From Candidatus Latescibacterota bacterium (GTDB lineage: Bacteria > Latescibacterota > UBA2968 > UBA8231): a DNA stretch of 64,000 bases. The stretch is taken from contig OZ242214.1 in the NCBI GenBank assembly GCA_965206595.1, forward strand, positions 5,120,001 through 5,184,000, given 5' to 3'. Positions 1 through 64,000 of the stretch are shown here, in pieces. A program made the position numbers and the translations under genes. Every line of letters starts with the position of its first letter. Position 1 is the first letter of the stretch. The notes below the pieces were generated by a model, which made no database searches, was not told where the DNA came from, and saw only the letters and a list, made by a program, of their open reading frames with translations.

Positions 1-27
1 CGTGCAGAGCGAGCGCCACCCGGTTTC

Positions 28-57
28 TTGACACCCCCGGGATCCGGCGGCGACAAT
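28..57 (+). promoter_or_regulatory. Putative sigma70 promoter for the enolase/oxidoreductase pair
   Basis: TTGACA (28-33), 18-bp spacer, GACAAT (52-57), upstream of the ATG at 104. Confidence 0.4.
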
Positions 58-103
58 AGTAGATCGATTCAGACAGCCACCTGATTACCCACCGACTATT
101 CAA

Positions 104-1213
104 ATGAAAATCACCGGCGTACAGACCGTTCGAGTGCCGACGCTGCGCCACGCCGAACTGGGCCATCTCGTGCTCGTCCACACCGACGAGGGAATTACCG
201 GCCTCGGTGAGATCGCATCCGACTGCCACCGCGACACCGTGGCACACGCGATCGGGCAGATGGACCTCATCGGGCGCGACGCGAGCCGCATCGAGTCGTT
301 CTGGCTGTCGTTCGGAGTCCGCGATACGTTCTGGCGCGGCGGACCGATCTGGTACTCCGCGGTCAGCGCGGTCGAGCAGGCGCTTTGGGACATCAAGGGC
401 CGGAAGCTCGGGGTTCCGGTGTACGAGCTTCTCGGAGGACGGCTGCGGGACCGCATCAAGCTCTACACGCACACCCGTTTCGGCGACACGACCCCCGGCG
501 ATTTTGCCGCCTCCGCGGCCGACGCAGTTGCCGCGGGATTCTCCGCGGTGAAGTTCGATCCACTCGGCAACGCCCATCAGTCGATGAGCCCGCAGGAGAT
601 GCGCCTCGCCGTCGACCGCGTACGCGCGACCCGCGAGGCGATCGGTCCGGACGCCGGCCTGCTGATCGAGGGGCACGGCCGCCTCAGTCCCAACATGGCG
701 ATCCGCATGGCCAACCGCTTCGAGGAGTTCGACCCGTTCTTTTTCGAGGAGCCGGTCGCGCCTGAGAACATCGATGAAATGGCCAAGGTGGCGGCCTCGG
801 TGAATGTTCCGATCGCCACAGGGGAGCGGCTCTACACCCGCTGGGGATTCCGCGACCTGCTCGAAAAACAGGCCGCCGACTACATACAGCCCGATCTATG
901 CCACTGCGGCGGGTTCGCCGAGGGACGCAAGATCGCCGCCATGGCCGAGACCTACCACGTGCACGTGCTGCCCCACAATCCGAACGGCCCCATCTCGACC
1001 CTGGTCGGCCTGCACTTGGGCGCCTGCACCCCCAATTTCGAAATGCTCGAGTACCCGCGCCGTCCCGACGACGTGGTGCCTCTCCTGAAGGGTGTGCCGG
1101 AACCATCCGGCGGGCATATCGATGTGCCCGACGGACCGGGATGGGGTGTCGAAGTCGACGAAGAGGTGCTCGCGGATCTCGTTGCCCGCCAGAAAGGGAG
1201 CACCAATGCCTGA
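104..1213 (+). CDS. Mandelate racemase/muconate lactonizing enzyme family (galactonate dehydratase-like enolase)
   Basis: SAVEQALWDIKGRKLGVPVYELLGG, KFD, FFEEP, ATGERL, IQPDLCHCGG and PHNP motifs. Confidence 0.9.
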   Translation: MKITGVQTVRVPTLRHAELGHLVLVHTDEGITGLGEIASDCHRDTVAHAIGQMDLIGRDASRIESFWLSFGVRDTFWRGGPIWYSAVSAVEQALWDIKGRKLGVPVYELLGGRLRDRIKLYTHTRFGDTTPGDFAASAADAVAAGFSAVKFDPLGNAHQSMSPQEMRLAVDRVRATREAIGPDAGLLIEGHGRLSPNMAIRMANRFEEFDPFFFEEPVAPENIDEMAKVAASVNVPIATGERLYTRWGFRDLLEKQAADYIQPDLCHCGGFAEGRKIAAMAETYHVHVLPHNPNGPISTLVGLHLGACTPNFEMLEYPRRPDDVVPLLKGVPEPSGGHIDVPDGPGWGVEVDEEVLADLVARQKGSTNA

Positions 1214-2252
1214 TACGTACAATGCCGCCATCATCGGCCTGGGGTTCATCGGCGGAGGGGACCAGATCTCGGGTGATGCCCTGGGGCAGCGCGTGGAGGA
1301 GCTCGACGGCACCCACTTCAGCGCCCTTTCGCAGCATTCCAGGATCGATCTGATCGCCGGCAGCAGCCGCGACGAGGGGCGGCGGAATCGTTTCGCCGAA
1401 CGCTCCGGGGGCTGCCGCACCTACGCCGACTGGAGGGAGCTTCTCGACCGTGAGCAGATCGACATCGCCAGCGTCGCCACCTATGCCCCGCAGCACGCAG
1501 AGGTCGCGATCGCCTGCGCCCGGTCCGGGGTGAGGGTGATCTACTGCGAAAAACCGGTTGCCCAGACCTTGCCCGATGCCGAGGCGATGCTCGAGGCCTG
1601 CGCGGCGTCCGGAACGCTCCTGGTCGTCAACCACAACCGCCGCTTCACCGCGGACTTCCGCTTGCTGCGCGACCGCATCGCCGCCGGGGATCTCGGCGAC
1701 CTCACCTCGATCTCGGTGCAATGGCCGGCAGGCAGACTGGGAAACGTCGGCACCCACGTCTTCGACGCGGTGCGCATGATCTCGGGCCGCAGGGTCGAAG
1801 CGGTGTCCGCCACCCTGGACCTTGCGGGAAAGCCGGACTGTCGCGGTCAGGATTTCAGGGATCCGGGCGGCTGGGGTCTGCTCCGCCTTGAAGGAGGGCT
1901 GATCGCCACGGTCGACGCCGCCGACTACGCAACCATCCCGATGCGCCTCTGCTTCAACGGCGTCAGGTCCAGGGCGGTCTCCGATTTCGAGGAGATTGCG
2001 ATCGATTTCGCCTCAGGCGGCGGCAGTAAGCGCCTCACCGCGCCGGGTCCAAAGCGGTCGGCCATGGACGTCGCCGTGGGGGAGATCGTCGACTGGCTCG
2101 ACGGCAGGGGACCCTTTCCCTACGACGCGCAAGAGGCTGTCGACACACTCGAAACCATCGTCGCCTTCCACGCCTCCCACGGCCGCGACGCCGCCTGGAC
2201 GGCGCTGCCCCTGCGGGGAGCCGACCGCGAGATCGTAGTCAACAGCGGCTGA
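1206..2252 (+). CDS. Gfo/Idh/MocA family NAD(P)-dependent oxidoreductase
   Basis: ATG at 1206 overlaps the upstream stop; AAIIGLGFIG Rossmann motif, CEKP, VNHNRRF, GTHVFD. Confidence 0.88.
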   Translation: MPDTYNAAIIGLGFIGGGDQISGDALGQRVEELDGTHFSALSQHSRIDLIAGSSRDEGRRNRFAERSGGCRTYADWRELLDREQIDIASVATYAPQHAEVAIACARSGVRVIYCEKPVAQTLPDAEAMLEACAASGTLLVVNHNRRFTADFRLLRDRIAAGDLGDLTSISVQWPAGRLGNVGTHVFDAVRMISGRRVEAVSATLDLAGKPDCRGQDFRDPGGWGLLRLEGGLIATVDAADYATIPMRLCFNGVRSRAVSDFEEIAIDFASGGGSKRLTAPGPKRSAMDVAVGEIVDWLDGRGPFPYDAQEAVDTLETIVAFHASHGRDAAWTALPLRGADREIVVNSG

Positions 2253-2450
2253 AAGCGGCGGCCGGCCAGGGTGACCAAGGCCGCCAGTCTCACCCCCACT
2301 TCAGGTGCTCGATCTTGTGTCCTGTCCAGCTCAAATCCTGCCAATTCTTCCGCCGATTGATCCCCTCGGCCGCTGGATTTTGGCAATCTTTTTCGTGACG
2401 GGACACTCGCGGGCTACACCCAACCAAATCAAGAGGAGAAGGATACCGAG

Positions 2451-3173
2451 ATGTTTGGAAGAATAATCAACGAGCACGGGGAAGCGATCGATTATACCTG
2501 TCACGATGGCGGCGGGGACAGCCTTGCCGTATTAGGGCACGGCGTTACCGGAAACAAGGACCGCCCTTTCGTGAAAGCCCTTGCCGAGGGCCTGTCCGCG
2601 GCCGGCATTTCGGCGCTGCGCCTTTCGTTTTCGGGCAACGGCAGATCGGGCGGCCGCTTCCAGGACTGCACGATCAGCAAGGAGGTCGCCGATCTGGGAG
2701 CCGTCCTCGACGCTGTCGGGGACCGCCGCGTCGGCTACGTAGGTCACAGCATGGGGGGAGCGGTCGGCGTCATCCGCGCCAGCGAGGACGCGCGCCTGCA
2801 ATGGCTGGTTTCGCTAGCGGGCATGGTTCACACCGAAGCCTTCGCGCAGCGCGAGTTCGGCGACGTCTTACCCGGCTCCGGCTTCATGTGGGAGGACGAG
2901 GATTGTCCCCTGTCACAGGTCTTCATGGACGACATGGCCGCGATTTCCACCGTCGCCGACCGCGGTGGCGCGATCGGCGTTCCCTGGTTGCTGGTCCACG
3001 GCAGCGAGGACGACGTCGTGCCGCTCGAGGATTCGCGCGACATCGCTGCCCGTGCCGAAAAAACAAAGCCCCGCCTCGTCGAGATCGAGGGGGCCGACCA
3101 CGTTTTCAGCGATGGCGCTACCGAGGAAATGGTCGCGGCCGTGGTCGAATGGATTCAGGAATCGGCTGGATAG
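2451..3173 (+). CDS. Alpha/beta-fold hydrolase
   Basis: GHSMGG nucleophile elbow, HGSEDDVVP, GADH; AG-rich RBS upstream. Confidence 0.88.
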   Translation: MFGRIINEHGEAIDYTCHDGGGDSLAVLGHGVTGNKDRPFVKALAEGLSAAGISALRLSFSGNGRSGGRFQDCTISKEVADLGAVLDAVGDRRVGYVGHSMGGAVGVIRASEDARLQWLVSLAGMVHTEAFAQREFGDVLPGSGFMWEDEDCPLSQVFMDDMAAISTVADRGGAIGVPWLLVHGSEDDVVPLEDSRDIAARAEKTKPRLVEIEGADHVFSDGATEEMVAAVVEWIQESAG

Positions 3174-4000
3174 ACCTGCGCCGGGTCCGCGACCCATTTC
3201 TCGGTACCGCTTCTGGTCAATAGCACCCCATCCGACAGGGGGGTGAAATCGGTGCCCGTTTTCACTAACAGGTGCGGGTCTTTCCGGTACTCGGCGATGC
3301 CCTCCGCGAGCACGTCGCGAGCTCGGAGCAAACGGCATATCGCGTTGCCGGCCGTCCCCTTTCTCACTAGTCCCCGTCTTTCCAGCAGGCCCCCGAACTT
3401 GTTGAAGTCGTTGCCGGCAAATCCTTTCTTCGGGCTGAAGGCGCAGGTCGGCATGCTCCTGCGGGAACCGTCGGCCTCCACGATCTGTGCCTCGACCGGC
3501 ACCCACGTACGGTACGGCACCTTGACCATCTGCTCGACGACGTGAAACTGGGTGCAGCGGGTGTACGGCACGCCGAGCAGCAGGATATCGGCGTCGAGCT
3601 CGAAAAGCTGCCAGAAGGGGCCGTCGGCCGCCCACGCGGAGGCTCCATGGCGACAGGTTAGCTCGGCGCTCCGAGGTCCTGCCGCGGCGACGGAATGAAG
3701 GTAGTGCCGGCTGCGCCGGGCACCTGGAAGGCAGCGCACCTCCTCGGAAATCGCACCCATCTGCGAACGGTCCCGCCGCGGATCGAAAACCGGGCCGTCG
3801 GGATGGGAGAAAGTAAACGCCGGCACTGCAAGGGTGCCGTCGCTTCCGAGCGCCTCGCGGATCGCCGCAACCGCTTCAGCTGCGCCGCCGGCGACGCTAC
3901 CGATGCTGCTCAGCGAGCTGTGCACGAACAGCACCGAACCCCTGCGCACCCCGATTTCATCGAGGGAGGCGACGATCTGTTGTCGCGTTATTCCGGTCAT
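3155..4000 (-). CDS. AAC(3)/YokD family N-acetyltransferase
   Basis: VLFVHSSLSSIG, GTLAVPAFT, MGAISEEVR, LLLGVPY..CTQFHVVE; start taken at Met38 of the ORF. Confidence 0.85.
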   Translation of the reverse strand: MTGITRQQIVASLDEIGVRRGSVLFVHSSLSSIGSVAGGAAEAVAAIREALGSDGTLAVPAFTFSHPDGPVFDPRRDRSQMGAISEEVRCLPGARRSRHYLHSVAAAGPRSAELTCRHGASAWAADGPFWQLFELDADILLLGVPYTRCTQFHVVEQMVKVPYRTWVPVEAQIVEADGSRRSMPTCAFSPKKGFAGNDFNKFGGLLERRGLVRKGTAGNAICRLLRARDVLAEGIAEYRKDPHLLVKTGTDFTPLSDGVLLTRSGTEKWVADPAQVYPADS

Positions 4001-4113
4001 CGTATGATGTAGGCCATCCTGCTTGGGGACAACGCATTCCAGGTTCGCCCTCCGGCCGTTGGGATCCTTGCCTGCGCGGTTCGGGCTGCCGGCACAAAAC
4101 ATTGGAGTCACTC

Positions 4114-5211
4114 ATGGACAAACAGTATCGGGTCGGAATCGTCGGATGCGGCGGCATGGGCCGCTCGCATGCCCGGGCGTTTGCGGGCCTCGAGAAAACG
4201 TTGGTAGTTGCCGCCTCGGACATCGACGCCGAGGCGGCGCAGGCACTTGCCGTAGAGCATTCCATCCCTGCCGTCTACGACGACTACGGCGAGATGCTGG
4301 AGAAGGAGGATCTGGACATCGTCAGCGTACCCACCTGGCAGGGGGTGCGAGCCGAGATCACCGTCGCCGCCGCCCGGAGCGGCGTCAAGGCGGTGATCGG
4401 CGAGAAGCCGATGGCCGATTGTCTCGGCGGCGCCGACGACATGATTGAAGCCTGCGGCAGGCACGGGGTCAAACTGGCGATCGGGCATCACGGCCGTTAT
4501 ACGCCAACCCTGAACGAAATTCGCCGGCTGGTAGCCGACGGCGCCATCGGCGAGCCGACGATGCTGTACCATCGCGCCAAGCCGAATGCCGGGCTGCTCA
4601 ACACCGGGACCCATGCCGTCGACAGCTGGCGCTACATGCTGGGTGATCCGAAAACCGAGTGGGTCATCGGCAATTTCTCACGCACCACCGATCGCTGGGA
4701 ACGGCGCAGTCCCTGCGAAGATCTGTGCATGGGACTGGTCTGTTTTGCCGGTGGAGCCCGCGGGGTGTACGAAGGGGATCTGCCGGAGCCGGCCGCATCG
4801 ATGCCGGTGATTTCGGGCACCGAAGGCCAGATCCGCAGCGAAAACCAGGGCCCTATTCCGTCGGGGCGGATCTTTCTGCAACGCTTGGAGCACAGCTCGT
4901 GGATCGAGGTCGAACCTCCCCTGGTGGAGACGACGCAATACCAGGAGCTTATCGACTGGATCGAGGGAAAGGCGACCGACCACCGCGGCAACGGTCGCCA
5001 GGCGCGGGCAACGCTGGAGGTCCTGATGGGGATCTTCGAATCGCAGCGCACAAGAAACGTGGTCACCATGCCGTTGCGGACCCGCGAATGCCCGCTGGAC
5101 CTGATGATCGTCGACGGCAGCCTGCCGGTACTGGTTGAGGGGCGTTACGATCTGCGCCGGCCCTTCCCCGAAGAGTCGGACAGGAAACCAGAGGGGGTCG
5201 CGGGGAATTGA
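4114..5211 (+). CDS. Gfo/Idh/MocA family oxidoreductase
   Basis: VGIVGCGGMG, GEKPMA, GTHAVD; GGAG RBS upstream. Confidence 0.88.
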   Translation: MDKQYRVGIVGCGGMGRSHARAFAGLEKTLVVAASDIDAEAAQALAVEHSIPAVYDDYGEMLEKEDLDIVSVPTWQGVRAEITVAAARSGVKAVIGEKPMADCLGGADDMIEACGRHGVKLAIGHHGRYTPTLNEIRRLVADGAIGEPTMLYHRAKPNAGLLNTGTHAVDSWRYMLGDPKTEWVIGNFSRTTDRWERRSPCEDLCMGLVCFAGGARGVYEGDLPEPAASMPVISGTEGQIRSENQGPIPSGRIFLQRLEHSSWIEVEPPLVETTQYQELIDWIEGKATDHRGNGRQARATLEVLMGIFESQRTRNVVTMPLRTRECPLDLMIVDGSLPVLVEGRYDLRRPFPEESDRKPEGVAGN

Positions 5212-5645
5212 TGGCGAGAAAAACCGCCTACCCGATGCCCGGCCCGATCGCCGGGGAGGGCGTCTTCTCAGGACCGCTGGCGTTTTCGAACGCCGTCCGC
5301 GCCGGCAGCGGTGATCTGCTGTTCGTGTCGGGCCAGCTAGCCTTCGACGACAACATGAACATTGTCGGCGCAGGGGACATGCGCGCGCAAACGAGACAGG
5401 TACTGCTCAACATCGGCAAGGCGTTGGAGGCGGCAGGTGCAACCTTCGACGATGTAGTGCGGGTCCAGGTTTTCGTCACCGATCTGAGCGATTTCCGCGC
5501 CATTCACGAGGTGCGCCTCGAGTTCTTCGACCGCGGCCGGCTGCCTGCCTCGACCCTGGTCGAAGTTGCCGGGCTCGCCCACCAGAACGCCATGATCGAA
5601 ATCGACGCCGTCGCCGTGGTCGGCCCGGAGGAGGCTGCCGTATGA
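5211..5645 (+). CDS. RidA/YjgF family enamine-imine deaminase
   Basis: LFVSGQL, QTRQVLLNI, PASTLVEV..L....MIEIDAVA. Confidence 0.88.
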   Translation: MARKTAYPMPGPIAGEGVFSGPLAFSNAVRAGSGDLLFVSGQLAFDDNMNIVGAGDMRAQTRQVLLNIGKALEAAGATFDDVVRVQVFVTDLSDFRAIHEVRLEFFDRGRLPASTLVEVAGLAHQNAMIEIDAVAVVGPEEAAV

Positions 5646-6472
5646 GAGAAGCGATGCATCTTTCCGACGAACAAATCCGGCAGTACCGCAACAAGGGGTA
5701 CGTCGCCGGCCCACGCGTTCTCGACGACAGGCAGATCGACAAGCTGAAGCGCCGAATCGACGGGCTGCTCGACGGCAGCGTCGACCACCCCGAGCACCTC
5801 ATGGGGGAAACGGTGAAACGCTCCCGCGCCAAGGGCCAGCTCCCGTCGCAGAAGATCGTCAACCTTTTCCGCCATGACCCCGTTTTCGCCGAAGTCCTGG
5901 CAAACGAGGCGATCGGCAACCTTGCCCACGACCTCGCCGCCGCCCCGGTGCGCGTCTGGGAAGACCAGATGACCTACAAGCCCCCGCGCGAGGAGGCGGC
6001 GGTGCTCGCGTGGCATCGCGACTACACCTTCTGGGACCACGTCGGTCCGCCCGAGCTGTTCACCTGCTGGATCGCCCTCGACGACGCAACCGCCGCCAAT
6101 GGCTGCATGTGCGTAATTCCGGGGAGTCACCGATGGGAGATGCCTTTCGGCCGGGAAGATGTCGATGTCGGCGACCCGCACTGGGTGCTCGAGCAGGAGG
6201 GTGTTCCGGAGGGGGCCGATCTCACCCCCGTTCCCTGCGAAGTGAAGGCCGGACACTGCCACTTCCATCACTGCAGAACCCTCCACGGATCCTACGGAAA
6301 CAGCACCGACAACCCCCGCTACAGCTACATCCTGCACCTCATGCCGGGGACCACGCGCCGCCTCGGCGACAGCTGGAACGAGCGCATGGCCCGCGTTGAA
6401 AACGTCGATGTCGGCGAGGTGGTGCAGGGCCCGCAGTACCCCGAACTGGCCGCGCCGGAGGCAAACCCATGA
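5642..6472 (+). CDS. Phytanoyl-CoA dioxygenase (PhyH) family Fe(II)/2OG dioxygenase
   Basis: WHRD, TCWIALDDATAANGCMCVIPGSH, HHCRTLHGSYGN. Confidence 0.9.
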   Translation: MREAMHLSDEQIRQYRNKGYVAGPRVLDDRQIDKLKRRIDGLLDGSVDHPEHLMGETVKRSRAKGQLPSQKIVNLFRHDPVFAEVLANEAIGNLAHDLAAAPVRVWEDQMTYKPPREEAAVLAWHRDYTFWDHVGPPELFTCWIALDDATAANGCMCVIPGSHRWEMPFGREDVDVGDPHWVLEQEGVPEGADLTPVPCEVKAGHCHFHHCRTLHGSYGNSTDNPRYSYILHLMPGTTRRLGDSWNERMARVENVDVGEVVQGPQYPELAAPEANP

Positions 6473-7488
6473 ACGAGCTGAGAATCGGCGTTGCCGGACT
6501 CGGCCACGGGCGCACCCTTCTCGGGGCAAACGACCCGCAAGGCCGCGATCTGCCGGTGCGGGTGACGGCCCTGTGCGAGACCCGGCCGGAGCTCCTGGAA
6601 AGCATCGCGGGCGAGTACGGAATCGACCAGGCGACCACGGAGTACGACGAGCTCGTCGCCCGGGACGACCTCGACATCATCGGCATCTACACACCGGGAC
6701 CTTTGCACTCGGAACAGATCCTCAAGGCCCTCGACGCAGGCAAGCACGTCATGGTCACCAAGTCGATGGTCTACACCATGGCGGAGGTCGAAGAGGTCGT
6801 CGAGGCGGTCGACCGCTCGAGGCTGGTGCTCCTGGTTACGCAGACGATGCGCGGGCGCTACGACCTGATGGAGGCAAAGCGCGCCTGCGACACCGGGGAA
6901 ATCGGCGAGCTCTTTCTGGGCGAAGCCCATTACATCCACGACCTGCGGCCGGTGTACGACTACTCGCCGTGGCGCCTCACCATGCCGCAGGACCTCATCC
7001 TCGGCGGCGCCTGCCATCCGCTCGACCTGCTGCGCTGGTTTTTCGGCGATATCGAGGAGGTGCACTGTTACGGCCTGCGCAGCGGTGTGGCCCCGGATTA
7101 TCCCCAGGAGGACAACTTTGTCATCAACGTGCGCTTCGCCAGCGGCGCCATCGGCCGCGTCGCCGCCTTCCTGGGAATGGTGCATCCCCCGGGCATCGGC
7201 GGCATCAGCCTTACCGTGTACGGCACCAGGGGGACCATCCGCGACAACCGCAAGGCGCTAGATCCGCGAGGCCACGTTCCGAAGTCGGAACATACCGCCG
7301 AATTCCCCGGAGGCCGCGGTCACTACGGCGAGATGCAAGTGATAATGCGCCACATGGCGGACTGCGTTCTGAACGGGGCGTCGCCGTGGGTAGGCGTACG
7401 CGACGGAGCCCGGATCGTGTCGACGGGCCTCTCCTGTTGGGAATCTTTGCGAAGCGGGGCGCCGGCAAAGGTGCGCAACGAGTTCTGA
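6469..7488 (+). CDS. Gfo/Idh/MocA family oxidoreductase
   Basis: IGVAGLGHG, GKHVMVTKSM, ACHPLD. Confidence 0.85.
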   Translation: MNELRIGVAGLGHGRTLLGANDPQGRDLPVRVTALCETRPELLESIAGEYGIDQATTEYDELVARDDLDIIGIYTPGPLHSEQILKALDAGKHVMVTKSMVYTMAEVEEVVEAVDRSRLVLLVTQTMRGRYDLMEAKRACDTGEIGELFLGEAHYIHDLRPVYDYSPWRLTMPQDLILGGACHPLDLLRWFFGDIEEVHCYGLRSGVAPDYPQEDNFVINVRFASGAIGRVAAFLGMVHPPGIGGISLTVYGTRGTIRDNRKALDPRGHVPKSEHTAEFPGGRGHYGEMQVIMRHMADCVLNGASPWVGVRDGARIVSTGLSCWESLRSGAPAKVRNEF

Positions 7489-7516
7489 CTACGCGCCCGG
7501 TCGTCACGGCGCACGT

Positions 7517-7705
7517 TCACCCCCGTTCGGACACCATCTGCCCGCCGACAGCCCAGTGATCCGATTCGTACTCTTCGATCACGACCATGGTACTCTCGCG
7601 CGGGGATTGGCAGATGTCGACAATGGCATCGGTGATGGTGGCGACAAGCTTCTTCTTCTGGTCATCCGAACGACCCGACAGCATCTTGACTTCGATGAAT
7701 GGCAT
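7517..7705 (-). CDS. 4-oxalocrotonate tautomerase family protein
   Basis: N-terminal catalytic Pro (MPFIEVKMLSGRSDDQKKKL) and WAVGG; 62 aa; GGAG RBS. Confidence 0.9.
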   Translation of the reverse strand: MPFIEVKMLSGRSDDQKKKLVATITDAIVDICQSPRESTMVVIEEYESDHWAVGGQMVSERG

Positions 7706-7749
7706 GTTGCGCGTCTCCTTCCGGTGTGTAGTCTGCTGGTGCGGGAACG

Positions 7750-8094
7750 GTGAATGAAATGGATCGCGAGACAGTAATGCAGTGGCTGGGGAAGTTACGT
7801 GCGGGAACCCTCACCGAGAAGGATCTGGAGCATGTTCTCGGCGTCGAGCGAACGCAAAGGTTGCTCTACCTCCAGTGCCGGTCAACTGCCGTCGATTCCG
7901 AGGTCCTCGGGATGGCCATGGTCGAAAACGGAGAGCTCCTGGAGGGTCCGGAGAATCCCGGAGACTGGCCGTACGCATCGGTTGGCGAGGCCATGAGGGA
8001 CGGCTGGCGGATTCTGAAATTTCCTGAGCTCTCGTTGCAGCTGCACGAAGACAAGACCGTCGGCTTCGGCTGCGAATTCATCCTGGAAAAGTGA
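7750..8094 (+). CDS. Conserved hypothetical protein
   Basis: 114-aa ORF with typical codon usage; QRLLYL...WPYASVGEAMRDGWRILKFP...EFILEK. Confidence 0.7.
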   Translation: MNEMDRETVMQWLGKLRAGTLTEKDLEHVLGVERTQRLLYLQCRSTAVDSEVLGMAMVENGELLEGPENPGDWPYASVGEAMRDGWRILKFPELSLQLHEDKTVGFGCEFILEK

Positions 8095-8296
8095 ACCCTT
8101 CAAGCTGTTGGGTCGGCCATTTTTTGGACGCTTCTGGTCCATTCCCCGCCGGCAAAAGTCTTCATCGGCATGTTCCGCAAAAGATTCTCGATCTAGGGCT
8201 CTCGGAAGTAAAACGGCTCTGTGACTCGATTCGGGTCAGGTATGTAGCGGGTCCTCCAAGGAATCCGTATTATGAGCTGAACAAGGACGACTCCCC

Positions 8297-8500
8297 CTGC
8301 AACACGAGAATTTCCTCGACTCTACCAATGTTTCTGAAATTCTCAAGGAAGAACTGATTAGTTTGGCCTACCGCCTTTCGTGAGCCCTTATTGGAAACCG
8401 GCTCGCTGACCAGTTCCAGTTTCCAAAGCGCTTTGATGTGGGAACACTGTTTATGTACCGGATGAAACAACGCATCATGCGACTTCTGAAGGCCAAACAA
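8297..8500 (+). pseudogene. Degraded 3' gene fragment, tentatively MpaB/rubber-oxygenase (Lcp-like) family C-terminus
   Basis: Frame reads ..LAYRLS*ALIGNRLADQFQFPK..GTLFMYRMKQR; no start codon, internal TGA at 8381; family call is from recalled similarity only. Confidence 0.35.
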
Positions 8501-8626
8501 GTGGGAGTGCCTCCCTCCGGTAACAGGAAACCGAAAAACTCGGCCAGATGGACAAAGCCATCCTCGGTCCGCCGTTTCCATAGCGCCGCGCACTCGCATC
8601 GGTGAACTCGCTCTCGCACTGAGTCG

Positions 8627-10934
8627 ATGACAACTCGGGCGATGACTCCTTCCTCGTTGGAACGCTACGTCACTGCCATTCTCCGCCTTCGGTGGCCGAT
8701 CGTTCTGCTCGCAACGCTGGTCATGCTGGTAACGGCAGCCGGTGTTCCCTTCCTCACCGTTTCGAACGACTATCGCATTCTGTTCAGCGAAGACAATCCG
8801 CAACTCGCCGCTTTCAACGCCTTGGAGAACACCTACTCGGCCTCCAACAGTGCGTTGATCGCCGTTGCGCCGGACGGGGGGCTCGGTCTTCACCCGCGAG
8901 GCGCTTGGCGCGATTGAACAGCTGACCGAAGGTGCGTGGCGCGCGCCCTATTCCAGTCGCGTCAACTCCCTTACGAACTATACCCACAGCGAAGCCTTCG
9001 AAGATGAACTCGTTGTGGCCCCGCTCGTGGAGGACGCCCATTCACTGAGCGATTCCGACGAAGCCCGAATTGAGAGGGTCGCCCTCGGGGCCCCCGAAAT
9101 TTCCGGACGCCTGGTCTCCCATGACGGAGGCACAGCCGGAGTGGCGATCAACTTCATCCTGCCGGAAAACCCGGATCAGGCAGTGGTCGAAATCACCGAT
9201 TATCTCGATTCGCTCCTGTCCGATGCCCGCACCAACCACCCGGACATCGATTATTTCATGACCGGCGATGTGGTCATGAACCGCACGTTCTCCGATGCCA
9301 CGCAAGACGACATGCAGACCCTCACTCCTGTCGTTTTCCTCATCATCGTAGGCGCGACAATCATTCTCCTGCGCTCGGTTCTCGCAACCGTGGCCATCGT
9401 CGCCGTGCTCCTGTTTGTCATCAACACCACCATGGGGTTCGCCGGCTGGAACGGCGTGGTGTTCAGCCCCACCAACGCGGGGGTGCCGATCATTGTCATG
9501 GTCATAGCCATCGCGGATTCAATCCACATCGTCACGAGTGTCCTGCTATGTATAAGGCGCGGTATGGACAGAAAAACGGCGATAGTGGAGTCGGTTCGTA
9601 TCAATGCCTATCCGGTATTTCTAACCTCGGTCACGACGGCGATTGGATTCCTCACGCTCAACGTCTCGGACTCTCCGCCATTTCACGTCTTGGGGAATTA
9701 CGTGGCGTTCGGTGTGTTATCCGCCTTCGCCTACACCATGACGTTCCTGCCCGCATTGCTCTCGATTCTGCCATTGCGCGCTTCCCATGCCCCGTCCGAA
9801 AAGACTGCTTTCTTCGACCGCTTCGCGGACTTTGTCATTGCCCGAAATAGATTCCTGCTTGGCTCCGTCACCTTGGTGGTGGTGGTCCTGATATTCGGGA
9901 TTCCGCGTATCGAGCTGAGCGACAACATGGCGCAGTACTTCGATGAACGTTACCAGTTCCGGCGCGATACGGACTTTGTCATTGAAAACCTTACCGGCCT
10001 GGACAAACTGGATTATTCACTGAACTCGGGCCGCGAAGGGGGCATCACCGATCCGGAGTATCTGCGCAAGGTTGGGGCTTTCGCCGAATGGTACCGGAAG
10101 CAACCGGAAGTGACCCACGTCCAGGCATTTTCCGACATCATGAAACGTCTCAACAAGAACATGCACGAGGACGATCCGGCTTTCTACCGCCTGCCTGAAG
10201 ACCCGAATCTCGCAGCGCAGTACCTGTTGCTTTACGAACTTTCCCTTCCCTTCGGCAGCGACCTCAACGACCGCATCGACGTCGCAAAATCCGCCACACG
10301 CCTGGTCGTCGTTACCAGGAATGCCTGGTCTCGAGATATACGGGAACTCGACAAGCGAGCCCAGGAATGGCTCCAGGGAAATATCCCTGCCTTTGCCCAC
10401 GAAGCATCCGGGCTCAGTGTCGTTTTCGCCCACCTGTCACTGCGGAACATCAACAGCATGTTGCGTGGCACGATCGTGGCCATGGCCCTCATTTCGGTTA
10501 TCCTGATTTGGGTATTCAAAAGCGTTCGGATCGGGCTCCTCAGTCTGCTTCCGAATTTCATCCCTGCCATCATGAGCTTCGGCCTGTGGGGTTATATCGT
10601 AGGCCATGTCGGTATCGCCTCTTCCGTGGTCATCGCCGTTGTATTCGGAATAGTCGTTGACGACACCATTCACTTCCTGAGCAAATATCTGAAGGCCCGC
10701 AGTGAGGGCCATTCAGCGCAGGAATCCGTGCGCTCCGCCTTCCACACCGTGGGACATGCTTTATGGACGACGACCGCGGTCTTGTCGGCGGGCTTTCTGG
10801 TGTTCGCCACATCGGGATTCGAGGTCAGTTGGGCACTCGGTCTTCTGGTCACGACCACCATCGTCTTCGCGCTTGCAGCGGACTTTCTGCTCCTTCCGAC
10901 TCTGCTGATAGCCATCGACCGGAGAAACCCATGA
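8627..10934 (+). CDS. MMPL/RND family lipid transporter, split by a single extra G in a G6 run (8876-8881)
   Basis: Removing one G joins ORF 8627-8917 to ORF 8865-10934 as ..APDGGSVFTREAL..; RND motifs IAIADSIH and GIVVDDTIHFL. Confidence 0.85.
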
Positions 10935-11749
10935 ACTGCGCATGTTTCCCGGCGCTTCCGCTTTTCGCGTCTTGCCTGGTCATTCTGACTTCTCTTTGCG
11001 CGCCGGCACCCGCTCGTTCCGAAAGCTCCACTCCCGAGGAAACCGGGCTGCAAATCGCTCGCGATTCCCGCGCCCGCGAGGAAGGCTTCGGGAACTTTGC
11101 CGCCCGTCAAACCATGGTGCTGCGCAACAAGCACGGACAGGAGAGCCGCCGTCAAATCCGGGTAAAGGTTCTCGAAGTCCCAGAAGACGGCGACAAGAGT
11201 TTGTTTGTGTTCGACGAGCCGCGCGATGTCCAGGGAACGGCGTTGCTCATTCACGCGCACCGCGAAAGCGCGGACGATCAATGGCTTTATCTGCCCGCCC
11301 TGGAACGAGTCAAGCGCATCAGTTCGTCGAACCGGTCCGGCTCCTTCATGGGGAGCGAATTCGCCTATGAAGACCTGACCGCCCAGACCGTGGAAAAATT
11401 CACCTACCGCTACCTGCGCGACGAGCCTTGCGGCGATTTGACATGCACGGTCTCCGAACGCTTCCCCGTGGACAAGAAGTCCGGCTACAAACGCCAGGTG
11501 GTCTGGCGCGACAAGGACGAGCTACGCGTCCGGAAGGTCGAGTACTACGACCGCAAGAATGCCCATCTGAAAACCCTCACCCTGGGGAACTACGAGCAGT
11601 ACCTGGACCGTTACTGGCGCGCCGGCGAGATGACGATGGAGAACCTTCTGACCGGCAAGAGTACCGTGCTGACCTGGACGGACTGCCAGTTCCGGACCGA
11701 CCTCGACGACCGCGACTTCACACGGACGGGGCTGAGACGGGCCCGTTGA
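10931..11749 (+). CDS. Outer membrane lipoprotein-sorting (LolA-like) periplasmic protein
   Basis: Signal peptide; FDEPRDVQGTALL, DDQWLYLPALERVKRISSSNRSGSFMGSEFAYEDL. Confidence 0.88.
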   Translation: MNCACFPALPLFASCLVILTSLCAPAPARSESSTPEETGLQIARDSRAREEGFGNFAARQTMVLRNKHGQESRRQIRVKVLEVPEDGDKSLFVFDEPRDVQGTALLIHAHRESADDQWLYLPALERVKRISSSNRSGSFMGSEFAYEDLTAQTVEKFTYRYLRDEPCGDLTCTVSERFPVDKKSGYKRQVVWRDKDELRVRKVEYYDRKNAHLKTLTLGNYEQYLDRYWRAGEMTMENLLTGKSTVLTWTDCQFRTDLDDRDFTRTGLRRAR

Positions 11750-13008
11750 TGCTGCTTTGGGCCGATCTGTTCCGCGTCGCTGCGGGCGCGGTCTCGATTC
11801 TGGCACTGGTCCTGACCACCGTTGCACACGCCGGAATCGGAATAGATCACCACCGGTTTTCCGGACGATCCAGCATCGAAACCCGATGGTTTCCCGAAAG
11901 GGCTGCTCATGTCGGCCAAGGCGGGCATGCCAGCGGATTTGTAGCGGCGCCAAAGTTTTACCTTGAGGACGCCGACGCCCGAAGCCTTACCCTGGCCCCG
12001 TTCTTTCGCTACGACAACTCGGACTTTCGCCGCACTCATGCCGATTTGCGCGAAGCCTACCTGCTGCTGTTCGGAGAATTCAGCGTTTGCGAATGGGAGC
12101 TGCGGGTGGGCGTAGGACAGGTTTTCTGGGGCGTCACCGAATCGCAGCACCTGGTCGACATCGTCAACCAGATCGACTTCGTCGAACACCCGAACGGAGA
12201 GGCCAAGCTGGGGCAACCCATGATCCATCTCACCTGGTCCGGTGAGTGGGGCGTAATGGAAATACTTGGTCTGCCCTATCACCGCGCACGCACCTTTCCG
12301 GGCCGGTCGGGCCGCCTGCGCCTTCCGCTCGTGGTTTCAGACGAGGATGTCGAGTACGAGAGCGAGGCTGAGGAACGGCACCTGGATCTCGCCGCTCGGT
12401 ACAGTCACAGCTTCGGACTCCTCGACATGGGTGCGAGTTTTTTCAACGGCACGAGCCGGGAGCCGTCTCTGCGGCCGGGCGCACCGGCCTTGGTTCAGCA
12501 CTACGCGCAAATTCGCCAGTTTGGACTGGACGCCCAGCTGACTGTCGGCTCCTGGTTGTTCAAGCTGGAGGGTATTCAACGCGCCGGTGCTATCAACCTG
12601 TCCGGCGAGGAAGAGGATTACGCTGCTGCCGTTCTTGGCGGGGAATACACCTTCTACTCAGCACTGGGCTCGGCCGCCGATCTCAGCCTGCTCGGGGAAT
12701 GGAATCACGATGGACGCGGCCCCAACGCTACCCCGAGCCGCTCACCCAATACGCTCGAGAACGATCTTTTCTTCGCCTCCCGGATTGCGCTCAACGATGT
12801 TCAGGGAACCGAAATTGTGGCCAGTATTCTGGGGGATGTGGACCGTGCCACGCGCGCAATGGCCGTGAAATTTGACCGTCGTTTGTCGGACCGGTGGTCT
12901 CTGCTACTGGAGACCATTTATATCCTCGGCACCGACAAGAAAGATCTCTTCAACTACTGGACAAGACGCGACAGCTTCGCCGACCTTGGGCTGACGTATA
13001 ATTTCTAG
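11749..13008 (+). CDS. Putative outer-membrane beta-barrel protein partnered with MMPL/LolA-like genes
   Basis: Signal peptide, DLREAY, VFWGVTESQHLVDIVNQ, amphipathic strands, C-terminal LTYNF BAM-type signal. Confidence 0.75.
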   Translation: MLLWADLFRVAAGAVSILALVLTTVAHAGIGIDHHRFSGRSSIETRWFPERAAHVGQGGHASGFVAAPKFYLEDADARSLTLAPFFRYDNSDFRRTHADLREAYLLLFGEFSVCEWELRVGVGQVFWGVTESQHLVDIVNQIDFVEHPNGEAKLGQPMIHLTWSGEWGVMEILGLPYHRARTFPGRSGRLRLPLVVSDEDVEYESEAEERHLDLAARYSHSFGLLDMGASFFNGTSREPSLRPGAPALVQHYAQIRQFGLDAQLTVGSWLFKLEGIQRAGAINLSGEEEDYAAAVLGGEYTFYSALGSAADLSLLGEWNHDGRGPNATPSRSPNTLENDLFFASRIALNDVQGTEIVASILGDVDRATRAMAVKFDRRLSDRWSLLLETIYILGTDKKDLFNYWTRRDSFADLGLTYNF

Positions 13009-13029
13009 CCGCCCGAAATCCAATCCCGA

Positions 13030-13983
13030 CTAGCCGGGGACGGAGGCCTTTTCGAGGCCGACCGGAAGGCTGAAACGCACGTTCTCGGCAATACCGTCCA
13101 TGGTCGAGATTTCCAAGTCGGCGTACTCCCCCAGCTGCTCGATCAGCTCGTGCACCAGTTCCTCGGGGGTCGAGGCCCCGGCGGTTATGCCGATACATTC
13201 CTTCCCCTGCAGCCATTCCGGATCGATCTTCGATGGATCCTCTATCAGGTAGCTCGGCACACCGCTGTCATTGCTGACTTCGCACAAGCGGTTCGAGTTG
13301 GAGCTGTTTTGCGCCCCCACCACCAGCACCAAGTCCACCTCTTCGGCGAGGGCTCGCACCGCGGCCTGCCGGTTCTGGGTCGCGTAGCAGATATCCTTTA
13401 CGTCAGGTCCGACGATATTGGGGAACCGCCGCCTCAGGGCTGAGATCACTTCCCGGGTATCGTCGACGGACAAGGTGGTCTGGGTGATGTAGGCGACCTT
13501 CTCCGGATCGCGCACCTCCAGAGTTTCCACCCCTTCCACATCGCTGACCAGAAGCACCGGTCCCGGTATCTGTCCCATGGTGCCCTCCACCTCGGGATGG
13601 CCCTCGTGACCTATAAGGATGATGTCGTATCCATTGCCAGCGTAGCGGCGTCCCTCCTTATGCACCTTGGAGACCAGGGGGCAGGTGGCATCGAGCGGCC
13701 GGAGACCGCGCACCGATGCATCCTCCTCGACCTTTTCCGATACACCGTGAGCGCTGAACACGGTGATTGCTCCATTGGGTATCTGATCTATCTGTTCAAC
13801 GAATCGCACCCCCTTGGCCTTGAGGTTTTCCACCACGCGCGGATTATGGACGATTTCATGTCGCACAAAAATCGGAGGGCCGTATTGTTCCAGAGCCGCT
13901 TCAACGATCTCGATCGCGCGCTCGACTCCGGCACAAAATCCGCGCGGTTGGGCTAATATGACTCGCATCTTTCTCTCTTTCAT
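13030..13983 (-). CDS. ispH: 4-hydroxy-3-methylbut-2-enyl diphosphate reductase
   Basis: [40 protein letters not shown]; alternative start at 13968. Confidence 0.97.
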
Positions 13984-15119
13984 GGATGGCCCGGTACACT
14001 CTTCAAACTTCTGCCTTCAGGGCTGCTGCCTTCGCGGGAATCGGGATAAGGTAAGGACTTTCCCACGACCTGCATTTCCACGCCGGTGCGAGGCAGGCCT
14101 CGAGTCAGCACCTTGAAGAAGAGCTTCAGGGCGAGGTTCGAGCGCGCCAGGCTGCTGGTGACAACGGTGACCGCCCACACGCTCCGCCGTGAAATTTTAA
14201 CTTCCCGCCCATCCCTGAACGTCGGTTTCGAGTGAATCCGGCGCAGGGTAAGCACGGCCATCCCCAATGCCCAAAGGCAATGGCGGCGGATGCCTGTTTC
14301 GTGGTTCGGAATGATCAGAATGAACCGCAACGCGTTCGCAAGGTGGAGGCGGGCGATCGCCACCAGTTCGAACAGTCCTTCGATGAAGCCGGGGTCTTTT
14401 TGTCTCGCCGGCAGGGTACTCAAGTCGCAACCTGCCTCGAGGAAGATGTCGCGCGGCAGCCAGCACGCACCCCGGCGGCGGTCGTCCCATACATCCTTGA
14501 GGATGTTGGTCATCTGCAGTCCCTGCCCGAAGGAAACCGAAAGGGCGAGCAGCTCTTGGCGATGTTCCGCGATCTCTTCGGAGTATTCGCAGAACAGTTC
14601 GGTAAGCATCTCGCCGACCACACCGGCGACGTGATAACAGTAACGGTCGAGGTGTGGAAGATCATCCAGGCCATCGGGCGTCGCGTTCAGTTGAAACTCG
14701 GCCATTCCACGCGACATGATCGTCACGCAGCGTTCCAACGCGCTTCGCTGGGCAGGACCAAAAAAGTGGGCGATGCGGATGACCCGGGCGGAGTTGGCGA
14801 TCAGGTCATGTTCGCTTTCAGTAGTCGAGGAAGACAGCAAGGCGCCGAGCTCGCTCGCGAAAGGCTCCGGTTCTTCCCGGCCGGCAACGACCTCGACGAA
14901 ACGTTCGGAGAACGCCTGCTTCTGTATGGGGGACAGCACCGGCTCGTCCTCGATGGTGTCCGTGATTCGGCACAGCAGGTAGGCATTGCCTACCACGTCG
15001 CGCAGCGAGCCGGGAAGCTGTGGAATGGTGAGGGCAAAAGTCCGGGACACCCCTTGCAGGATGTCCGTCTGGTAAACGATATCGCTGTTCCTCATCTCCT
15101 TTGAGAGGGACGCCGTCAT
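13980..15119 (-). CDS. Squalene/phytoene synthase family, most like single-enzyme squalene synthases
   Basis: [48 protein letters not shown]. Confidence 0.88.
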
Positions 15120-15205
15120 CTCGGTTCTAGTCCCGTTTTCTGGTCAGTTCGCGCTCTGTGGAAATTTCTATTGTTCTGCGGACCGCGACCACTTTTTCGT
15201 AGGTG

Positions 15206-15772
15206 TCAGCCCTTTGCCACCGCCGGAATACCATACCGGTGAAGGGTGCTCTCCAGAGTCGGTCTTCCCAGGCGAATCCGTCGATCGTTCAGCAGATAGG
15301 AGAACAGGTACCCGGCGCCGAGCATGAGGATATCGATGAGGAAACAGTACATGACGGCCCTGTCTGGATACACGTCCTTCAAATACCCTACATACAATGG
15401 CCCGAAAATCCCGGCGGCCGCCCACGCCGTCAGGACGGCGCCGTAGATCGTCGACATCTTCTTTGTACCGAACACATCGAGAACGAAGGGAGGCATGGTG
15501 GCGAATCCGCCGCCGAAACAGAGCAGGACGTAGCAGACCAGGACCGAGAAAATCCAAGGGTTGGTTTCCGTCATGAGAATCCCGAAGACGACCATCTGGC
15601 TGGCCAGAAGTATCCTGAAAACCGTAACCCGGCCGAAGCGGTCGGAAAGCAATCCCCAGAAGAGACGCCCCAGGCCGTTGCAAATCGAGCTTACGGCAAT
15701 GAGCGTCGCGCCGTACTCGGCAAGCATCGTCGGCTCGATCGAGGTATCCGCCAATCCCCAGATCTCCTGGAG
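15206..15772 (-). pseudogene. C-terminal half of an OFA-family MFS transporter; 5' half lost
   Basis: NGLGRLFWGLLSDRFGR, GGGFATMPPFVLDVFG, YGAVLTAWAAAGIFGP; homology stops at ~15772. Confidence 0.75.
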
Positions 15773-15911
15773 CGTGACGCCGGTCGCAACGGTGGCAAAG
15801 TGGTTTCCCGACCGCAAGGGACTTGCCACCGGCATCGTGGTGATGGGCTTCGGGGTCGGCGCCTTTCTTCTCAGCAAGGGCCTGGCCCCGTTTTTGCTCA
15901 CGAAGTTTCAT
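15773..15911 (+). pseudogene. Inverted internal N-domain fragment of an OFA-family MFS gene
   Basis: Plus strand encodes VTPVATVAKWFPDRKGLATGIVVMGFGVGAF, the OFA TM4-TM5 signature. Confidence 0.7.
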
Positions 15912-15965
15912 TCCGTTTCCTCGCTTCCGGGAAACCCGGTATCCTGAAATCCTCCAGGGCCTCGG

Positions 15966-16424
15966 TCAGTGTAGATTCTGACGGATGAAATGCACGACTT
16001 CGGGAATGTGCTCGGTGGGGTCAACATCGCGCATGATCGCCGCCAGATTGCCGCCCGCGTCAATGACGAACGTCGAGCGCTGAAAACCCTTCCCGTCTTC
16101 GCCGCAAACCCCGTACGTGGCACAGACGGAGCCGTCCGTGTCCGACAGCAGGGGGGCGCTCAAATCATATTTTTGGATAAAGGCCTTGTGGCTGGTCAGG
16201 TCGTCTCGACTGATGCCGACCAGAACCGTTTCGAGGGCGTCGAACTCCGGTTTCGCATCACGGAAACCGATTGCTTCCCGCGTTCACCCGGGGGTATCGT
16301 CTTTGGGATAGAAGAACAGCACGACCTTGCGACCGCGGAGCTTGGTGAGGCTGAGGGTACCGCCGGTGCTGGCGGGCAACTCGAATTCCGGGGCCGGGTT
16401 TCCCGTCCGGACTTTAGCCGACAT
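15966..16424 (-). CDS. bcp: BCP/PrxQ peroxiredoxin containing selenocysteine (UGA at 16284-16286)
   Basis: GGAGG RBS; MSAKVRTGNPAPEFEL..FFYPKDDTPG-TGA-TREAIGFRD..VGISRD..PLLSD..RSTFVID is one frame with TGA at the peroxidatic Cys position. Confidence 0.88.
16237..16283 (-). promoter_or_regulatory. Putative bacterial SECIS hairpin
   Basis: Stem CGGUUUC/GAAACCG starts 15 nt after the UGA, with a G-containing apical loop (CGUGAUGC); lower GAA/UUC and GCG/CGC pairs are possible. Confidence 0.65.
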
Positions 16425-16541
16425 TGCTAACCTCCTTTCCGAAGCCGACAATATAGGACACCCAACATAGCCTCCCAATGCGGTACCGGATGCAACGGCA
16501 GCCAACACCGCATGGAGACCAACCCCTGTGAGCGACGACCA

Positions 16542-17318
16542 ATGAGACTCACTTCCGAGCAGGTTTCCCGGTTCGAAGAGGACGGTGTTCTTGTTGTGGA
16601 AGATATGATATCTGCCGAAGAGGTGACCGAACTGCGACAGAGAACAAAGGAGATCGCCTGTGGGCGCGTGGACTTTCCCCTCGACAAGATCGAGTTCGAG
16701 CCGGGGGCCGAAAAATTGGGGCGCGAAATACGCAACCTGCGCAAGATCAACCACCCTTCCGGCAGCGACGGCTTTTTCCTCGACCACGCCCGCAAACCCG
16801 CCCTGCTGACGGCGGTAACATCCCTGCTGGGACCCGACATCAAGCTGTATGGCGATCAGCTGTTCGTGAAACCGCCAGGCGGGATCGAAAAGACCTACCA
16901 TCAGGATTCACCCTACTTCAAAATCGAGCCGATGGCCCTGGTTACCGCCTGGATTGCCCTCGACGACGTCACCCTCGACAACGGCTGCATGTGGGTGATA
17001 CCCGGCAGCCAGCGGAACGGGGCGCTCGATCACAGCGAGCCCTGGAGGGTGGGGGACCGCCTCGACATGCGAATTCCAGACAGCGCCATCGCCAAAACGG
17101 CAGCTGTGAACGGCGAGCGGCCGATCACCATGCGGGCGGGTGGCTGCTCCTTCCACCACTCCCTCATCCTGCATCGCTCCGGGCCCAACAGGACACCGCA
17201 TTTCCGCCGCGGCATGGCCACCCACTACATGACCGCCCGGTCGCGGTGGACGGGGGTGCCGGAGGACAAGCCTGACTACCCGCTGCTGATGGGCAGAGAG
17301 TACCCCGGCTGCGTGTAA
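16542..17318 (+). CDS. PhyH family dioxygenase
   Basis: DQLFVKPPG, YHQD, AWIALDDVTLDNGCMWVIPGS, HHSLILHRSGPN. Confidence 0.9.
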   Translation: MRLTSEQVSRFEEDGVLVVEDMISAEEVTELRQRTKEIACGRVDFPLDKIEFEPGAEKLGREIRNLRKINHPSGSDGFFLDHARKPALLTAVTSLLGPDIKLYGDQLFVKPPGGIEKTYHQDSPYFKIEPMALVTAWIALDDVTLDNGCMWVIPGSQRNGALDHSEPWRVGDRLDMRIPDSAIAKTAAVNGERPITMRAGGCSFHHSLILHRSGPNRTPHFRRGMATHYMTARSRWTGVPEDKPDYPLLMGREYPGCV

Positions 17319-17322
17319 TTCG

Positions 17323-18135
17323 GTGCTTGACGAGATGCCGAGCCATCTGAACACCGAACCGGCTCGATTCGGCGAACTAGGATACTGTCTGTTTCGCGAC
17401 ATCCTGACCGCGGAAGAAACCCTGCGCCTGCGCGCCATGCTCGACGAGGCCCTGGGGGATCCGCTGCCGCAACCTCCCGGCCGCGACAGCGCTATGGACC
17501 GGGACAACTACGTGGGCGAGCCCCACGTCCGGGACCTGCGCTGGCTCGACCTCTGCCGTCACTCCCGCGTCCTCGACGCCATCGAGTCGATCCTGGGACC
17601 CAACCTCATCCTTGTCTATTCCAGCGTCTTCATCAAGCTGCCCGCCTCCCCGGTGGAAGTGAGTTGGCACCAGGACAACACCTACTGGCCCAGCGTTCAC
17701 GGCACCGACGTCATCACCTTGTGGCTGGCCGTCGACGACGCCGACGCCGCCAACAGTGCCATGAAGGCGATCCCCGGCTCCCACCGCGGGTGGAAGGAGC
17801 TGGAGACGGTGGACTCTGGCGCCAACCAGATGCTGCGCAGGCGCGTGCCGGTGACGCCGCAACAGGAGGAGTCGGCGGTGACGCTCGAGATGAGCGCGGG
17901 CAGCTTGTCGATTCACGATTCCTTCCTTCTCCACGGCAGCGATGCAAACCGAAGCCGGCGGCGGCGGGCAGGGTATACGATCCGCTATTGCAGCACCGAC
18001 ACTGCCTGGGTCGATCTGGACAACCACCCTCATCCGGTATTCCTGGTGCGGGGTCAGGCCGGCCCTAGGGGAGATCGCTATACTTGCCTGCTTCCCGCCG
18101 TAGAGACGACCAGGGAGCTGCTGCGGAAATCGTGA
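17323..18135 (+). CDS. PhyH family dioxygenase
   Basis: WHQDNTYW, LWLAVDDADAANSAMKAIPGSH, LLHGSDANRS. Confidence 0.9.
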   Translation: MLDEMPSHLNTEPARFGELGYCLFRDILTAEETLRLRAMLDEALGDPLPQPPGRDSAMDRDNYVGEPHVRDLRWLDLCRHSRVLDAIESILGPNLILVYSSVFIKLPASPVEVSWHQDNTYWPSVHGTDVITLWLAVDDADAANSAMKAIPGSHRGWKELETVDSGANQMLRRRVPVTPQQEESAVTLEMSAGSLSIHDSFLLHGSDANRSRRRRAGYTIRYCSTDTAWVDLDNHPHPVFLVRGQAGPRGDRYTCLLPAVETTRELLRKS

Positions 18136-18176
18136 GCGCCGACGCGGCATCCGGGTACCGATCACTGCGACGTAGA

Positions 18177-18332
18177 AGCGGTACCGGGGGTCTTCCCCGC
18201 CTGTCGATGCCGGACGTGAATACCCCCCTGCCCGGAGGCATCGGCTACCACGTCCGCGAAGGCAAACACGACATCCGGCGATACGACTGGGAGCAGTACC
18301 TCGACTTCGCCGACCGGCACCTGGAGCGCTGA
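18177..18332 (+). pseudogene. C-terminal remnant of a CE15/glucuronoyl-esterase-like hydrolase
   Basis: IGYHVREGKHDIRRYDWEQYLDFADRHL is the typical C-terminus with the catalytic His; the rest of the gene is absent. Confidence 0.6.
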
Positions 18333-18335
18333 CCG

Positions 18336-19049
18336 ATGCTGCTTCCCGATGTCAAGGCCCTGACCTTCGACGTCTTCGGTACTGTCGTCGACTGGCGGAC
18401 CAGCATTATCCGCGAAGGCCAACAGCTGATCAGGGAAAAGGGGATCGACGTCGACTGGGCGGCGTTCGCCGACGCCTGGAGGGGCGGGTACGAGCCGGCG
18501 ATGGACCGGGTGCGGCGCGGTCAGCTGCCTTGGACGAAGATCGACGCTCTGCACCGGTTGGTCCTAGACCGTCTGCTAGGAGAGTTCGGCATCCGGGGGT
18601 TGTCGGAAAGGGAAGTCGACCACCTGAACCGGGTGTGGCACCGGCTGGCCCCGTGGCCGGACGCGGTCGCAGGCCTGCAGCGCCTGCGCTCCCGGTACGT
18701 GGTCGCCGCCCTTTCGAACGGCAACGTCGCCCTGCTGGTCAACATGGCCAGGCATGCGCACCTGCCCTGGGACTGCATTCTGTCGGCGGAAAACGCACGG
18801 CACTACAAGCCCGATCCGGAGGTGTATGAAACCGCCGCGGAACTGCTCGATCTGCCTCCGCACCAGATCCTGATGGTCGCCGCTCACATTCACGACCTCG
18901 ACGGCGCACGCGCCGTCGGCTACCGCACCGCCTTGGTGCCCCGGCTCCTGGAGTACGGCCCCAACGGAAACCCCGACCGGGAAGCGGAACGGCCATCCGA
19001 CGTCACCGCGGCCGACTTTGCCGAGCTGGCGCAGCTTCTCGGCTGTTGA
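18336..19049 (+). CDS. Haloacid dehalogenase type II (HAD family)
   Basis: FDVFGTVVDWR, LSNGN, YKPDPEVY, MVAAH..DL. Confidence 0.92.
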   Translation: MLLPDVKALTFDVFGTVVDWRTSIIREGQQLIREKGIDVDWAAFADAWRGGYEPAMDRVRRGQLPWTKIDALHRLVLDRLLGEFGIRGLSEREVDHLNRVWHRLAPWPDAVAGLQRLRSRYVVAALSNGNVALLVNMARHAHLPWDCILSAENARHYKPDPEVYETAAELLDLPPHQILMVAAHIHDLDGARAVGYRTALVPRLLEYGPNGNPDREAERPSDVTAADFAELAQLLGC

Positions 19050-19062
19050 AACTCGCCGTGGA

Positions 19063-19896
19063 GTGAAAATTTCCTTGATATCGATCGCCCTCGGTCTCGC
19101 CGGTATCTATGCCCTGTACTGCGGCGTGCTGTTCGCCGGACAGCGCGCCATGCTGTTTCCCCGGCACCAGATCTCGGAGCCGGCCGCGGTGGAGCTCGGC
19201 CCCTTCGGCGCGGAAGTGATGCAGGTCGAGACCGGTTTCGGTCAGGTGGAAACCTGGTTCTTCTCGCCGACCACCGGCGGCGACGGACCCTGGCCGACGG
19301 TGGTTATTGCCCACGGCAATACGGAGCTGATCGACCACTACCCGGCGACCTATCCCGAAAAATTCATGCGCTTCCTCGATCTGGGAATGGCGGTGTACCT
19401 GGTGGAGTACCCAGGGTACGGCCGCTCGGACGGGTCTCCTTCCGAGGCAACCGTAACCGAGGGATTCGTCGCCGCCTACGACAAGCTGATCGCAAGGCCG
19501 GACGTCGACGGCGAGCGCATCCTCCTCTTCGGCCGCTCCCTCGGAGGGGGTGCGGCCTGTGCGCTGGCGGCGAAACGGCCGAGCAGAGCGATGATCCTGT
19601 TCTCGACGTTTTCGAGCGTCCGCGACATGGCCGGCGAATTCATGATTCCCCGGTTTCTGGTCCTCGACCCGTTCGACAATCTGGGGGTTGTGCGATCCTA
19701 CCCCTGTCCGGTTCTCGTGCTCCACGGCACCGAGGACCGCTTGATCCCCTACGAGCAAGGGCGGAGATTAGCCGCGGAGGCGGCGCAGGGAACGCTGCTT
19801 ACCTACACCTGCGGCCACGGCGACTGCCCGACCGACTGGGACGACTACTGGAGGCAGGTGGCCGAATTCCTCCGCAAGGCCGATTTCATGGAGTGA
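19063..19896 (+). CDS. Membrane-anchored alpha/beta hydrolase
   Basis: N-terminal TM helix, HGN, EYPGYGRSDGSPSE, GRSLGG, HGTEDRLIP. Confidence 0.85.
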   Translation: MKISLISIALGLAGIYALYCGVLFAGQRAMLFPRHQISEPAAVELGPFGAEVMQVETGFGQVETWFFSPTTGGDGPWPTVVIAHGNTELIDHYPATYPEKFMRFLDLGMAVYLVEYPGYGRSDGSPSEATVTEGFVAAYDKLIARPDVDGERILLFGRSLGGGAACALAAKRPSRAMILFSTFSSVRDMAGEFMIPRFLVLDPFDNLGVVRSYPCPVLVLHGTEDRLIPYEQGRRLAAEAAQGTLLTYTCGHGDCPTDWDDYWRQVAEFLRKADFME

Positions 19897-19911
19897 AAAG
19901 GAGACTACCCC

Positions 19912-20769
19912 ATGCGATTTACCGCCGAGCAGGTGCAGGATTACCATCGCGATGGCTTTGCATTTCTCGAAGGCTTTCTGTCCCCTCGGGAAGTTCAGGA
20001 ACTTCTCGACGACGTCGGATCGATCTGCGCCGGCAACACCCTCGCAGACCACGACGAGGCACGCATGGAGATGGAGCCGAACCAGCCCCCGGACGGCAAC
20101 AGCGTGCGGCGTCTGTACGAGCCCTGCTCCCACTACCCGCGCTTTCGGGACCTCTCGCAGTCCGAGAAGCTCCTCGACTGCCTGGAGCAGCTCCTCGGCC
20201 CCGACATTCTCTTCCACTACAGCAAGCTCAACATGAAGCCGGCTGAAATCGGCTCGGTCGTAGAGTGGCACCAGGACCTTTCTTACTACCCCCTGACCAA
20301 CCGCGACTCGCTGGCGATCCTCTTCTATCTCGACGACACCGATGAAGAGAACGGCTTCCTGCGCATGATCCCGGGCCGCCACCGGGACGACCTTCTGCCT
20401 CATTCGGGGGACCAGTTCTTTCAGGGCCGCGTCACCGAATCGGTGGACGACTCCGGCGCCGTCGGCATCGGTGGAAGGGCGGGAACCGCCATCTTCATGC
20501 ACTGCATGACACCGCACGCCTCGGCCACAAACCGCTCCAACCGCCCCCGTCGCACCCTCATCCTCAGTTACCGCGCCGCCGATGCCTACCCTGTCTACAC
20601 CGGGAAAATGACCCACAAAACCGAGGCCTCGGTGCGGCTCGTCCGCGGCCAGCCCTTGCCGCTGGCCCGCTTCACGATGACCCACTTCCCGATGCCTCTA
20701 TACAAAGGGGGGGTGACCGCCTCGCTCTACGAGCTCCAGGGCCAGGCCCGGAAAGGTGAGACGGGGTAG
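19912..20769 (+). CDS. PhyH family dioxygenase
   Basis: SKLNMKP, WHQD, YLDDTDEENGFLRMIPGRH, PHASATNRS; GGAG RBS. Confidence 0.9.
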   Translation: MRFTAEQVQDYHRDGFAFLEGFLSPREVQELLDDVGSICAGNTLADHDEARMEMEPNQPPDGNSVRRLYEPCSHYPRFRDLSQSEKLLDCLEQLLGPDILFHYSKLNMKPAEIGSVVEWHQDLSYYPLTNRDSLAILFYLDDTDEENGFLRMIPGRHRDDLLPHSGDQFFQGRVTESVDDSGAVGIGGRAGTAIFMHCMTPHASATNRSNRPRRTLILSYRAADAYPVYTGKMTHKTEASVRLVRGQPLPLARFTMTHFPMPLYKGGVTASLYELQGQARKGETG

Positions 20770-20804
20770 GGCTTCCGAAGGCCCTGCTCCACTCGCGGAA
20801 CGAG

Positions 20805-22343
20805 ATGGCCGATCCTGCCGGTAGGGGAGGTTTGCGCTGGTGGCCCGCGGCGGCAATCCTCCTTCTCTGTGCCGTCGGCCTGATTGTAAACGGCCTGCAG
20901 GACGTCCCTCACCGCCAGGGCCAGACCTTCGTCGCCTTTCAGATCCTTCTCCTGGGACTCCTCGCTCTCGTCGTCTGGTTGCTCTTCTTCTCGAGGCTGC
21001 CCTGGATCCGGCGGTGGCTGTGCCTCGGCATCGCCGCACTGCTGCTGACCCTTTTCGGGACGCTATTCCGCATCGAGGGGGTCAGCGGCGATTTCATCCC
21101 CATCCTCGCCTGGAGATGGTCCTTCGGCGGTCCCGGACTGCCATCCGGCGCCGCGGGGACAGTCGCGGAATTCAGCGCCAGTTACCCGCAGTTCCTGGGG
21201 CCCGCCCGCAATGCCCGCCTGCACGGCGTACATCTCGATCCGGGGTGGCAACGGCATCCGCCCAGGGAACTGTGGCGGCGCGAGGTCGGGGAAGGCTGGT
21301 CGGCCTTCGCGGTGGCGCGCGGGCGCGCCGTGACCCAGGAACAGCGCGGGCGGCTGGAAACGGCGGTCTGTTACGATCTGCTTTCGGGCGAGGTGGTCTG
21401 GGCCCACGCCGACAGCGCCCGGTATGAATCCACCCTGGCCGGCATCGGACCGCGGGCGACGCCGACGATCGCGGGCGATCGTGTGTACACCCTGGGTGCA
21501 ACCGGCATTCTCAATTCCCTGGACCTCGAGACCGGACGCCTGCGCTGGTCGCGGGACATCATCGACGACAACGACGGGAAAATCCCGACCTGGGGAATCA
21601 GCGCATCCCCCCTGGTTCTCGACAGCCTCGTCGTTGTCAGCGCAGGCGGTGTCGAAGACCGCTCGCTGGTGGCCTACCACGCCGACCGCGGCGACGTCGT
21701 CTGGTCAGGGGGGCGGGACCGCGCCGGGTACAGCTCCCCGTCGCTGGCACTGCTTGCAGGGCGCCGGCAGATCCTGGTCTTTGCCAGCAGGGCCGTGGTC
21801 TCGCATTCGCCGCTGGATGGCGAAGTGTTGTGGCGCGAGCCCTGGCCGGGCGGCACCGAGTGTGTCGCCCAACCCGTTCCGCTTCCCGACGACCGGCTCT
21901 TGGTGTCGAGCGGGTACGGCATCGGCTCCAAGTTGTACGCCGTCGCCTCGACCCCGGATGGTGGTCTGAACGCCTCCCTCAGATGGGAGTCGCCCCGTCT
22001 CAAGGCCAAGTTTACCAACGTCGTGTTCCGCGATGGTTTCATCTACGGACTCGACGACGGCGTTCTCGTCTGCCTCGATCCGGGTTCCGGCAAGCGGCGA
22101 TGGAAGAAGGGCCGCTACGGACACGGTCAGCTCATCCTGGTGGACGATCTGCTGCTGATCCAGGCGGAATCAGGAGAAGTGGTCCTTGTCGAAGCAAACC
22201 CGGAGCAGCATGTCGAACGGGCACGCCTGAAGGCGCTGAACTCGAAAACCTGGAACAACCCTGCACTTGCCGCACCCTATCTGCTGGTTCGCAACAATCG
22301 GGAGGCGGCCTGTTTCGAGCTTCCCCTGCAGGAAGGCGCATAG
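20805..22343 (+). CDS. Membrane-anchored PQQ-binding-like (BamB-like) beta-propeller protein
   Basis: Three N-terminal TM helices, YPQFLGPARN, repeated LD..TG...W blades, TWNNPALA. Confidence 0.85.
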   Translation: MADPAGRGGLRWWPAAAILLLCAVGLIVNGLQDVPHRQGQTFVAFQILLLGLLALVVWLLFFSRLPWIRRWLCLGIAALLLTLFGTLFRIEGVSGDFIPILAWRWSFGGPGLPSGAAGTVAEFSASYPQFLGPARNARLHGVHLDPGWQRHPPRELWRREVGEGWSAFAVARGRAVTQEQRGRLETAVCYDLLSGEVVWAHADSARYESTLAGIGPRATPTIAGDRVYTLGATGILNSLDLETGRLRWSRDIIDDNDGKIPTWGISASPLVLDSLVVVSAGGVEDRSLVAYHADRGDVVWSGGRDRAGYSSPSLALLAGRRQILVFASRAVVSHSPLDGEVLWREPWPGGTECVAQPVPLPDDRLLVSSGYGIGSKLYAVASTPDGGLNASLRWESPRLKAKFTNVVFRDGFIYGLDDGVLVCLDPGSGKRRWKKGRYGHGQLILVDDLLLIQAESGEVVLVEANPEQHVERARLKALNSKTWNNPALAAPYLLVRNNREAACFELPLQEGA

Positions 22344-22436
22344 CCAAGGCTGGTGGTTGTGAAGAGTCCTCGTTCGTCCATGCCCACCTGTCCACGAAGC
22401 GATTACTTCAACCCACTCGTACGGTGAGAGTCAAAA

Positions 22437-23672
22437 ATGAAGGTTACGGCCATCGATATTCACGAAATCCAGTTCAAGTACGTCGACTGGATCGCCTACC
22501 AGCTGAACCATTATTACGGCCCCTCGCGGCGCACGATCTACGAGGTGCAGACCGACGAGGGACTGGTCGGTCTGGGCGAAAGCGGAAATACGGAGCCGCA
22601 GGAAATCATCGACCAGTACATCGGCACCAACCCCTTCGACTGGATGGGAGACGAGACCTGTCTGGGTCTGGGCACGGCGATGTACGACCTGATGGGCAAA
22701 GCGGCCGGCGTTCCGGTCTACAAGCTGATCGGACAGAAGTACCGCTCCTGGGTCCCGGTCGGTAGCTGGACCGTGTCGACGCACCCGGAGCGCATGGCCG
22801 AAGCCGTCGAACAGTACTCCCGCCAGGGATACACCTGGCTCAAGTACCACCTGTCGCCGTTCGAGAACGTCTTCGACCAGACCGAGGCAATGCAGAAGGT
22901 GGCACCCCGGGGATTCCGCATTCACTACGACTTCACGATGCACGGCACCGACGATCACCTGCCCGACCTGCTCGAGCGCCTGTCGGAGTACGAAATCGCC
23001 GGCTGCTTCGAAGATCCGCTGCCCCCCGGTGACATCGACGGCTACATCGATCTGCGCGAGCGCAGCCGGCTGCCGATCGTGCTGCATCACTTTCCGCTGG
23101 GGGCGACCTACGAGATTTTCCGCAAGCCTGCCGATGCCTACATGCTCGGCCATGCCCGCATTGGCGACGCCATCCGCAAGGCCGGACTGTTCGCCGCCGA
23201 CAACAGTCCCTTCATGTTGCAGAACGTCGGGGGCAACATCACGAGGGCGATGACGGTTCACATGATGGCCGCTTTTCCGAGCGCCACCTTCCACTTCTTC
23301 AGCGACTGCGAAACCTGGAAGAGCGACGTCACCAACGAACGGCCAGTGCCGGTCAACGGGTTTCTGAAAGTGTCGGAAAGCCCCGGCCTCGGAGTGTCCC
23401 TCAACAGGGAGGAGCTGGACCGCCTGAAGAACCTCTCCCTGCCGCGGCAGGAGAAGTGGATCGTCAAATCGACGTTCGCCAGCGGCGCGCGCATGTATCG
23501 CATCGCCGACCCGGACCACTCGATTTTCATGGTGCGGCCCGACCTCAGCCGCATCATTCCCATGAGCTACGACTCGCCGATTTCGACCTCCTACTGGGAC
23601 GACGACGGCAGCCCCGAGTACCGGGCGATGTTCGCGCGCCTCGAGCGCGAACAGATGGTGCTGGAGAATTGA
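22437..23672 (+). CDS. Mandelate racemase/muconate lactonizing enzyme family protein
   Basis: VQTDEGLVGLGES, AMYDLMGKAAGVPVYKLIG, KYH, FEDPL, PGLGV. Confidence 0.85.
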   Translation: MKVTAIDIHEIQFKYVDWIAYQLNHYYGPSRRTIYEVQTDEGLVGLGESGNTEPQEIIDQYIGTNPFDWMGDETCLGLGTAMYDLMGKAAGVPVYKLIGQKYRSWVPVGSWTVSTHPERMAEAVEQYSRQGYTWLKYHLSPFENVFDQTEAMQKVAPRGFRIHYDFTMHGTDDHLPDLLERLSEYEIAGCFEDPLPPGDIDGYIDLRERSRLPIVLHHFPLGATYEIFRKPADAYMLGHARIGDAIRKAGLFAADNSPFMLQNVGGNITRAMTVHMMAAFPSATFHFFSDCETWKSDVTNERPVPVNGFLKVSESPGLGVSLNREELDRLKNLSLPRQEKWIVKSTFASGARMYRIADPDHSIFMVRPDLSRIIPMSYDSPISTSYWDDDGSPEYRAMFARLEREQMVLEN

Positions 23673-23716
23673 TCGGGGTCGCTGGAACCGGTAGGCCGAA
23701 GTAAGGAGGGCGGTTA

Positions 23717-24652
23717 TCAGCTGCCGCCAGAGAGCCAGTCACGGGGCTTGAGAAACTCTTCGTAGAGCCGCGATTCCGGCGATCCGGCCCCGGGGCGCCA
23801 GTCGTATCTCCAGCGCACCCGGGGGGGCATCGACACGAGGATCGACTCGGTCCGGCCCCCTGATTGTAGGCCGAACAGGGTGCCGCGATCGTAGATGAGG
23901 TTGAACTCGACATAGCGACCGCGGCGGTAGAGCTGAAACTCCCGCTGCTGCTCTCCGTAGTCGGCACGCCTCCGCTTTTGCAGAATCGGCAGGTAGGCAA
24001 CCAGGTACTGCTCCCCCACGCTCCTGATGAAGTCGAAGCTGTTTTCGAACCCGCCATCGTCAAAGTCGTCGAAGAACAGCCCGCCTATGCCGCGCGTTTC
24101 GCCGCGGTGCTTCAGGTAGAAATACTCGTCGCACCACTTCTTGAAGCGGGGATACAGATCCTTTCCGAACGGATCACACGCCGCGCGCGCGCAGCGGTGC
24201 CAGTGCACCGCGTCCTCTTCGAAGCCGTAGTACGGGGTCAAGTCGAAGCCGCCGCCGAACCACCAGGTTGGCTCGCGGTCCTCTTGGGGGAGGGCGACGA
24301 AAAACCGCAGGTTCATGTGGGATGTAGGGGCGTAGGGATTGCGCGGATGCACGATCGCCGAAATACCGACCGCGTCGAAAGCCCCGCCGGCCAGGTGCGG
24401 ACGCCGCGCGGAGGCCGAGGCCGGCAGCTGATCGCCGAGGACGTGGGAGAAGTTGACGCCTGCGCGCTCGATCGTCTCGCCGTCCTCGAGAACCCGCGTG
24501 CAGCCGCAGCCGCCCTGCGGGCGCTCCCATTTCTCCTCCGCGAAGGCGCCGCCATCCTCCGCCTCGAGCGCCTTTGTGAGCCTGTCCTGGAAATCGAGCA
24601 GGAATGCCTGGACAGCGGCCCTGTCGGGGACGGAATCGTCGCTTGGTTTCAT
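23717..24652 (-). CDS. hemF: Oxygen-dependent coproporphyrinogen III oxidase
   Basis: [56 protein letters not shown]. Confidence 0.97.
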
Positions 24653-24749
24653 GAGTTGATCGGCTGCTTTGTTTCAGCTACCCTTGCAGCTCCGTAGACT
24701 GCGTTCGACGCACCACACTGTCAACACGAAAACCGCCGCAACAGTCCGC

Positions 24750-25742
24750 ATGAAGATCGGCACCCGCATCAGTCCCGACTGGCTGGAACGTCCGGAGGAT
24801 CTGCGTTTCCTGAAGCAGACCGGAGTCGACTGCGTCGACATCACCATGCCGCTGGTTCCTGGCTATCGAGAAGCGGGCAGCCGTTTGAGCCGCGAGGGAA
24901 TCGACCAGTGTCTCGAGGTCATCGAGCGAGCCGGCCTGAAGGTCGAACGCATAAACAGCCTTCACGAGGAGACCCTCGACACCTTCCTGGGGCGCGACGG
25001 CTCCGATGTTGAACTCGACGCCCTCGCCCACAACGCCGAGCTGTGCGGGGAGTATCGGTTCCCCGTGCTCGGAGTCCAGTGCTTTCAGGCCCACCTGTTC
25101 GGCGGGCGCCCGCAAGAAACCGTGCACTGGGTCGAAGGGCGCGGAGGTTCCCGCTTCTTCCGCAACGACCTGTCGGAAGCGCTCGACTGCCCGGCGCCGG
25201 ATGGTGCGCCGACCCACGAGGAAATCTGGGAACGCACACTGAAGATCTTCCGAACTGTTGTTCCGATCGCCGAGAGCGCAGGCATCAAGGTGGCCATGCA
25301 CGGCAACGATCCTCCAGTGCCGCGCCTCTGGGGAGTACCGCAGATCCTCTACAACTTCGACGCCTTCGACCGGCTGTTCTCCGAAGTGCCGTCTCCCAGC
25401 AATGGCATGACCTTCTGCGTCGGTACTCGCTACGAGTCCGGGGAGGATGTGCTCGAGGGAATACGCCGCTTCGGCGAGCAGGGGAAGATCTTCCACGTCC
25501 ACTTCCGAAACGTGCACGGAACCATCCCCGAAAACGGCTGGTACGAGGAGCGTTTCCCCGACGAAGGAGATCTGGCGATGGCCGAGGTGGCCAAGGCTCT
25601 GTGGGAGATCGGATACGAGGGGGCCATCGACTACGATCACATCCTGAAACTGTCTACCGACGACGAGCACGGGCGCCAGTACCTTGCCTACTGCGTCGGC
25701 CACATGAAAGGGATTCTCGAAGGGCTCGCAGCCGGCAAGTGA
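24750..25742 (+). CDS. Mannonate dehydratase (UxuA)-like TIM-barrel protein
   Basis: VAMHGNDPPVPRLWG, GMTFCVG, KIFHVHFRNV, FPDEGD, DH. Confidence 0.8.
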   Translation: MKIGTRISPDWLERPEDLRFLKQTGVDCVDITMPLVPGYREAGSRLSREGIDQCLEVIERAGLKVERINSLHEETLDTFLGRDGSDVELDALAHNAELCGEYRFPVLGVQCFQAHLFGGRPQETVHWVEGRGGSRFFRNDLSEALDCPAPDGAPTHEEIWERTLKIFRTVVPIAESAGIKVAMHGNDPPVPRLWGVPQILYNFDAFDRLFSEVPSPSNGMTFCVGTRYESGEDVLEGIRRFGEQGKIFHVHFRNVHGTIPENGWYEERFPDEGDLAMAEVAKALWEIGYEGAIDYDHILKLSTDDEHGRQYLAYCVGHMKGILEGLAAGK

Positions 25743-25769
25743 AAAGGGCGCGAAGAATCGAGCACTGCC

Positions 25770-27158
25770 ATGACCGATATCATCACTGACCTCAGAGACC
25801 CCCAGATTGTCGCCGGAGCGCTGCGGCGCGCCACCGGGGAGTACGTCGCCCGCCATCCACGGTCCCGCGCTATGTTCGAGCGCGCCCGTCAATCGCTGCC
25901 GGGCGGAAACACCCGCACCGGCGTCAACTACGCGCCGTTTCCTCTTTACGCCGACAGCGGCGAAGGTCCCTACCTGCACGACCTCGACGGACATCGGCTG
26001 CTCGATTTCGTCAACAACGCAACCGCGCTGATTCTCGGACACGCCCACGAGGACGTCGTCGCGGCGCTGCAACAGCAGGTCGCCCGCGGAACGGCTTTTT
26101 CCCGGCCGACTGCTCTCGAGGTGGAGATGGCGGAGCTGCTTCGAGAGCGCATGCCTGCATTCGAAAAAGTCCGCTTCTGCAGCTCGGGAAGCGAAGCGGT
26201 GCTCAACTGCCTGCGCGCAGCCCGTGCCGCCACCGGCAGGAGCTGGACGGCCAAGTTCGAGGGCGCATACCACGGTATCGACGACCATGCCCTGGTCAGT
26301 TACGCCGTTCCCGTCGGCCCCGAACTCGGGCCCGGCGACCGTCCCCGTTCGGTTCCCGGGTCGGAGGGATTGAACGCCGGCGCCGAGGACCATGTTCTCG
26401 TGCTTCCGTTCAACGACGCAGAGGCTGCGGAAAGGCTGATCGAAGCACATGCCGAAAAACTCGCTTCCGTCATTATCGACCCTGTCTCCACGGCAGCCGG
26501 CCTCACTCACCCTGTGGATGGGTTTCTTCAACGGCTCCGGGATATCACGAAACGCCACGGCATACTGTTGATCTTCGACGAGATCGTCAGCTTCCGGGCC
26601 GGCCCGGGGGGTGCGCACACCCTCTACGGAATCCTTCCCGATCTCGTCTGTCTGGGCAAGGTCATCGCCGGTGGAACAGCCGGGGCCGCGTTCGGCGGCA
26701 AAGAAGAGGTGATGGCCCTTTTCGACCCGGGATCCGGTTCCCCGCGCATCTGGCAGTCCGGTACCTTCAACGCCAACCCCATCGCCCTCACCGCCGGCCT
26801 CGTCACCCTGCGCACCATGACCCCGGAAGCCTACGCCGAGTTGCATGAGACGACGGATCGGATCGGCAAATCCCTGCAGTCCTTGTTCGACGAAATCGGC
26901 ATCGCCACCCGGGTGGTGACCATCGGGTCCTTGTTCCGGGTCTACTTCCTGCCTGAAGCCCCCCACAATTACCGCGAGGCCGCCCGGGACGATTCGGCCC
27001 TGCACCAGTGGCTGTTCCTCAGCCTGATCAACCGGGGCGTGTACTGGCGCAACAAGGGGATATGCGGCGTATCCCTTCCGACCGGGCCCGAGCACGTCGA
27101 CTTCCTGACCGATGCGGTTCGCGGCGTGCTGACCGACGGCGACGGTCCGCTGTCGTAG
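25770..27158 (+). CDS. Class-III PLP aminotransferase (GSA-aminomutase-like paralog)
   Basis: RFCSSGSEA, KFEGAYHG, LLIFDEI, LGKVIAGG, SGTFNANP. Confidence 0.85.
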   Translation: MTDIITDLRDPQIVAGALRRATGEYVARHPRSRAMFERARQSLPGGNTRTGVNYAPFPLYADSGEGPYLHDLDGHRLLDFVNNATALILGHAHEDVVAALQQQVARGTAFSRPTALEVEMAELLRERMPAFEKVRFCSSGSEAVLNCLRAARAATGRSWTAKFEGAYHGIDDHALVSYAVPVGPELGPGDRPRSVPGSEGLNAGAEDHVLVLPFNDAEAAERLIEAHAEKLASVIIDPVSTAAGLTHPVDGFLQRLRDITKRHGILLIFDEIVSFRAGPGGAHTLYGILPDLVCLGKVIAGGTAGAAFGGKEEVMALFDPGSGSPRIWQSGTFNANPIALTAGLVTLRTMTPEAYAELHETTDRIGKSLQSLFDEIGIATRVVTIGSLFRVYFLPEAPHNYREAARDDSALHQWLFLSLINRGVYWRNKGICGVSLPTGPEHVDFLTDAVRGVLTDGDGPLS

Positions 27159-27167
27159 GAATCAGCC

Positions 27168-28667
27168 ATGTCCGGTCGTATTGCCGTTGGCTCCGTTCTC
27201 ACCGAGAGCAACCACATCGGCGGCTCCCCCATAGACCTCGACTGGTTCGAGCGCTACAATCTGCAGTACAGCGACGAAATGTTGAGCCTGGACTCCGGGG
27301 TAGTGGGAGGAGGGCTGACAGTATTGCGGGAGTCCGGCTGCGACATCGCCCCCTTGCTGAACGCCAGCACCTGCCCGGGCGGTTACCTCACCGCCGCCTG
27401 CTACGACACCCTCAAAAGCGAGCTGCTGCACAGGCTCCGGGATGCGCTTCCTGTCGACGGCGTTCTGCTGCTGTTGCACGGCGCTGCCGCCGCCGAAGGG
27501 TTCGACGACCTCGAGGGGGATCTGATCGCTTCGGTGCGCGATCGCGTGGGGGACGAGGTCCCGATTGTCGCCACCCTGGACCTGCACGCCCACGTGTCAG
27601 CTGCCATGGTTCGCAGTGCCGACGCGCTCGTCGCCTGGGAGACCTACCCGCACCGGGATGCGTTTTCCACCGGACAGCGCGGGGCCCGCCTGCTGGTCGA
27701 CGCCGTCGCCGGGCGCTGCCGCCCGACCATGGCGATGGCCAAAGTGCCGGTGCTCACCGGCGGAGTCCGCGGCTCCACTGCAGCGGACGAACCGTTCGGC
27801 CGCCTGATGAGCTTCGGCAAGCGGTTCGAACAGGCCGACGGAGTGCTTTCGGTCTCCGTTTTCCTCGTCCACCCCTATCTCGACGCTCCCGGAATGGGAA
27901 GCGGGGGCCTGGTCGTCACCGATGGCGACCTCGAAAAAGCGAAGAGGCTGGCGCAACAGATAGCAGATCGATACTGGCAGGCGCGGCGCGATCTCGAGCA
28001 GGAAACCCATTCCCCGGCCGATGCGATCGAACGCGGCCTGCAAACGGCAGGCGGTCCCGTGCTGCTCGTCGAAGCGGCCGATTGCGCCGGCGGCGGAGCG
28101 AGCGGAGACAGCGTTGCGACTCTCAAGGCGCTATTGGCCCTGGGAGACGATGCCCCGGATTCACTGGTTCCCGTCGTCGACCCGGAGGCCGCTGCCCGCT
28201 GTCACGTGGCGGGGGTCGGCACCGAACTCACCCTTGACCTCGGGCACCGCCTCGATCCCAAGTGGGGAAATCCAGTGCAGGTGAGGGGGCGGATCGTGCA
28301 CCTGAGTGACGGCAAGTTCCGTTATTCCGGCGGCATCTGGGACAACGTCGAGGGAGACATGGGCCCGAGCGCAGTGTTCGCCGTCGGCCGTATTCGCGTG
28401 CTTGTCAATACTCACGCCACCTACGACTGGGCGGACGAACAATTCCGCAGCGTCGGCATCGACCCGCTGACCGCCAAATTCGTCGTCGTAAAAAACCCCA
28501 TGAATTTCCGCAACGTCTACGTCGGTGTCGCAGCCGCCCTCTTCGTTCTCGATACCCCCGGCCCCACTCCCGCTTCGGTTCGCAACGTGGCTTTCCGGAA
28601 GCTCCTGCGCCCCTATTTTCCGGTGGACGTCGACATTCCTCATTTGCAGCCGACGATTCTCAGCTGA
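27168..28667 (+). CDS. M81 family metallopeptidase (MlrC-like)
   Basis: TESN, LLLHGA, TLDLHAHV, TYPHRD, VVVKN. Confidence 0.88.
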   Translation: MSGRIAVGSVLTESNHIGGSPIDLDWFERYNLQYSDEMLSLDSGVVGGGLTVLRESGCDIAPLLNASTCPGGYLTAACYDTLKSELLHRLRDALPVDGVLLLLHGAAAAEGFDDLEGDLIASVRDRVGDEVPIVATLDLHAHVSAAMVRSADALVAWETYPHRDAFSTGQRGARLLVDAVAGRCRPTMAMAKVPVLTGGVRGSTAADEPFGRLMSFGKRFEQADGVLSVSVFLVHPYLDAPGMGSGGLVVTDGDLEKAKRLAQQIADRYWQARRDLEQETHSPADAIERGLQTAGGPVLLVEAADCAGGGASGDSVATLKALLALGDDAPDSLVPVVDPEAAARCHVAGVGTELTLDLGHRLDPKWGNPVQVRGRIVHLSDGKFRYSGGIWDNVEGDMGPSAVFAVGRIRVLVNTHATYDWADEQFRSVGIDPLTAKFVVVKNPMNFRNVYVGVAAALFVLDTPGPTPASVRNVAFRKLLRPYFPVDVDIPHLQPTILS

Positions 28668-28668
28668 C

Positions 28669-29445
28669 ATGGTTTCCAGGCAGATACTGCTTGCGATGCT
28701 GTTCCCGGCCGTTGCCGCTGCCGAAGAGGAACGCCGGACAGCACCCATCCCCGAACCCAAAAGAGCGTCGATCAAACCGCCTCGTGTCGTGGTCACCCTC
28801 GACTATCCGCTGGCTCGCGAGGGAACCGACCGTCTGACCGCGGCAGTGCCGGAGCTTCTCGCGTTTTTCAACGCCGAAATGGGTGGCCGTTTACCGGTCA
28901 CCTGGCGCGAGGAAAGCATGGCAGATCCGCAATTCGCCGGAACTTTGTTGATATACCTTACCGGCAACGCGGCTGATCTCACTGCTTCCGAGACGGCCAA
29001 ATCCAGGCTGGGACAGTACCTGAAAGGTGGCGGCATGCTGTTCGCGGAGGACGTCAGGCCGACCAACCTGCCGGCATGGCGGCGGCGCGGTGCAGGTCTG
29101 GAAGGCACGCCCTTCGACCGCCAGCTCAAGCAATTGATGAAAGACCCGCAGGTGCTCGGAGACGCCGGGGCCAACTGGGAACCGGTTCCCAAGTCCCACT
29201 CGCTCTACGATTGCTACTTCCGCTTCTCGGACGGGCCGCCCCTGTCGGCAGCGCCGATGGGAATGGTCACCCAGCTCGAAATGCTGAAAATCCGCGGGCG
29301 TGTCGGCTTCATCTTCAGCGATCTCAGTATCACTTGGTCTTGGGGAAACCCCGCTGCCCAAAACCACACCCTGGCCACGCAGTTCGGCACCAACCTGCTC
29401 GTCTTTGCCATGACCCGGCAGGCTGCAGGGGCACCCCTCAGATGA
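28669..29445 (+). CDS. DUF4159-like secreted protein
   Basis: Signal peptide; LIYLTG, LGQYLKGGGMLFAED, FSDLS...W, FGTNLLVFAMT. Confidence 0.7.
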   Translation: MVSRQILLAMLFPAVAAAEEERRTAPIPEPKRASIKPPRVVVTLDYPLAREGTDRLTAAVPELLAFFNAEMGGRLPVTWREESMADPQFAGTLLIYLTGNAADLTASETAKSRLGQYLKGGGMLFAEDVRPTNLPAWRRRGAGLEGTPFDRQLKQLMKDPQVLGDAGANWEPVPKSHSLYDCYFRFSDGPPLSAAPMGMVTQLEMLKIRGRVGFIFSDLSITWSWGNPAAQNHTLATQFGTNLLVFAMTRQAAGAPLR

Positions 29446-30554
29446 GCCCCTATCGCGTCGCCATCATCGGCACCGGCCGCGTCGGTTTCCAGTTCAGCTT
29501 CGGCGATCTTCCCGACAATCACGCCGAGGCGGTCGCCCTGCACCCCCGCTGCGAGCTCGCGGCGGGGGTCAACAGGGGCCGCGAAAAACTGGAAGCGTTC
29601 GGCGACCGCTTCGGCCTCTCCGCCCTCTTCCACGACTACGAAGAGATGTTGGACCAGGTCGATCCCCACATCTGCATCGTCGCCACGCACCCGGAACTAC
29701 ACTGTGAAATGGTCGCCGCCTGCGCCGCGGCGCCGGCGACCAGGGCGGTGATCTGCGAGAAGCCGATGGCCCTTTCCCTGGGAGAGTGCGACCGCATGAT
29801 CGCCGCCTGCGAAGAGAACGATACCCTGCTGCAGATCAACCACAACCGCCGCTGGTCTCCAGAGTGGAACCTGGCCCACAGCTTGGTTCGACAAGGGGCC
29901 ATCGGAGAGCTCAACGCCATCTACTGCTACATGGATGGCTGCAAACCGACCCCCTCCTGGCGTAGCGACAACGAAGGCCCGCTGCTGCACGACGTCACCC
30001 ATTACTTCGACTTGATGGACCTGTTCGCCGGTGAGGTCGACTGGTTGTGCGGCATGGCCGAGCAGCGGCGGCGGTCCTGGGCGGTCGAGGACTTCACTGG
30101 TGCCTTCCTGAAATTCCGCAACGGCGCTACTGCTGTCTTTCAGGCCTCCGAGCTCACCGAGTACAGCGACAACGCCTTCGAGCTGCGGGGGTCGACCGGA
30201 GTCATTCGCATGATCTCCGAACGCGTGCAACTGTACCAGGCAGCGCCTGGGGATTACGAGCCGGACAGCGGCTTTCGGTGGAGTGCGCTACAACCCGCCG
30301 ACATCGGGCACCCGGAGCCGGCATCGAGCTATTCCGTGGCTTTGGACGAGCTGCTGGGGGCTCTCGATGCCGGAGGTTCGCTGCGAAGCGACGGCTTTGT
30401 CGGCAGACGCTCTCTCGAGATGGTGATGGCGATCTACGAGTCGCAGCTTGCCGGCAACCGACCGGTCCGGTTCCCGGTCGCCGAGGCAGAATCGGGAGTG
30501 GAGCGGCTTCGCGCCACCGGGTGGTTCGCGCCTCGAACCGATTCTGATTCCTGA
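29442..30554 (+). CDS. Gfo/Idh/MocA family oxidoreductase
   Basis: VAIIGTGRVG, CEKPMA, INHNRRW, THYFD. Confidence 0.88.
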   Translation: MSPYRVAIIGTGRVGFQFSFGDLPDNHAEAVALHPRCELAAGVNRGREKLEAFGDRFGLSALFHDYEEMLDQVDPHICIVATHPELHCEMVAACAAAPATRAVICEKPMALSLGECDRMIAACEENDTLLQINHNRRWSPEWNLAHSLVRQGAIGELNAIYCYMDGCKPTPSWRSDNEGPLLHDVTHYFDLMDLFAGEVDWLCGMAEQRRRSWAVEDFTGAFLKFRNGATAVFQASELTEYSDNAFELRGSTGVIRMISERVQLYQAAPGDYEPDSGFRWSALQPADIGHPEPASSYSVALDELLGALDAGGSLRSDGFVGRRSLEMVMAIYESQLAGNRPVRFPVAEAESGVERLRATGWFAPRTDSDS

Positions 30555-30924
30555 TCCGGTCCAGCGACGGTCGGATACAGCCTTCTGCCCTCGACCTGTC
30601 CTGATACCCCCTGGGGCCACCCCTTCGTCGCACCCCCCCGAAAGCCGTTCCCGAGGCTGGTTATCGGCAGACTCCTCCTTCAGGACGATTGACAGCTTGT
30701 TCGAAGGATGCCCGCAGCCAAGTCCAGAAATGGCGGTGAAAGCAACGCGAGGCAGAATCGATAGATCCGGGAAAGTGCGCAAAGCCTGATTTGCGGCAAG
30801 GGATTGCCGTAGTCCAGCCGGACAACGGCCTCTCAGCCCCTTTCTCCAGTCCTCCGGTAAAGACTGGTTTTGCAGGCATGGTTCCGGCTCCATCCGTGCT
30901 ACATACCGTGCAAACGCCTGGTAA

Positions 30925-31929
30925 TCAAGAGGCAAGGAATTCGGAACCTTCGGCTATGGGCGATGGGCGCGCGGCCCATCGCGTCGCAACGACGGCGTCG
31001 ATAAAAATCTGTCCGAGGTGGAAAGTGATGCACGGAATCGCCACCAGCCCCTTTACGTCGCTCGCCAGTACTTCTTCGGGGATGAGTGCCAGAACCGTCA
31101 TCGCCACGGGCAATGTTTTCTGGCTGGCGAGCAGCACCACCGCCTTGCGGGCGGCGGCCTCTACTCCCAGGGATCTGCAGACGGCGGCATTCAGAACCAG
31201 GTAAAGAGTGTGGATCGCCAGTCCGGCCGCTATGAGGACGACGAGGCTTAGAAAGGCGACCTGAGCCAGCGCCGCGGAGGACTCGCTGAACTTCATCCAG
31301 GGAACCGATATCAGGGCGAGGTTGCTGATCGACGTGATCCGGGACCGGTGCCTGCCAACCCACTCGGCGACAAACCGGCGCGCGTAACGGCCGGCCGAAA
31401 GGGGCAACAGGATTGTCAGGCAAAGCTTGACCAGCAGATCGACCGCCGTCAGCTCCACCTGTCCGACTGTCCCCAGAAGGTGGGCGAGCACGAACGGCAC
31501 CGTGAAAATTCCCAGAAGGTTGGTCGCCACGGTCAGCAGCAGCGCCAGGGCTACATTGCCGCGCGCCTGCTGCGTCAGTGCAATCCCGGACGACAAGGTG
31601 GTCGGCATGCAGCAGAAAAGGGCCAATCCGAGCTGGAAGTCTGCCTCGACAGGTACCTGGAAGGCGAGGACGACTCCGATTGCGGGGGTGACGAAAAGAA
31701 TCGATACAATGCCCCAACCCGATGCACGCCACGATGAGAAGGCGGCGCGGATATCGTCGGTCCGCAGCAGCAACCCCGAGCAGAAGAAAATGATGCTCAC
31801 GGCGACGTACTGGGTGGGCAGGGTGCCCATGAATCTTCCTGGTTCCGGCCATGCCAGTCCGACTGCCGCCGCACACAGCAAGCCGGCAGGCAACATCTGG
31901 CGCTTCAGAAACGACAGAATTTCTCGCAT
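30925..31929 (-). CDS. Bile acid:sodium symporter (SBF-like) family transporter
   Basis: Many TM helices; PTTLSSGIALTQQARGN, NLLGIFTVP, SQKTLP; start taken at Met43 of the ORF. Confidence 0.85.
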   Translation of the reverse strand: MREILSFLKRQMLPAGLLCAAAVGLAWPEPGRFMGTLPTQYVAVSIIFFCSGLLLRTDDIRAAFSSWRASGWGIVSILFVTPAIGVVLAFQVPVEADFQLGLALFCCMPTTLSSGIALTQQARGNVALALLLTVATNLLGIFTVPFVLAHLLGTVGQVELTAVDLLVKLCLTILLPLSAGRYARRFVAEWVGRHRSRITSISNLALISVPWMKFSESSAALAQVAFLSLVVLIAAGLAIHTLYLVLNAAVCRSLGVEAAARKAVVLLASQKTLPVAMTVLALIPEEVLASDVKGLVAIPCITFHLGQIFIDAVVATRWAARPSPIAEGSEFLAS

Positions 31930-32066
31930 GCAGAGTAGCCGCTGATTCTCACCCACCGCGGCGAAAACGTCCCGGCCCGGCGAAGAACGAAAGAGATCGG
32001 GATTTGGAGCTGTGGTTTGGGAATAAGGGAATCCACCGGTGGAGGCTGATGCCACCGGCTCCGGGG

Positions 32067-32549
32067 CTATCTCTCTTCAACCGGCATCAGGTTGGGCAGT
32101 GCTTGCCGGAACGCTCCGATAAACTCGGTGGCGCGAGGATCGTCGGAGAAGAGAAAGTCCAGAAAACTCAGAAGGCGGTCTCTCGCCTCGGAGCTGATCA
32201 GGTGCTCGACCTTGCATGCGTCGATTTGGGCGTCATCCTCGTCCATTCCCAGACCTCGATTCAGGAATTTCTGCACGACCTGTCGGGAGGCTTCCGTCTT
32301 CGAAACCACGTCCATGCCCTTTCCCGTCAGTTCGAGGAAACGGTTGTGATCCTCGGCAACGTATCCTCTCTCCTTGAGATGCTTCATCGCCGTCGACACA
32401 CTGCCCTTGGTGATTTTCAGGTACTGGGCGATGTCGGAGACCCGGGCGTAGCCGTGCTCCTCCCGCAGCTCGTGAACCGCCATCAAATGGTGGGCGGCGC
32501 TGTGGGTAAGCTCGTTCTCCTCGTATCTCTTCCAGAAGTCTTCGAACAT
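32067..32549 (-). CDS. DtxR/MntR family metal-dependent repressor
   Basis: ARVSDIAQYLKITKGSVS HTH, LTGKG, DACKVEH. Confidence 0.88.
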   Translation of the reverse strand: MFEDFWKRYEENELTHSAAHHLMAVHELREEHGYARVSDIAQYLKITKGSVSTAMKHLKERGYVAEDHNRFLELTGKGMDVVSKTEASRQVVQKFLNRGLGMDEDDAQIDACKVEHLISSEARDRLLSFLDFLFSDDPRATEFIGAFRQALPNLMPVEER

Positions 32550-32587
32550 CAGATCACCGCCTGGTCCATGCGCGAGCTACTGCGCCC

Positions 32588-33592
32588 TCATTGAATCGCC
32601 GCCAATCGCAACATCAGGTCTGCACATCGGTTGGCGTATCCCCATTCGTTGTCGTACCAACCAAGCGCCTTCACGAGAGTGCCGCCGACAACGGTGGTGG
32701 ACATTGCGTCGAATATACAGGATGCGGGATTGCCGATGATATCCGTCAAAACAAGCGGTTCCTCGGAATACTCGAGGTATTCCTTCAACGCCCCGGACGC
32801 GGCGGCGCGGAATGCCTCGTTTACTTCAGATACCGAGGTCGCCCGTTCGACGACGGCTGTAAAGTCCGTCAACGAACCGTCAGGCGTTGGAACCCGGATG
32901 GAAAGACCGTCCAGCTTGCCTCTCAATTCCGGTATAACCAGTCCTACCGCCGCCGCGGCCCCGGTGGTTGTCGGAATCATGTTGACTCCCGCCCCGCGTG
33001 CCCGGCGCAGGTCTTTGTGGGGCTGATCGAGCACACACTGGTCGTTGGTGTACGAGTGGATCGTATTCATTGTTCCACAGGTAACACCGAAGCGCTCGTG
33101 AAGAACCTTGACCATCGGCGCCAGGCAATTGGTCGTGCAGGAGGCGTTCGACACCACCCGGTGATCGGGGGAGAGATCTGCATCGTTGACCCCAAGCACG
33201 ATCACCGCGTCGGCGTTCCTGGCCGGCGCCGATATGACGACCTTGCCCGCTCCTGCTTGCAAGTGAGCTGCCGCCTTGTCGCGGTTGTTGAAACGCCCCG
33301 TCGACTCGAAGGCGATATCTATTCCCTGCGCTCCCCAAGGCAGCCTTGCGGGCTGGGGTTCGCTCAGCACATCGATTCCCCTCCCGTTGACCACGAGGGT
33401 TTGACCCTCGGCGTAAACCTCTCCCGGGAAGCGTCCGTGGGTGGAATCGTATTTCAGCAGGTAGGCCAGGGTTTCGGGGTCGGCGAGATCATTGATGGCG
33501 CAGACCTCGAGCCCGCGACGGGCAAAGGCGGCTTTGAGAACCAAGCGGCCGATACGGCCAAAGCCATTGATGGCGATTCGAGTTTTTTTCAT
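32588..33592 (-). CDS. gap: Type I glyceraldehyde-3-phosphate dehydrogenase
   Basis: IAINGFGRIGR, SNASCTTNCLAP, WYDNEWGY. Confidence 0.97.
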   Translation of the reverse strand: MKKTRIAINGFGRIGRLVLKAAFARRGLEVCAINDLADPETLAYLLKYDSTHGRFPGEVYAEGQTLVVNGRGIDVLSEPQPARLPWGAQGIDIAFESTGRFNNRDKAAAHLQAGAGKVVISAPARNADAVIVLGVNDADLSPDHRVVSNASCTTNCLAPMVKVLHERFGVTCGTMNTIHSYTNDQCVLDQPHKDLRRARGAGVNMIPTTTGAAAAVGLVIPELRGKLDGLSIRVPTPDGSLTDFTAVVERATSVSEVNEAFRAAASGALKEYLEYSEEPLVLTDIIGNPASCIFDAMSTTVVGGTLVKALGWYDNEWGYANRCADLMLRLAAIQ

Positions 33593-33856
33593 TGACGCAA
33601 AAAGAAAAATCCGACGGCGCGAAAAAGGGGCTCGCCGTGCCGCACTCCATGATGGAGTTTTATTTCTCGGAGGGAACCTGGGGGGCGGGGGAGTCGCCTG
33701 TCGGTGCGCGGTTCTGATTTGTGTAGAGTATATCCTAACGATAGCGCCGAAACCCGGCAACCCGACTCGAGGATGCTAGTAGCGATTGGCACGCTACCGT
33801 CCCAGTTTCTATCTTGTCGCTCTCATATCGTCACACTAAAGTTTTAACTCGACACA

Positions 33857-34681
33857 ATGGGTTTCGATTCCACCCACATTAACCAGTTCCGCAACCACGG
33901 ATACACCTCGCTGCCGCAGCTGTTCACCGACGACGAAATAATGATCCTGCAGCGGGAAGTCGAGCGTTTCCGGCAACTCGGTCTCGGCCGCAATGTTCGC
34001 ACCGAGGGAGACGGAGAAACCCACTCGCAGGGGAAGAGCAGCTACCAGGTCATTCCACTGTACGACAAGAGCGACCTGATCCGAGCCTTGCCTTTCGAAC
34101 CCAAGGTGCTCGAGCTGATCACGCAGTTGATCGGCGATCCCTTCCTCCTTCATCTCGATCAGCTCTTTCTGAAACCGGCCGGGCGCGGCACTGGAACCGA
34201 CTGGCATCAGGACAACGCCTACTTCAAGATCGCTGACCCGACGAAAGGAGTGGCGATGTGGGTGGCCGTCCACGATGCCACCATCGCCAACGGAACGCTG
34301 CATGTCATACCCGGCAGCTTCCGCGAGCAGTACGACCATAATCGCGACCCGTACAGCGATCACCACATCCACTGCCGCCCGCCAGAGGAGAAAGCTGTAG
34401 CGATCGAGGTACCTGCAGGAGGAGCGGCTTTTTTTTGTTATGGCTGCGCTCATTGCACGAAAGACAACACCACGAACCGGGAACGGGCCGGTATCGCCTT
34501 CCACTTTCTGAACGCCGATTTCGCTTCCCCCGATCTCCTGTCAGGAGAGCGCTCCCGCCCCTTCCTTACCGGTCCCCGGGCGACAGGTGGGGTTAGAGAG
34601 TACGGCGTGACCGTGGCCGGTACCTGGTCGGCCGAAATGGCGCGCGTTTTGTCCCCCCCTGCCCATCCCCGGACTGCGTGA
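33857..34681 (+). CDS. PhyH family dioxygenase
   Basis: DQLFLKP, WHQDNAYF, MWVAVHDATIANGTLHVIPGS. Confidence 0.9.
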   Translation: MGFDSTHINQFRNHGYTSLPQLFTDDEIMILQREVERFRQLGLGRNVRTEGDGETHSQGKSSYQVIPLYDKSDLIRALPFEPKVLELITQLIGDPFLLHLDQLFLKPAGRGTGTDWHQDNAYFKIADPTKGVAMWVAVHDATIANGTLHVIPGSFREQYDHNRDPYSDHHIHCRPPEEKAVAIEVPAGGAAFFCYGCAHCTKDNTTNRERAGIAFHFLNADFASPDLLSGERSRPFLTGPRATGGVREYGVTVAGTWSAEMARVLSPPAHPRTA

Positions 34682-35757
34682 AGTTCATGAGGCGCTTCTC
34701 TCCCGACGCCCTTCACAGGATCGGTTGCGAACTGTTTCAGGCTGCGGGCTCCTCCGCCGAAGACGCCGAGACCGTCGTCGATCACCTGGTCGAGTCGAAC
34801 CTGTTCGGCCAGGACGCCCACGGAACGCTGCGCTACTACGAGTACGTGGAAAAAATCCTTGAGGGGACCTTCGACCCGAAGGGAAAGCCGACCATTCTGC
34901 AGGACAGGGGGTGTACCGCCCTGATCGACGGAGGGGGCGGATTTGGCCAGGTTAGCGGGCGATTCGCTATCGAGGTGGCAACCGCCAAGGCCCGCAAGCA
35001 CGGCGTCGGCGTCGTCGGACTGCGAAACACCAGTCACGTCGGCCGCGCGGGAGCCTACCCGCTGGCTGCTGCACGTGCTGGATTCGTAGCCCTGGTGTTC
35101 GTCAACGCCGGTCGTCTCGGTCGCCAGATCACCCCTTTCGGGGGTATCGACGGCAAGCTGAGCACCAACCCGATCGCCTTCGCGGCGCCTCGCCCGCACG
35201 GCGAACCGATTCTCGTCGACATGACCACCTCCGTCGTTGCCGAGGGAAAAATTCGCCTGGCCCAGAACAAAGGGGAGCAGGTACCGGAGGGCTGGATCAT
35301 CGACAGTGAAGGAAACCCGACCACCGACCCCAACGATTTCCTCGGTGATCCTCCGGGTGCCATGCTTCCTCTGGGCGGACCGGTCGGTTACAAAGGGTAC
35401 GGCCTGGGACTCATCGTCGAGCTGATGGGCGGACTGTTGGGAGGAGAGGGCACGGCGTCGGGTGAGCGCAGCTTCAAAAGCAACGGCATGCTCTTCACCG
35501 CCTACGACCCCGGTTTCTTCGCCGACGAGGCAACCTACGATCGGGAAATCGAGAGCCTCATACGGCACGTGACTTCGAGCAGGCCGGACCCGCGCTTCGG
35601 CGAAGTGCTGCTACCCGGGGAACTGGAGTTTCGCACCGCGGCGCAACGACGCAGGGAAGGCATCGCCGTCGACGACGGCACCTGGCAGCGTATCGTCGAT
35701 GCCGCCCGGCGGGTCGGTCTCGACCCGGAGAAGTGGGAAGCGGACGTTCTCTCCTGA
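34678..35757 (+). CDS. Type-2 malate/L-lactate dehydrogenase (Ldh_2) family oxidoreductase
   Basis: G..AHG, SHVGRAG, STNPIAF, VDMTTS, YKGYGL, LLPGELE. Confidence 0.88.
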   Translation: MKFMRRFSPDALHRIGCELFQAAGSSAEDAETVVDHLVESNLFGQDAHGTLRYYEYVEKILEGTFDPKGKPTILQDRGCTALIDGGGGFGQVSGRFAIEVATAKARKHGVGVVGLRNTSHVGRAGAYPLAAARAGFVALVFVNAGRLGRQITPFGGIDGKLSTNPIAFAAPRPHGEPILVDMTTSVVAEGKIRLAQNKGEQVPEGWIIDSEGNPTTDPNDFLGDPPGAMLPLGGPVGYKGYGLGLIVELMGGLLGGEGTASGERSFKSNGMLFTAYDPGFFADEATYDREIESLIRHVTSSRPDPRFGEVLLPGELEFRTAAQRRREGIAVDDGTWQRIVDAARRVGLDPEKWEADVLS

Positions 35758-35852
35758 CAGCACCAATGCTCGGGGAGTGTCGCTGAGGTCGTTCTTGCCT
35801 GTCGCTGAAGACTGTTCGACCCTCTTCAGGTACTCTGCATGCCTCGATTGAG

Positions 35853-35882
35853 GCTGGCGGTTACCTACTCGTAACCGCCAGC
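35853..35882. terminator. Perfect 12-bp hairpin between the convergent Ldh_2 gene and selC
   Basis: GCTGGCGGTTAC-ctactc-GTAACCGCCAGC; no clear U-tract on either side. Confidence 0.4.
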
Positions 35883-36048
35883 ATTCAGGTCGCGCCGAAT
35901 TCTTTACCGTCGGCCAATCACACTTCAGACCGTGTCCTGAAACAGCAGCCCACCTGCATGAGCGAAGGTTACGTGCCTCGAAGGCCTTTGAAATCAGAGA
36001 GGCTGTAGAAAGAGGAAGATTTCGTACACACAAGCTCGATCAGGGAAA

Positions 36049-36147
36049 TGGCGGGAACGTGTGGGAATCGAACCCACCCGGCGCCGCTTTCGCGACACCG
36101 CTACGGATTTGAAGTCCGCGGGGACCACCAGGCTCCCATCCGCTCCC
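36049..36147 (-). tRNA. selC: tRNA-Sec (anticodon UCA)
   Basis: Anticodon arm GCGGA-CT TCA AA-TCCGT, long variable arm, GTGGG-TTCGATT-CCCAC T-arm, G discriminator with encoded CCA, ~99 nt. Confidence 0.93.
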
Positions 36148-36178
36148 TTCGGAAGTTCAGCAAGCCGGCGTCCAACCG

Positions 36179-36347
36179 CTAGTGTCAACGTCGCAGAGAT
36201 AGATGACAATATTGGGACGCCCTGGCGCCCCGGCTCACAAGGCCCCTGAGCGAGTCGTACCAAGGGTGTACGGCAAGTGAAGGCAACGCCGTGAGCCGGG
36301 ATGGTTCGGCGTCCTAATGGCGACATATTTCTGCGACGCCACACTAG
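36179..36347. mobile_element. 169-bp MITE-like fold-back element or structured RNA
   Basis: CTAG at both ends; imperfect terminal inverted repeats CTAGTGT..CGTCGCAGA.ATA; nested stems ATTGGGACGCC/GGCGTCCTAAT, CCCGGCTCAC/GTGAGCCGGG and GTCGTAC/GTACGGC. Confidence 0.65.
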
Positions 36348-36351
36348 AGCC

Positions 36352-37302
36352 TTAAAGCCGGGTTCCCCTCGCATCCTCCAGTGTTGTCGCCGGGAGCTCT
36401 GGGTACTCGAAAGGCAGGTCCCAGCGCAGGCGCCTTTCCGGTTCTTCACCCAGGTTTTCGATCACCAAATCGAGGTGGCGCGTTTTTTCATCGACGATCG
36501 GACTGCGGCGGTCCGCTTTTCTATTTGGAAAAAACAGACGGAAAACGACCTTGCCATCGAGAACGGGTTTCTTTGGTCTGTCGAACTCGTACGGGTATTG
36601 CCCGGCCTGCCCACTCGGGGCGTAGCGATTGCCCTCTTGATCGACCAGGAAAACGCGACTCCCGATATCGTCTATGCGGGGCGACAGGTCGGACTCGCTG
36701 TTGTCCAAGTAGATGTAGAATACAAAACGGCTGTAGAGCGTCGGGCCCCAGCGCTGGTTGTATCGATGCCGGAGCAAGGGGTACTTGTGGTCGTACACCT
36801 CCCCCAACAACCGTCGCACGTACTCGGCCCGCCAGTTGTCGAACACTTTCTTTTCAATCGGGTTGCTCGCGTCGAACGAGCGATTCACGTAGACGAGGTA
36901 CTGATAATAGAGGCTGTTAATGTCGGTGCCGTCCTGAAACGGATAATGGCCATCCACGTACTGGTAGATGAACTCTCGAAACCGACTCAGGAGCTGTTCC
37001 TGATCGAGGCCATCCTGCTCGGCTTTTGCGTACAAGTTAACGATCTCGTAGGCGAAAGTGCGCATCGTCGCCTGTACGAAGATTCCGTCGCTACCGGTAT
37101 GGCTTCGGTTGACGATTCGCCACACCTGCTGTTCTACCCGCTCGAATGGTCCCGGCTCTTTGTCCGGGGCGCAGGCGACGAAGAGCAGGCACAGAATCGA
37201 CTGCACCGTGCCCAATAGGTATTTCGACTTTGCGCCGGTTCCCGGTGGTGGACTTTTCTTGGAAAGGGAGGGCCGGCCGAAACCCAATTGGACTTTTGTC
37301 AC
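36352..37302 (-). CDS. Hypothetical lipoprotein (true start may be later)
   Basis: Lipobox-like LLFVA-C followed by a soluble aromatic-rich domain; downstream of rplI. Confidence 0.7.
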   Translation of the reverse strand: MTKVQLGFGRPSLSKKSPPPGTGAKSKYLLGTVQSILCLLFVACAPDKEPGPFERVEQQVWRIVNRSHTGSDGIFVQATMRTFAYEIVNLYAKAEQDGLDQEQLLSRFREFIYQYVDGHYPFQDGTDINSLYYQYLVYVNRSFDASNPIEKKVFDNWRAEYVRRLLGEVYDHKYPLLRHRYNQRWGPTLYSRFVFYIYLDNSESDLSPRIDDIGSRVFLVDQEGNRYAPSGQAGQYPYEFDRPKKPVLDGKVVFRLFFPNRKADRRSPIVDEKTRHLDLVIENLGEEPERRLRWDLPFEYPELPATTLEDARGTRL

Positions 37303-37322
37303 GGAAACCGGAAGTGGTGGTG

Positions 37323-37766
37323 CTACTCTTTCACGACCCAGAGCTTGACTGTCGCCGCTACCTCCGGGTGCAGATTCACCTTCACATTGTAGACACCCAA
37401 GGCCCGGATCGGTTCATCGAGCTCGACCATGCGGCGGTCGATCTCGCACCCCAGCTCCCCGAGCAGATCGACGATGTTCTGGGAAGTCACCGATCCGAAC
37501 ATCTGTTCGCCTTCCCCTACCTTGACCTGGGCGGTCAAAGAAGCCTGCTCGAGCTGGTTGGCCAGGCCTGCGGCGCTGCGCTGTTCCCGTTCTGCCGCCG
37601 CTTCGTGCTGGCGTCGCCGGGTTTCGAATTGAGCAACGTTGGCGTCCGTAGCCACTAGCGCCTGGTTTTTGGGAATCAGGTAATTTCGTCCGAATCCATC
37701 ACTGACCTGAACAATCTCGCCGGCAGCACCGACCCGGTCCACGTCCTTGAGAAGTATGACTTTCAC
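37323..37766 (-). CDS. rplI: 50S ribosomal protein bL9
   Basis: MKVILLKDV..GAAGEIVQVSDGFGRNYLIP, MFGSVT, PIRALG. Confidence 0.96.
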   Translation of the reverse strand: MKVILLKDVDRVGAAGEIVQVSDGFGRNYLIPKNQALVATDANVAQFETRRRQHEAAAEREQRSAAGLANQLEQASLTAQVKVGEGEQMFGSVTSQNIVDLLGELGCEIDRRMVELDEPIRALGVYNVKVNLHPEVAATVKLWVVKE

Positions 37767-37767
37767 T

Positions 37768-38604
37768 CTATTCGACCTCCTCCTCTTCCTGCGATTGGCT
37801 ACGCCCGAGGCGGCGCCAATCGAACCATGTATCCATCAATCCCACACCTGCCAGTATCAAACCTGCCCATCCCGTAATAAACGCTACGATGTAAAGGACG
37901 AACTCCAGGGTTCGCGCAACCTGCATTCGCCACAGATAGTAACGCGCCACCGAAAACCCCTGAACAGCGTACAACACGAGAGCCACCACTACGATGTTGA
38001 CCGCCAGTGTATTCAACACCCCAACCCCGGTCAGCAACCACAGTGCCACTCCTCCGACAAGGATCCAGATCATCTGCTCCCAGAGCCGCCATTCGCGCAT
38101 CGGCGGTGGGGCGGGAAGCGCGACAACGCCGGTCAAGAGACCCAACCAGCGGGCCAGTGCATAGCCGAGGACGAGTTTCAGGAGAACGTACAACACCGCG
38201 GCACTTGGTTGCAGAAGGACGAACAGGCGAACCAGGTCGAGCGCGAATCCCTGCGAGGTCAGCGCCGGTAGCCCTGAATCCTTTAACTGCCGCAGTTGCT
38301 CCTCGCCGATCTGGTCGAGCGTCATCTCCTCGCTGTGCAATGCTCCAACCAGGTACAAACCATATAACAAGCCCGGCATGGAAGCGGTTGCGATCACCAG
38401 GCCGTAGGTTCTTCCCCTAGCTGTCTGTGCCGCGGCCAGTACCCCGGCTACCGGGGCGAGGGCGACGACCGGTTCCCATTGCAGAATCCCGGCCATGACT
38501 GCGACCGCCGGCAACGCTGCGGCCACCCCGACGACCGTCAAGCCGAAGCGAAAACAGGCTACCAGCGTCCCCGCCGTCAGTGACAAACTCGCGAGGAACA
38601 GCAC
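37768..38604 (-). CDS. DUF2232/YybS family membrane protein
   Basis: Polytopic membrane protein with QGFSV and GLMDTWFDWRR, in the conserved position upstream of rplI. Confidence 0.82.
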   Translation of the reverse strand: MLFLASLSLTAGTLVACFRFGLTVVGVAAALPAVAVMAGILQWEPVVALAPVAGVLAAAQTARGRTYGLVIATASMPGLLYGLYLVGALHSEEMTLDQIGEEQLRQLKDSGLPALTSQGFALDLVRLFVLLQPSAAVLYVLLKLVLGYALARWLGLLTGVVALPAPPPMREWRLWEQMIWILVGGVALWLLTGVGVLNTLAVNIVVVALVLYAVQGFSVARYYLWRMQVARTLEFVLYIVAFITGWAGLILAGVGLMDTWFDWRRLGRSQSQEEEEVE

Positions 38605-38653
38605 CCGCTATGGACCCTTACTTCCGGAAACGGCTGCGGAGTTGCCGCCTAGC

Positions 38654-39220
38654 CTAGCCGCTCCCCGCCGTCTGTCCATCAGCCGCATCCCCTTCGGCGA
38701 CGGTTTCGACCGCGGGTTCCGGATCCGCGTCCCCCTTCTCCTCTTCCGGTGACTCGACCCGGGTTTGGACTTCGCCCCCTTCCCGGGATGTGGCCGGTGC
38801 CGGACCGCGGCGCTCGCTCCCGTCGCGGTCGCGGCGGCCGCGGCCATATCGCTGCCCTCCGCGATCTTCACGGGTAAAGATGTAGACGTTCTCGGGAGCG
38901 AGCTGGGGCACCCGTAGAAAATCCCCGGTAACGGCGACGACAAGGTGCCGCAGCACGGAATCGTCGAGCTTGAGACCTTGCTGGATCTGGTCAACCAACC
39001 CGGCTTCCGCCGTGAACTGGAAGAGCGCAAAGTATCCCTGTTGCCGCCGCTTGAATCCGACGGAGCTGTAGGCAAGCTTGCGCAGTCCCCAACGATCCAC
39101 CGCGGCGACCTCTGCTCCACCGGATTTCAGCAGACCTTCGTATTTCTCTATCAGTGCTTCGAATCCGCTGTCTCCTGCCTGCGGATCGAAGACACAGGTC
39201 AGTTCGTATTTCCTTGTCAT
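38654..39220 (-). CDS. rpsF: 30S ribosomal protein bS6 with a long C-terminal tail
   Basis: RKYELTCVFDP, WGLRKLAY, GYF, VLRHLVV. Confidence 0.93.
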   Translation of the reverse strand: MTRKYELTCVFDPQAGDSGFEALIEKYEGLLKSGGAEVAAVDRWGLRKLAYSSVGFKRRQQGYFALFQFTAEAGLVDQIQQGLKLDDSVLRHLVVAVTGDFLRVPQLAPENVYIFTREDRGGQRYGRGRRDRDGSERRGPAPATSREGGEVQTRVESPEEEKGDADPEPAVETVAEGDAADGQTAGSG

Positions 39221-39263
39221 GACATCACCGCTTTCTTGGCTCTGCTCTTTTTGGCGTCGTTTC

Positions 39264-41321
<2,058 letters not shown>

Positions 41322-41368
41322 AGACCTCCCGACTCCGAAAATTGAGTAAGCCCTGACAGCCGCCGTTT

Positions 41369-41968
41369 CTACAGCGGTGGGCAACCGTTATAGCGATTCA
41401 TCGCCACGTCCAACCCGTCCCTCACACAGCTCTCGACGGCGCTACAGGCGCGATCGAGGAGGGCAGCTACAGGTTCGTTGCCGGCGAATTCAGTCAGCAC
41501 GAAATCGATGTCGTCCTCACCGGTGACCGGACCGATCCCAAGCCGCAACCGGGGAACAGCCTCCGTCCCCAATGCCCCCAGAACGGAGGCCAAGCCGTTA
41601 TGCCCTCCGTCGCTGCCTCCGCGCCGCAAGCGAATTCGCGAAAACGGTAAGGTAAAATCGTCGCAAACGACCAGTACTTGCCCGGGACCGACGGTCTCCT
41701 GCCACCGCAATCCGGATAGGGCATCGCCGCTCCGGTTCATGTAGGTTTGCGGTTTCAACAGAGTGACCTTTCCGGTGCCCAGCGGGACCTGCGCAGTTTT
41801 GCCGACCTGCCCGGTCCGCCAGCGCTCACCGAACTCTTCCACAAGACGATCGACAACCATGAATCCGATGTTGTGCCGGGTAGCCGCGTGTCGTGAGCCC
41901 GGATTGCCGAGCCCGACCACGATACGGATGTGGGCTTCGAGAAGCTCAGGAGTTGTGGTCTCCTTCAT
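41369..41968 (-). CDS. pth: Peptidyl-tRNA hydrolase
   Basis: [37 protein letters not shown]. Confidence 0.96.
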
Positions 41969-42638
41969 CTGTCTGGTCGCCCTCCCCTGCTTCCGGACCT
42001 TCCTCTTCGAGCGCCTCCTCGTCCTCGACGGACTCTTCGTCGATGGTCAGACGCGGCGACAGCACGCTGACTATGGTGATGGCGGAATCCGTCGTGATCC
42101 TGCTGTCCTGCTCCAGGAGATCGCTTACGTGAATGCTGCCGCCTATGTCGAGCTCGGAGATGTCGAGCTCGACACGGGATGGCAGTTCGGAAGCCAGGCA
42201 AACCATTTCCAATCGCTGCAGGGAATGCTGCACGGCGCCACCGCCGACATGCACCCCTACCGGGTCCCCCAGCGTGGAAATCGGCACCTCGACACGCAAG
42301 TGCTCTTCCAGATCGATTCTCAGCATGTCGACGTGCAGTATATCCCCTGTGACTTTGTGATACTGGATCTCGCGGACCACGGCCGGGCCACTCGTCCCGT
42401 TGCCGTTCATCTGCAGCAGAAAGACGGCGTTCTGCCCACCCTTGCTCAGTGCACGTTCGAGAGAGAGGGTCGAAACCTTGAAGGGTACCGGCTCCTGGTT
42501 ATGGCCGTAGACGATTCCGGGAAGCTTTCCGGCCTCTCGCCGCAACCGGCCAACGGGACCCTTGCCGCTCTCGGTTCGTTCCTCGATATCCAGCTCGATC
42601 TCGTCGCGCCGATAAATTTGCATCTTGACGGCAGGCAT
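41946..42638 (-). CDS. rplY: 50S ribosomal protein bL25/Ctc
   Basis: RLRREAGKLPGIVYG, VREIQYH, HVD, IGGSIHVSDL, acidic tail. Confidence 0.93.
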   Translation of the reverse strand: MPAVKMQIYRRDEIELDIEERTESGKGPVGRLRREAGKLPGIVYGHNQEPVPFKVSTLSLERALSKGGQNAVFLLQMNGNGTSGPAVVREIQYHKVTGDILHVDMLRIDLEEHLRVEVPISTLGDPVGVHVGGGAVQHSLQRLEMVCLASELPSRVELDISELDIGGSIHVSDLLEQDSRITTDSAITIVSVLSPRLTIDEESVEDEEALEEEGPEAGEGDQTDEGDHNS

Positions 42639-42707
42639 TGATCACTTCTCCCGACTAGATTTTTCGTCCGGGTCGCATTCAACCCGGCACGTGCTACTTG
42701 TGATTTT

Positions 42708-42782
42708 TGGCTGCCCGGCGAGGACTTGAACCTCGATAGACGGAACCAAAATCCGTTGTCCTACCAATTGAACGACCGGGCA
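42708..42782 (-). tRNA. tRNA-Gln (anticodon UUG)
   Basis: TGCCCGG acceptor stem, ACGGA-TT TTG GT-TCCGT anticodon arm, CGAGG-TTCAAGT-CCTCG T-arm, encoded CCA; conserved position after ispE. Confidence 0.95.
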
Positions 42783-42863
42783 GCAAAATGCGGTTTTCTT
42801 TCTCAGGCTCGAACCAGCAGACGGTGGGACTCAGGGGCTCGTCACGGATCTGTGTCTCAGCCA

Positions 42864-43748
42864 CTATTCCCTGGTCCTGCAATGAAAAGACCGGACCCCC
42901 TTTGCCGTCAGCTGCGAATGAGCCGACGCGGCGGCGATCCGGTCGTCGAATATGCCGTAAACGGCGGAGCCGCTACCGGTCAGGGATGCGATTGCGGCCC
43001 CCGCGGCCAGCAGTTGCTCTCTGGTTTCTGCGACGATGGGTTTGGCTCGTTCGACGATCGGTTGGAAGTCGTTCTCAATCAACTCGACCAAGCGATTAGC
43101 ATCGACGCGCCCGCCGCCAAGCGAACCGGCGAATATAGCGTAAGCAGAAACAGGTGTCAATTTGCCGCAGCGCAGGTGTGCATACGCCCACACTGTATCG
43201 ATCGCCACCCCGGGATAGGCGATGACGTACTCGAACCGTTCGCAGGAAACCGGCTCGACGATATCACCGCGCCCCCGCATAACGGCGGTTCCCCCGCGGA
43301 CCAGGAAGGGAACATCCGACCCGAGCGAAGCCCCCCAAGTGGCCAAGGTATCGATACTGGGCTGGACCCCGGTGATCGCGGCCATCCCCCGCAGTACGGC
43401 CGCGGCATCAGCGCTGCCTCCACCGAGGCCGGCACCGATTGGGATCCTCTTTTCGAGATGAATGTGAACAGGCCGGTTATCCCCCTTCATCTTCTCGCGA
43501 CACAGCCTGAGGGCGCGCATCACCAGATTGTCGTCGCTCGCCAGCTCCGAAGCGGAACAACTCATTCCGTCAGAGGAAGCAGCGATGAACTCAAGCCGGT
43601 CGCTGAGATCGACCGTTTGACAGATACTGACCAAGTCGTGGAAGCCATCCTCCCGTTTGCCGAGGATCTTCAAACCCAGGTTGACCTTGGCATTCGCAAT
43701 TTCAACGGAAAGCGGGCCCTTTCCAATTTCTCCAGAATCCCGGATCAC
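42864..43748 (-). CDS. ispE: 4-diphosphocytidyl-2-C-methyl-D-erythritol kinase (start uncertain)
   Basis: AKVNLGLKILGKREDGFH, KRIPIGAGLGGGSADAA, LGSDVPF, LTGSGSAVYG. Confidence 0.95.
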   Translation of the reverse strand: MIRDSGEIGKGPLSVEIANAKVNLGLKILGKREDGFHDLVSICQTVDLSDRLEFIAASSDGMSCSASELASDDNLVMRALRLCREKMKGDNRPVHIHLEKRIPIGAGLGGGSADAAAVLRGMAAITGVQPSIDTLATWGASLGSDVPFLVRGGTAVMRGRGDIVEPVSCERFEYVIAYPGVAIDTVWAYAHLRCGKLTPVSAYAIFAGSLGGGRVDANRLVELIENDFQPIVERAKPIVAETREQLLAAGAAIASLTGSGSAVYGIFDDRIAAASAHSQLTAKGVRSFHCRTRE

Positions 43749-43753
43749 AAAAC

Positions 43754-43782
43754 TTGACCTCCACAAGTACGATCCATATAAT
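43754..43782 (+). promoter_or_regulatory. Sigma70 promoter for the TPR operon
   Basis: TTGACC, 17-bp spacer, TATAAT. Confidence 0.65.
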
Positions 43783-43894
43783 CCGAATTCTCCGCGCTAT
43801 CCACGTTAGTTAATTGTATGCCCTTTCCCCCTGTACGACATCCTTCCGGTTCCATAACAAACCACACAACCGATTGTTTTTTTACAACTTTTTA

Positions 43895-46800
43895 GTGGTT
43901 GTACGGCCCCTGTCACTACCCGGAGGACTCGCCGGGTTGTGCCTTGTCGGTAGTTTATTCGCCACTGCTTCGGGCACTGGGGGCGAGTCCCTTAGGGAAC
44001 GCTCCGACGACGAGTTCGGGCTGGCGCGCAACCTGTTTCGCGACGCCGGCGACTACGGCACCGCCTCCCGGTTGTTCGCGGAGTTCATCCGCAATTACCC
44101 CCACCACCGCAACATGCCCGAAGCCCGGCTGCTTCTGGCGCGGTCATACGCCCGTAGCGGGCGTTGCGAGCAGGCCGTCCCGGCCTATGAGCAGTACCTC
44201 ACGGAGCATCCCGAGCATCTCGGTACGGCAGAAGCGAGGCATGAGCGCGCTGTCTGTTGGGAGGAACTCGGGGAGTTCGCGCGCGCGGCCGAGGCGCACG
44301 AAGAGATCCAGCGATTGTTTCCCGCGGGCGAATTCGCAGTGCCCGCCCTGCTCGATGCAGCGTCCAACTATGCTAGGGCGCTGAACTTGCCGGCTGCGGT
44401 CGCCGCCTACGAGCACCTGATCGCAGAGTACCCCGGCCACCGACTGGCCTCCAGGGCGCGCTTCAACATGGCACGCATCGCCTTCGCCTCGGGCAAGGCC
44501 GATCGGGCGCAGCGGCTGCTCGATCAGATCACCAGCTCGGGCCGGGACACAGAGGCCGTAAAGGACGCCTATCTGCTGACGGGCCGCATCCAGCTCTTTC
44601 TCGGCAAACCCGCCCTGGCCGAGCAGGCCTACGAGGGGCTGCGCAAGCGATACCCCCGCTCCGACCATGCGGACAGCTCCTGGTTCGACCTCGGGGATTT
44701 CGCCATTGGAAAAGGGCAGTTCGACCGAGCGGTCGAAGTTTTCGACCAGGCGCGCAAGCAGGTATCCGATCCCGGGTTGCGTAGGCGGGCGGAGCTTGGA
44801 GCGGCCGAGTCACTGCGTCTCAGGGGCCGTTACAGGGCCGCCCTGAAACACTATCGTCCGCTTGCAGAGGATTCGGAAGCGGGGGACCTGACACGGGCCT
44901 CGGCTCAGCTCGGGGTCGCGGTATGCTATGGCCACACAGACCGCTTCGCCGAAGGGATCGCTTTGTTTCTGGGAATCATTCAACAACCTGCATCCCCCGA
45001 AACCTCCGCTTTTCGGGCCGAGGCCATGAAAGAGTTGGCGGCGCTTTACCGCCGTCGCGGTGATCTGACCCGCTCCGCTACCTGGTTCAGGCACTATCTG
45101 AGCAATGCGGAGGTCCAGGATGCCAGAGCACAGGCACAGGTGCGCCTCAACCTTGCCCAGGTTCTCGATGCGGCAGGGTACAGCAACGACGCGATTGCCC
45201 AGTTCCAGCAGCTTCTGCACACAGATGCAGCTCTTGCGGCACAAGCGCAACTGGGTATGGCACATGCCTACGAGAACGGCGGCCTCCCGGCCTTTGCGTT
45301 GCAAGAGTACCTGACTTTTCTGGAGCGCTTTCCCGCCCACGCGCTGGCTGCAGAGGCGCGCCAACGCGTCGTTTATCTCCGCGGGTTCACCGTTATCGAC
45401 AGGTCCGGCCTGGATCGCGCATTGAGACAGGCCTGGCTGAAGGAACTCGGCGGCGCTCCAAGACAGGCGGTGCGGTTTCACGTGGCCAATTCCCTCAGAG
45501 AATACCACGATTACCCCAATGCTGTTCGCCAGCTGGAGGCATACGTTGCCGACTACCCCGGCGAAGAATCGACCGCGAAAGCCCATTTTTTCCTTGCGGA
45601 CTGTCTGCAGCTGCTGGCGCGTCAGCGTCGGCTCGAGGGACTCGATGACGACGCAGATTCACTGGGGCAAGTTGCCCTCCAGGAGTTTCGCACGCTCGCC
45701 GCTGGCGGGGACGCGCGCTGGCAGCGGCAGGCCCGCTTCCGCCTCCTCGACGCCGATCTGGAGGAAGCTGGAGCAGTCGAACGCGCCCGTCTGCTCGAAG
45801 AGCGGCTGGTCTCGTTCCGGCAAAAGAGTGTGGACCCAGAATTGCTGGCCGCGGCCGAACTGAAACTGGCCGACGCCCTCAGGGCCGCGGGGACGGAAAG
45901 CGACCATTGGCGTGCGGCCCTTGTCGCCTATCAGCGAGCCTTCGGAGAATCGCCAGGAGGAGAACAGGCACCGAGGGCACGTTTCGGGGCCGCTGTAAGC
46001 CGGGCTCGGTTGGGAGAAACCGCAGTTGCCGTCGATTCTCTGGAAGCTCTCCTTGGAGACCTTTCCGGCAGCTCCCTCATCCCTGAGATCCTGTTCGAAC
46101 TCGGCCGGACATTGATGAGCGAATCGAGAATCGTTGAGGGAGTGACCCGTTTCGAAGAGCTGCTGCTGCACTTCCCGGCTTTCCCCGAGCGCCGGGAAGT
46201 GCAGATGGCCCTGGCTTCCGCCCACTTCGAACTCGGCAGCTATCCGGCGGCCATCTCGGTTCTGCGGCAGCTGCAGGAATCAGATCCCCAAGGCGAGGTC
46301 GGCGCCGGCATCCGGCGACAACTCGCTCGCGCCTACGACCGCAACGGCGACGACCGAGCTGCCCTGGAGCTGTACGAACGCCTGTTGTCCACCCATCCAT
46401 CGGCGACCTACGCCGACAGCATGAAGCTGGCGCAGGCCCAGCTGCTTAGGGGACTTGGCCGCTTGGAGGAAGCGATCTCCCTGTTCGACGAGCTTCGCCG
46501 CAGCGCCAATGCAGTAGTGGCTTCTGCAGCTTCACGGGCGGCGGGAGATCTCCATTTCGGGAGCGGGAGTTTTGACCGCGCCTTTGCCGCCTACAAGGCC
46601 GGCCAGGGAGTTACCGTCGATGGCTTGCGAGCGGTCTGCCTGTACAAACTGGGCCGCGTCGACGCGGCCAGGAAGATCGCCGATTCCGTTCTCGACCAGA
46701 TTGTCAAAGGAGATGCATGGTACTGGATCCTCACGCTGGAATCGGGACGGTATTACCTGCGAAACCACAATTTCGGCAAGGCGCTGAAGATCTTTCGTGG

Positions 46801-47632
46801 TGCCGAAAAGCAGGCCGCAAAAACTATCGCCGTCAGTCCGGAATTCGAGATTCCCGACGAGGAGCTGGTCCGAATTACAGCGGACCCGGCAGCGGCTGCC
46901 AGCTATTTCGTCGCCACCGCGCTGTGGGAGCAGAACCTTCGAGAACCGACCGAAGAGCGAGCCGCGCGCGCTTTGGAAGCGCAAGTCCAGTTCACCCTCA
47001 AGCACGGGGAATCGGCGTTCGGCGCCAGCGTCCACCTGCGCCTCGGTCACTACTACCGGGGAGTGCTCAAACAGTTGCTGCCTGCAGCCGGGGCCTTCCG
47101 CCGTGTTGTCGACGGCGCCGGTTCCGACGAAGAAAAGCAGGAAGCGTTCTGGTCACTTCTGCTGTGTTACCGGGGCTTGTTTGAATGGGACGAGGCCCAT
47201 CGCATCGCCAGACGCCTGTTGGAGAAGTATCCCGACCACCCTCGCGCGAATGCCGTGCACCTGGAAATCGGCTACATTCTCAAGGAGAGGGGACAGTACG
47301 GCGAGGCGATCGACTATCTGGAAGATGTTCTCGAGTGGGCTCAGGGGAATGTCGCTGCCCAGGCCCGTTACTACATAGGCGAATCCTTCCAGAGGATGGG
47401 CAGATATCGCGAAGCGATCGAACGCTATTACCGCGTCTCCTTTCACGGATCCGGCGTTTTCGCCGGCTGGATCAACTCCGCCGATTTCAAACGCGCACAG
47501 TGCCACGAAGAACTGGGCGAATACGCGCAAGCGAACAGTATCTACGACCGCATCATCCGACGCGAAGGCAGCGACAGCGAATACGGAAAAATCGCCCGGG
47601 AGGGACTCGAGCGCACAAGCAAGATTCGCTGA
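43895..47632 (+). CDS. Large secreted tetratricopeptide-repeat protein (BamD/CpoB-like repeats); start uncertain
   Basis: Signal-like N-terminus; many repeats of A...F..FI..YP....A..A. Confidence 0.85.
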   Translation: MVVRPLSLPGGLAGLCLVGSLFATASGTGGESLRERSDDEFGLARNLFRDAGDYGTASRLFAEFIRNYPHHRNMPEARLLLARSYARSGRCEQAVPAYEQYLTEHPEHLGTAEARHERAVCWEELGEFARAAEAHEEIQRLFPAGEFAVPALLDAASNYARALNLPAAVAAYEHLIAEYPGHRLASRARFNMARIAFASGKADRAQRLLDQITSSGRDTEAVKDAYLLTGRIQLFLGKPALAEQAYEGLRKRYPRSDHADSSWFDLGDFAIGKGQFDRAVEVFDQARKQVSDPGLRRRAELGAAESLRLRGRYRAALKHYRPLAEDSEAGDLTRASAQLGVAVCYGHTDRFAEGIALFLGIIQQPASPETSAFRAEAMKELAALYRRRGDLTRSATWFRHYLSNAEVQDARAQAQVRLNLAQVLDAAGYSNDAIAQFQQLLHTDAALAAQAQLGMAHAYENGGLPAFALQEYLTFLERFPAHALAAEARQRVVYLRGFTVIDRSGLDRALRQAWLKELGGAPRQAVRFHVANSLREYHDYPNAVRQLEAYVADYPGEESTAKAHFFLADCLQLLARQRRLEGLDDDADSLGQVALQEFRTLAAGGDARWQRQARFRLLDADLEEAGAVERARLLEERLVSFRQKSVDPELLAAAELKLADALRAAGTESDHWRAALVAYQRAFGESPGGEQAPRARFGAAVSRARLGETAVAVDSLEALLGDLSGSSLIPEILFELGRTLMSESRIVEGVTRFEELLLHFPAFPERREVQMALASAHFELGSYPAAISVLRQLQESDPQGEVGAGIRRQLARAYDRNGDDRAALELYERLLSTHPSATYADSMKLAQAQLLRGLGRLEEAISLFDELRRSANAVVASAASRAAGDLHFGSGSFDRAFAAYKAGQGVTVDGLRAVCLYKLGRVDAARKIADSVLDQIVKGDAWYWILTLESGRYYLRNHNFGKALKIFRGAEKQAAKTIAVSPEFEIPDEELVRITADPAAAASYFVATALWEQNLREPTEERAARALEAQVQFTLKHGESAFGASVHLRLGHYYRGVLKQLLPAAGAFRRVVDGAGSDEEKQEAFWSLLLCYRGLFEWDEAHRIARRLLEKYPDHPRANAVHLEIGYILKERGQYGEAIDYLEDVLEWAQGNVAAQARYYIGESFQRMGRYREAIERYYRVSFHGSGVFAGWINSADFKRAQCHEELGEYAQANSIYDRIIRREGSDSEYGKIAREGLERTSKIR

Positions 47633-47802
47633 GAGGTAACCGGCATCCTGCTTTACAGCCGGCAGTCGAATCCAGAATCCATCCTGGCAGGCACCGCAAA
47701 GGCCCGAGTTCGCTGTGCAGGCAGCCGAAGCGGTTCTCACCCCGACAGCTTTTTTTCAGGGGGATTCCTCCGAGGAGGATCGCAGGCGGCAGCAGATTGA
47801 GT

Positions 47803-49326
47803 ATGGCGGGCAAGAGCGAACGCATACTCCTGTTCACGCAGGACCCGCGGATGCGCGACGAAACGACCTCGGCCCTCGACGCCATGCAAGTCGTAGAAGT
47901 CCGAGAGGCTCCGGCATTGAGAAGGCTGCTCGACCGGGGCACCGACCTCGTGATCGTCGACCTCAACCTTCCCAACCGGGCGCTCACCGCAGCCGCCGCG
48001 TTGCTCAGCGACCGGCGCGAACTTCCCGCGCTTATTTTGGCGACCGGAACCGCGGCCCCGTGGCACCGGATATCTCGGGGGAACCCGCTGGAGGAGGTCG
48101 TTCAGGCGCCCGGCAGCCCCGAAGTCCTGCGCCGCCGCGTCCAGGACTTGCTGGAAAAAAGCCGATTCCTGCACGACCGCCTCGTCGGCCGCTCGGAGGC
48201 GATCCGCGAGTTGCGCGATCGCATCCTGTTGATTGCCCCGACACAGGTCACCGTTCTGGTGAGCGGCGAAAGCGGTGTCGGAAAGGATGTCGTCGCCCAG
48301 GCCCTGCACCATTACAGCCCGCGCAGCAAACGGCCGTTCAAGGTGCTGAACTGCGGCGCCATTCCAGAAAACCTGTTGGAAAACGAGCTTTTCGGTCACG
48401 AAAAAGGAGCCTTCACCGATGCACGCACCCGGTACCGGGGCGTTTTTGAGCAGGCCGACAGCGGCACCGTTTTCCTCGACGAAATAGGTGAAATGGCATT
48501 GTCCGCGCAGGTGCGGCTGCTGCGCGTGCTCGAGGAACGGATAATCACCCGCATTGGCGGCGATGCGGCCATCTCGGTCGACGTGCGCGTCATCGCGGCG
48601 AGCAACAAAGACCTGTCGCAGGCAGTGACGGTCGGCGAGTTCCGGCGCGACCTGTACCACCGGCTCAAGGTGGTCGATCTGCACATTCCGCCGTTGCGGC
48701 AGCGCCGCGAGGACATTGCACCCTTGATCGACCACTTTGTCCGCATTCACGGCCGCGATGCTCCCGCCGGTTTCGGCGGTTTTTCCGACGCGGCCATCGA
48801 ACTGCTGACGGAATACGACTGGCCCGGAAACATTCGGGAGGTGCGCAACCTCGTAGAGCGGCTGCTGTTTCTGGGTCCTCCAGGTCAGGTGGAACCCGAA
48901 GATCTGATTCCCCACTTGGAAACCCCTCCCTCCGGGATGCGGCAGTTACCGGTGGCGACCAACAAAACCCCCGATCAGTCCGAGCGAGAGTTGATTTACT
49001 TCGCCCTGCTCGACCTCAAACGAGAAGTTTCCGAGCTGCGGCAGTTGGTCGACGAGCGCCTGGGCAACCGGACGCCGCTTCCTCCGCGACCGATCTACCA
49101 GGTCGATGAAGAGATCAAGGAAGAGTCCGGGATATACGGTCCCGAGTTCGAGACCCCAGAGATCGGGTCTCCTCGGACCGGGGTGCGCCCGCTCAAGGAG
49201 TTAGAACGGGAAGCGATCGAGCAGGCCCTAAAAAGGGTAAACGGCAATCGCAGACAGGCCGCGGAAATGCTCGGGATCGGGTTGCGCACCCTCTACCGAA
49301 AGCTCGTTGAATACCGTCTGAAATGA
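47803..49326 (+). CDS. Sigma54-dependent (NtrC/Fis family) transcriptional activator
   Basis: GESGVGK Walker A, ELFGHEKGAFTDA, FLDEIGE, WPGNIRE, C-terminal Fis HTH; degenerate receiver-like N-terminus. Confidence 0.92.
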   Translation: MAGKSERILLFTQDPRMRDETTSALDAMQVVEVREAPALRRLLDRGTDLVIVDLNLPNRALTAAAALLSDRRELPALILATGTAAPWHRISRGNPLEEVVQAPGSPEVLRRRVQDLLEKSRFLHDRLVGRSEAIRELRDRILLIAPTQVTVLVSGESGVGKDVVAQALHHYSPRSKRPFKVLNCGAIPENLLENELFGHEKGAFTDARTRYRGVFEQADSGTVFLDEIGEMALSAQVRLLRVLEERIITRIGGDAAISVDVRVIAASNKDLSQAVTVGEFRRDLYHRLKVVDLHIPPLRQRREDIAPLIDHFVRIHGRDAPAGFGGFSDAAIELLTEYDWPGNIREVRNLVERLLFLGPPGQVEPEDLIPHLETPPSGMRQLPVATNKTPDQSERELIYFALLDLKREVSELRQLVDERLGNRTPLPPRPIYQVDEEIKEESGIYGPEFETPEIGSPRTGVRPLKELEREAIEQALKRVNGNRRQAAEMLGIGLRTLYRKLVEYRLK

Positions 49327-50756
49327 TCGCCCCTGCGCAAGCATGCGCCACGACCCTTGCGTTGGCGTTTGCCATTACCCCGGCCATGGGACAAGATCCG
49401 GAAGTGGCTGCCAGGGCTCAGCTCGAGAACCTGGGGCAGGCGTTTCGCACGGTCTACGAACGGGCATCGCCCGCCGTCGTGCTGATCCGGACCACTCCCA
49501 GCGCTGTGGCGATCCGCCGCCTGCTGCCTCCATTCCACCCCGAGGTCGAAAAAGATGATTTAAACTGGTTGGCCTCGGGTACGCTGGTAAGTACAGACGG
49601 GTACGTTCTCAGCAATCATCACGTAATCAACGGCGCCGATTCTATCAGTGTCGTTCTGTCTGACCGGCGCGCCTTCCCTGCTACCGTAGTCGGGTCCGAC
49701 TCCCTGATCGACATCTCCGTTTTGAAGATCGAGGCTGAAGGGCTACCGGTGGTCCCTTTCGGTCGCTCGGACGCCCTCCGCATTGGTGACTGGGTTCTGG
49801 CCATCGGCCACCCACTGGGGCTCGGTTCGACCCTCACACACGGAATCGTATCGGCCCTGGGGCGCCAGGCCGAAGTCATTCGGGCGAACTACGCTATCGA
49901 GAGCTTCATCCAGACCAATGCCGTCATCAATCCCGGCAATTCCGGGGGACCTCTGCTCAACCTGGACGGCGAAGTCGTCGGCATCAACACCGCGATCTCG
50001 ACCCGTACCGGCTATTACATAGGATATGGGCTTGCGGTTCCCATCGACCTGGTACAGGAAGCCATGCGCGACATCCTCGAACACGGCCGCACAGTTCACG
50101 GCTATATCGGCATCTCGATGCTGGATGTCGACCAATCCCTGGTCGAGCGCGCCGGTTTGCAGAGTCCCGTTCCGCGTGGGGTCTTCATCAACAGCGTCGA
50201 CGGGGACTCTCCCGCCGCGGCTGCCGGGTTACTGCACGGCGATGTGGTGCTCGCGCTCGACGAACGAGAGGTAAACGTCAGCAACGAAGTCCAGACCCTG
50301 ATTTACGCCCGCGATCCCGGTGACCGCGTTTCTCTGACCATCGTCCGGGATGGGGATACCTTGTCCATCCCCGTGATTCTCGGGGAGCCTGAACGGGACC
50401 GCCTGCTGGCGGAAGGGAAGCGGCGACTGTCTCAGCTCGGCATTGTGGTCGGACCGCTGTCACCCGAGCGTGCCGAGCAACTCGGGTTCACACGCAAAAT
50501 TGCCGGTGACCTCGGGTTCGTCAACGGCGAAGAGGCAGTTGCCGTGCTCGAGATCGACGCCCACGGGCCAGCGGCCTCGAAAGGGATTCGACAATTCGAC
50601 ATCATTACTGAAATCGACAGGGAACGGGTCGTCTCCGCCGAAAACCTTCTTGAAGTGGTCTCGGTGCTGGAAGCGGAGAAGTCGGCTCTGTTCTGGATCT
50701 GGCGGGCAGGCCGAGGCATCGACGTCCGCGCCTTTAAAATCCAGGACAATCGATGA
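49323..50756 (+). CDS. HtrA/DegP-like serine protease with PDZ domains
   Basis: SNHHV, DISVLKI, INPGNSGGPL, two PDZ-like regions, signal peptide. Confidence 0.93.
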   Translation: MIAPAQACATTLALAFAITPAMGQDPEVAARAQLENLGQAFRTVYERASPAVVLIRTTPSAVAIRRLLPPFHPEVEKDDLNWLASGTLVSTDGYVLSNHHVINGADSISVVLSDRRAFPATVVGSDSLIDISVLKIEAEGLPVVPFGRSDALRIGDWVLAIGHPLGLGSTLTHGIVSALGRQAEVIRANYAIESFIQTNAVINPGNSGGPLLNLDGEVVGINTAISTRTGYYIGYGLAVPIDLVQEAMRDILEHGRTVHGYIGISMLDVDQSLVERAGLQSPVPRGVFINSVDGDSPAAAAGLLHGDVVLALDEREVNVSNEVQTLIYARDPGDRVSLTIVRDGDTLSIPVILGEPERDRLLAEGKRRLSQLGIVVGPLSPERAEQLGFTRKIAGDLGFVNGEEAVAVLEIDAHGPAASKGIRQFDIITEIDRERVVSAENLLEVVSVLEAEKSALFWIWRAGRGIDVRAFKIQDNR

Positions 50757-51901
50757 CCGATTTCAGAGGTGCCGACGGAATGCTGCTGATCGGGGCATCG
50801 GAACAAAACGCCGATCTGCAGTACGCCAGCGGCTTCCTCGCCCCCGATCCTTTCACAATTGTACAGTCGGCTGAGGCAAGCACGATGCTGGTCAGCGAAC
50901 TCGAGATCGACCGCGCCAAGGCGCAGGGCGCCGCCGACCAGGTGCTTTCCATTACGCCTTTCCAGCACCGAGCCGCACAGCAATCCCCGCCCCTGCCCGG
51001 GGCCCATCTGTACTACGGGGCCGTGGCGCTGGCGCTGGTCGAGATCGGCCTGAAACGGCTGCTCGTCCCCGCGGACTTTCCGGTTTCGGCCGCAGATTTT
51101 CTTCGCGCGGAGGGGTTTGAGCTTCAGGTCGCCGAACCACCGCTTTTTCCGCAAAGAGCCGTCAAGAGTCCTTCCGAGCTGGAAGCGATTCATTCTGCCC
51201 TGATGGCTGCCGAGGCCGGAATGGATGCCGCCATCGCAGCGCTCCAGGCCTCCTCAGTGGATGATGACGGTCTTCTGCGGTTGGAGGGTGAAACCCTTAC
51301 TTCGGAGAAAATCCGCTATCTGATTCACTACCGGCTCCTCGACCTGAACTGCGTCGCCGAGCACACCATTGTCGCCTGCGGGGCGGCCAGCTGCGACCCT
51401 CACGAGGAGGGAAGCGGCCCGCTGCGCGCGCATCAGCCCATCGTGATCGACATCTTTCCGCGGTCGGCGGCGACGCGCTATTTCGGGGACATCACCCGCA
51501 CCGTCGTGAAGGGATGTGCCAGCGATGATTTGAAGCGCATGTACGACACCGTTCGGCGCGCCCAGGAGAAGGCGTTGACCCAAGTGCGCAACGGAGCCGA
51601 CGGCGTGGCAATCCATCGCGGAATCCTCGAGCTGTTCGAGGAGGCCGGATTTGCAACAGGGGAGCGGGATGGCCGAATGCAGGGCTTCTTTCACGGAACC
51701 GGGCATGGCCTCGGGCTCGAGATTCACGAGGCTCCTAGCATTTCCTCGCGCGGTGGCCCACTCCAAACCGGCCACGTCGTCACAGTGGAACCAGGGCTTT
51801 ACTACGCCGGCGTCGGCGGGGTGCGAATCGAGGATGTGGTGGCAGTTGCGGACGACGGCTGCAGGTTGCTTACCCGTTTTCCGAAGTTCCTCGAACTTTA
51901 G
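50753..51901 (+). CDS. M24 family Xaa-Pro peptidase
   Basis: DIFPR..YFGDITRT, HGTGHGLGLEIHE, TVEPGLY, GVRIED. Confidence 0.92.
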   Translation: MTDFRGADGMLLIGASEQNADLQYASGFLAPDPFTIVQSAEASTMLVSELEIDRAKAQGAADQVLSITPFQHRAAQQSPPLPGAHLYYGAVALALVEIGLKRLLVPADFPVSAADFLRAEGFELQVAEPPLFPQRAVKSPSELEAIHSALMAAEAGMDAAIAALQASSVDDDGLLRLEGETLTSEKIRYLIHYRLLDLNCVAEHTIVACGAASCDPHEEGSGPLRAHQPIVIDIFPRSAATRYFGDITRTVVKGCASDDLKRMYDTVRRAQEKALTQVRNGADGVAIHRGILELFEEAGFATGERDGRMQGFFHGTGHGLGLEIHEAPSISSRGGPLQTGHVVTVEPGLYYAGVGGVRIEDVVAVADDGCRLLTRFPKFLEL

Positions 51902-52073
51902 CCTTCGCCCACGAACCCCGAAAGCCAGACTGCCGGCGGCTGACGGCTGTTGTCGGAGAATTTGACGGCAAGTGAGTGGCAGGGCGTTGATTTGCGAACC
52001 CGTACCCTATTGAGGAAGTTTTTTCAGTTGGCTGAACGAACCGCAATCCGGCTGACTGTCTCTTTTCCCCCTG

Positions 52074-52523
52074 ATGCTGATGAAACGCTACAGGTTTGTA
52101 ATCGGCTCCCTGGTCATCGCGGCTGGCCTCGTCTATCTGTTCTCCACCGGGGTGCGCGAGTCGGCAGCCCATCACATGACACTGTCGCTGCTGGAGCGCG
52201 CGAATGATACGCAGTTCAGCGGCCGCCGCATCCAACTCGGCGGCTGTGCGGTAGTCAAGGGATCGATCATATGGGACGAGTACCGTCACCGGCCCGCGTT
52301 TACCGTCGGCGATGGGGAGCGCACCCTGCAAGTCAGGTACTCGGGAAACTCCGTCCTCCCCGACACGTTTCAGGATGAGGCGCTGGTGGTGATGGAAGGC
52401 CGATACCTGCCGCGGCAGCGCCTCTTCGATGCCGACATCATCTTCGCCAAATGCCCTTCGAAATACGAAGGCCAGAGTTACGAGGGCCATGTCGAGGCAA
52501 TGGGCGAAGCGCCCAAGCCTTAG
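52074..52523 (+). CDS. ccmE: Cytochrome c maturation heme chaperone, Cys-type (CxxxY)
   Basis: N-terminal TM helix, V.GS, LPDTF, AKCPSKY. Confidence 0.9.
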   Translation: MLMKRYRFVIGSLVIAAGLVYLFSTGVRESAAHHMTLSLLERANDTQFSGRRIQLGGCAVVKGSIIWDEYRHRPAFTVGDGERTLQVRYSGNSVLPDTFQDEALVVMEGRYLPRQRLFDADIIFAKCPSKYEGQSYEGHVEAMGEAPKP

Positions 52524-52558
52524 GTCCAACCCACCCCGCCAACATCTGAGTCCCTGAT

Positions 52559-54577
<2,019 letters not shown>

Positions 54578-54583
54578 ATTCTC

Positions 54584-55090
54584 ATGATCCGCGCAACCGC
54601 TGTTTTTGCCGGCGTTGTTCTGGCGTCCTGGTTTCCCGCAACCAGTCACACCGCGGCAATAGGACAGAATGAACGGCTCCCCACCCCTGAGCAGATTAAA
54701 CAAGTCGCCTCCGACCTCGTCTGTCTGTGCGGGAGCTGCAACCGTGAATCCCTGACAACCTGCGTCTGCACCGCCTTCGCCGTTCCGGAACGGGAGGCAA
54801 TTGGCCGCCAAATGGCTTCTGGAGTGAGAGACGAAGAGATCGTGGCCAGTTACGTCGAACGTTTCGGCATTTCGGTCCTTGCCGAGCCCCCTCCAGGTGG
54901 AGCACGCTGGGTCAGTCGACTGACGCCGGTCGCCGTTCTGTTTGCCGGAGTTCTCGCTGTTCTCGCGGTATTGCACCAATGGCTTCGGAGAGATAAGTCG
55001 CAGGTCGCGGAAGCCCCTCCCCAGGATGGCGAGCGCTCAGAATATGAATCCCGGCTTCGGGAAGATCTGGCGCGCATGGACAGGGAGTAA
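54584..55090 (+). CDS. ccmH: CcmH/CcmL-like thiol-redox component
   Basis: LVCLCGSC motif, G..DEEIV..YVERFG..VLAEPP, C-terminal TM helix. Confidence 0.8.
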   Translation: MIRATAVFAGVVLASWFPATSHTAAIGQNERLPTPEQIKQVASDLVCLCGSCNRESLTTCVCTAFAVPEREAIGRQMASGVRDEEIVASYVERFGISVLAEPPPGGARWVSRLTPVAVLFAGVLAVLAVLHQWLRRDKSQVAEAPPQDGERSEYESRLREDLARMDRE

Positions 55091-55098
55091 CCCAAAGC

Positions 55099-55545
55099 GT
55101 GGATATCGCGATTATCGCCACCTGCGTGGCAATGGCGCTGACGATCCTGGCATTCGTTGCAGTCCCATTGTTCGAAGCCACCTCCGGTTCGACGGCACTG
55201 CGAGCGAGTGGCCGGCGTCGATTGGCGTTGCACGAGCGCAAGGAGCAACTCTACGCTTCGATAAAGGAGCTCGAATTCGATCACTCCGTCGGCAAGCTGT
55301 CCGACGACGACTACCAGCGACAGCGGACAGTGCTGGAGGACCAGGCGGTCGGAATCCTGCGCGAGCTTGATCAGCTGAATGGGTATCCCGCCTCGGAGCA
55401 ACGCATCGCACGCATAGAGCGTGACATCGCCGAAATGCGCTCGCGGAAGGATCTTCCCGCGGCTGCGGCTTTCTTCTGTACTGCTTGCGGTGCCCCGGGT
55501 GCGGAGAGCCACCGCTTCTGCTCCCAGTGTGGCGCTCCCCTGTGA
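55099..55545 (+). CDS. CcmI-like N-terminal protein with a C-terminal zinc ribbon
   Basis: TM helix, IKELEFDHSVGKLSDDDY, CTACG..FCSQCG. Confidence 0.72.
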   Translation: MDIAIIATCVAMALTILAFVAVPLFEATSGSTALRASGRRRLALHERKEQLYASIKELEFDHSVGKLSDDDYQRQRTVLEDQAVGILRELDQLNGYPASEQRIARIERDIAEMRSRKDLPAAAAFFCTACGAPGAESHRFCSQCGAPL

Positions 55546-56681
55546 CTCCGGTAAAAGCGCTTGGCCGTATCGCCGTCCTCTATTTTGCACTGCTTCTCAC
55601 TCCGCTCTGCGGCGACACGATCGAGGCCTACGTCGTTCACGGCGAATCGGGCGAATCCCTGGGCGGCATCGAAGTCGCCTTTCTGGTCGTCCGAGCTTCG
55701 CCGGAGGAGATCCTGCGCAAGCGCACCGATGGTGGAGGTAGAATCTCCTTCTCCGGTCCCTTCCTGACCCGGGACCTTACCTTCATACTCGTCCCTTTCT
55801 ACCGCGGCATTCCCTACCCCACCGCGCGCTTGCAGGCCGGCACCCAGAAACAGATCGTTCTCGAGGTATTCGAACCGGACGGCGAGAGAGCGGATCTGAA
55901 AATCGACAACCACCGCATGGTTCTCACCGTCGGTTCGGAAAAGATCGAAGTCGCCCAATTCGTCGAGATCGAAAACCAGGGACGCGGGACCTATGCGGGA
56001 AGCGGTGATGGGGAGAAACGGCGAGTAACCGAATTCCTGTTGCCTGCCGGCGCGTTCGGCTTGCGCTCCCTTTCCGGAGATCTGAAACCGGGAGAAGCCA
56101 ACCGGTTCTTCGACACCCAACCTCTTCCCCCTGGACATTCCACAATCGCGTTTTCTTTCGAACTCGATCGGACGACCGCGGGCTCGCGATACCGCCACCA
56201 CTTCCTCTACCCGACGAAGCTCCTCGAGCTGTACCTGTCCCCGGCGGCCATTGACCTGCCGTCGCCATTCGTCGACCGGGGCGAAGTCCGGATTCACGAG
56301 CGTGCATACCGCAGGTACCTGCTCCGACCCGAGGCCGGCGCCGCCGTGGTCGACATTCCGCTGGCGGCCCACAGTCCGAAGGGCTGGATGATGAAATGGC
56401 TGGCCCTGGGGGGTGCGTTGGTGACAGCCCTGCTCGCAGCAGGAGTCAGCAGGGGACTGCAAGTCCCCGAGGAAACTGCGTCCTTGCGCGAGCAAACAGC
56501 CCTGTCCGCTGGTATAGACCCTCAGGCAAGCAGGGAAGAGCTCGAGCGAATACGCACCCAGCTCCTCACAAAGCTGGCTTCCTATCCACGTGGGGATCTC
56601 GCAAGCGATGAGCACGCACGCCGGAAGGGTCTTATGCGCCGAGCCGAGGCTGTATATCAGCTTCTGGAAGAGGATGCCTGA
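55542..56681 (+). CDS. Hypothetical membrane-anchored periplasmic protein in the ccm operon
   Basis: Signal peptide, beta-rich domains, C-terminal TM helix and coiled coil; overlaps the upstream stop codon. Confidence 0.7.
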   Translation: MTPVKALGRIAVLYFALLLTPLCGDTIEAYVVHGESGESLGGIEVAFLVVRASPEEILRKRTDGGGRISFSGPFLTRDLTFILVPFYRGIPYPTARLQAGTQKQIVLEVFEPDGERADLKIDNHRMVLTVGSEKIEVAQFVEIENQGRGTYAGSGDGEKRRVTEFLLPAGAFGLRSLSGDLKPGEANRFFDTQPLPPGHSTIAFSFELDRTTAGSRYRHHFLYPTKLLELYLSPAAIDLPSPFVDRGEVRIHERAYRRYLLRPEAGAAVVDIPLAAHSPKGWMMKWLALGGALVTALLAAGVSRGLQVPEETASLREQTALSAGIDPQASREELERIRTQLLTKLASYPRGDLASDEHARRKGLMRRAEAVYQLLEEDA

Positions 56682-56693
56682 GGCTGGGAACTC

Positions 56694-57380
56694 ATGGCTG
56701 GACCTGCCATACAACTCTTCGATGTCAGCAAACACTTCGGGCCTCTGGTTGCTCTGGACGGGATTTCTCTGACCATAGGGCCCGGCGAGTTCGTCCTCGT
56801 AGCAGGTCCCAACGGTGCCGGAAAAAGCACCTTTGTGCGATTGTTGTCCGGCCTGTCACAACCCACTCGTGGACGGGTGTTGATTTCCGGTTCTGAGCCG
56901 CACAAGGCATCCGCGCGGCACGCCGTTGGCTTGCTTTCGCATCAGCCCATGCTTTACGGCGACCTTTCTGCCAGAGAGAATCTCGAATTTTTCGCCCGTA
57001 TGTACGGAGTTCCGCACGAATCCCGCGTAGACACCCTGATCGCCGAGGGAGGGATCGAGCAGTTTCAGCACCGCCGGGTTTGCGAGCTTTCGCGCGGGAT
57101 GAAGCAACGCATGGCCCTCGCGCGCGCCATGGTTCAGGATCCGGGGTTGCTTCTGCTCGACGAGCCGTTCGAGGCTCTGGACGACAAAGGCTCAGGCGAC
57201 TTGCTGCGGCAGCTGCGACATCTCAAGAGTCTGGGGAAAACCGTTGTCGTCATCGCTCACCGATTCGATGAGTTGGCCGATCTCGTTACCCGCCTCGTCC
57301 TTTTGCGTGGAGGGCGCCTGCAGCGGCAATCCCCATGGGAAGGAGACGCCCGCCAGCTGCTGGCGGCCTGTACGGTTTAA
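56694..57380 (+). CDS. ccmA: Heme exporter ABC ATPase CcmA
   Basis: GPNGAGKST, LSRGMKQR, LLLDEPF; ccm operon context. Confidence 0.85.
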   Translation: MAGPAIQLFDVSKHFGPLVALDGISLTIGPGEFVLVAGPNGAGKSTFVRLLSGLSQPTRGRVLISGSEPHKASARHAVGLLSHQPMLYGDLSARENLEFFARMYGVPHESRVDTLIAEGGIEQFQHRRVCELSRGMKQRMALARAMVQDPGLLLLDEPFEALDDKGSGDLLRQLRHLKSLGKTVVVIAHRFDELADLVTRLVLLRGGRLQRQSPWEGDARQLLAACTV

Positions 57381-57724
57381 GTCTTCCGCATTTCAGAGGG
57401 AAAACTCACGATGTCAATCTCCTCGGCCACCTTGTGCTGGAACCGGGCGCCTTCTATTTAAATCATGGTCCGCGGATACATCGACCTCGCGCGGCTGTAT
57501 ACCTTCACTCGGCAGGCCGTTTTCTTTGTTATCCGGGCAAAACGCAATCTGGCCTATCGCCAGCGTGCCTCGCGTGGCGTCGACAAAACAACCGGCGTGC
57601 GTAGCGACCAGCGCTTTGTCCTGTGCGGCCCAATAACCTCAAAAGAGTACCCCGACGCGCTTCGCCGCATAAGTTTCTTCGACAGTCGAATCGAAGAAGC
57701 GATTGGTCTTCCTGAACAACTAAT

Positions 57725-59302
57725 GGGCGCCTTAGCCAATTGTTATAGCGTAATACAGGTGCGTATATGTATATTTTACAATACGTTGCCTTCTGCTGCC
57801 GCATCCCCTGCGGCGCGCTCCCCTGATTTCAGAAAGAAGGGGAGCGATGAGTGCCATTCTTTCTCTGGAAGTCTTTCAGGAGCGGCAGTGTCAGGAGCGC
57901 TTTCGAAGCCGAGCGCATGCCGCCTTGGACCGGTTCCAGGATCGGCTGGAGACCCCAATGAGCGAGCCCGGATCTTGTGCGCCGACGTTGATGGAGATCA
58001 CCGCGGCGGTGTCCCAAGAGCGCTGCGGGTTCACCGCGGCGTTGGTGGAAGCCTTCATCGAACGCCGCCACGGACCGTGCTTGGGGCAAGAAGAGGCGGC
58101 CTGCCCCAAGTGTGAGCGTCTTCTGCAGGCTAAGGCCGTCGCGTTCGCGCACGGTGGAAACGCTGCTGGGTGCGGTGACCTTGGAGCGGCCCTATTTCTA
58201 CTGCGCGGCCTGTCACCACGGATTCTATCCGCTGGACGAGGCCCTGGGTCTGTCGGGGCAGCGCAAGCAGTGGGACGTGCAGCAGGCCGGGGTCAAGCTG
58301 GGGCTGGAGATGCCCCACCAGCGCGCCTCGAAGCTGCTGGACGAGCTCACCGACGCATCGATGAGCGACTGTGCGCTCCACGACGTGCTGCACCGGACCG
58401 GGTCGTTGCAGGTGCTGCATGTCTGTCCGGATGCGGCCGATATCCAGGATCGCATCGCCCAGGCGGCCGCCTGGCGCAAGTGGCGGCCCATCGTGGTGTT
58501 GGCTATCGATGCGGCCGAGGTGCCCAGTCGCCCGGAGACGGCCAAAGGCACCCGGCCGGGCCGCAAGAAGAGCCGGGCTCGGCGCCAGCGCTGGCAGGGC
58601 GAGTATCGCGAAGCCAAGGGATTCCGTTTCTACCTGGTCGACGACGAACGCATCGTGCACTTGATCTCCTGGCACCAGATGGGCGACGAACAGGCCTTCG
58701 GCGCGGCCTTGCGCCAGGTCAAGGAGGCCGGCCTGCTGATCCCGGAGGACCAGGTGCGCCTGTGTGCCATCGGGGACGGAGCCCCGTGGATCTGGAAGTG
58801 GGTGGAAGAGCTGTTCCCCAGCGCCCGTCAGATCCTCGACTACTATCACTGCAGCCGCTACCTGCACGCGGTGGCAGAGGCCCAATACGGGGCCGATGCG
58901 GAACGCGCCACCCAGTGGCTGGAAGCGAGTCTGGCGCGCCTGTTCTGCGGCGAGGGCGCCGGCGTGGTCTGGGGGCTGCAGCGCATGCAGCCGGTCTCCG
59001 AAGAAGCCGACGAGGCGATCGCCTCGGCCCTGAGCTACTTGCACAAGCGCCTGCACCAGGTGGATTTCGGCAGTCACCGCAAGGGCGGATACCCGATCGG
59101 CTCGGGTGCGATCGAATCGGCGCATCGCTTCATCGGCCATGTTCGTCTGAAACGATCCGGCGCTTGGTGGTATAAGGAAAACAGCAACGCCATTCTCGCC
59201 TTGCGCTGCGCCCTATACAATGGAACCCTTGATCGGGTCTTTCAGCAGCACCGCGATACCCTCGAACGACCACCGTAATCGCAACAATCAGCTAAGGCTC
59301 CC
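57725..59302 (+). mobile_element. ISKra4-like insertion sequence
   Basis: Inverted repeats GGGCGCCTTAGCCAATTGTT / GGGAGCCTTAGCTGATTGTT; flanking 8-bp near-duplication CAACTAAT / CAACCAAT. Confidence 0.85.
57847..59278 (+). pseudogene. ISKra4-like transposase with a +1 frameshift near 58130
   Basis: CPKC in one frame continues as RTVETLLG..RPYFYC..C..GFYPLD, GDGAPWIW, LDYYH, IGSGAIES in the next frame. Confidence 0.8.
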
Positions 59303-59679
59303 CAACCAATTCCTCCTCCCTCCTTTGACCATCGCCCAGTTGTATCGATGTTGCTGGCAGGTGGAGTTGTTCTTCAAATGGATCAAGCACCTGCGCATCA
59401 AGGCCTTTTGCGTTACCTCCGAAAACGCGGTAAAAGACTAAAATTTGGATCGCCATCAGCATGTACGTGCTCGTGGCCATCGAGAAGAAGCAGCTGTAAG
59501 TCGACCCGCAGTCTCTCCGAAATTCTGCAAATTCTCACCGTTACGGTTTTAGAAAGTCGATATTTTACACTTACAGAAGCCCATTTCCAAAACCAATCAG
59601 AATACCTTTGTAACCAGTTGAATTTATTCGACTTATAACGGAACACTACTGCCTCGAGGTATATCCGCGAGTTTGGAGT

Positions 59680-60405
59680 ATGAAGAGAACTGGACGAGTG
59701 GGTGCTTCCCTGACTAGGCAAATCGGCACGATCCTGTGGAAGGACACGACGCTCGAGTGGCGCACGAAAGCCCGGCTTGTCCCCACGGCTTTTTTCGTGC
59801 TCCTGATGCTGCTGGTGTTCAACTTTTCCTTCGAACTGGGCGGAGCCGCCTTGACCGAGATCGGCCCGGGGGTATTGTGGGGGGCTTTTATTTTCGCGAG
59901 CCTGTTCGGGCTCAACCAGACCTTTGCGTCGGAGCGGGATAATCACTGTCTGGATGCGCTTCTGCTGTCCTCCGGAAGTCCCTCCGCTCTCTACTTGGCC
60001 AAGATGCTGGGGAACGTCCTTTTTCTGCTCGTAGTTGAAATGATCAGCATGCCCGCCTTCGCGCTCTTTTTCAACCTCTCCCTCAGCCCTCCGCTGATAC
60101 TCTTGCTTCCCGTTCTGGTGCTGGGCTCTGCAGGGCTGGCGGCGGTGGGAACACTGTTTGCCGCCATGGCGCAACAAACGCGGCTTCGCGAGTTCATTCT
60201 TCCCATGCTGATACTGCCAGTTATAGTGCCCCTGGTCATATCCTGCGTTGAGGCAACAACCGCGGCATTGGAGCAGGTGCGCCTCGGCCTGCAGGCGGGT
60301 CTGCGTGCCGAGTGGTGGCGGCATCTGCAGATACTCGCCGTGTATACGTTGGTTTTCACTACGCTGTCGACAATGTTGTTCGGCTACGTAGTCGAGGAAT
60401 CCTGA
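59680..60405 (+). CDS. ccmB: Heme exporter permease CcmB
   Basis: WKD..LEWR, PGVLW, ERDN.CLD.LL, LPMLILPVIVP. Confidence 0.92.
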   Translation: MKRTGRVGASLTRQIGTILWKDTTLEWRTKARLVPTAFFVLLMLLVFNFSFELGGAALTEIGPGVLWGAFIFASLFGLNQTFASERDNHCLDALLLSSGSPSALYLAKMLGNVLFLLVVEMISMPAFALFFNLSLSPPLILLLPVLVLGSAGLAAVGTLFAAMAQQTRLREFILPMLILPVIVPLVISCVEATTAALEQVRLGLQAGLRAEWWRHLQILAVYTLVFTTLSTMLFGYVVEES

Positions 60406-60410
60406 CCCTA

Positions 60411-61085
60411 ATGGGGTCCCGCTTTCTGTCGATTTGCGTGTTCGCCGCAATGCTGCTTGCCTTGGCAGCGGTCTTTCTGTACGCACCGACCGAGCGGGAA
60501 ATGGGAGAGGTGCAAAGGATCTTCTACTTCCACGTCCCGGCAGCCATGACCGCCTTCGCTGCTTTTTTCATCGTCTTCATCGGCAGCATCGCCTACCTCA
60601 ACACGCGTCAGGCACGCTGGGACCAAATCGCCCTGGCCGCGGCGGAACTCGGGGTCCTGTTTTCAACCATCAACCTCGTAACCGGTCCGCTGTGGGCAAA
60701 GCCGGTCTGGGGTGTGTACTGGCGCTGGGAACCACGCCTGACGACGATGCTTATAACCTTCGCCATGTACGTCGCCTACCTGATGGTTCGCGCCTACGCA
60801 TCCGGCGAAGCGAACCAGATGCGACCCATCGCCGCGGTGCTTGGGATCGTCGCGTTCGTCAATATTCCGCTCGTTTACTACTCGGTGGATTTGTGGGCGC
60901 CGGAGCAGCAACTGCACCCACAGCGGGGAATCCAGATCGCGCCGGAGATGGCGCAGACGAAATACCTCTGTTATCTGGCTTTCGGATTGCTGTTCTTCTA
61001 CCTGCTGAGATTGAGGGTGGAGTTGGAACGCTCCGCAGGGGTTCTCGAAGAAATTCGATTCCGCTTCCGGCAGTCCGACTCGTGA
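60411..61085 (+). CDS. ccmC: Heme exporter CcmC
   Basis: RIFYFHVP, TGPLWAKPVWGVYWRWEPRLTT, LHP. Confidence 0.93.
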   Translation: MGSRFLSICVFAAMLLALAAVFLYAPTEREMGEVQRIFYFHVPAAMTAFAAFFIVFIGSIAYLNTRQARWDQIALAAAELGVLFSTINLVTGPLWAKPVWGVYWRWEPRLTTMLITFAMYVAYLMVRAYASGEANQMRPIAAVLGIVAFVNIPLVYYSVDLWAPEQQLHPQRGIQIAPEMAQTKYLCYLAFGLLFFYLLRLRVELERSAGVLEEIRFRFRQSDS

Positions 61086-61138
61086 AGCAGGCGGCCGTGC
61101 CGCCGGTCACAACACTCGAACTCCCGAAAGGGTTTCCG

Positions 61139-61300
61139 ATGCAGACCGATCCCAACCTCGCCTATCTGTTCGCGGCTTGCACCGCTGTCTGGGTCATCCT
61201 GTTCGCTTACGTCGCGCACCTGAAAAAACGCAGCTCTTCCCTGGCTGAGCAGTTGCGCCATCTGTCCTTTTCCACTCGAGCAACAAACGACGAAAGTTGA
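61139..61300 (+). CDS. ccmD: CcmD-family small membrane protein
   Basis: 53 aa; YLFAA.TAVWVILFAYV..L followed by a charged tail; directly after ccmC. Confidence 0.75.
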   Translation: MQTDPNLAYLFAACTAVWVILFAYVAHLKKRSSSLAEQLRHLSFSTRATNDES

Positions 61301-61310
61301 TATTAATCAA
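61297..61310. promoter_or_regulatory. Perfect FNR-type (CRP/FNR family) box
   Basis: TTGAT-ATTA-ATCAA. Confidence 0.55.
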
Positions 61311-61346
61311 TTGTTTATGGCGATTTAGTTTGTTCGGCAGATGCTG

Positions 61347-61376
61347 TTGACACGCTTTTTTGCAGCGTGTTATATT
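61347..61376 (+). promoter_or_regulatory. Sigma70 promoter with an internal inverted repeat
   Basis: TTGACA, 18-bp spacer, TG-n-TATATT; ACACGCT/AGCGTGT inverted repeat spans the spacer. Confidence 0.55.
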
Positions 61377-61425
61377 TCGCCAACGTAGCGGGCAACCCTT
61401 CCTCTGCTCAAAGTGCGCGGCTACC

Positions 61426-62061
61426 ATGGTTGAGATGCAGGTACGAGAAATACAGGCCAATTCCGGGCCCTATCACCGTGTTGTCCTCCAAGAGAAGGAG
61501 GGTGCCTCCTACCTGCATATCAGGATCGGACCCAGCGAAGCCGGGGCTATTTCCGCTGCCCGCAATGGTCAGAGGCCGGTGCGTCCACTGAGTTATGATC
61601 TAGCCTGCGCGTTGCTCACGGAAATAAACGCCCGCATCGAGCGGGTCGAAATCACCGCCCTCCGCGACGGCATCTATTACGCCGAGATTCACCTCCAAAG
61701 TGCAGACGGCACAGCCACCGCCATCGATTCGCGCCCGAGCGACGCGATTGCCCTCGCTTTGCGGACAGATGCGCCGATTTTCGCCTCTGAAGACGTGCTC
61801 GAGGAGGGGGATGAAAATGCCCTGGAGCCGTCCAGACCCCCGGAACCCGCGCGTAGCAAGCCCCCCCTCAAGAAACCGGGTTTCCGCGAGTTTCCCTGCA
61901 CAGGGATGAAAGAAATGTCCGGCCGGCCGACCTGCGACGACGATACATCGAGCGCGCTCGATGTATTGAAGAGGCGCTTGAGGCACGCGGTGTCGGAGGA
62001 AGCATACGAAGAAGCGGCGCGACTTCGCGACTGCATCACCGAACTCCAGCGCCAACCCTGA
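61426..62061 (+). CDS. Bifunctional nuclease (DUF151) family protein with a UVR domain, copy 1
   Basis: L.I.IG..EA.AI, RPLSYDL, IDSRPSDAIALALR, EEAYEEAARLRD. Confidence 0.88.
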   Translation: MVEMQVREIQANSGPYHRVVLQEKEGASYLHIRIGPSEAGAISAARNGQRPVRPLSYDLACALLTEINARIERVEITALRDGIYYAEIHLQSADGTATAIDSRPSDAIALALRTDAPIFASEDVLEEGDENALEPSRPPEPARSKPPLKKPGFREFPCTGMKEMSGRPTCDDDTSSALDVLKRRLRHAVSEEAYEEAARLRDCITELQRQP

Positions 62062-62075
62062 ACGCGGCATTGCGG

Positions 62076-62789
62076 ATGAAGACTGAGAGCTCAAAATCCA
62101 CTGGCGCTCTTGTGGAGATGTCCGTCCTCAGAGTGAGCCCTTTTCCTCGCGCCGAAAAACCGCTCCTCTGGCTGTGTGAAAAGAACGCAGATGTGCCGCG
62201 GTTGCTCCCGATCGCCATAGGTGAATTCGAGGCAGCCGCTATCCTGATGAAACTCCGTCCAGACCAGCCTCCGCTGCGACCTATCTCCCACGACTTGTTG
62301 ACGACCATGCTCAAGCGCCTGAACGCGGGTGCACAAAGAATCGTCATTCACTCCGTGCACAATTCCACTTTCTACGCGACCGTAGTCCTGGAAATCGACG
62401 GAGTCCTGCACGAGGTAGACGCCAGGCCTTCCGATGCCGTGGCCATGGGACTGCGGGCGAAGGTCCCCCTGTATGCGACGAGGAAGGTTCTGGACGTGGC
62501 TGGATACCCAAGCGGCGAATCCATTGACAAGGCGATCGAATACTTCTACGAGTTCGACCCTCAGATTGTCGATAATGTCGGGACAGACCCCGAGCTCCAA
62601 GGGCTTGATGCCTGCATTCCTCACTCGGAGGAGGAGGAAACCGGTCTCGCCTGTACGGAAGCCACCCACTCTCACAGACTGAAACTGCTGCGCGATCTGC
62701 TCGAAATAGCCGTCATCTGCGAGGAATACGAAAAAGCTGCGGAGTTGCGTGACGAGATTGCCCGCTCCACCTCAGGGCACGACTCGTAA
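62076..62789 (+). CDS. Bifunctional nuclease (DUF151) family protein with a UVR domain, copy 2
   Basis: LPIAIGEFEAAAI, RPISHDL, VDARPSDAVA, EEYEKAAELRDEI. Confidence 0.88.
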   Translation: MKTESSKSTGALVEMSVLRVSPFPRAEKPLLWLCEKNADVPRLLPIAIGEFEAAAILMKLRPDQPPLRPISHDLLTTMLKRLNAGAQRIVIHSVHNSTFYATVVLEIDGVLHEVDARPSDAVAMGLRAKVPLYATRKVLDVAGYPSGESIDKAIEYFYEFDPQIVDNVGTDPELQGLDACIPHSEEEETGLACTEATHSHRLKLLRDLLEIAVICEEYEKAAELRDEIARSTSGHDS

Positions 62790-62830
62790 TCACGGTTTGG
62801 TCCCTAGGTCTCGACCCGACTGAAATTACT

Positions 62831-63346
62831 TTGAATTTTCTGGGTATGGTCCATCTCGATTTTCAAGCTCGGTTTGGGTCAGCGATCCTCGCCTCGTTGT
62901 GGCTGCTTGCAAGTGCTTGCGGGGATTCAACTGACGAACGCAGGTATTCAACGCCTGCGGCTACCTACAAAACCTACCGACAAGCCGTGGAAAGGAACGA
63001 CGCGGTCGGGGCTTGGGATTGTCTGGCAGCGAGCTACCGGAAAGCCGACTTCGAAGGAAACCTGGAACACTGGAAGGACAACTGGCCGGAGCAGCGCCGG
63101 GCTTTGGAAAGGGACTTGGCGAAGCGGGAGATCGTCGAAGAGCGCGAAATCAACAATCGAATCGCCTATCTGCTGTTCGATGTCAATACCGGCAAAGGCG
63201 AATCGCCAACGTCTCCCTATTTCTACTTTCTCCGCGAGGACGATCTGCGCAATAAAGGCTGGAAGATAACCTCCTATCTCGACAGCACTTTCCACCAGGA
63301 ACTCGAACGAGCCATCGCGAGCGGCGAGTACTCGGTGCCTCGCTGA
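62831..63346 (+). CDS. Hypothetical lipoprotein
   Basis: Lipobox-like LLASA-C; TP..TY..Y..A helix and WKI end suggest an NTF2-like fold. Confidence 0.65.
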   Translation: MNFLGMVHLDFQARFGSAILASLWLLASACGDSTDERRYSTPAATYKTYRQAVERNDAVGAWDCLAASYRKADFEGNLEHWKDNWPEQRRALERDLAKREIVEEREINNRIAYLLFDVNTGKGESPTSPYFYFLREDDLRNKGWKITSYLDSTFHQELERAIASGEYSVPR

Positions 63347-63558
63347 CCAGAGAAGGCCGCCATCTTCGGGCGGCTGTTCACCTGACCCCCTCCCCCGGTT
63401 TCGATTTATCCCCTGTTTACTGCAACTGCACCCGGTATGGCTCTATACCAGGCATGCTTGATATGCATAGCGCCAAATTCTTGCACATTGGAACTGCGCC
63501 GGCCTATTTTGGCCTTGCTTTGCGGTGACTGCAGCAAACCTGGGAGGAGGAAGGATAC

Positions 63559-64000
63559 GTGCCATCGTCGCTTTTCAGGAGTTGTGCAGCAGGAATGGTC
63601 GTCTGCATGATTGGGATGGTCCCGCCGTCAACCGCCCAGAAGGGCAGAACCATGTTCGGCGAAAATCAGGTTGAGACGATCAAAGCGATGAAAAAGATCG
63701 TCAAGGCGATCGGCGTGAAGCAGTGCACCTATTGCCACATCAAAAAGGGCGGAAAACCGAAATTCGACCTTGAAACACCGAACAAGGAAATTGCCCGGCA
63801 TATGAAGCAGGGTTTCATCGACAGTTTGGTTTCACGGGGTCGGGTGGAGCTGAGCCTTTCGGAGTCGGGTTACAAAACCGGTGTGGTCGCCGTGTACATT
63901 TCCTCGGGCGAAAACGCGGGAATTCACCTGACAGCCACAACCGGAGCTGCGCTTGAGGAAGGTGAGAATCTGCCCGATGGTGTTGTGGCATTGAGGTATG
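63559..64000 (+). CDS. Secreted c-type cytochrome, runs off the window end
   Basis: GGAGG RBS, GTG start, signal peptide, M..IVKAIGVKQ-CTYCH (63724-63738), KEIARHM. Confidence 0.8.
   Translation, partial: MPSSLFRSCAAGMVVCMIGMVPPSTAQKGRTMFGENQVETIKAMKKIVKAIGVKQCTYCHIKKGGKPKFDLETPNKEIARHMKQGFIDSLVSRGRVELSLSESGYKTGVVAVYISSGENAGIHLTATTGAALEEGENLPDGVVALRY

Follow-up and report, generated by a model that had tools for sequence, protein, structure and literature searches.

The 64-kb stretch of DNA analysed here (the window) carries two converging gene units separated by a short gap, encoding an RND transporter, a LolA-fold periplasmic protein and an outer-membrane barrel on one side and IspH and squalene synthase (sqs) on the other (Table 1). 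All five genes of the original prediction are real, and their linkage recurs in other genomes. The translational coupling and convergent layout it described are likewise present in the sequence, as ATGA/TGATG overlaps at 10931-10934, 11747-11751 and 13980-13983 and as the 21-bp gap. The transport unit, thought to start at 8627, actually begins further upstream, with the relic of an oxygenase gene, a sixth gene that had been overlooked.

Table 1. Features of the locus, in window positions
Feature	Position	Strand	Basis
Oxygenase relic, Lcp/MpaB-type (PF09995)	8339..8503	+	some 55 codons from the 3' portion, in-frame stop, rest lost
RND 5' piece, MMPL/HAE3-type (TM1 plus the beginning of periplasmic loop 1)	8627..8875	+	matches intact homologues over their residues 1-80
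G6 run, site of RND frame break	8876..8881	+	alignment with homologues
RND 3' piece, MMPL/HAE3-type transporter	8880..10934	+	PF03176, E 5e-33
LolA-fold periplasmic protein (PF17131)	10931..11749	+	E 2e-61; N-terminal signal-like stretch
Outer-membrane beta-barrel, 419 aa	11749..13008	+	18 strands counted in predicted model, C-terminal Phe
Gap between converging units, 21 bp	13009..13029
ispH (LytB), cassette type	13030..13983	-	NF002188, 476.8 bits, cut-off 420 (NCBIfam equivalog)
Squalene synthase, bacterial single-subunit	13980..15119	-	PF00494; best PDB matches are squalene synthases

Genes of the transport and synthesis units

The inner-membrane RND protein is of the MMPL type as predicted, probably HAE3-like, but it is spread over two overlapping frames (8627-8917 and 8865-10934) instead of forming one intact gene. 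The frame breaks at a G6 run through which all 11 aligned homologous locus proteins read. The 5' and 3' pieces are respectively 77% and 95% identical to the intact 763-aa protein P0392, and the 3' piece keeps both acidic proton-relay motifs (IADSIH and VDDTIH). The best NCBIfam model is HAE3 (TIGR00921), which gives 149.6 bits against a cut-off of 351.9 when scored on the broken protein. Because of this frameshift in the MMPL gene, the window copy of the cassette looks partly decayed. It is a poor specimen for testing, for which the loci L006, L025 and L039 are better suited.

The periplasmic carrier has the LolA fold originally proposed, with PF17131 accompanied by a partial DUF1329 match, which places it in the LolA superfamily; its best structure match is PDB 3bk5 (E 9e-83), with further matches to 4z48 and 3buu. 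For the barrel, the predicted 18-stranded model (pLDDT 94.3) has an OprD/AlgE-like shape and superimposes on OccD3 (Z 23.9, rmsd 3.1, 303 aligned), in keeping with the outer-membrane role assigned to it. No Pfam family matches the barrel, and the nearest Atlas cluster having a family carries DUF1302 on 22% of its members.

The synthase aligns with solved squalene synthases and carries [26 protein letters not shown] and VKISRR, which we take to be the flap, two Asp-rich, Tyr/Gln and basic C-terminal motifs of these enzymes. It scores 104 bits with TIGR01559 (cut-off 287), a model that gives an shc-linked control, L066, likewise only 124, and the HpnC, HpnD and CrtB models score it lower than TIGR01559 does. 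Judged from its sequence, its product would be squalene. The ispH gene lies above its equivalog cut-off and is 76-85% identical to the cassette ispH in 9 of 10 loci compared.

As the original prediction had stated, there is no cyclase nearby: tblastn of the 64 kb with 16 locus proteins matched nothing of the cyclase, epoxidase-cyclase, P450 or Rieske kind, and scans of additional ORFs of the window (41 + 16) brought up no desaturase or epoxidase family. Promoter and terminator scans of the locus gave matches at chance level, and we found no convincing terminal or target-site repeats at the cassette. Base composition does not prove horizontal transfer: at GC 57-61% and GC3 0.69-0.77 the cassette is lower than its immediate flanks (GC 62-68%), yet it resembles the housekeeping genes at 37-55 kb, and for this reason a GC and codon-usage profile is not diagnostic of horizontal acquisition.

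Recurrence of the cassette in other genomes

We compared 79 genome loci whose squalene synthases are related to that of the window. A split in the synthase tree places 35 loci on the side of the window's enzyme and 44 on the other; in a tree rebuilt with 19 side-B loci dropped, the split is supported at 99/97. One or more triad genes (MMPL, LolA-like, barrel) accompany the synthase in 15 of the 35 same-side loci, all three of them in 8, against 0 of 44 on the other side, counts that are not independent since the loci are related. The remaining 20 same-side loci have no triad gene. IspH is present in 15/35, ispA in 3/35 and ispG in 4/35, while a cyclase lies within 10 kb in none of the 35 same-side loci and in 16 of the 44 others. 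An artefact or a chance adjacency peculiar to this genome was rejected in view of the homologous loci and the recurring linkage.

Triad-linked copies occur in Gammaproteobacteria, Alphaproteobacteria and Acidobacteriota, so that the co-occurrence on which the original prediction depended holds across several bacterial classes, and the cassette is common to unrelated bacteria that are apparently, by their taxon names, sponge-associated. Gene order, orientation and flanks vary and many copies are partial: in L006 the oxygenase, triad, ispA, sqs and ispH all run in one direction, and the convergent layout of the window recurs in L007, L017 and L025. Since the LolA-like and ispH gene trees are mostly unresolved, we relied on distance correlations, which link sqs to the LolA-like gene (Mantel rho 0.61, n=14, p 0.003), the barrel (rho 0.57) and ispH (rho 0.53); those between sqs and MMPL (p 0.056) and between sqs and the oxygenase (p 0.09) were not significant. 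Plasmid matches to sqs, all about 30% identical, were uninformative. The recurring linkage, the lack of a cyclase within 10 kb and the co-varying distances together support the earlier suggestion of a horizontally acquired unit, here a mobile, cyclase-less terpenoid cassette. We therefore read the region as one copy of a mobile squalene cassette, made up of oxygenase-MMPL-LolA-like-barrel and sqs-ispH, with ispA or ispG in some copies and no cyclase nearby. No description of it was found in the literature searched.

The triad itself is far commoner than the triad linked to sqs, and these frequent triads without isoprenoid genes had been overlooked earlier. The barrel family alone comprises 2048 clusters at 50%; among the matches listed, every one of the top 120 MMPL clusters has an identity of at least 84%, as against no more than 11 sqs clusters at 79% or above, and 2 of the 120 best MMPL matches listed seem to share a contig with an sqs match. 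All four triads inspected in a plasmid collection (4/4) lack sqs, ispH and the oxygenase. A generic lipid-transport triad and a functionally independent sqs-ispH pair could thus have met once on mobile DNA and been inherited together without cooperating, as each module is often found alone, copies are shuffled and often partial, and transposase matches occur in 11/35 loci (with queries drawn from these same loci). We nevertheless consider this improbable, because genes brought together by chance should come apart again, and the link persists across synthases only 58-77% identical, many rearrangements and unrelated insertion sites.

The oxygenase and a proposed route for squalene

The oxygenase is present in 8 of the 15 loci with triad genes but in none of the 64 remaining loci, the window's copy being the stop-interrupted relic. 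This relic gives the sole match to the oxygenase profile in six frames of the window (E 1.4e-14); it is 51% identical to the oxygenase of L003 (E 2.5e-10) and 80% identical to P0201 over 55 aa, and it is matched by all of the 120 oxygenase homologues compared. In 6 of 7 intact cases the gene immediately precedes a transport gene in the same orientation, and PF09995 was matched by all three intact copies scanned. Plasmid matches to the oxygenase are 32% identical or less. Its N-terminus is not signal-like, and its predicted model (pLDDT 86.7) resembles Lcp (Z 30.1, rmsd 3.5, 335 aligned) and t-anethole oxygenase (Z 19.1).

The rubber oxygenase Lcp, like MpaB', breaks C=C bonds of isoprenoids (10.1101/524025; PMC12724181), and roles have been described for Lcp residues including the heme ligand His198 and Arg164 (PMC12724181). 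In sequence alignment, the equivalents of Lcp R164, R195 and H198 are kept in the cassette oxygenase; among locus copies the counterpart of His198, H170, is invariant and that of Arg164, R136, is present in 6/7. Lcp E148, K167 and T168 are not kept, their places being taken by Ser/Ala, Gln and Asn, and a conserved Glu114 nearby might replace Glu148. The presence of this gene in the cassette points to an oxidised product, and makes the oxygenase a candidate new squalene-modifying enzyme.

IspH supplies IPP and DMAPP, IspA converts them to FPP, and squalene synthase joins two FPP into squalene, which is located in the inner membrane. We propose that the cytoplasmic Lcp/MpaB-type heme oxygenase would then attack a trisubstituted double bond of squalene, either cleaving it to an acyclic apo-terpenoid or oxygenating it short of cleavage. 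The proton-driven RND protein would lift the product, or squalene itself, from the inner membrane, the LolA-fold protein would ferry it through the periplasm, and the barrel would release it to the outer membrane or the outside. We regard this scheme, in which squalene, once synthesised, is oxidised or cleaved and then exported much as AmeABCD does with monoterpenes, as having about an even chance of being right; the identity of the cargo and the direction of transport are what we infer. In favour of export, the enzymes linked to the cassette are anabolic (ispA and ispG). In this genome, precursor supply and squalene synthesis are probably the only steps still functioning, since the oxygenase gene has been inactivated and the RND gene is broken as sequenced.

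The sqs-ispH pair might instead feed a hopene or oxidosqualene cyclase whose gene lies elsewhere, with the triad moving a cyclic lipid in place of HpnN-HpnM or BstABC. The active-site motifs of the synthase are identical to those of cyclase-linked relatives, with no side-specific change among them (only positions 294 and 317 differ); L027, near the tree split, is a sterol cluster; and a KshA-type Rieske enzyme and a GPP34-P450, both from families with steroid enzymes among their members, are present in L025 and L030. We find this reading unlikely given the distribution of cyclases within 10 kb on the two sides of the tree, and the RND protein falls far below the cut-offs of the HpnN model (94.7 bits for the 689-aa piece, cut-off 751.85) and the BstA model (23.6 bits, cut-off 1400), with 29% identity over 136 aa to a real HpnN. 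Moreover, we know of no place for an alkene-cleaving oxygenase in hopanoid clusters, which also counts against it. In its favour, the sterol genes of a sponge symbiont can be dispersed, with sqs on another scaffold (PMC7074536).

The direction of transport could also be the reverse, the oxygenase and triad forming a unit for uptake and breakdown or detoxification of host or dietary isoprenoids that adjoins sqs-ispH through shared isoprenoid pools. Lcp is catabolic, a Thalassolituus MMPL-LolA-like fusion and a neighbouring porin-like protein are described as induced on a C28 alkane (PMC6304351), and growth of P. putida on fatty esters is reported to need DUF1302, DUF1329 and RND genes (10.1101/2020.07.04.188060). 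This seems doubtful to us, as the clusters shared by cassette loci include no recurring beta-oxidation or terpene-utilisation family, what does recur is ispH, ispA, ispG and a second sqs, and the relative that has been tested, AmeABCD, behaves as an exporter.

Comparison with known systems

MMPL/LolA-like/barrel triads are very common and their cargo is mostly unknown; a defined biosynthetic enzyme beside one makes its cargo directly testable, and the export of squalene or its derivatives would, if true, be the first biosynthetic cargo for this family. A tested precedent, absent from the original prediction, is AmeABCD of Castellaniella defragrans, described as behaving as a monoterpene exporter (PMC6394551). 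Like the cassette it combines an RND protein, a LolA-superfamily periplasmic protein and an outer-membrane protein; its RND is of the HAE3 type, the model that best matches the cassette's RND, its outer-membrane protein belongs to DUF1302, and it acts on apolar terpenes. According to the same report the LolA superfamily includes 3BK5, the solved structure nearest to the window's carrier. Ame differs by a fourth protein (AmeC), a 451-aa DUF1329 carrier, a 605-aa DUF1302 barrel and its location in a catabolic island, whereas the cassette has a 272-aa PF17131 carrier, a 419-aa barrel without Pfam match, biosynthetic partners and no AmeC. For AmeC (COG4447) there is neither room nor an ORF in the window's operon, and no such family occurs among the recurring clusters scanned.

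Hopanoid clusters that contain a single-subunit squalene synthase, shc and HpnN share with the cassette the synthase family and its motifs, an RND protein and nearby MEP genes. In contrast, the cassette lacks the cyclase, hpnG and hpnH, has a LolA-fold carrier and a barrel instead of MlaC-type partners, and its synthase is separated from theirs by the supported tree split. BstABC sterol transport combines RND, periplasmic and outer-membrane components, as the triad does. The oxygenase has the predicted fold of Lcp, MpaB', Nro1 and t-anethole oxygenase (PF09995) but, unlike these enzymes, is linked to squalene synthase and a putative exporter. The msb sterol cluster of a sponge gammaproteobacterium is, like the cassette, an instance of symbiont squalene metabolism (PMC7074536); the cassette differs from msb and BstABC in having no epoxidase-cyclase and transport partners of other folds.

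Squalene synthases that lack an explanation are numerous in sponge metagenomes (109 in one, PMC7074536), and the squalene synthase transcripts in a demosponge were bacterial according to earlier work cited in PMC10070321, so that an export route would matter for the question of which partner provides the precursors of sponge sterols and biomarkers. It is possible, though we advance it only tentatively, that the cassette represents a horizontally shared pathway of the sponge microbiome at large, in which a new squalene oxygenase with the Lcp fold and an altered active site would make acyclic apo-triterpenoids or oxidised squalene and a dedicated RND-LolA-barrel route would deliver these, or squalene itself, to the sponge or to neighbours that make sterols. 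Terpene families, left undescribed in the available parts of PMC9426513, are the main content of the core that sponge species have in common, for which the cassette would, if this is true, be a candidate; the terms squalene, MMPL and LytB gave no match in the supplement text of that report (9 files, text only). The SUP and swf clusters of sponge symbionts described there resemble the cassette as lipid-type clusters spread over several phyla; going by the same parts, the cassette differs from them in being terpenoid, rather than polyketide or fatty acid, and in bringing its own trans-envelope module.

Genes of the cassette and state of the window copy

Our analysis showed the identities, folds and linkage of the cassette genes, in which a squalene synthase gene (sqs) and ispH face an inner-membrane MMPL-type RND, a periplasmic LolA-fold carrier and an outer-membrane barrel (together, the triad). 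Of the five genes originally predicted, the carrier, barrel, ispH and sqs are open frames as described, and the start/stop overlaps and 21-bp gap between the converging units were confirmed in the sequence; the RND frame is interrupted at a G6 run that 11 of 11 aligned locus homologues read through. Its acidic motifs, IADSIH and VDDTIH, are present. The best structure matches of the synthase are solved squalene synthases, the carrier matches PDB 3bk5 (E 9e-83), and the barrel model (pLDDT 94.3; 18 strands, counted on the model) has its nearest structural counterparts in AlgE and the OprD-family channels (Z 23.9, rmsd 3.1, 303 aligned).

Among the best 120 database relatives of the RND, 118 are 744-768 aa long; the closest of the matches listed is 95% identical and has 763 aa. 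The 5' piece of the window's RND is only 77% identical to this relative and averages 70% against other relatives, where the 763-aa protein itself scores 82%. A plain homopolymer error would not account for such divergence; it is at least as likely that the gene was truly broken where recombination joined two sequences, or that it drifted once inactive, and an assembly chimera is conceivable. Upstream of the RND lies an oxygenase relic with an in-frame stop (80% identity over 55 residues to the database relative P0201), which, like the RND break, the original prediction had overlooked. The transport arm of this copy is, to judge from these lesions, decaying. An MFS transporter remnant without its 5' half, directly upstream of sqs, may be the edge of the cassette. 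The peroxiredoxin TGA follows a DDTPG motif at the expected catalytic Cys position; the frame is open for 152 residues if TGA is read as selenocysteine, and a hairpin 3' of it was no better than shuffles.

Coordinates of features in the window and at related loci (L numbers)
Feature	Location	Strand	Family or content
Oxygenase relic	8339-8503		Lcp/MpaB type
RND		+	MMPL family, PF03176
G6 run in RND	8876-8881		
LolA_like carrier	10931-11749	+	PF17131
419-aa protein, barrel fold	11749-13008	+	no Pfam family
ispH	13030-13983	-	
sqs	13980-15119	-	squalene/phytoene-synthase family
MFS transporter 3' remnant	15206-15730	-	L-lactate/oxalate-formate type
Peroxiredoxin	15966-16424	-	AhpC/TSA (BCP-like)
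Peroxiredoxin TGA, codon 47	16284-16286		
Genes around cassette	5642-34681		five PhyH-family dioxygenases, several Gfo/Idh/MocA dehydrogenases, enolase-superfamily genes
ispE	42864-43766		
ISKra4 transposase	58112-59278		
Sulfitobacter plasmid locus	L002:1-10789		MMPL and LolA-like genes of the same kind, directly after type I PKS
P450 fusion and adjoining gene	L025:6410-8512		GPP34 (GOLPH3-like) domain fused to cytochrome P450; KshA-type Rieske gene
P450 fusion and adjoining gene	L030:16008-18035		as L025
Ca. Azophilus sterol cluster	L027:9965-20680		sqs, SdmB-like, SdmA-like, ERG24-like, P450, fused epoxidase-oxidosqualene cyclase
Rhodothermales MAG locus	L031:6401-11002		split GPP34-P450 and sulfotransferase directly upstream of side-A sqs

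Related loci and the two sides of the synthase tree

Scanning genomes once with a 50-synthase alignment yielded 79 loci (best 80 of 593 confirmed), which sample the near relatives and are no census. The synthase tree splits the loci listed into side A (the window plus 35 loci, 30 of these at least 20 kb long) and side B (44 loci, 27 of that length), with an SH-aLRT of 97 in a quick tree and support of 99/97 in a rebuilt tree of 66 rows, from which a junk row and 19 of the side-B loci had been dropped. Within 10 kb, at least one triad gene occurs in 15/35 side-A loci listed and all three in 8/35; ispH occurs in 15/35 (12 of the 15 triad loci), the oxygenase in 8/35, every one a triad locus, ispA in 3/35 and ispG in 4/35. 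No triad gene, oxygenase or ispH was found within 10 kb at any of the 44 side-B loci listed, of which 16 have a cyclase and six HpnN. Fisher's p for the A/B contrast (6e-7) overstates the evidence because the loci share ancestry.

It is unlikely that the synthase feeds a distant cyclase and the triad exports a cyclic lipid. In favor of this reading, the window synthase has the same active-site motifs as cyclase-adjoining relatives. Against it, no cyclase lies within 10 kb at any of the 35 side-A loci listed. The 64-kb window likewise yielded neither a cyclase or epoxidase-cyclase nor a P450 or Rieske gene, and scanning further ORFs turned up no epoxidase or desaturase.

Triad-linked copies occur in Gamma- and Alphaproteobacteria and Acidobacteriota, and side A also takes in Gemmatimonadota and Rhodothermota; judging from taxon names such as Ca. 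Porisulfidus and Ca. Poriferihabitaceae, the bacteria with these loci are apparently sponge-associated. Cassette flanks vary between loci, and transposase matches occur at 11/35 side-A versus 0/44 side-B loci listed, a count biased by queries taken from side A. The window's convergent layout recurs in L007, L017 and L025. In L006 all seven genes (oxygenase, the MMPL, carrier and barrel genes, ispA, sqs, ispH) run in the same direction. In 6/7 intact cases the gene that immediately follows the oxygenase is a transport gene; the oxygenase is missing from L025 and L030, where the P450 fusion and Rieske enzyme are present.

Several loci carry further genes. Two synthase paralogues, in tandem or near each other, occur in L017, L025, L036, L039 and L040; in several of them the flap or the C-terminal basic motif is changed, and the two possibly divide the half-reactions between them. 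STAS anti-sigma-antagonist genes, some with PP2C or kinase partners, recur in the flanks of L003, L006, L007, L017 and L039 as possible regulators. The L031 arrangement hints at a sulfated squalene derivative. The L027 cluster has the gene order described for the msb cluster and differs by its attached sqs.

The triad beyond squalene loci and the oxygenase

That the triad and sqs-ispH are independent passengers we consider quite improbable. Pairwise sqs distances correlate with carrier distances (rho 0.61, n=14, p 0.003) and likewise with barrel (rho 0.57) and ispH distances (rho 0.53); for MMPL (p 0.056) and the oxygenase (p 0.09) the correlation is not significant. Host kinship contributes to every one of these correlations. 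A dedicated system is harder to defend given how generic the triad is: 2048 relatives of the barrel were counted at the 50% level, and 4/4 triads inspected among 19 plasmid-collection matches are without sqs, ispH and oxygenase, neighbouring instead a type I PKS, AMP-binding enzyme or TetR gene. The PKS in L002 is a candidate for another cargo link. The best 120 MMPL relatives, those named among the matches listed being Gemmatimonadetes/Gemmatimonadota MAGs, are all at least 84% identical, and only 11 synthase relatives reach 79%; among the matches listed, only two contigs are apparently common to both lists. L024, where no triad lies within 10 kb of the side-B synthase, apparently shares its contig with one MMPL match (P0446).

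The cassette oxygenase (PF09995; 2495 relatives among 7054 candidates) has no signal-like N-terminus. Structure comparison of its model (pLDDT 86.7) put Lcp first (Z 30.1), followed by t-anethole oxygenase (Z 19.1), with the next match falling to Z 4.3. In alignment it keeps R164, R195 and H198 of LcpK30, whereas E148, K167 and T168 are replaced by Ser/Ala, Gln and Asn (roles as given in PMC12724181). Probably it is a heme-dependent enzyme whose substrate is an isoprenoid alkene, which it would either cleave or oxygenate more mildly. MpaB' is reported to cut a farnesyl double bond within a biosynthetic pathway (10.1101/524025). An uptake and breakdown unit formed by oxygenase and triad is, in our judgment, quite unlikely. 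Reports on related operons describe induction by long alkanes (PMC6304351) or by iron limitation (PMC10434189), and a requirement for them during growth on fatty esters (10.1101/2020.07.04.188060).

Proposed route and known systems

The reading we favor, with about as much belief as doubt, is that squalene is synthesised, modified by the oxygenase and passed outward. IspH and IspA would supply precursors to the synthase, squalene would move into the inner membrane, the oxygenase would modify it, and the RND would hand the product to the LolA-fold carrier and then the barrel.

Comparison of models ruled out the RND as HpnN or BstA. In the open-licence literature, searches found nothing that describes sqs together with this triad or the oxygenase, and no paper on mpaB in sponge symbionts. 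Two reports of many shared, unassigned terpene clusters in sponges do not, in their accessible parts, describe the cassette (PMC9426513, PMC9864124). Strains that have lost AmeABCD reportedly tolerate monoterpenes less well and accumulate more dye (PMC6394551), and by analogy the transport arm of the cassette may work alike; it is not classed as an AmeABCD member because AmeC is missing and the carrier and barrel are of other kinds. The cassette is real, apparently undescribed and assembled from known kinds of parts.
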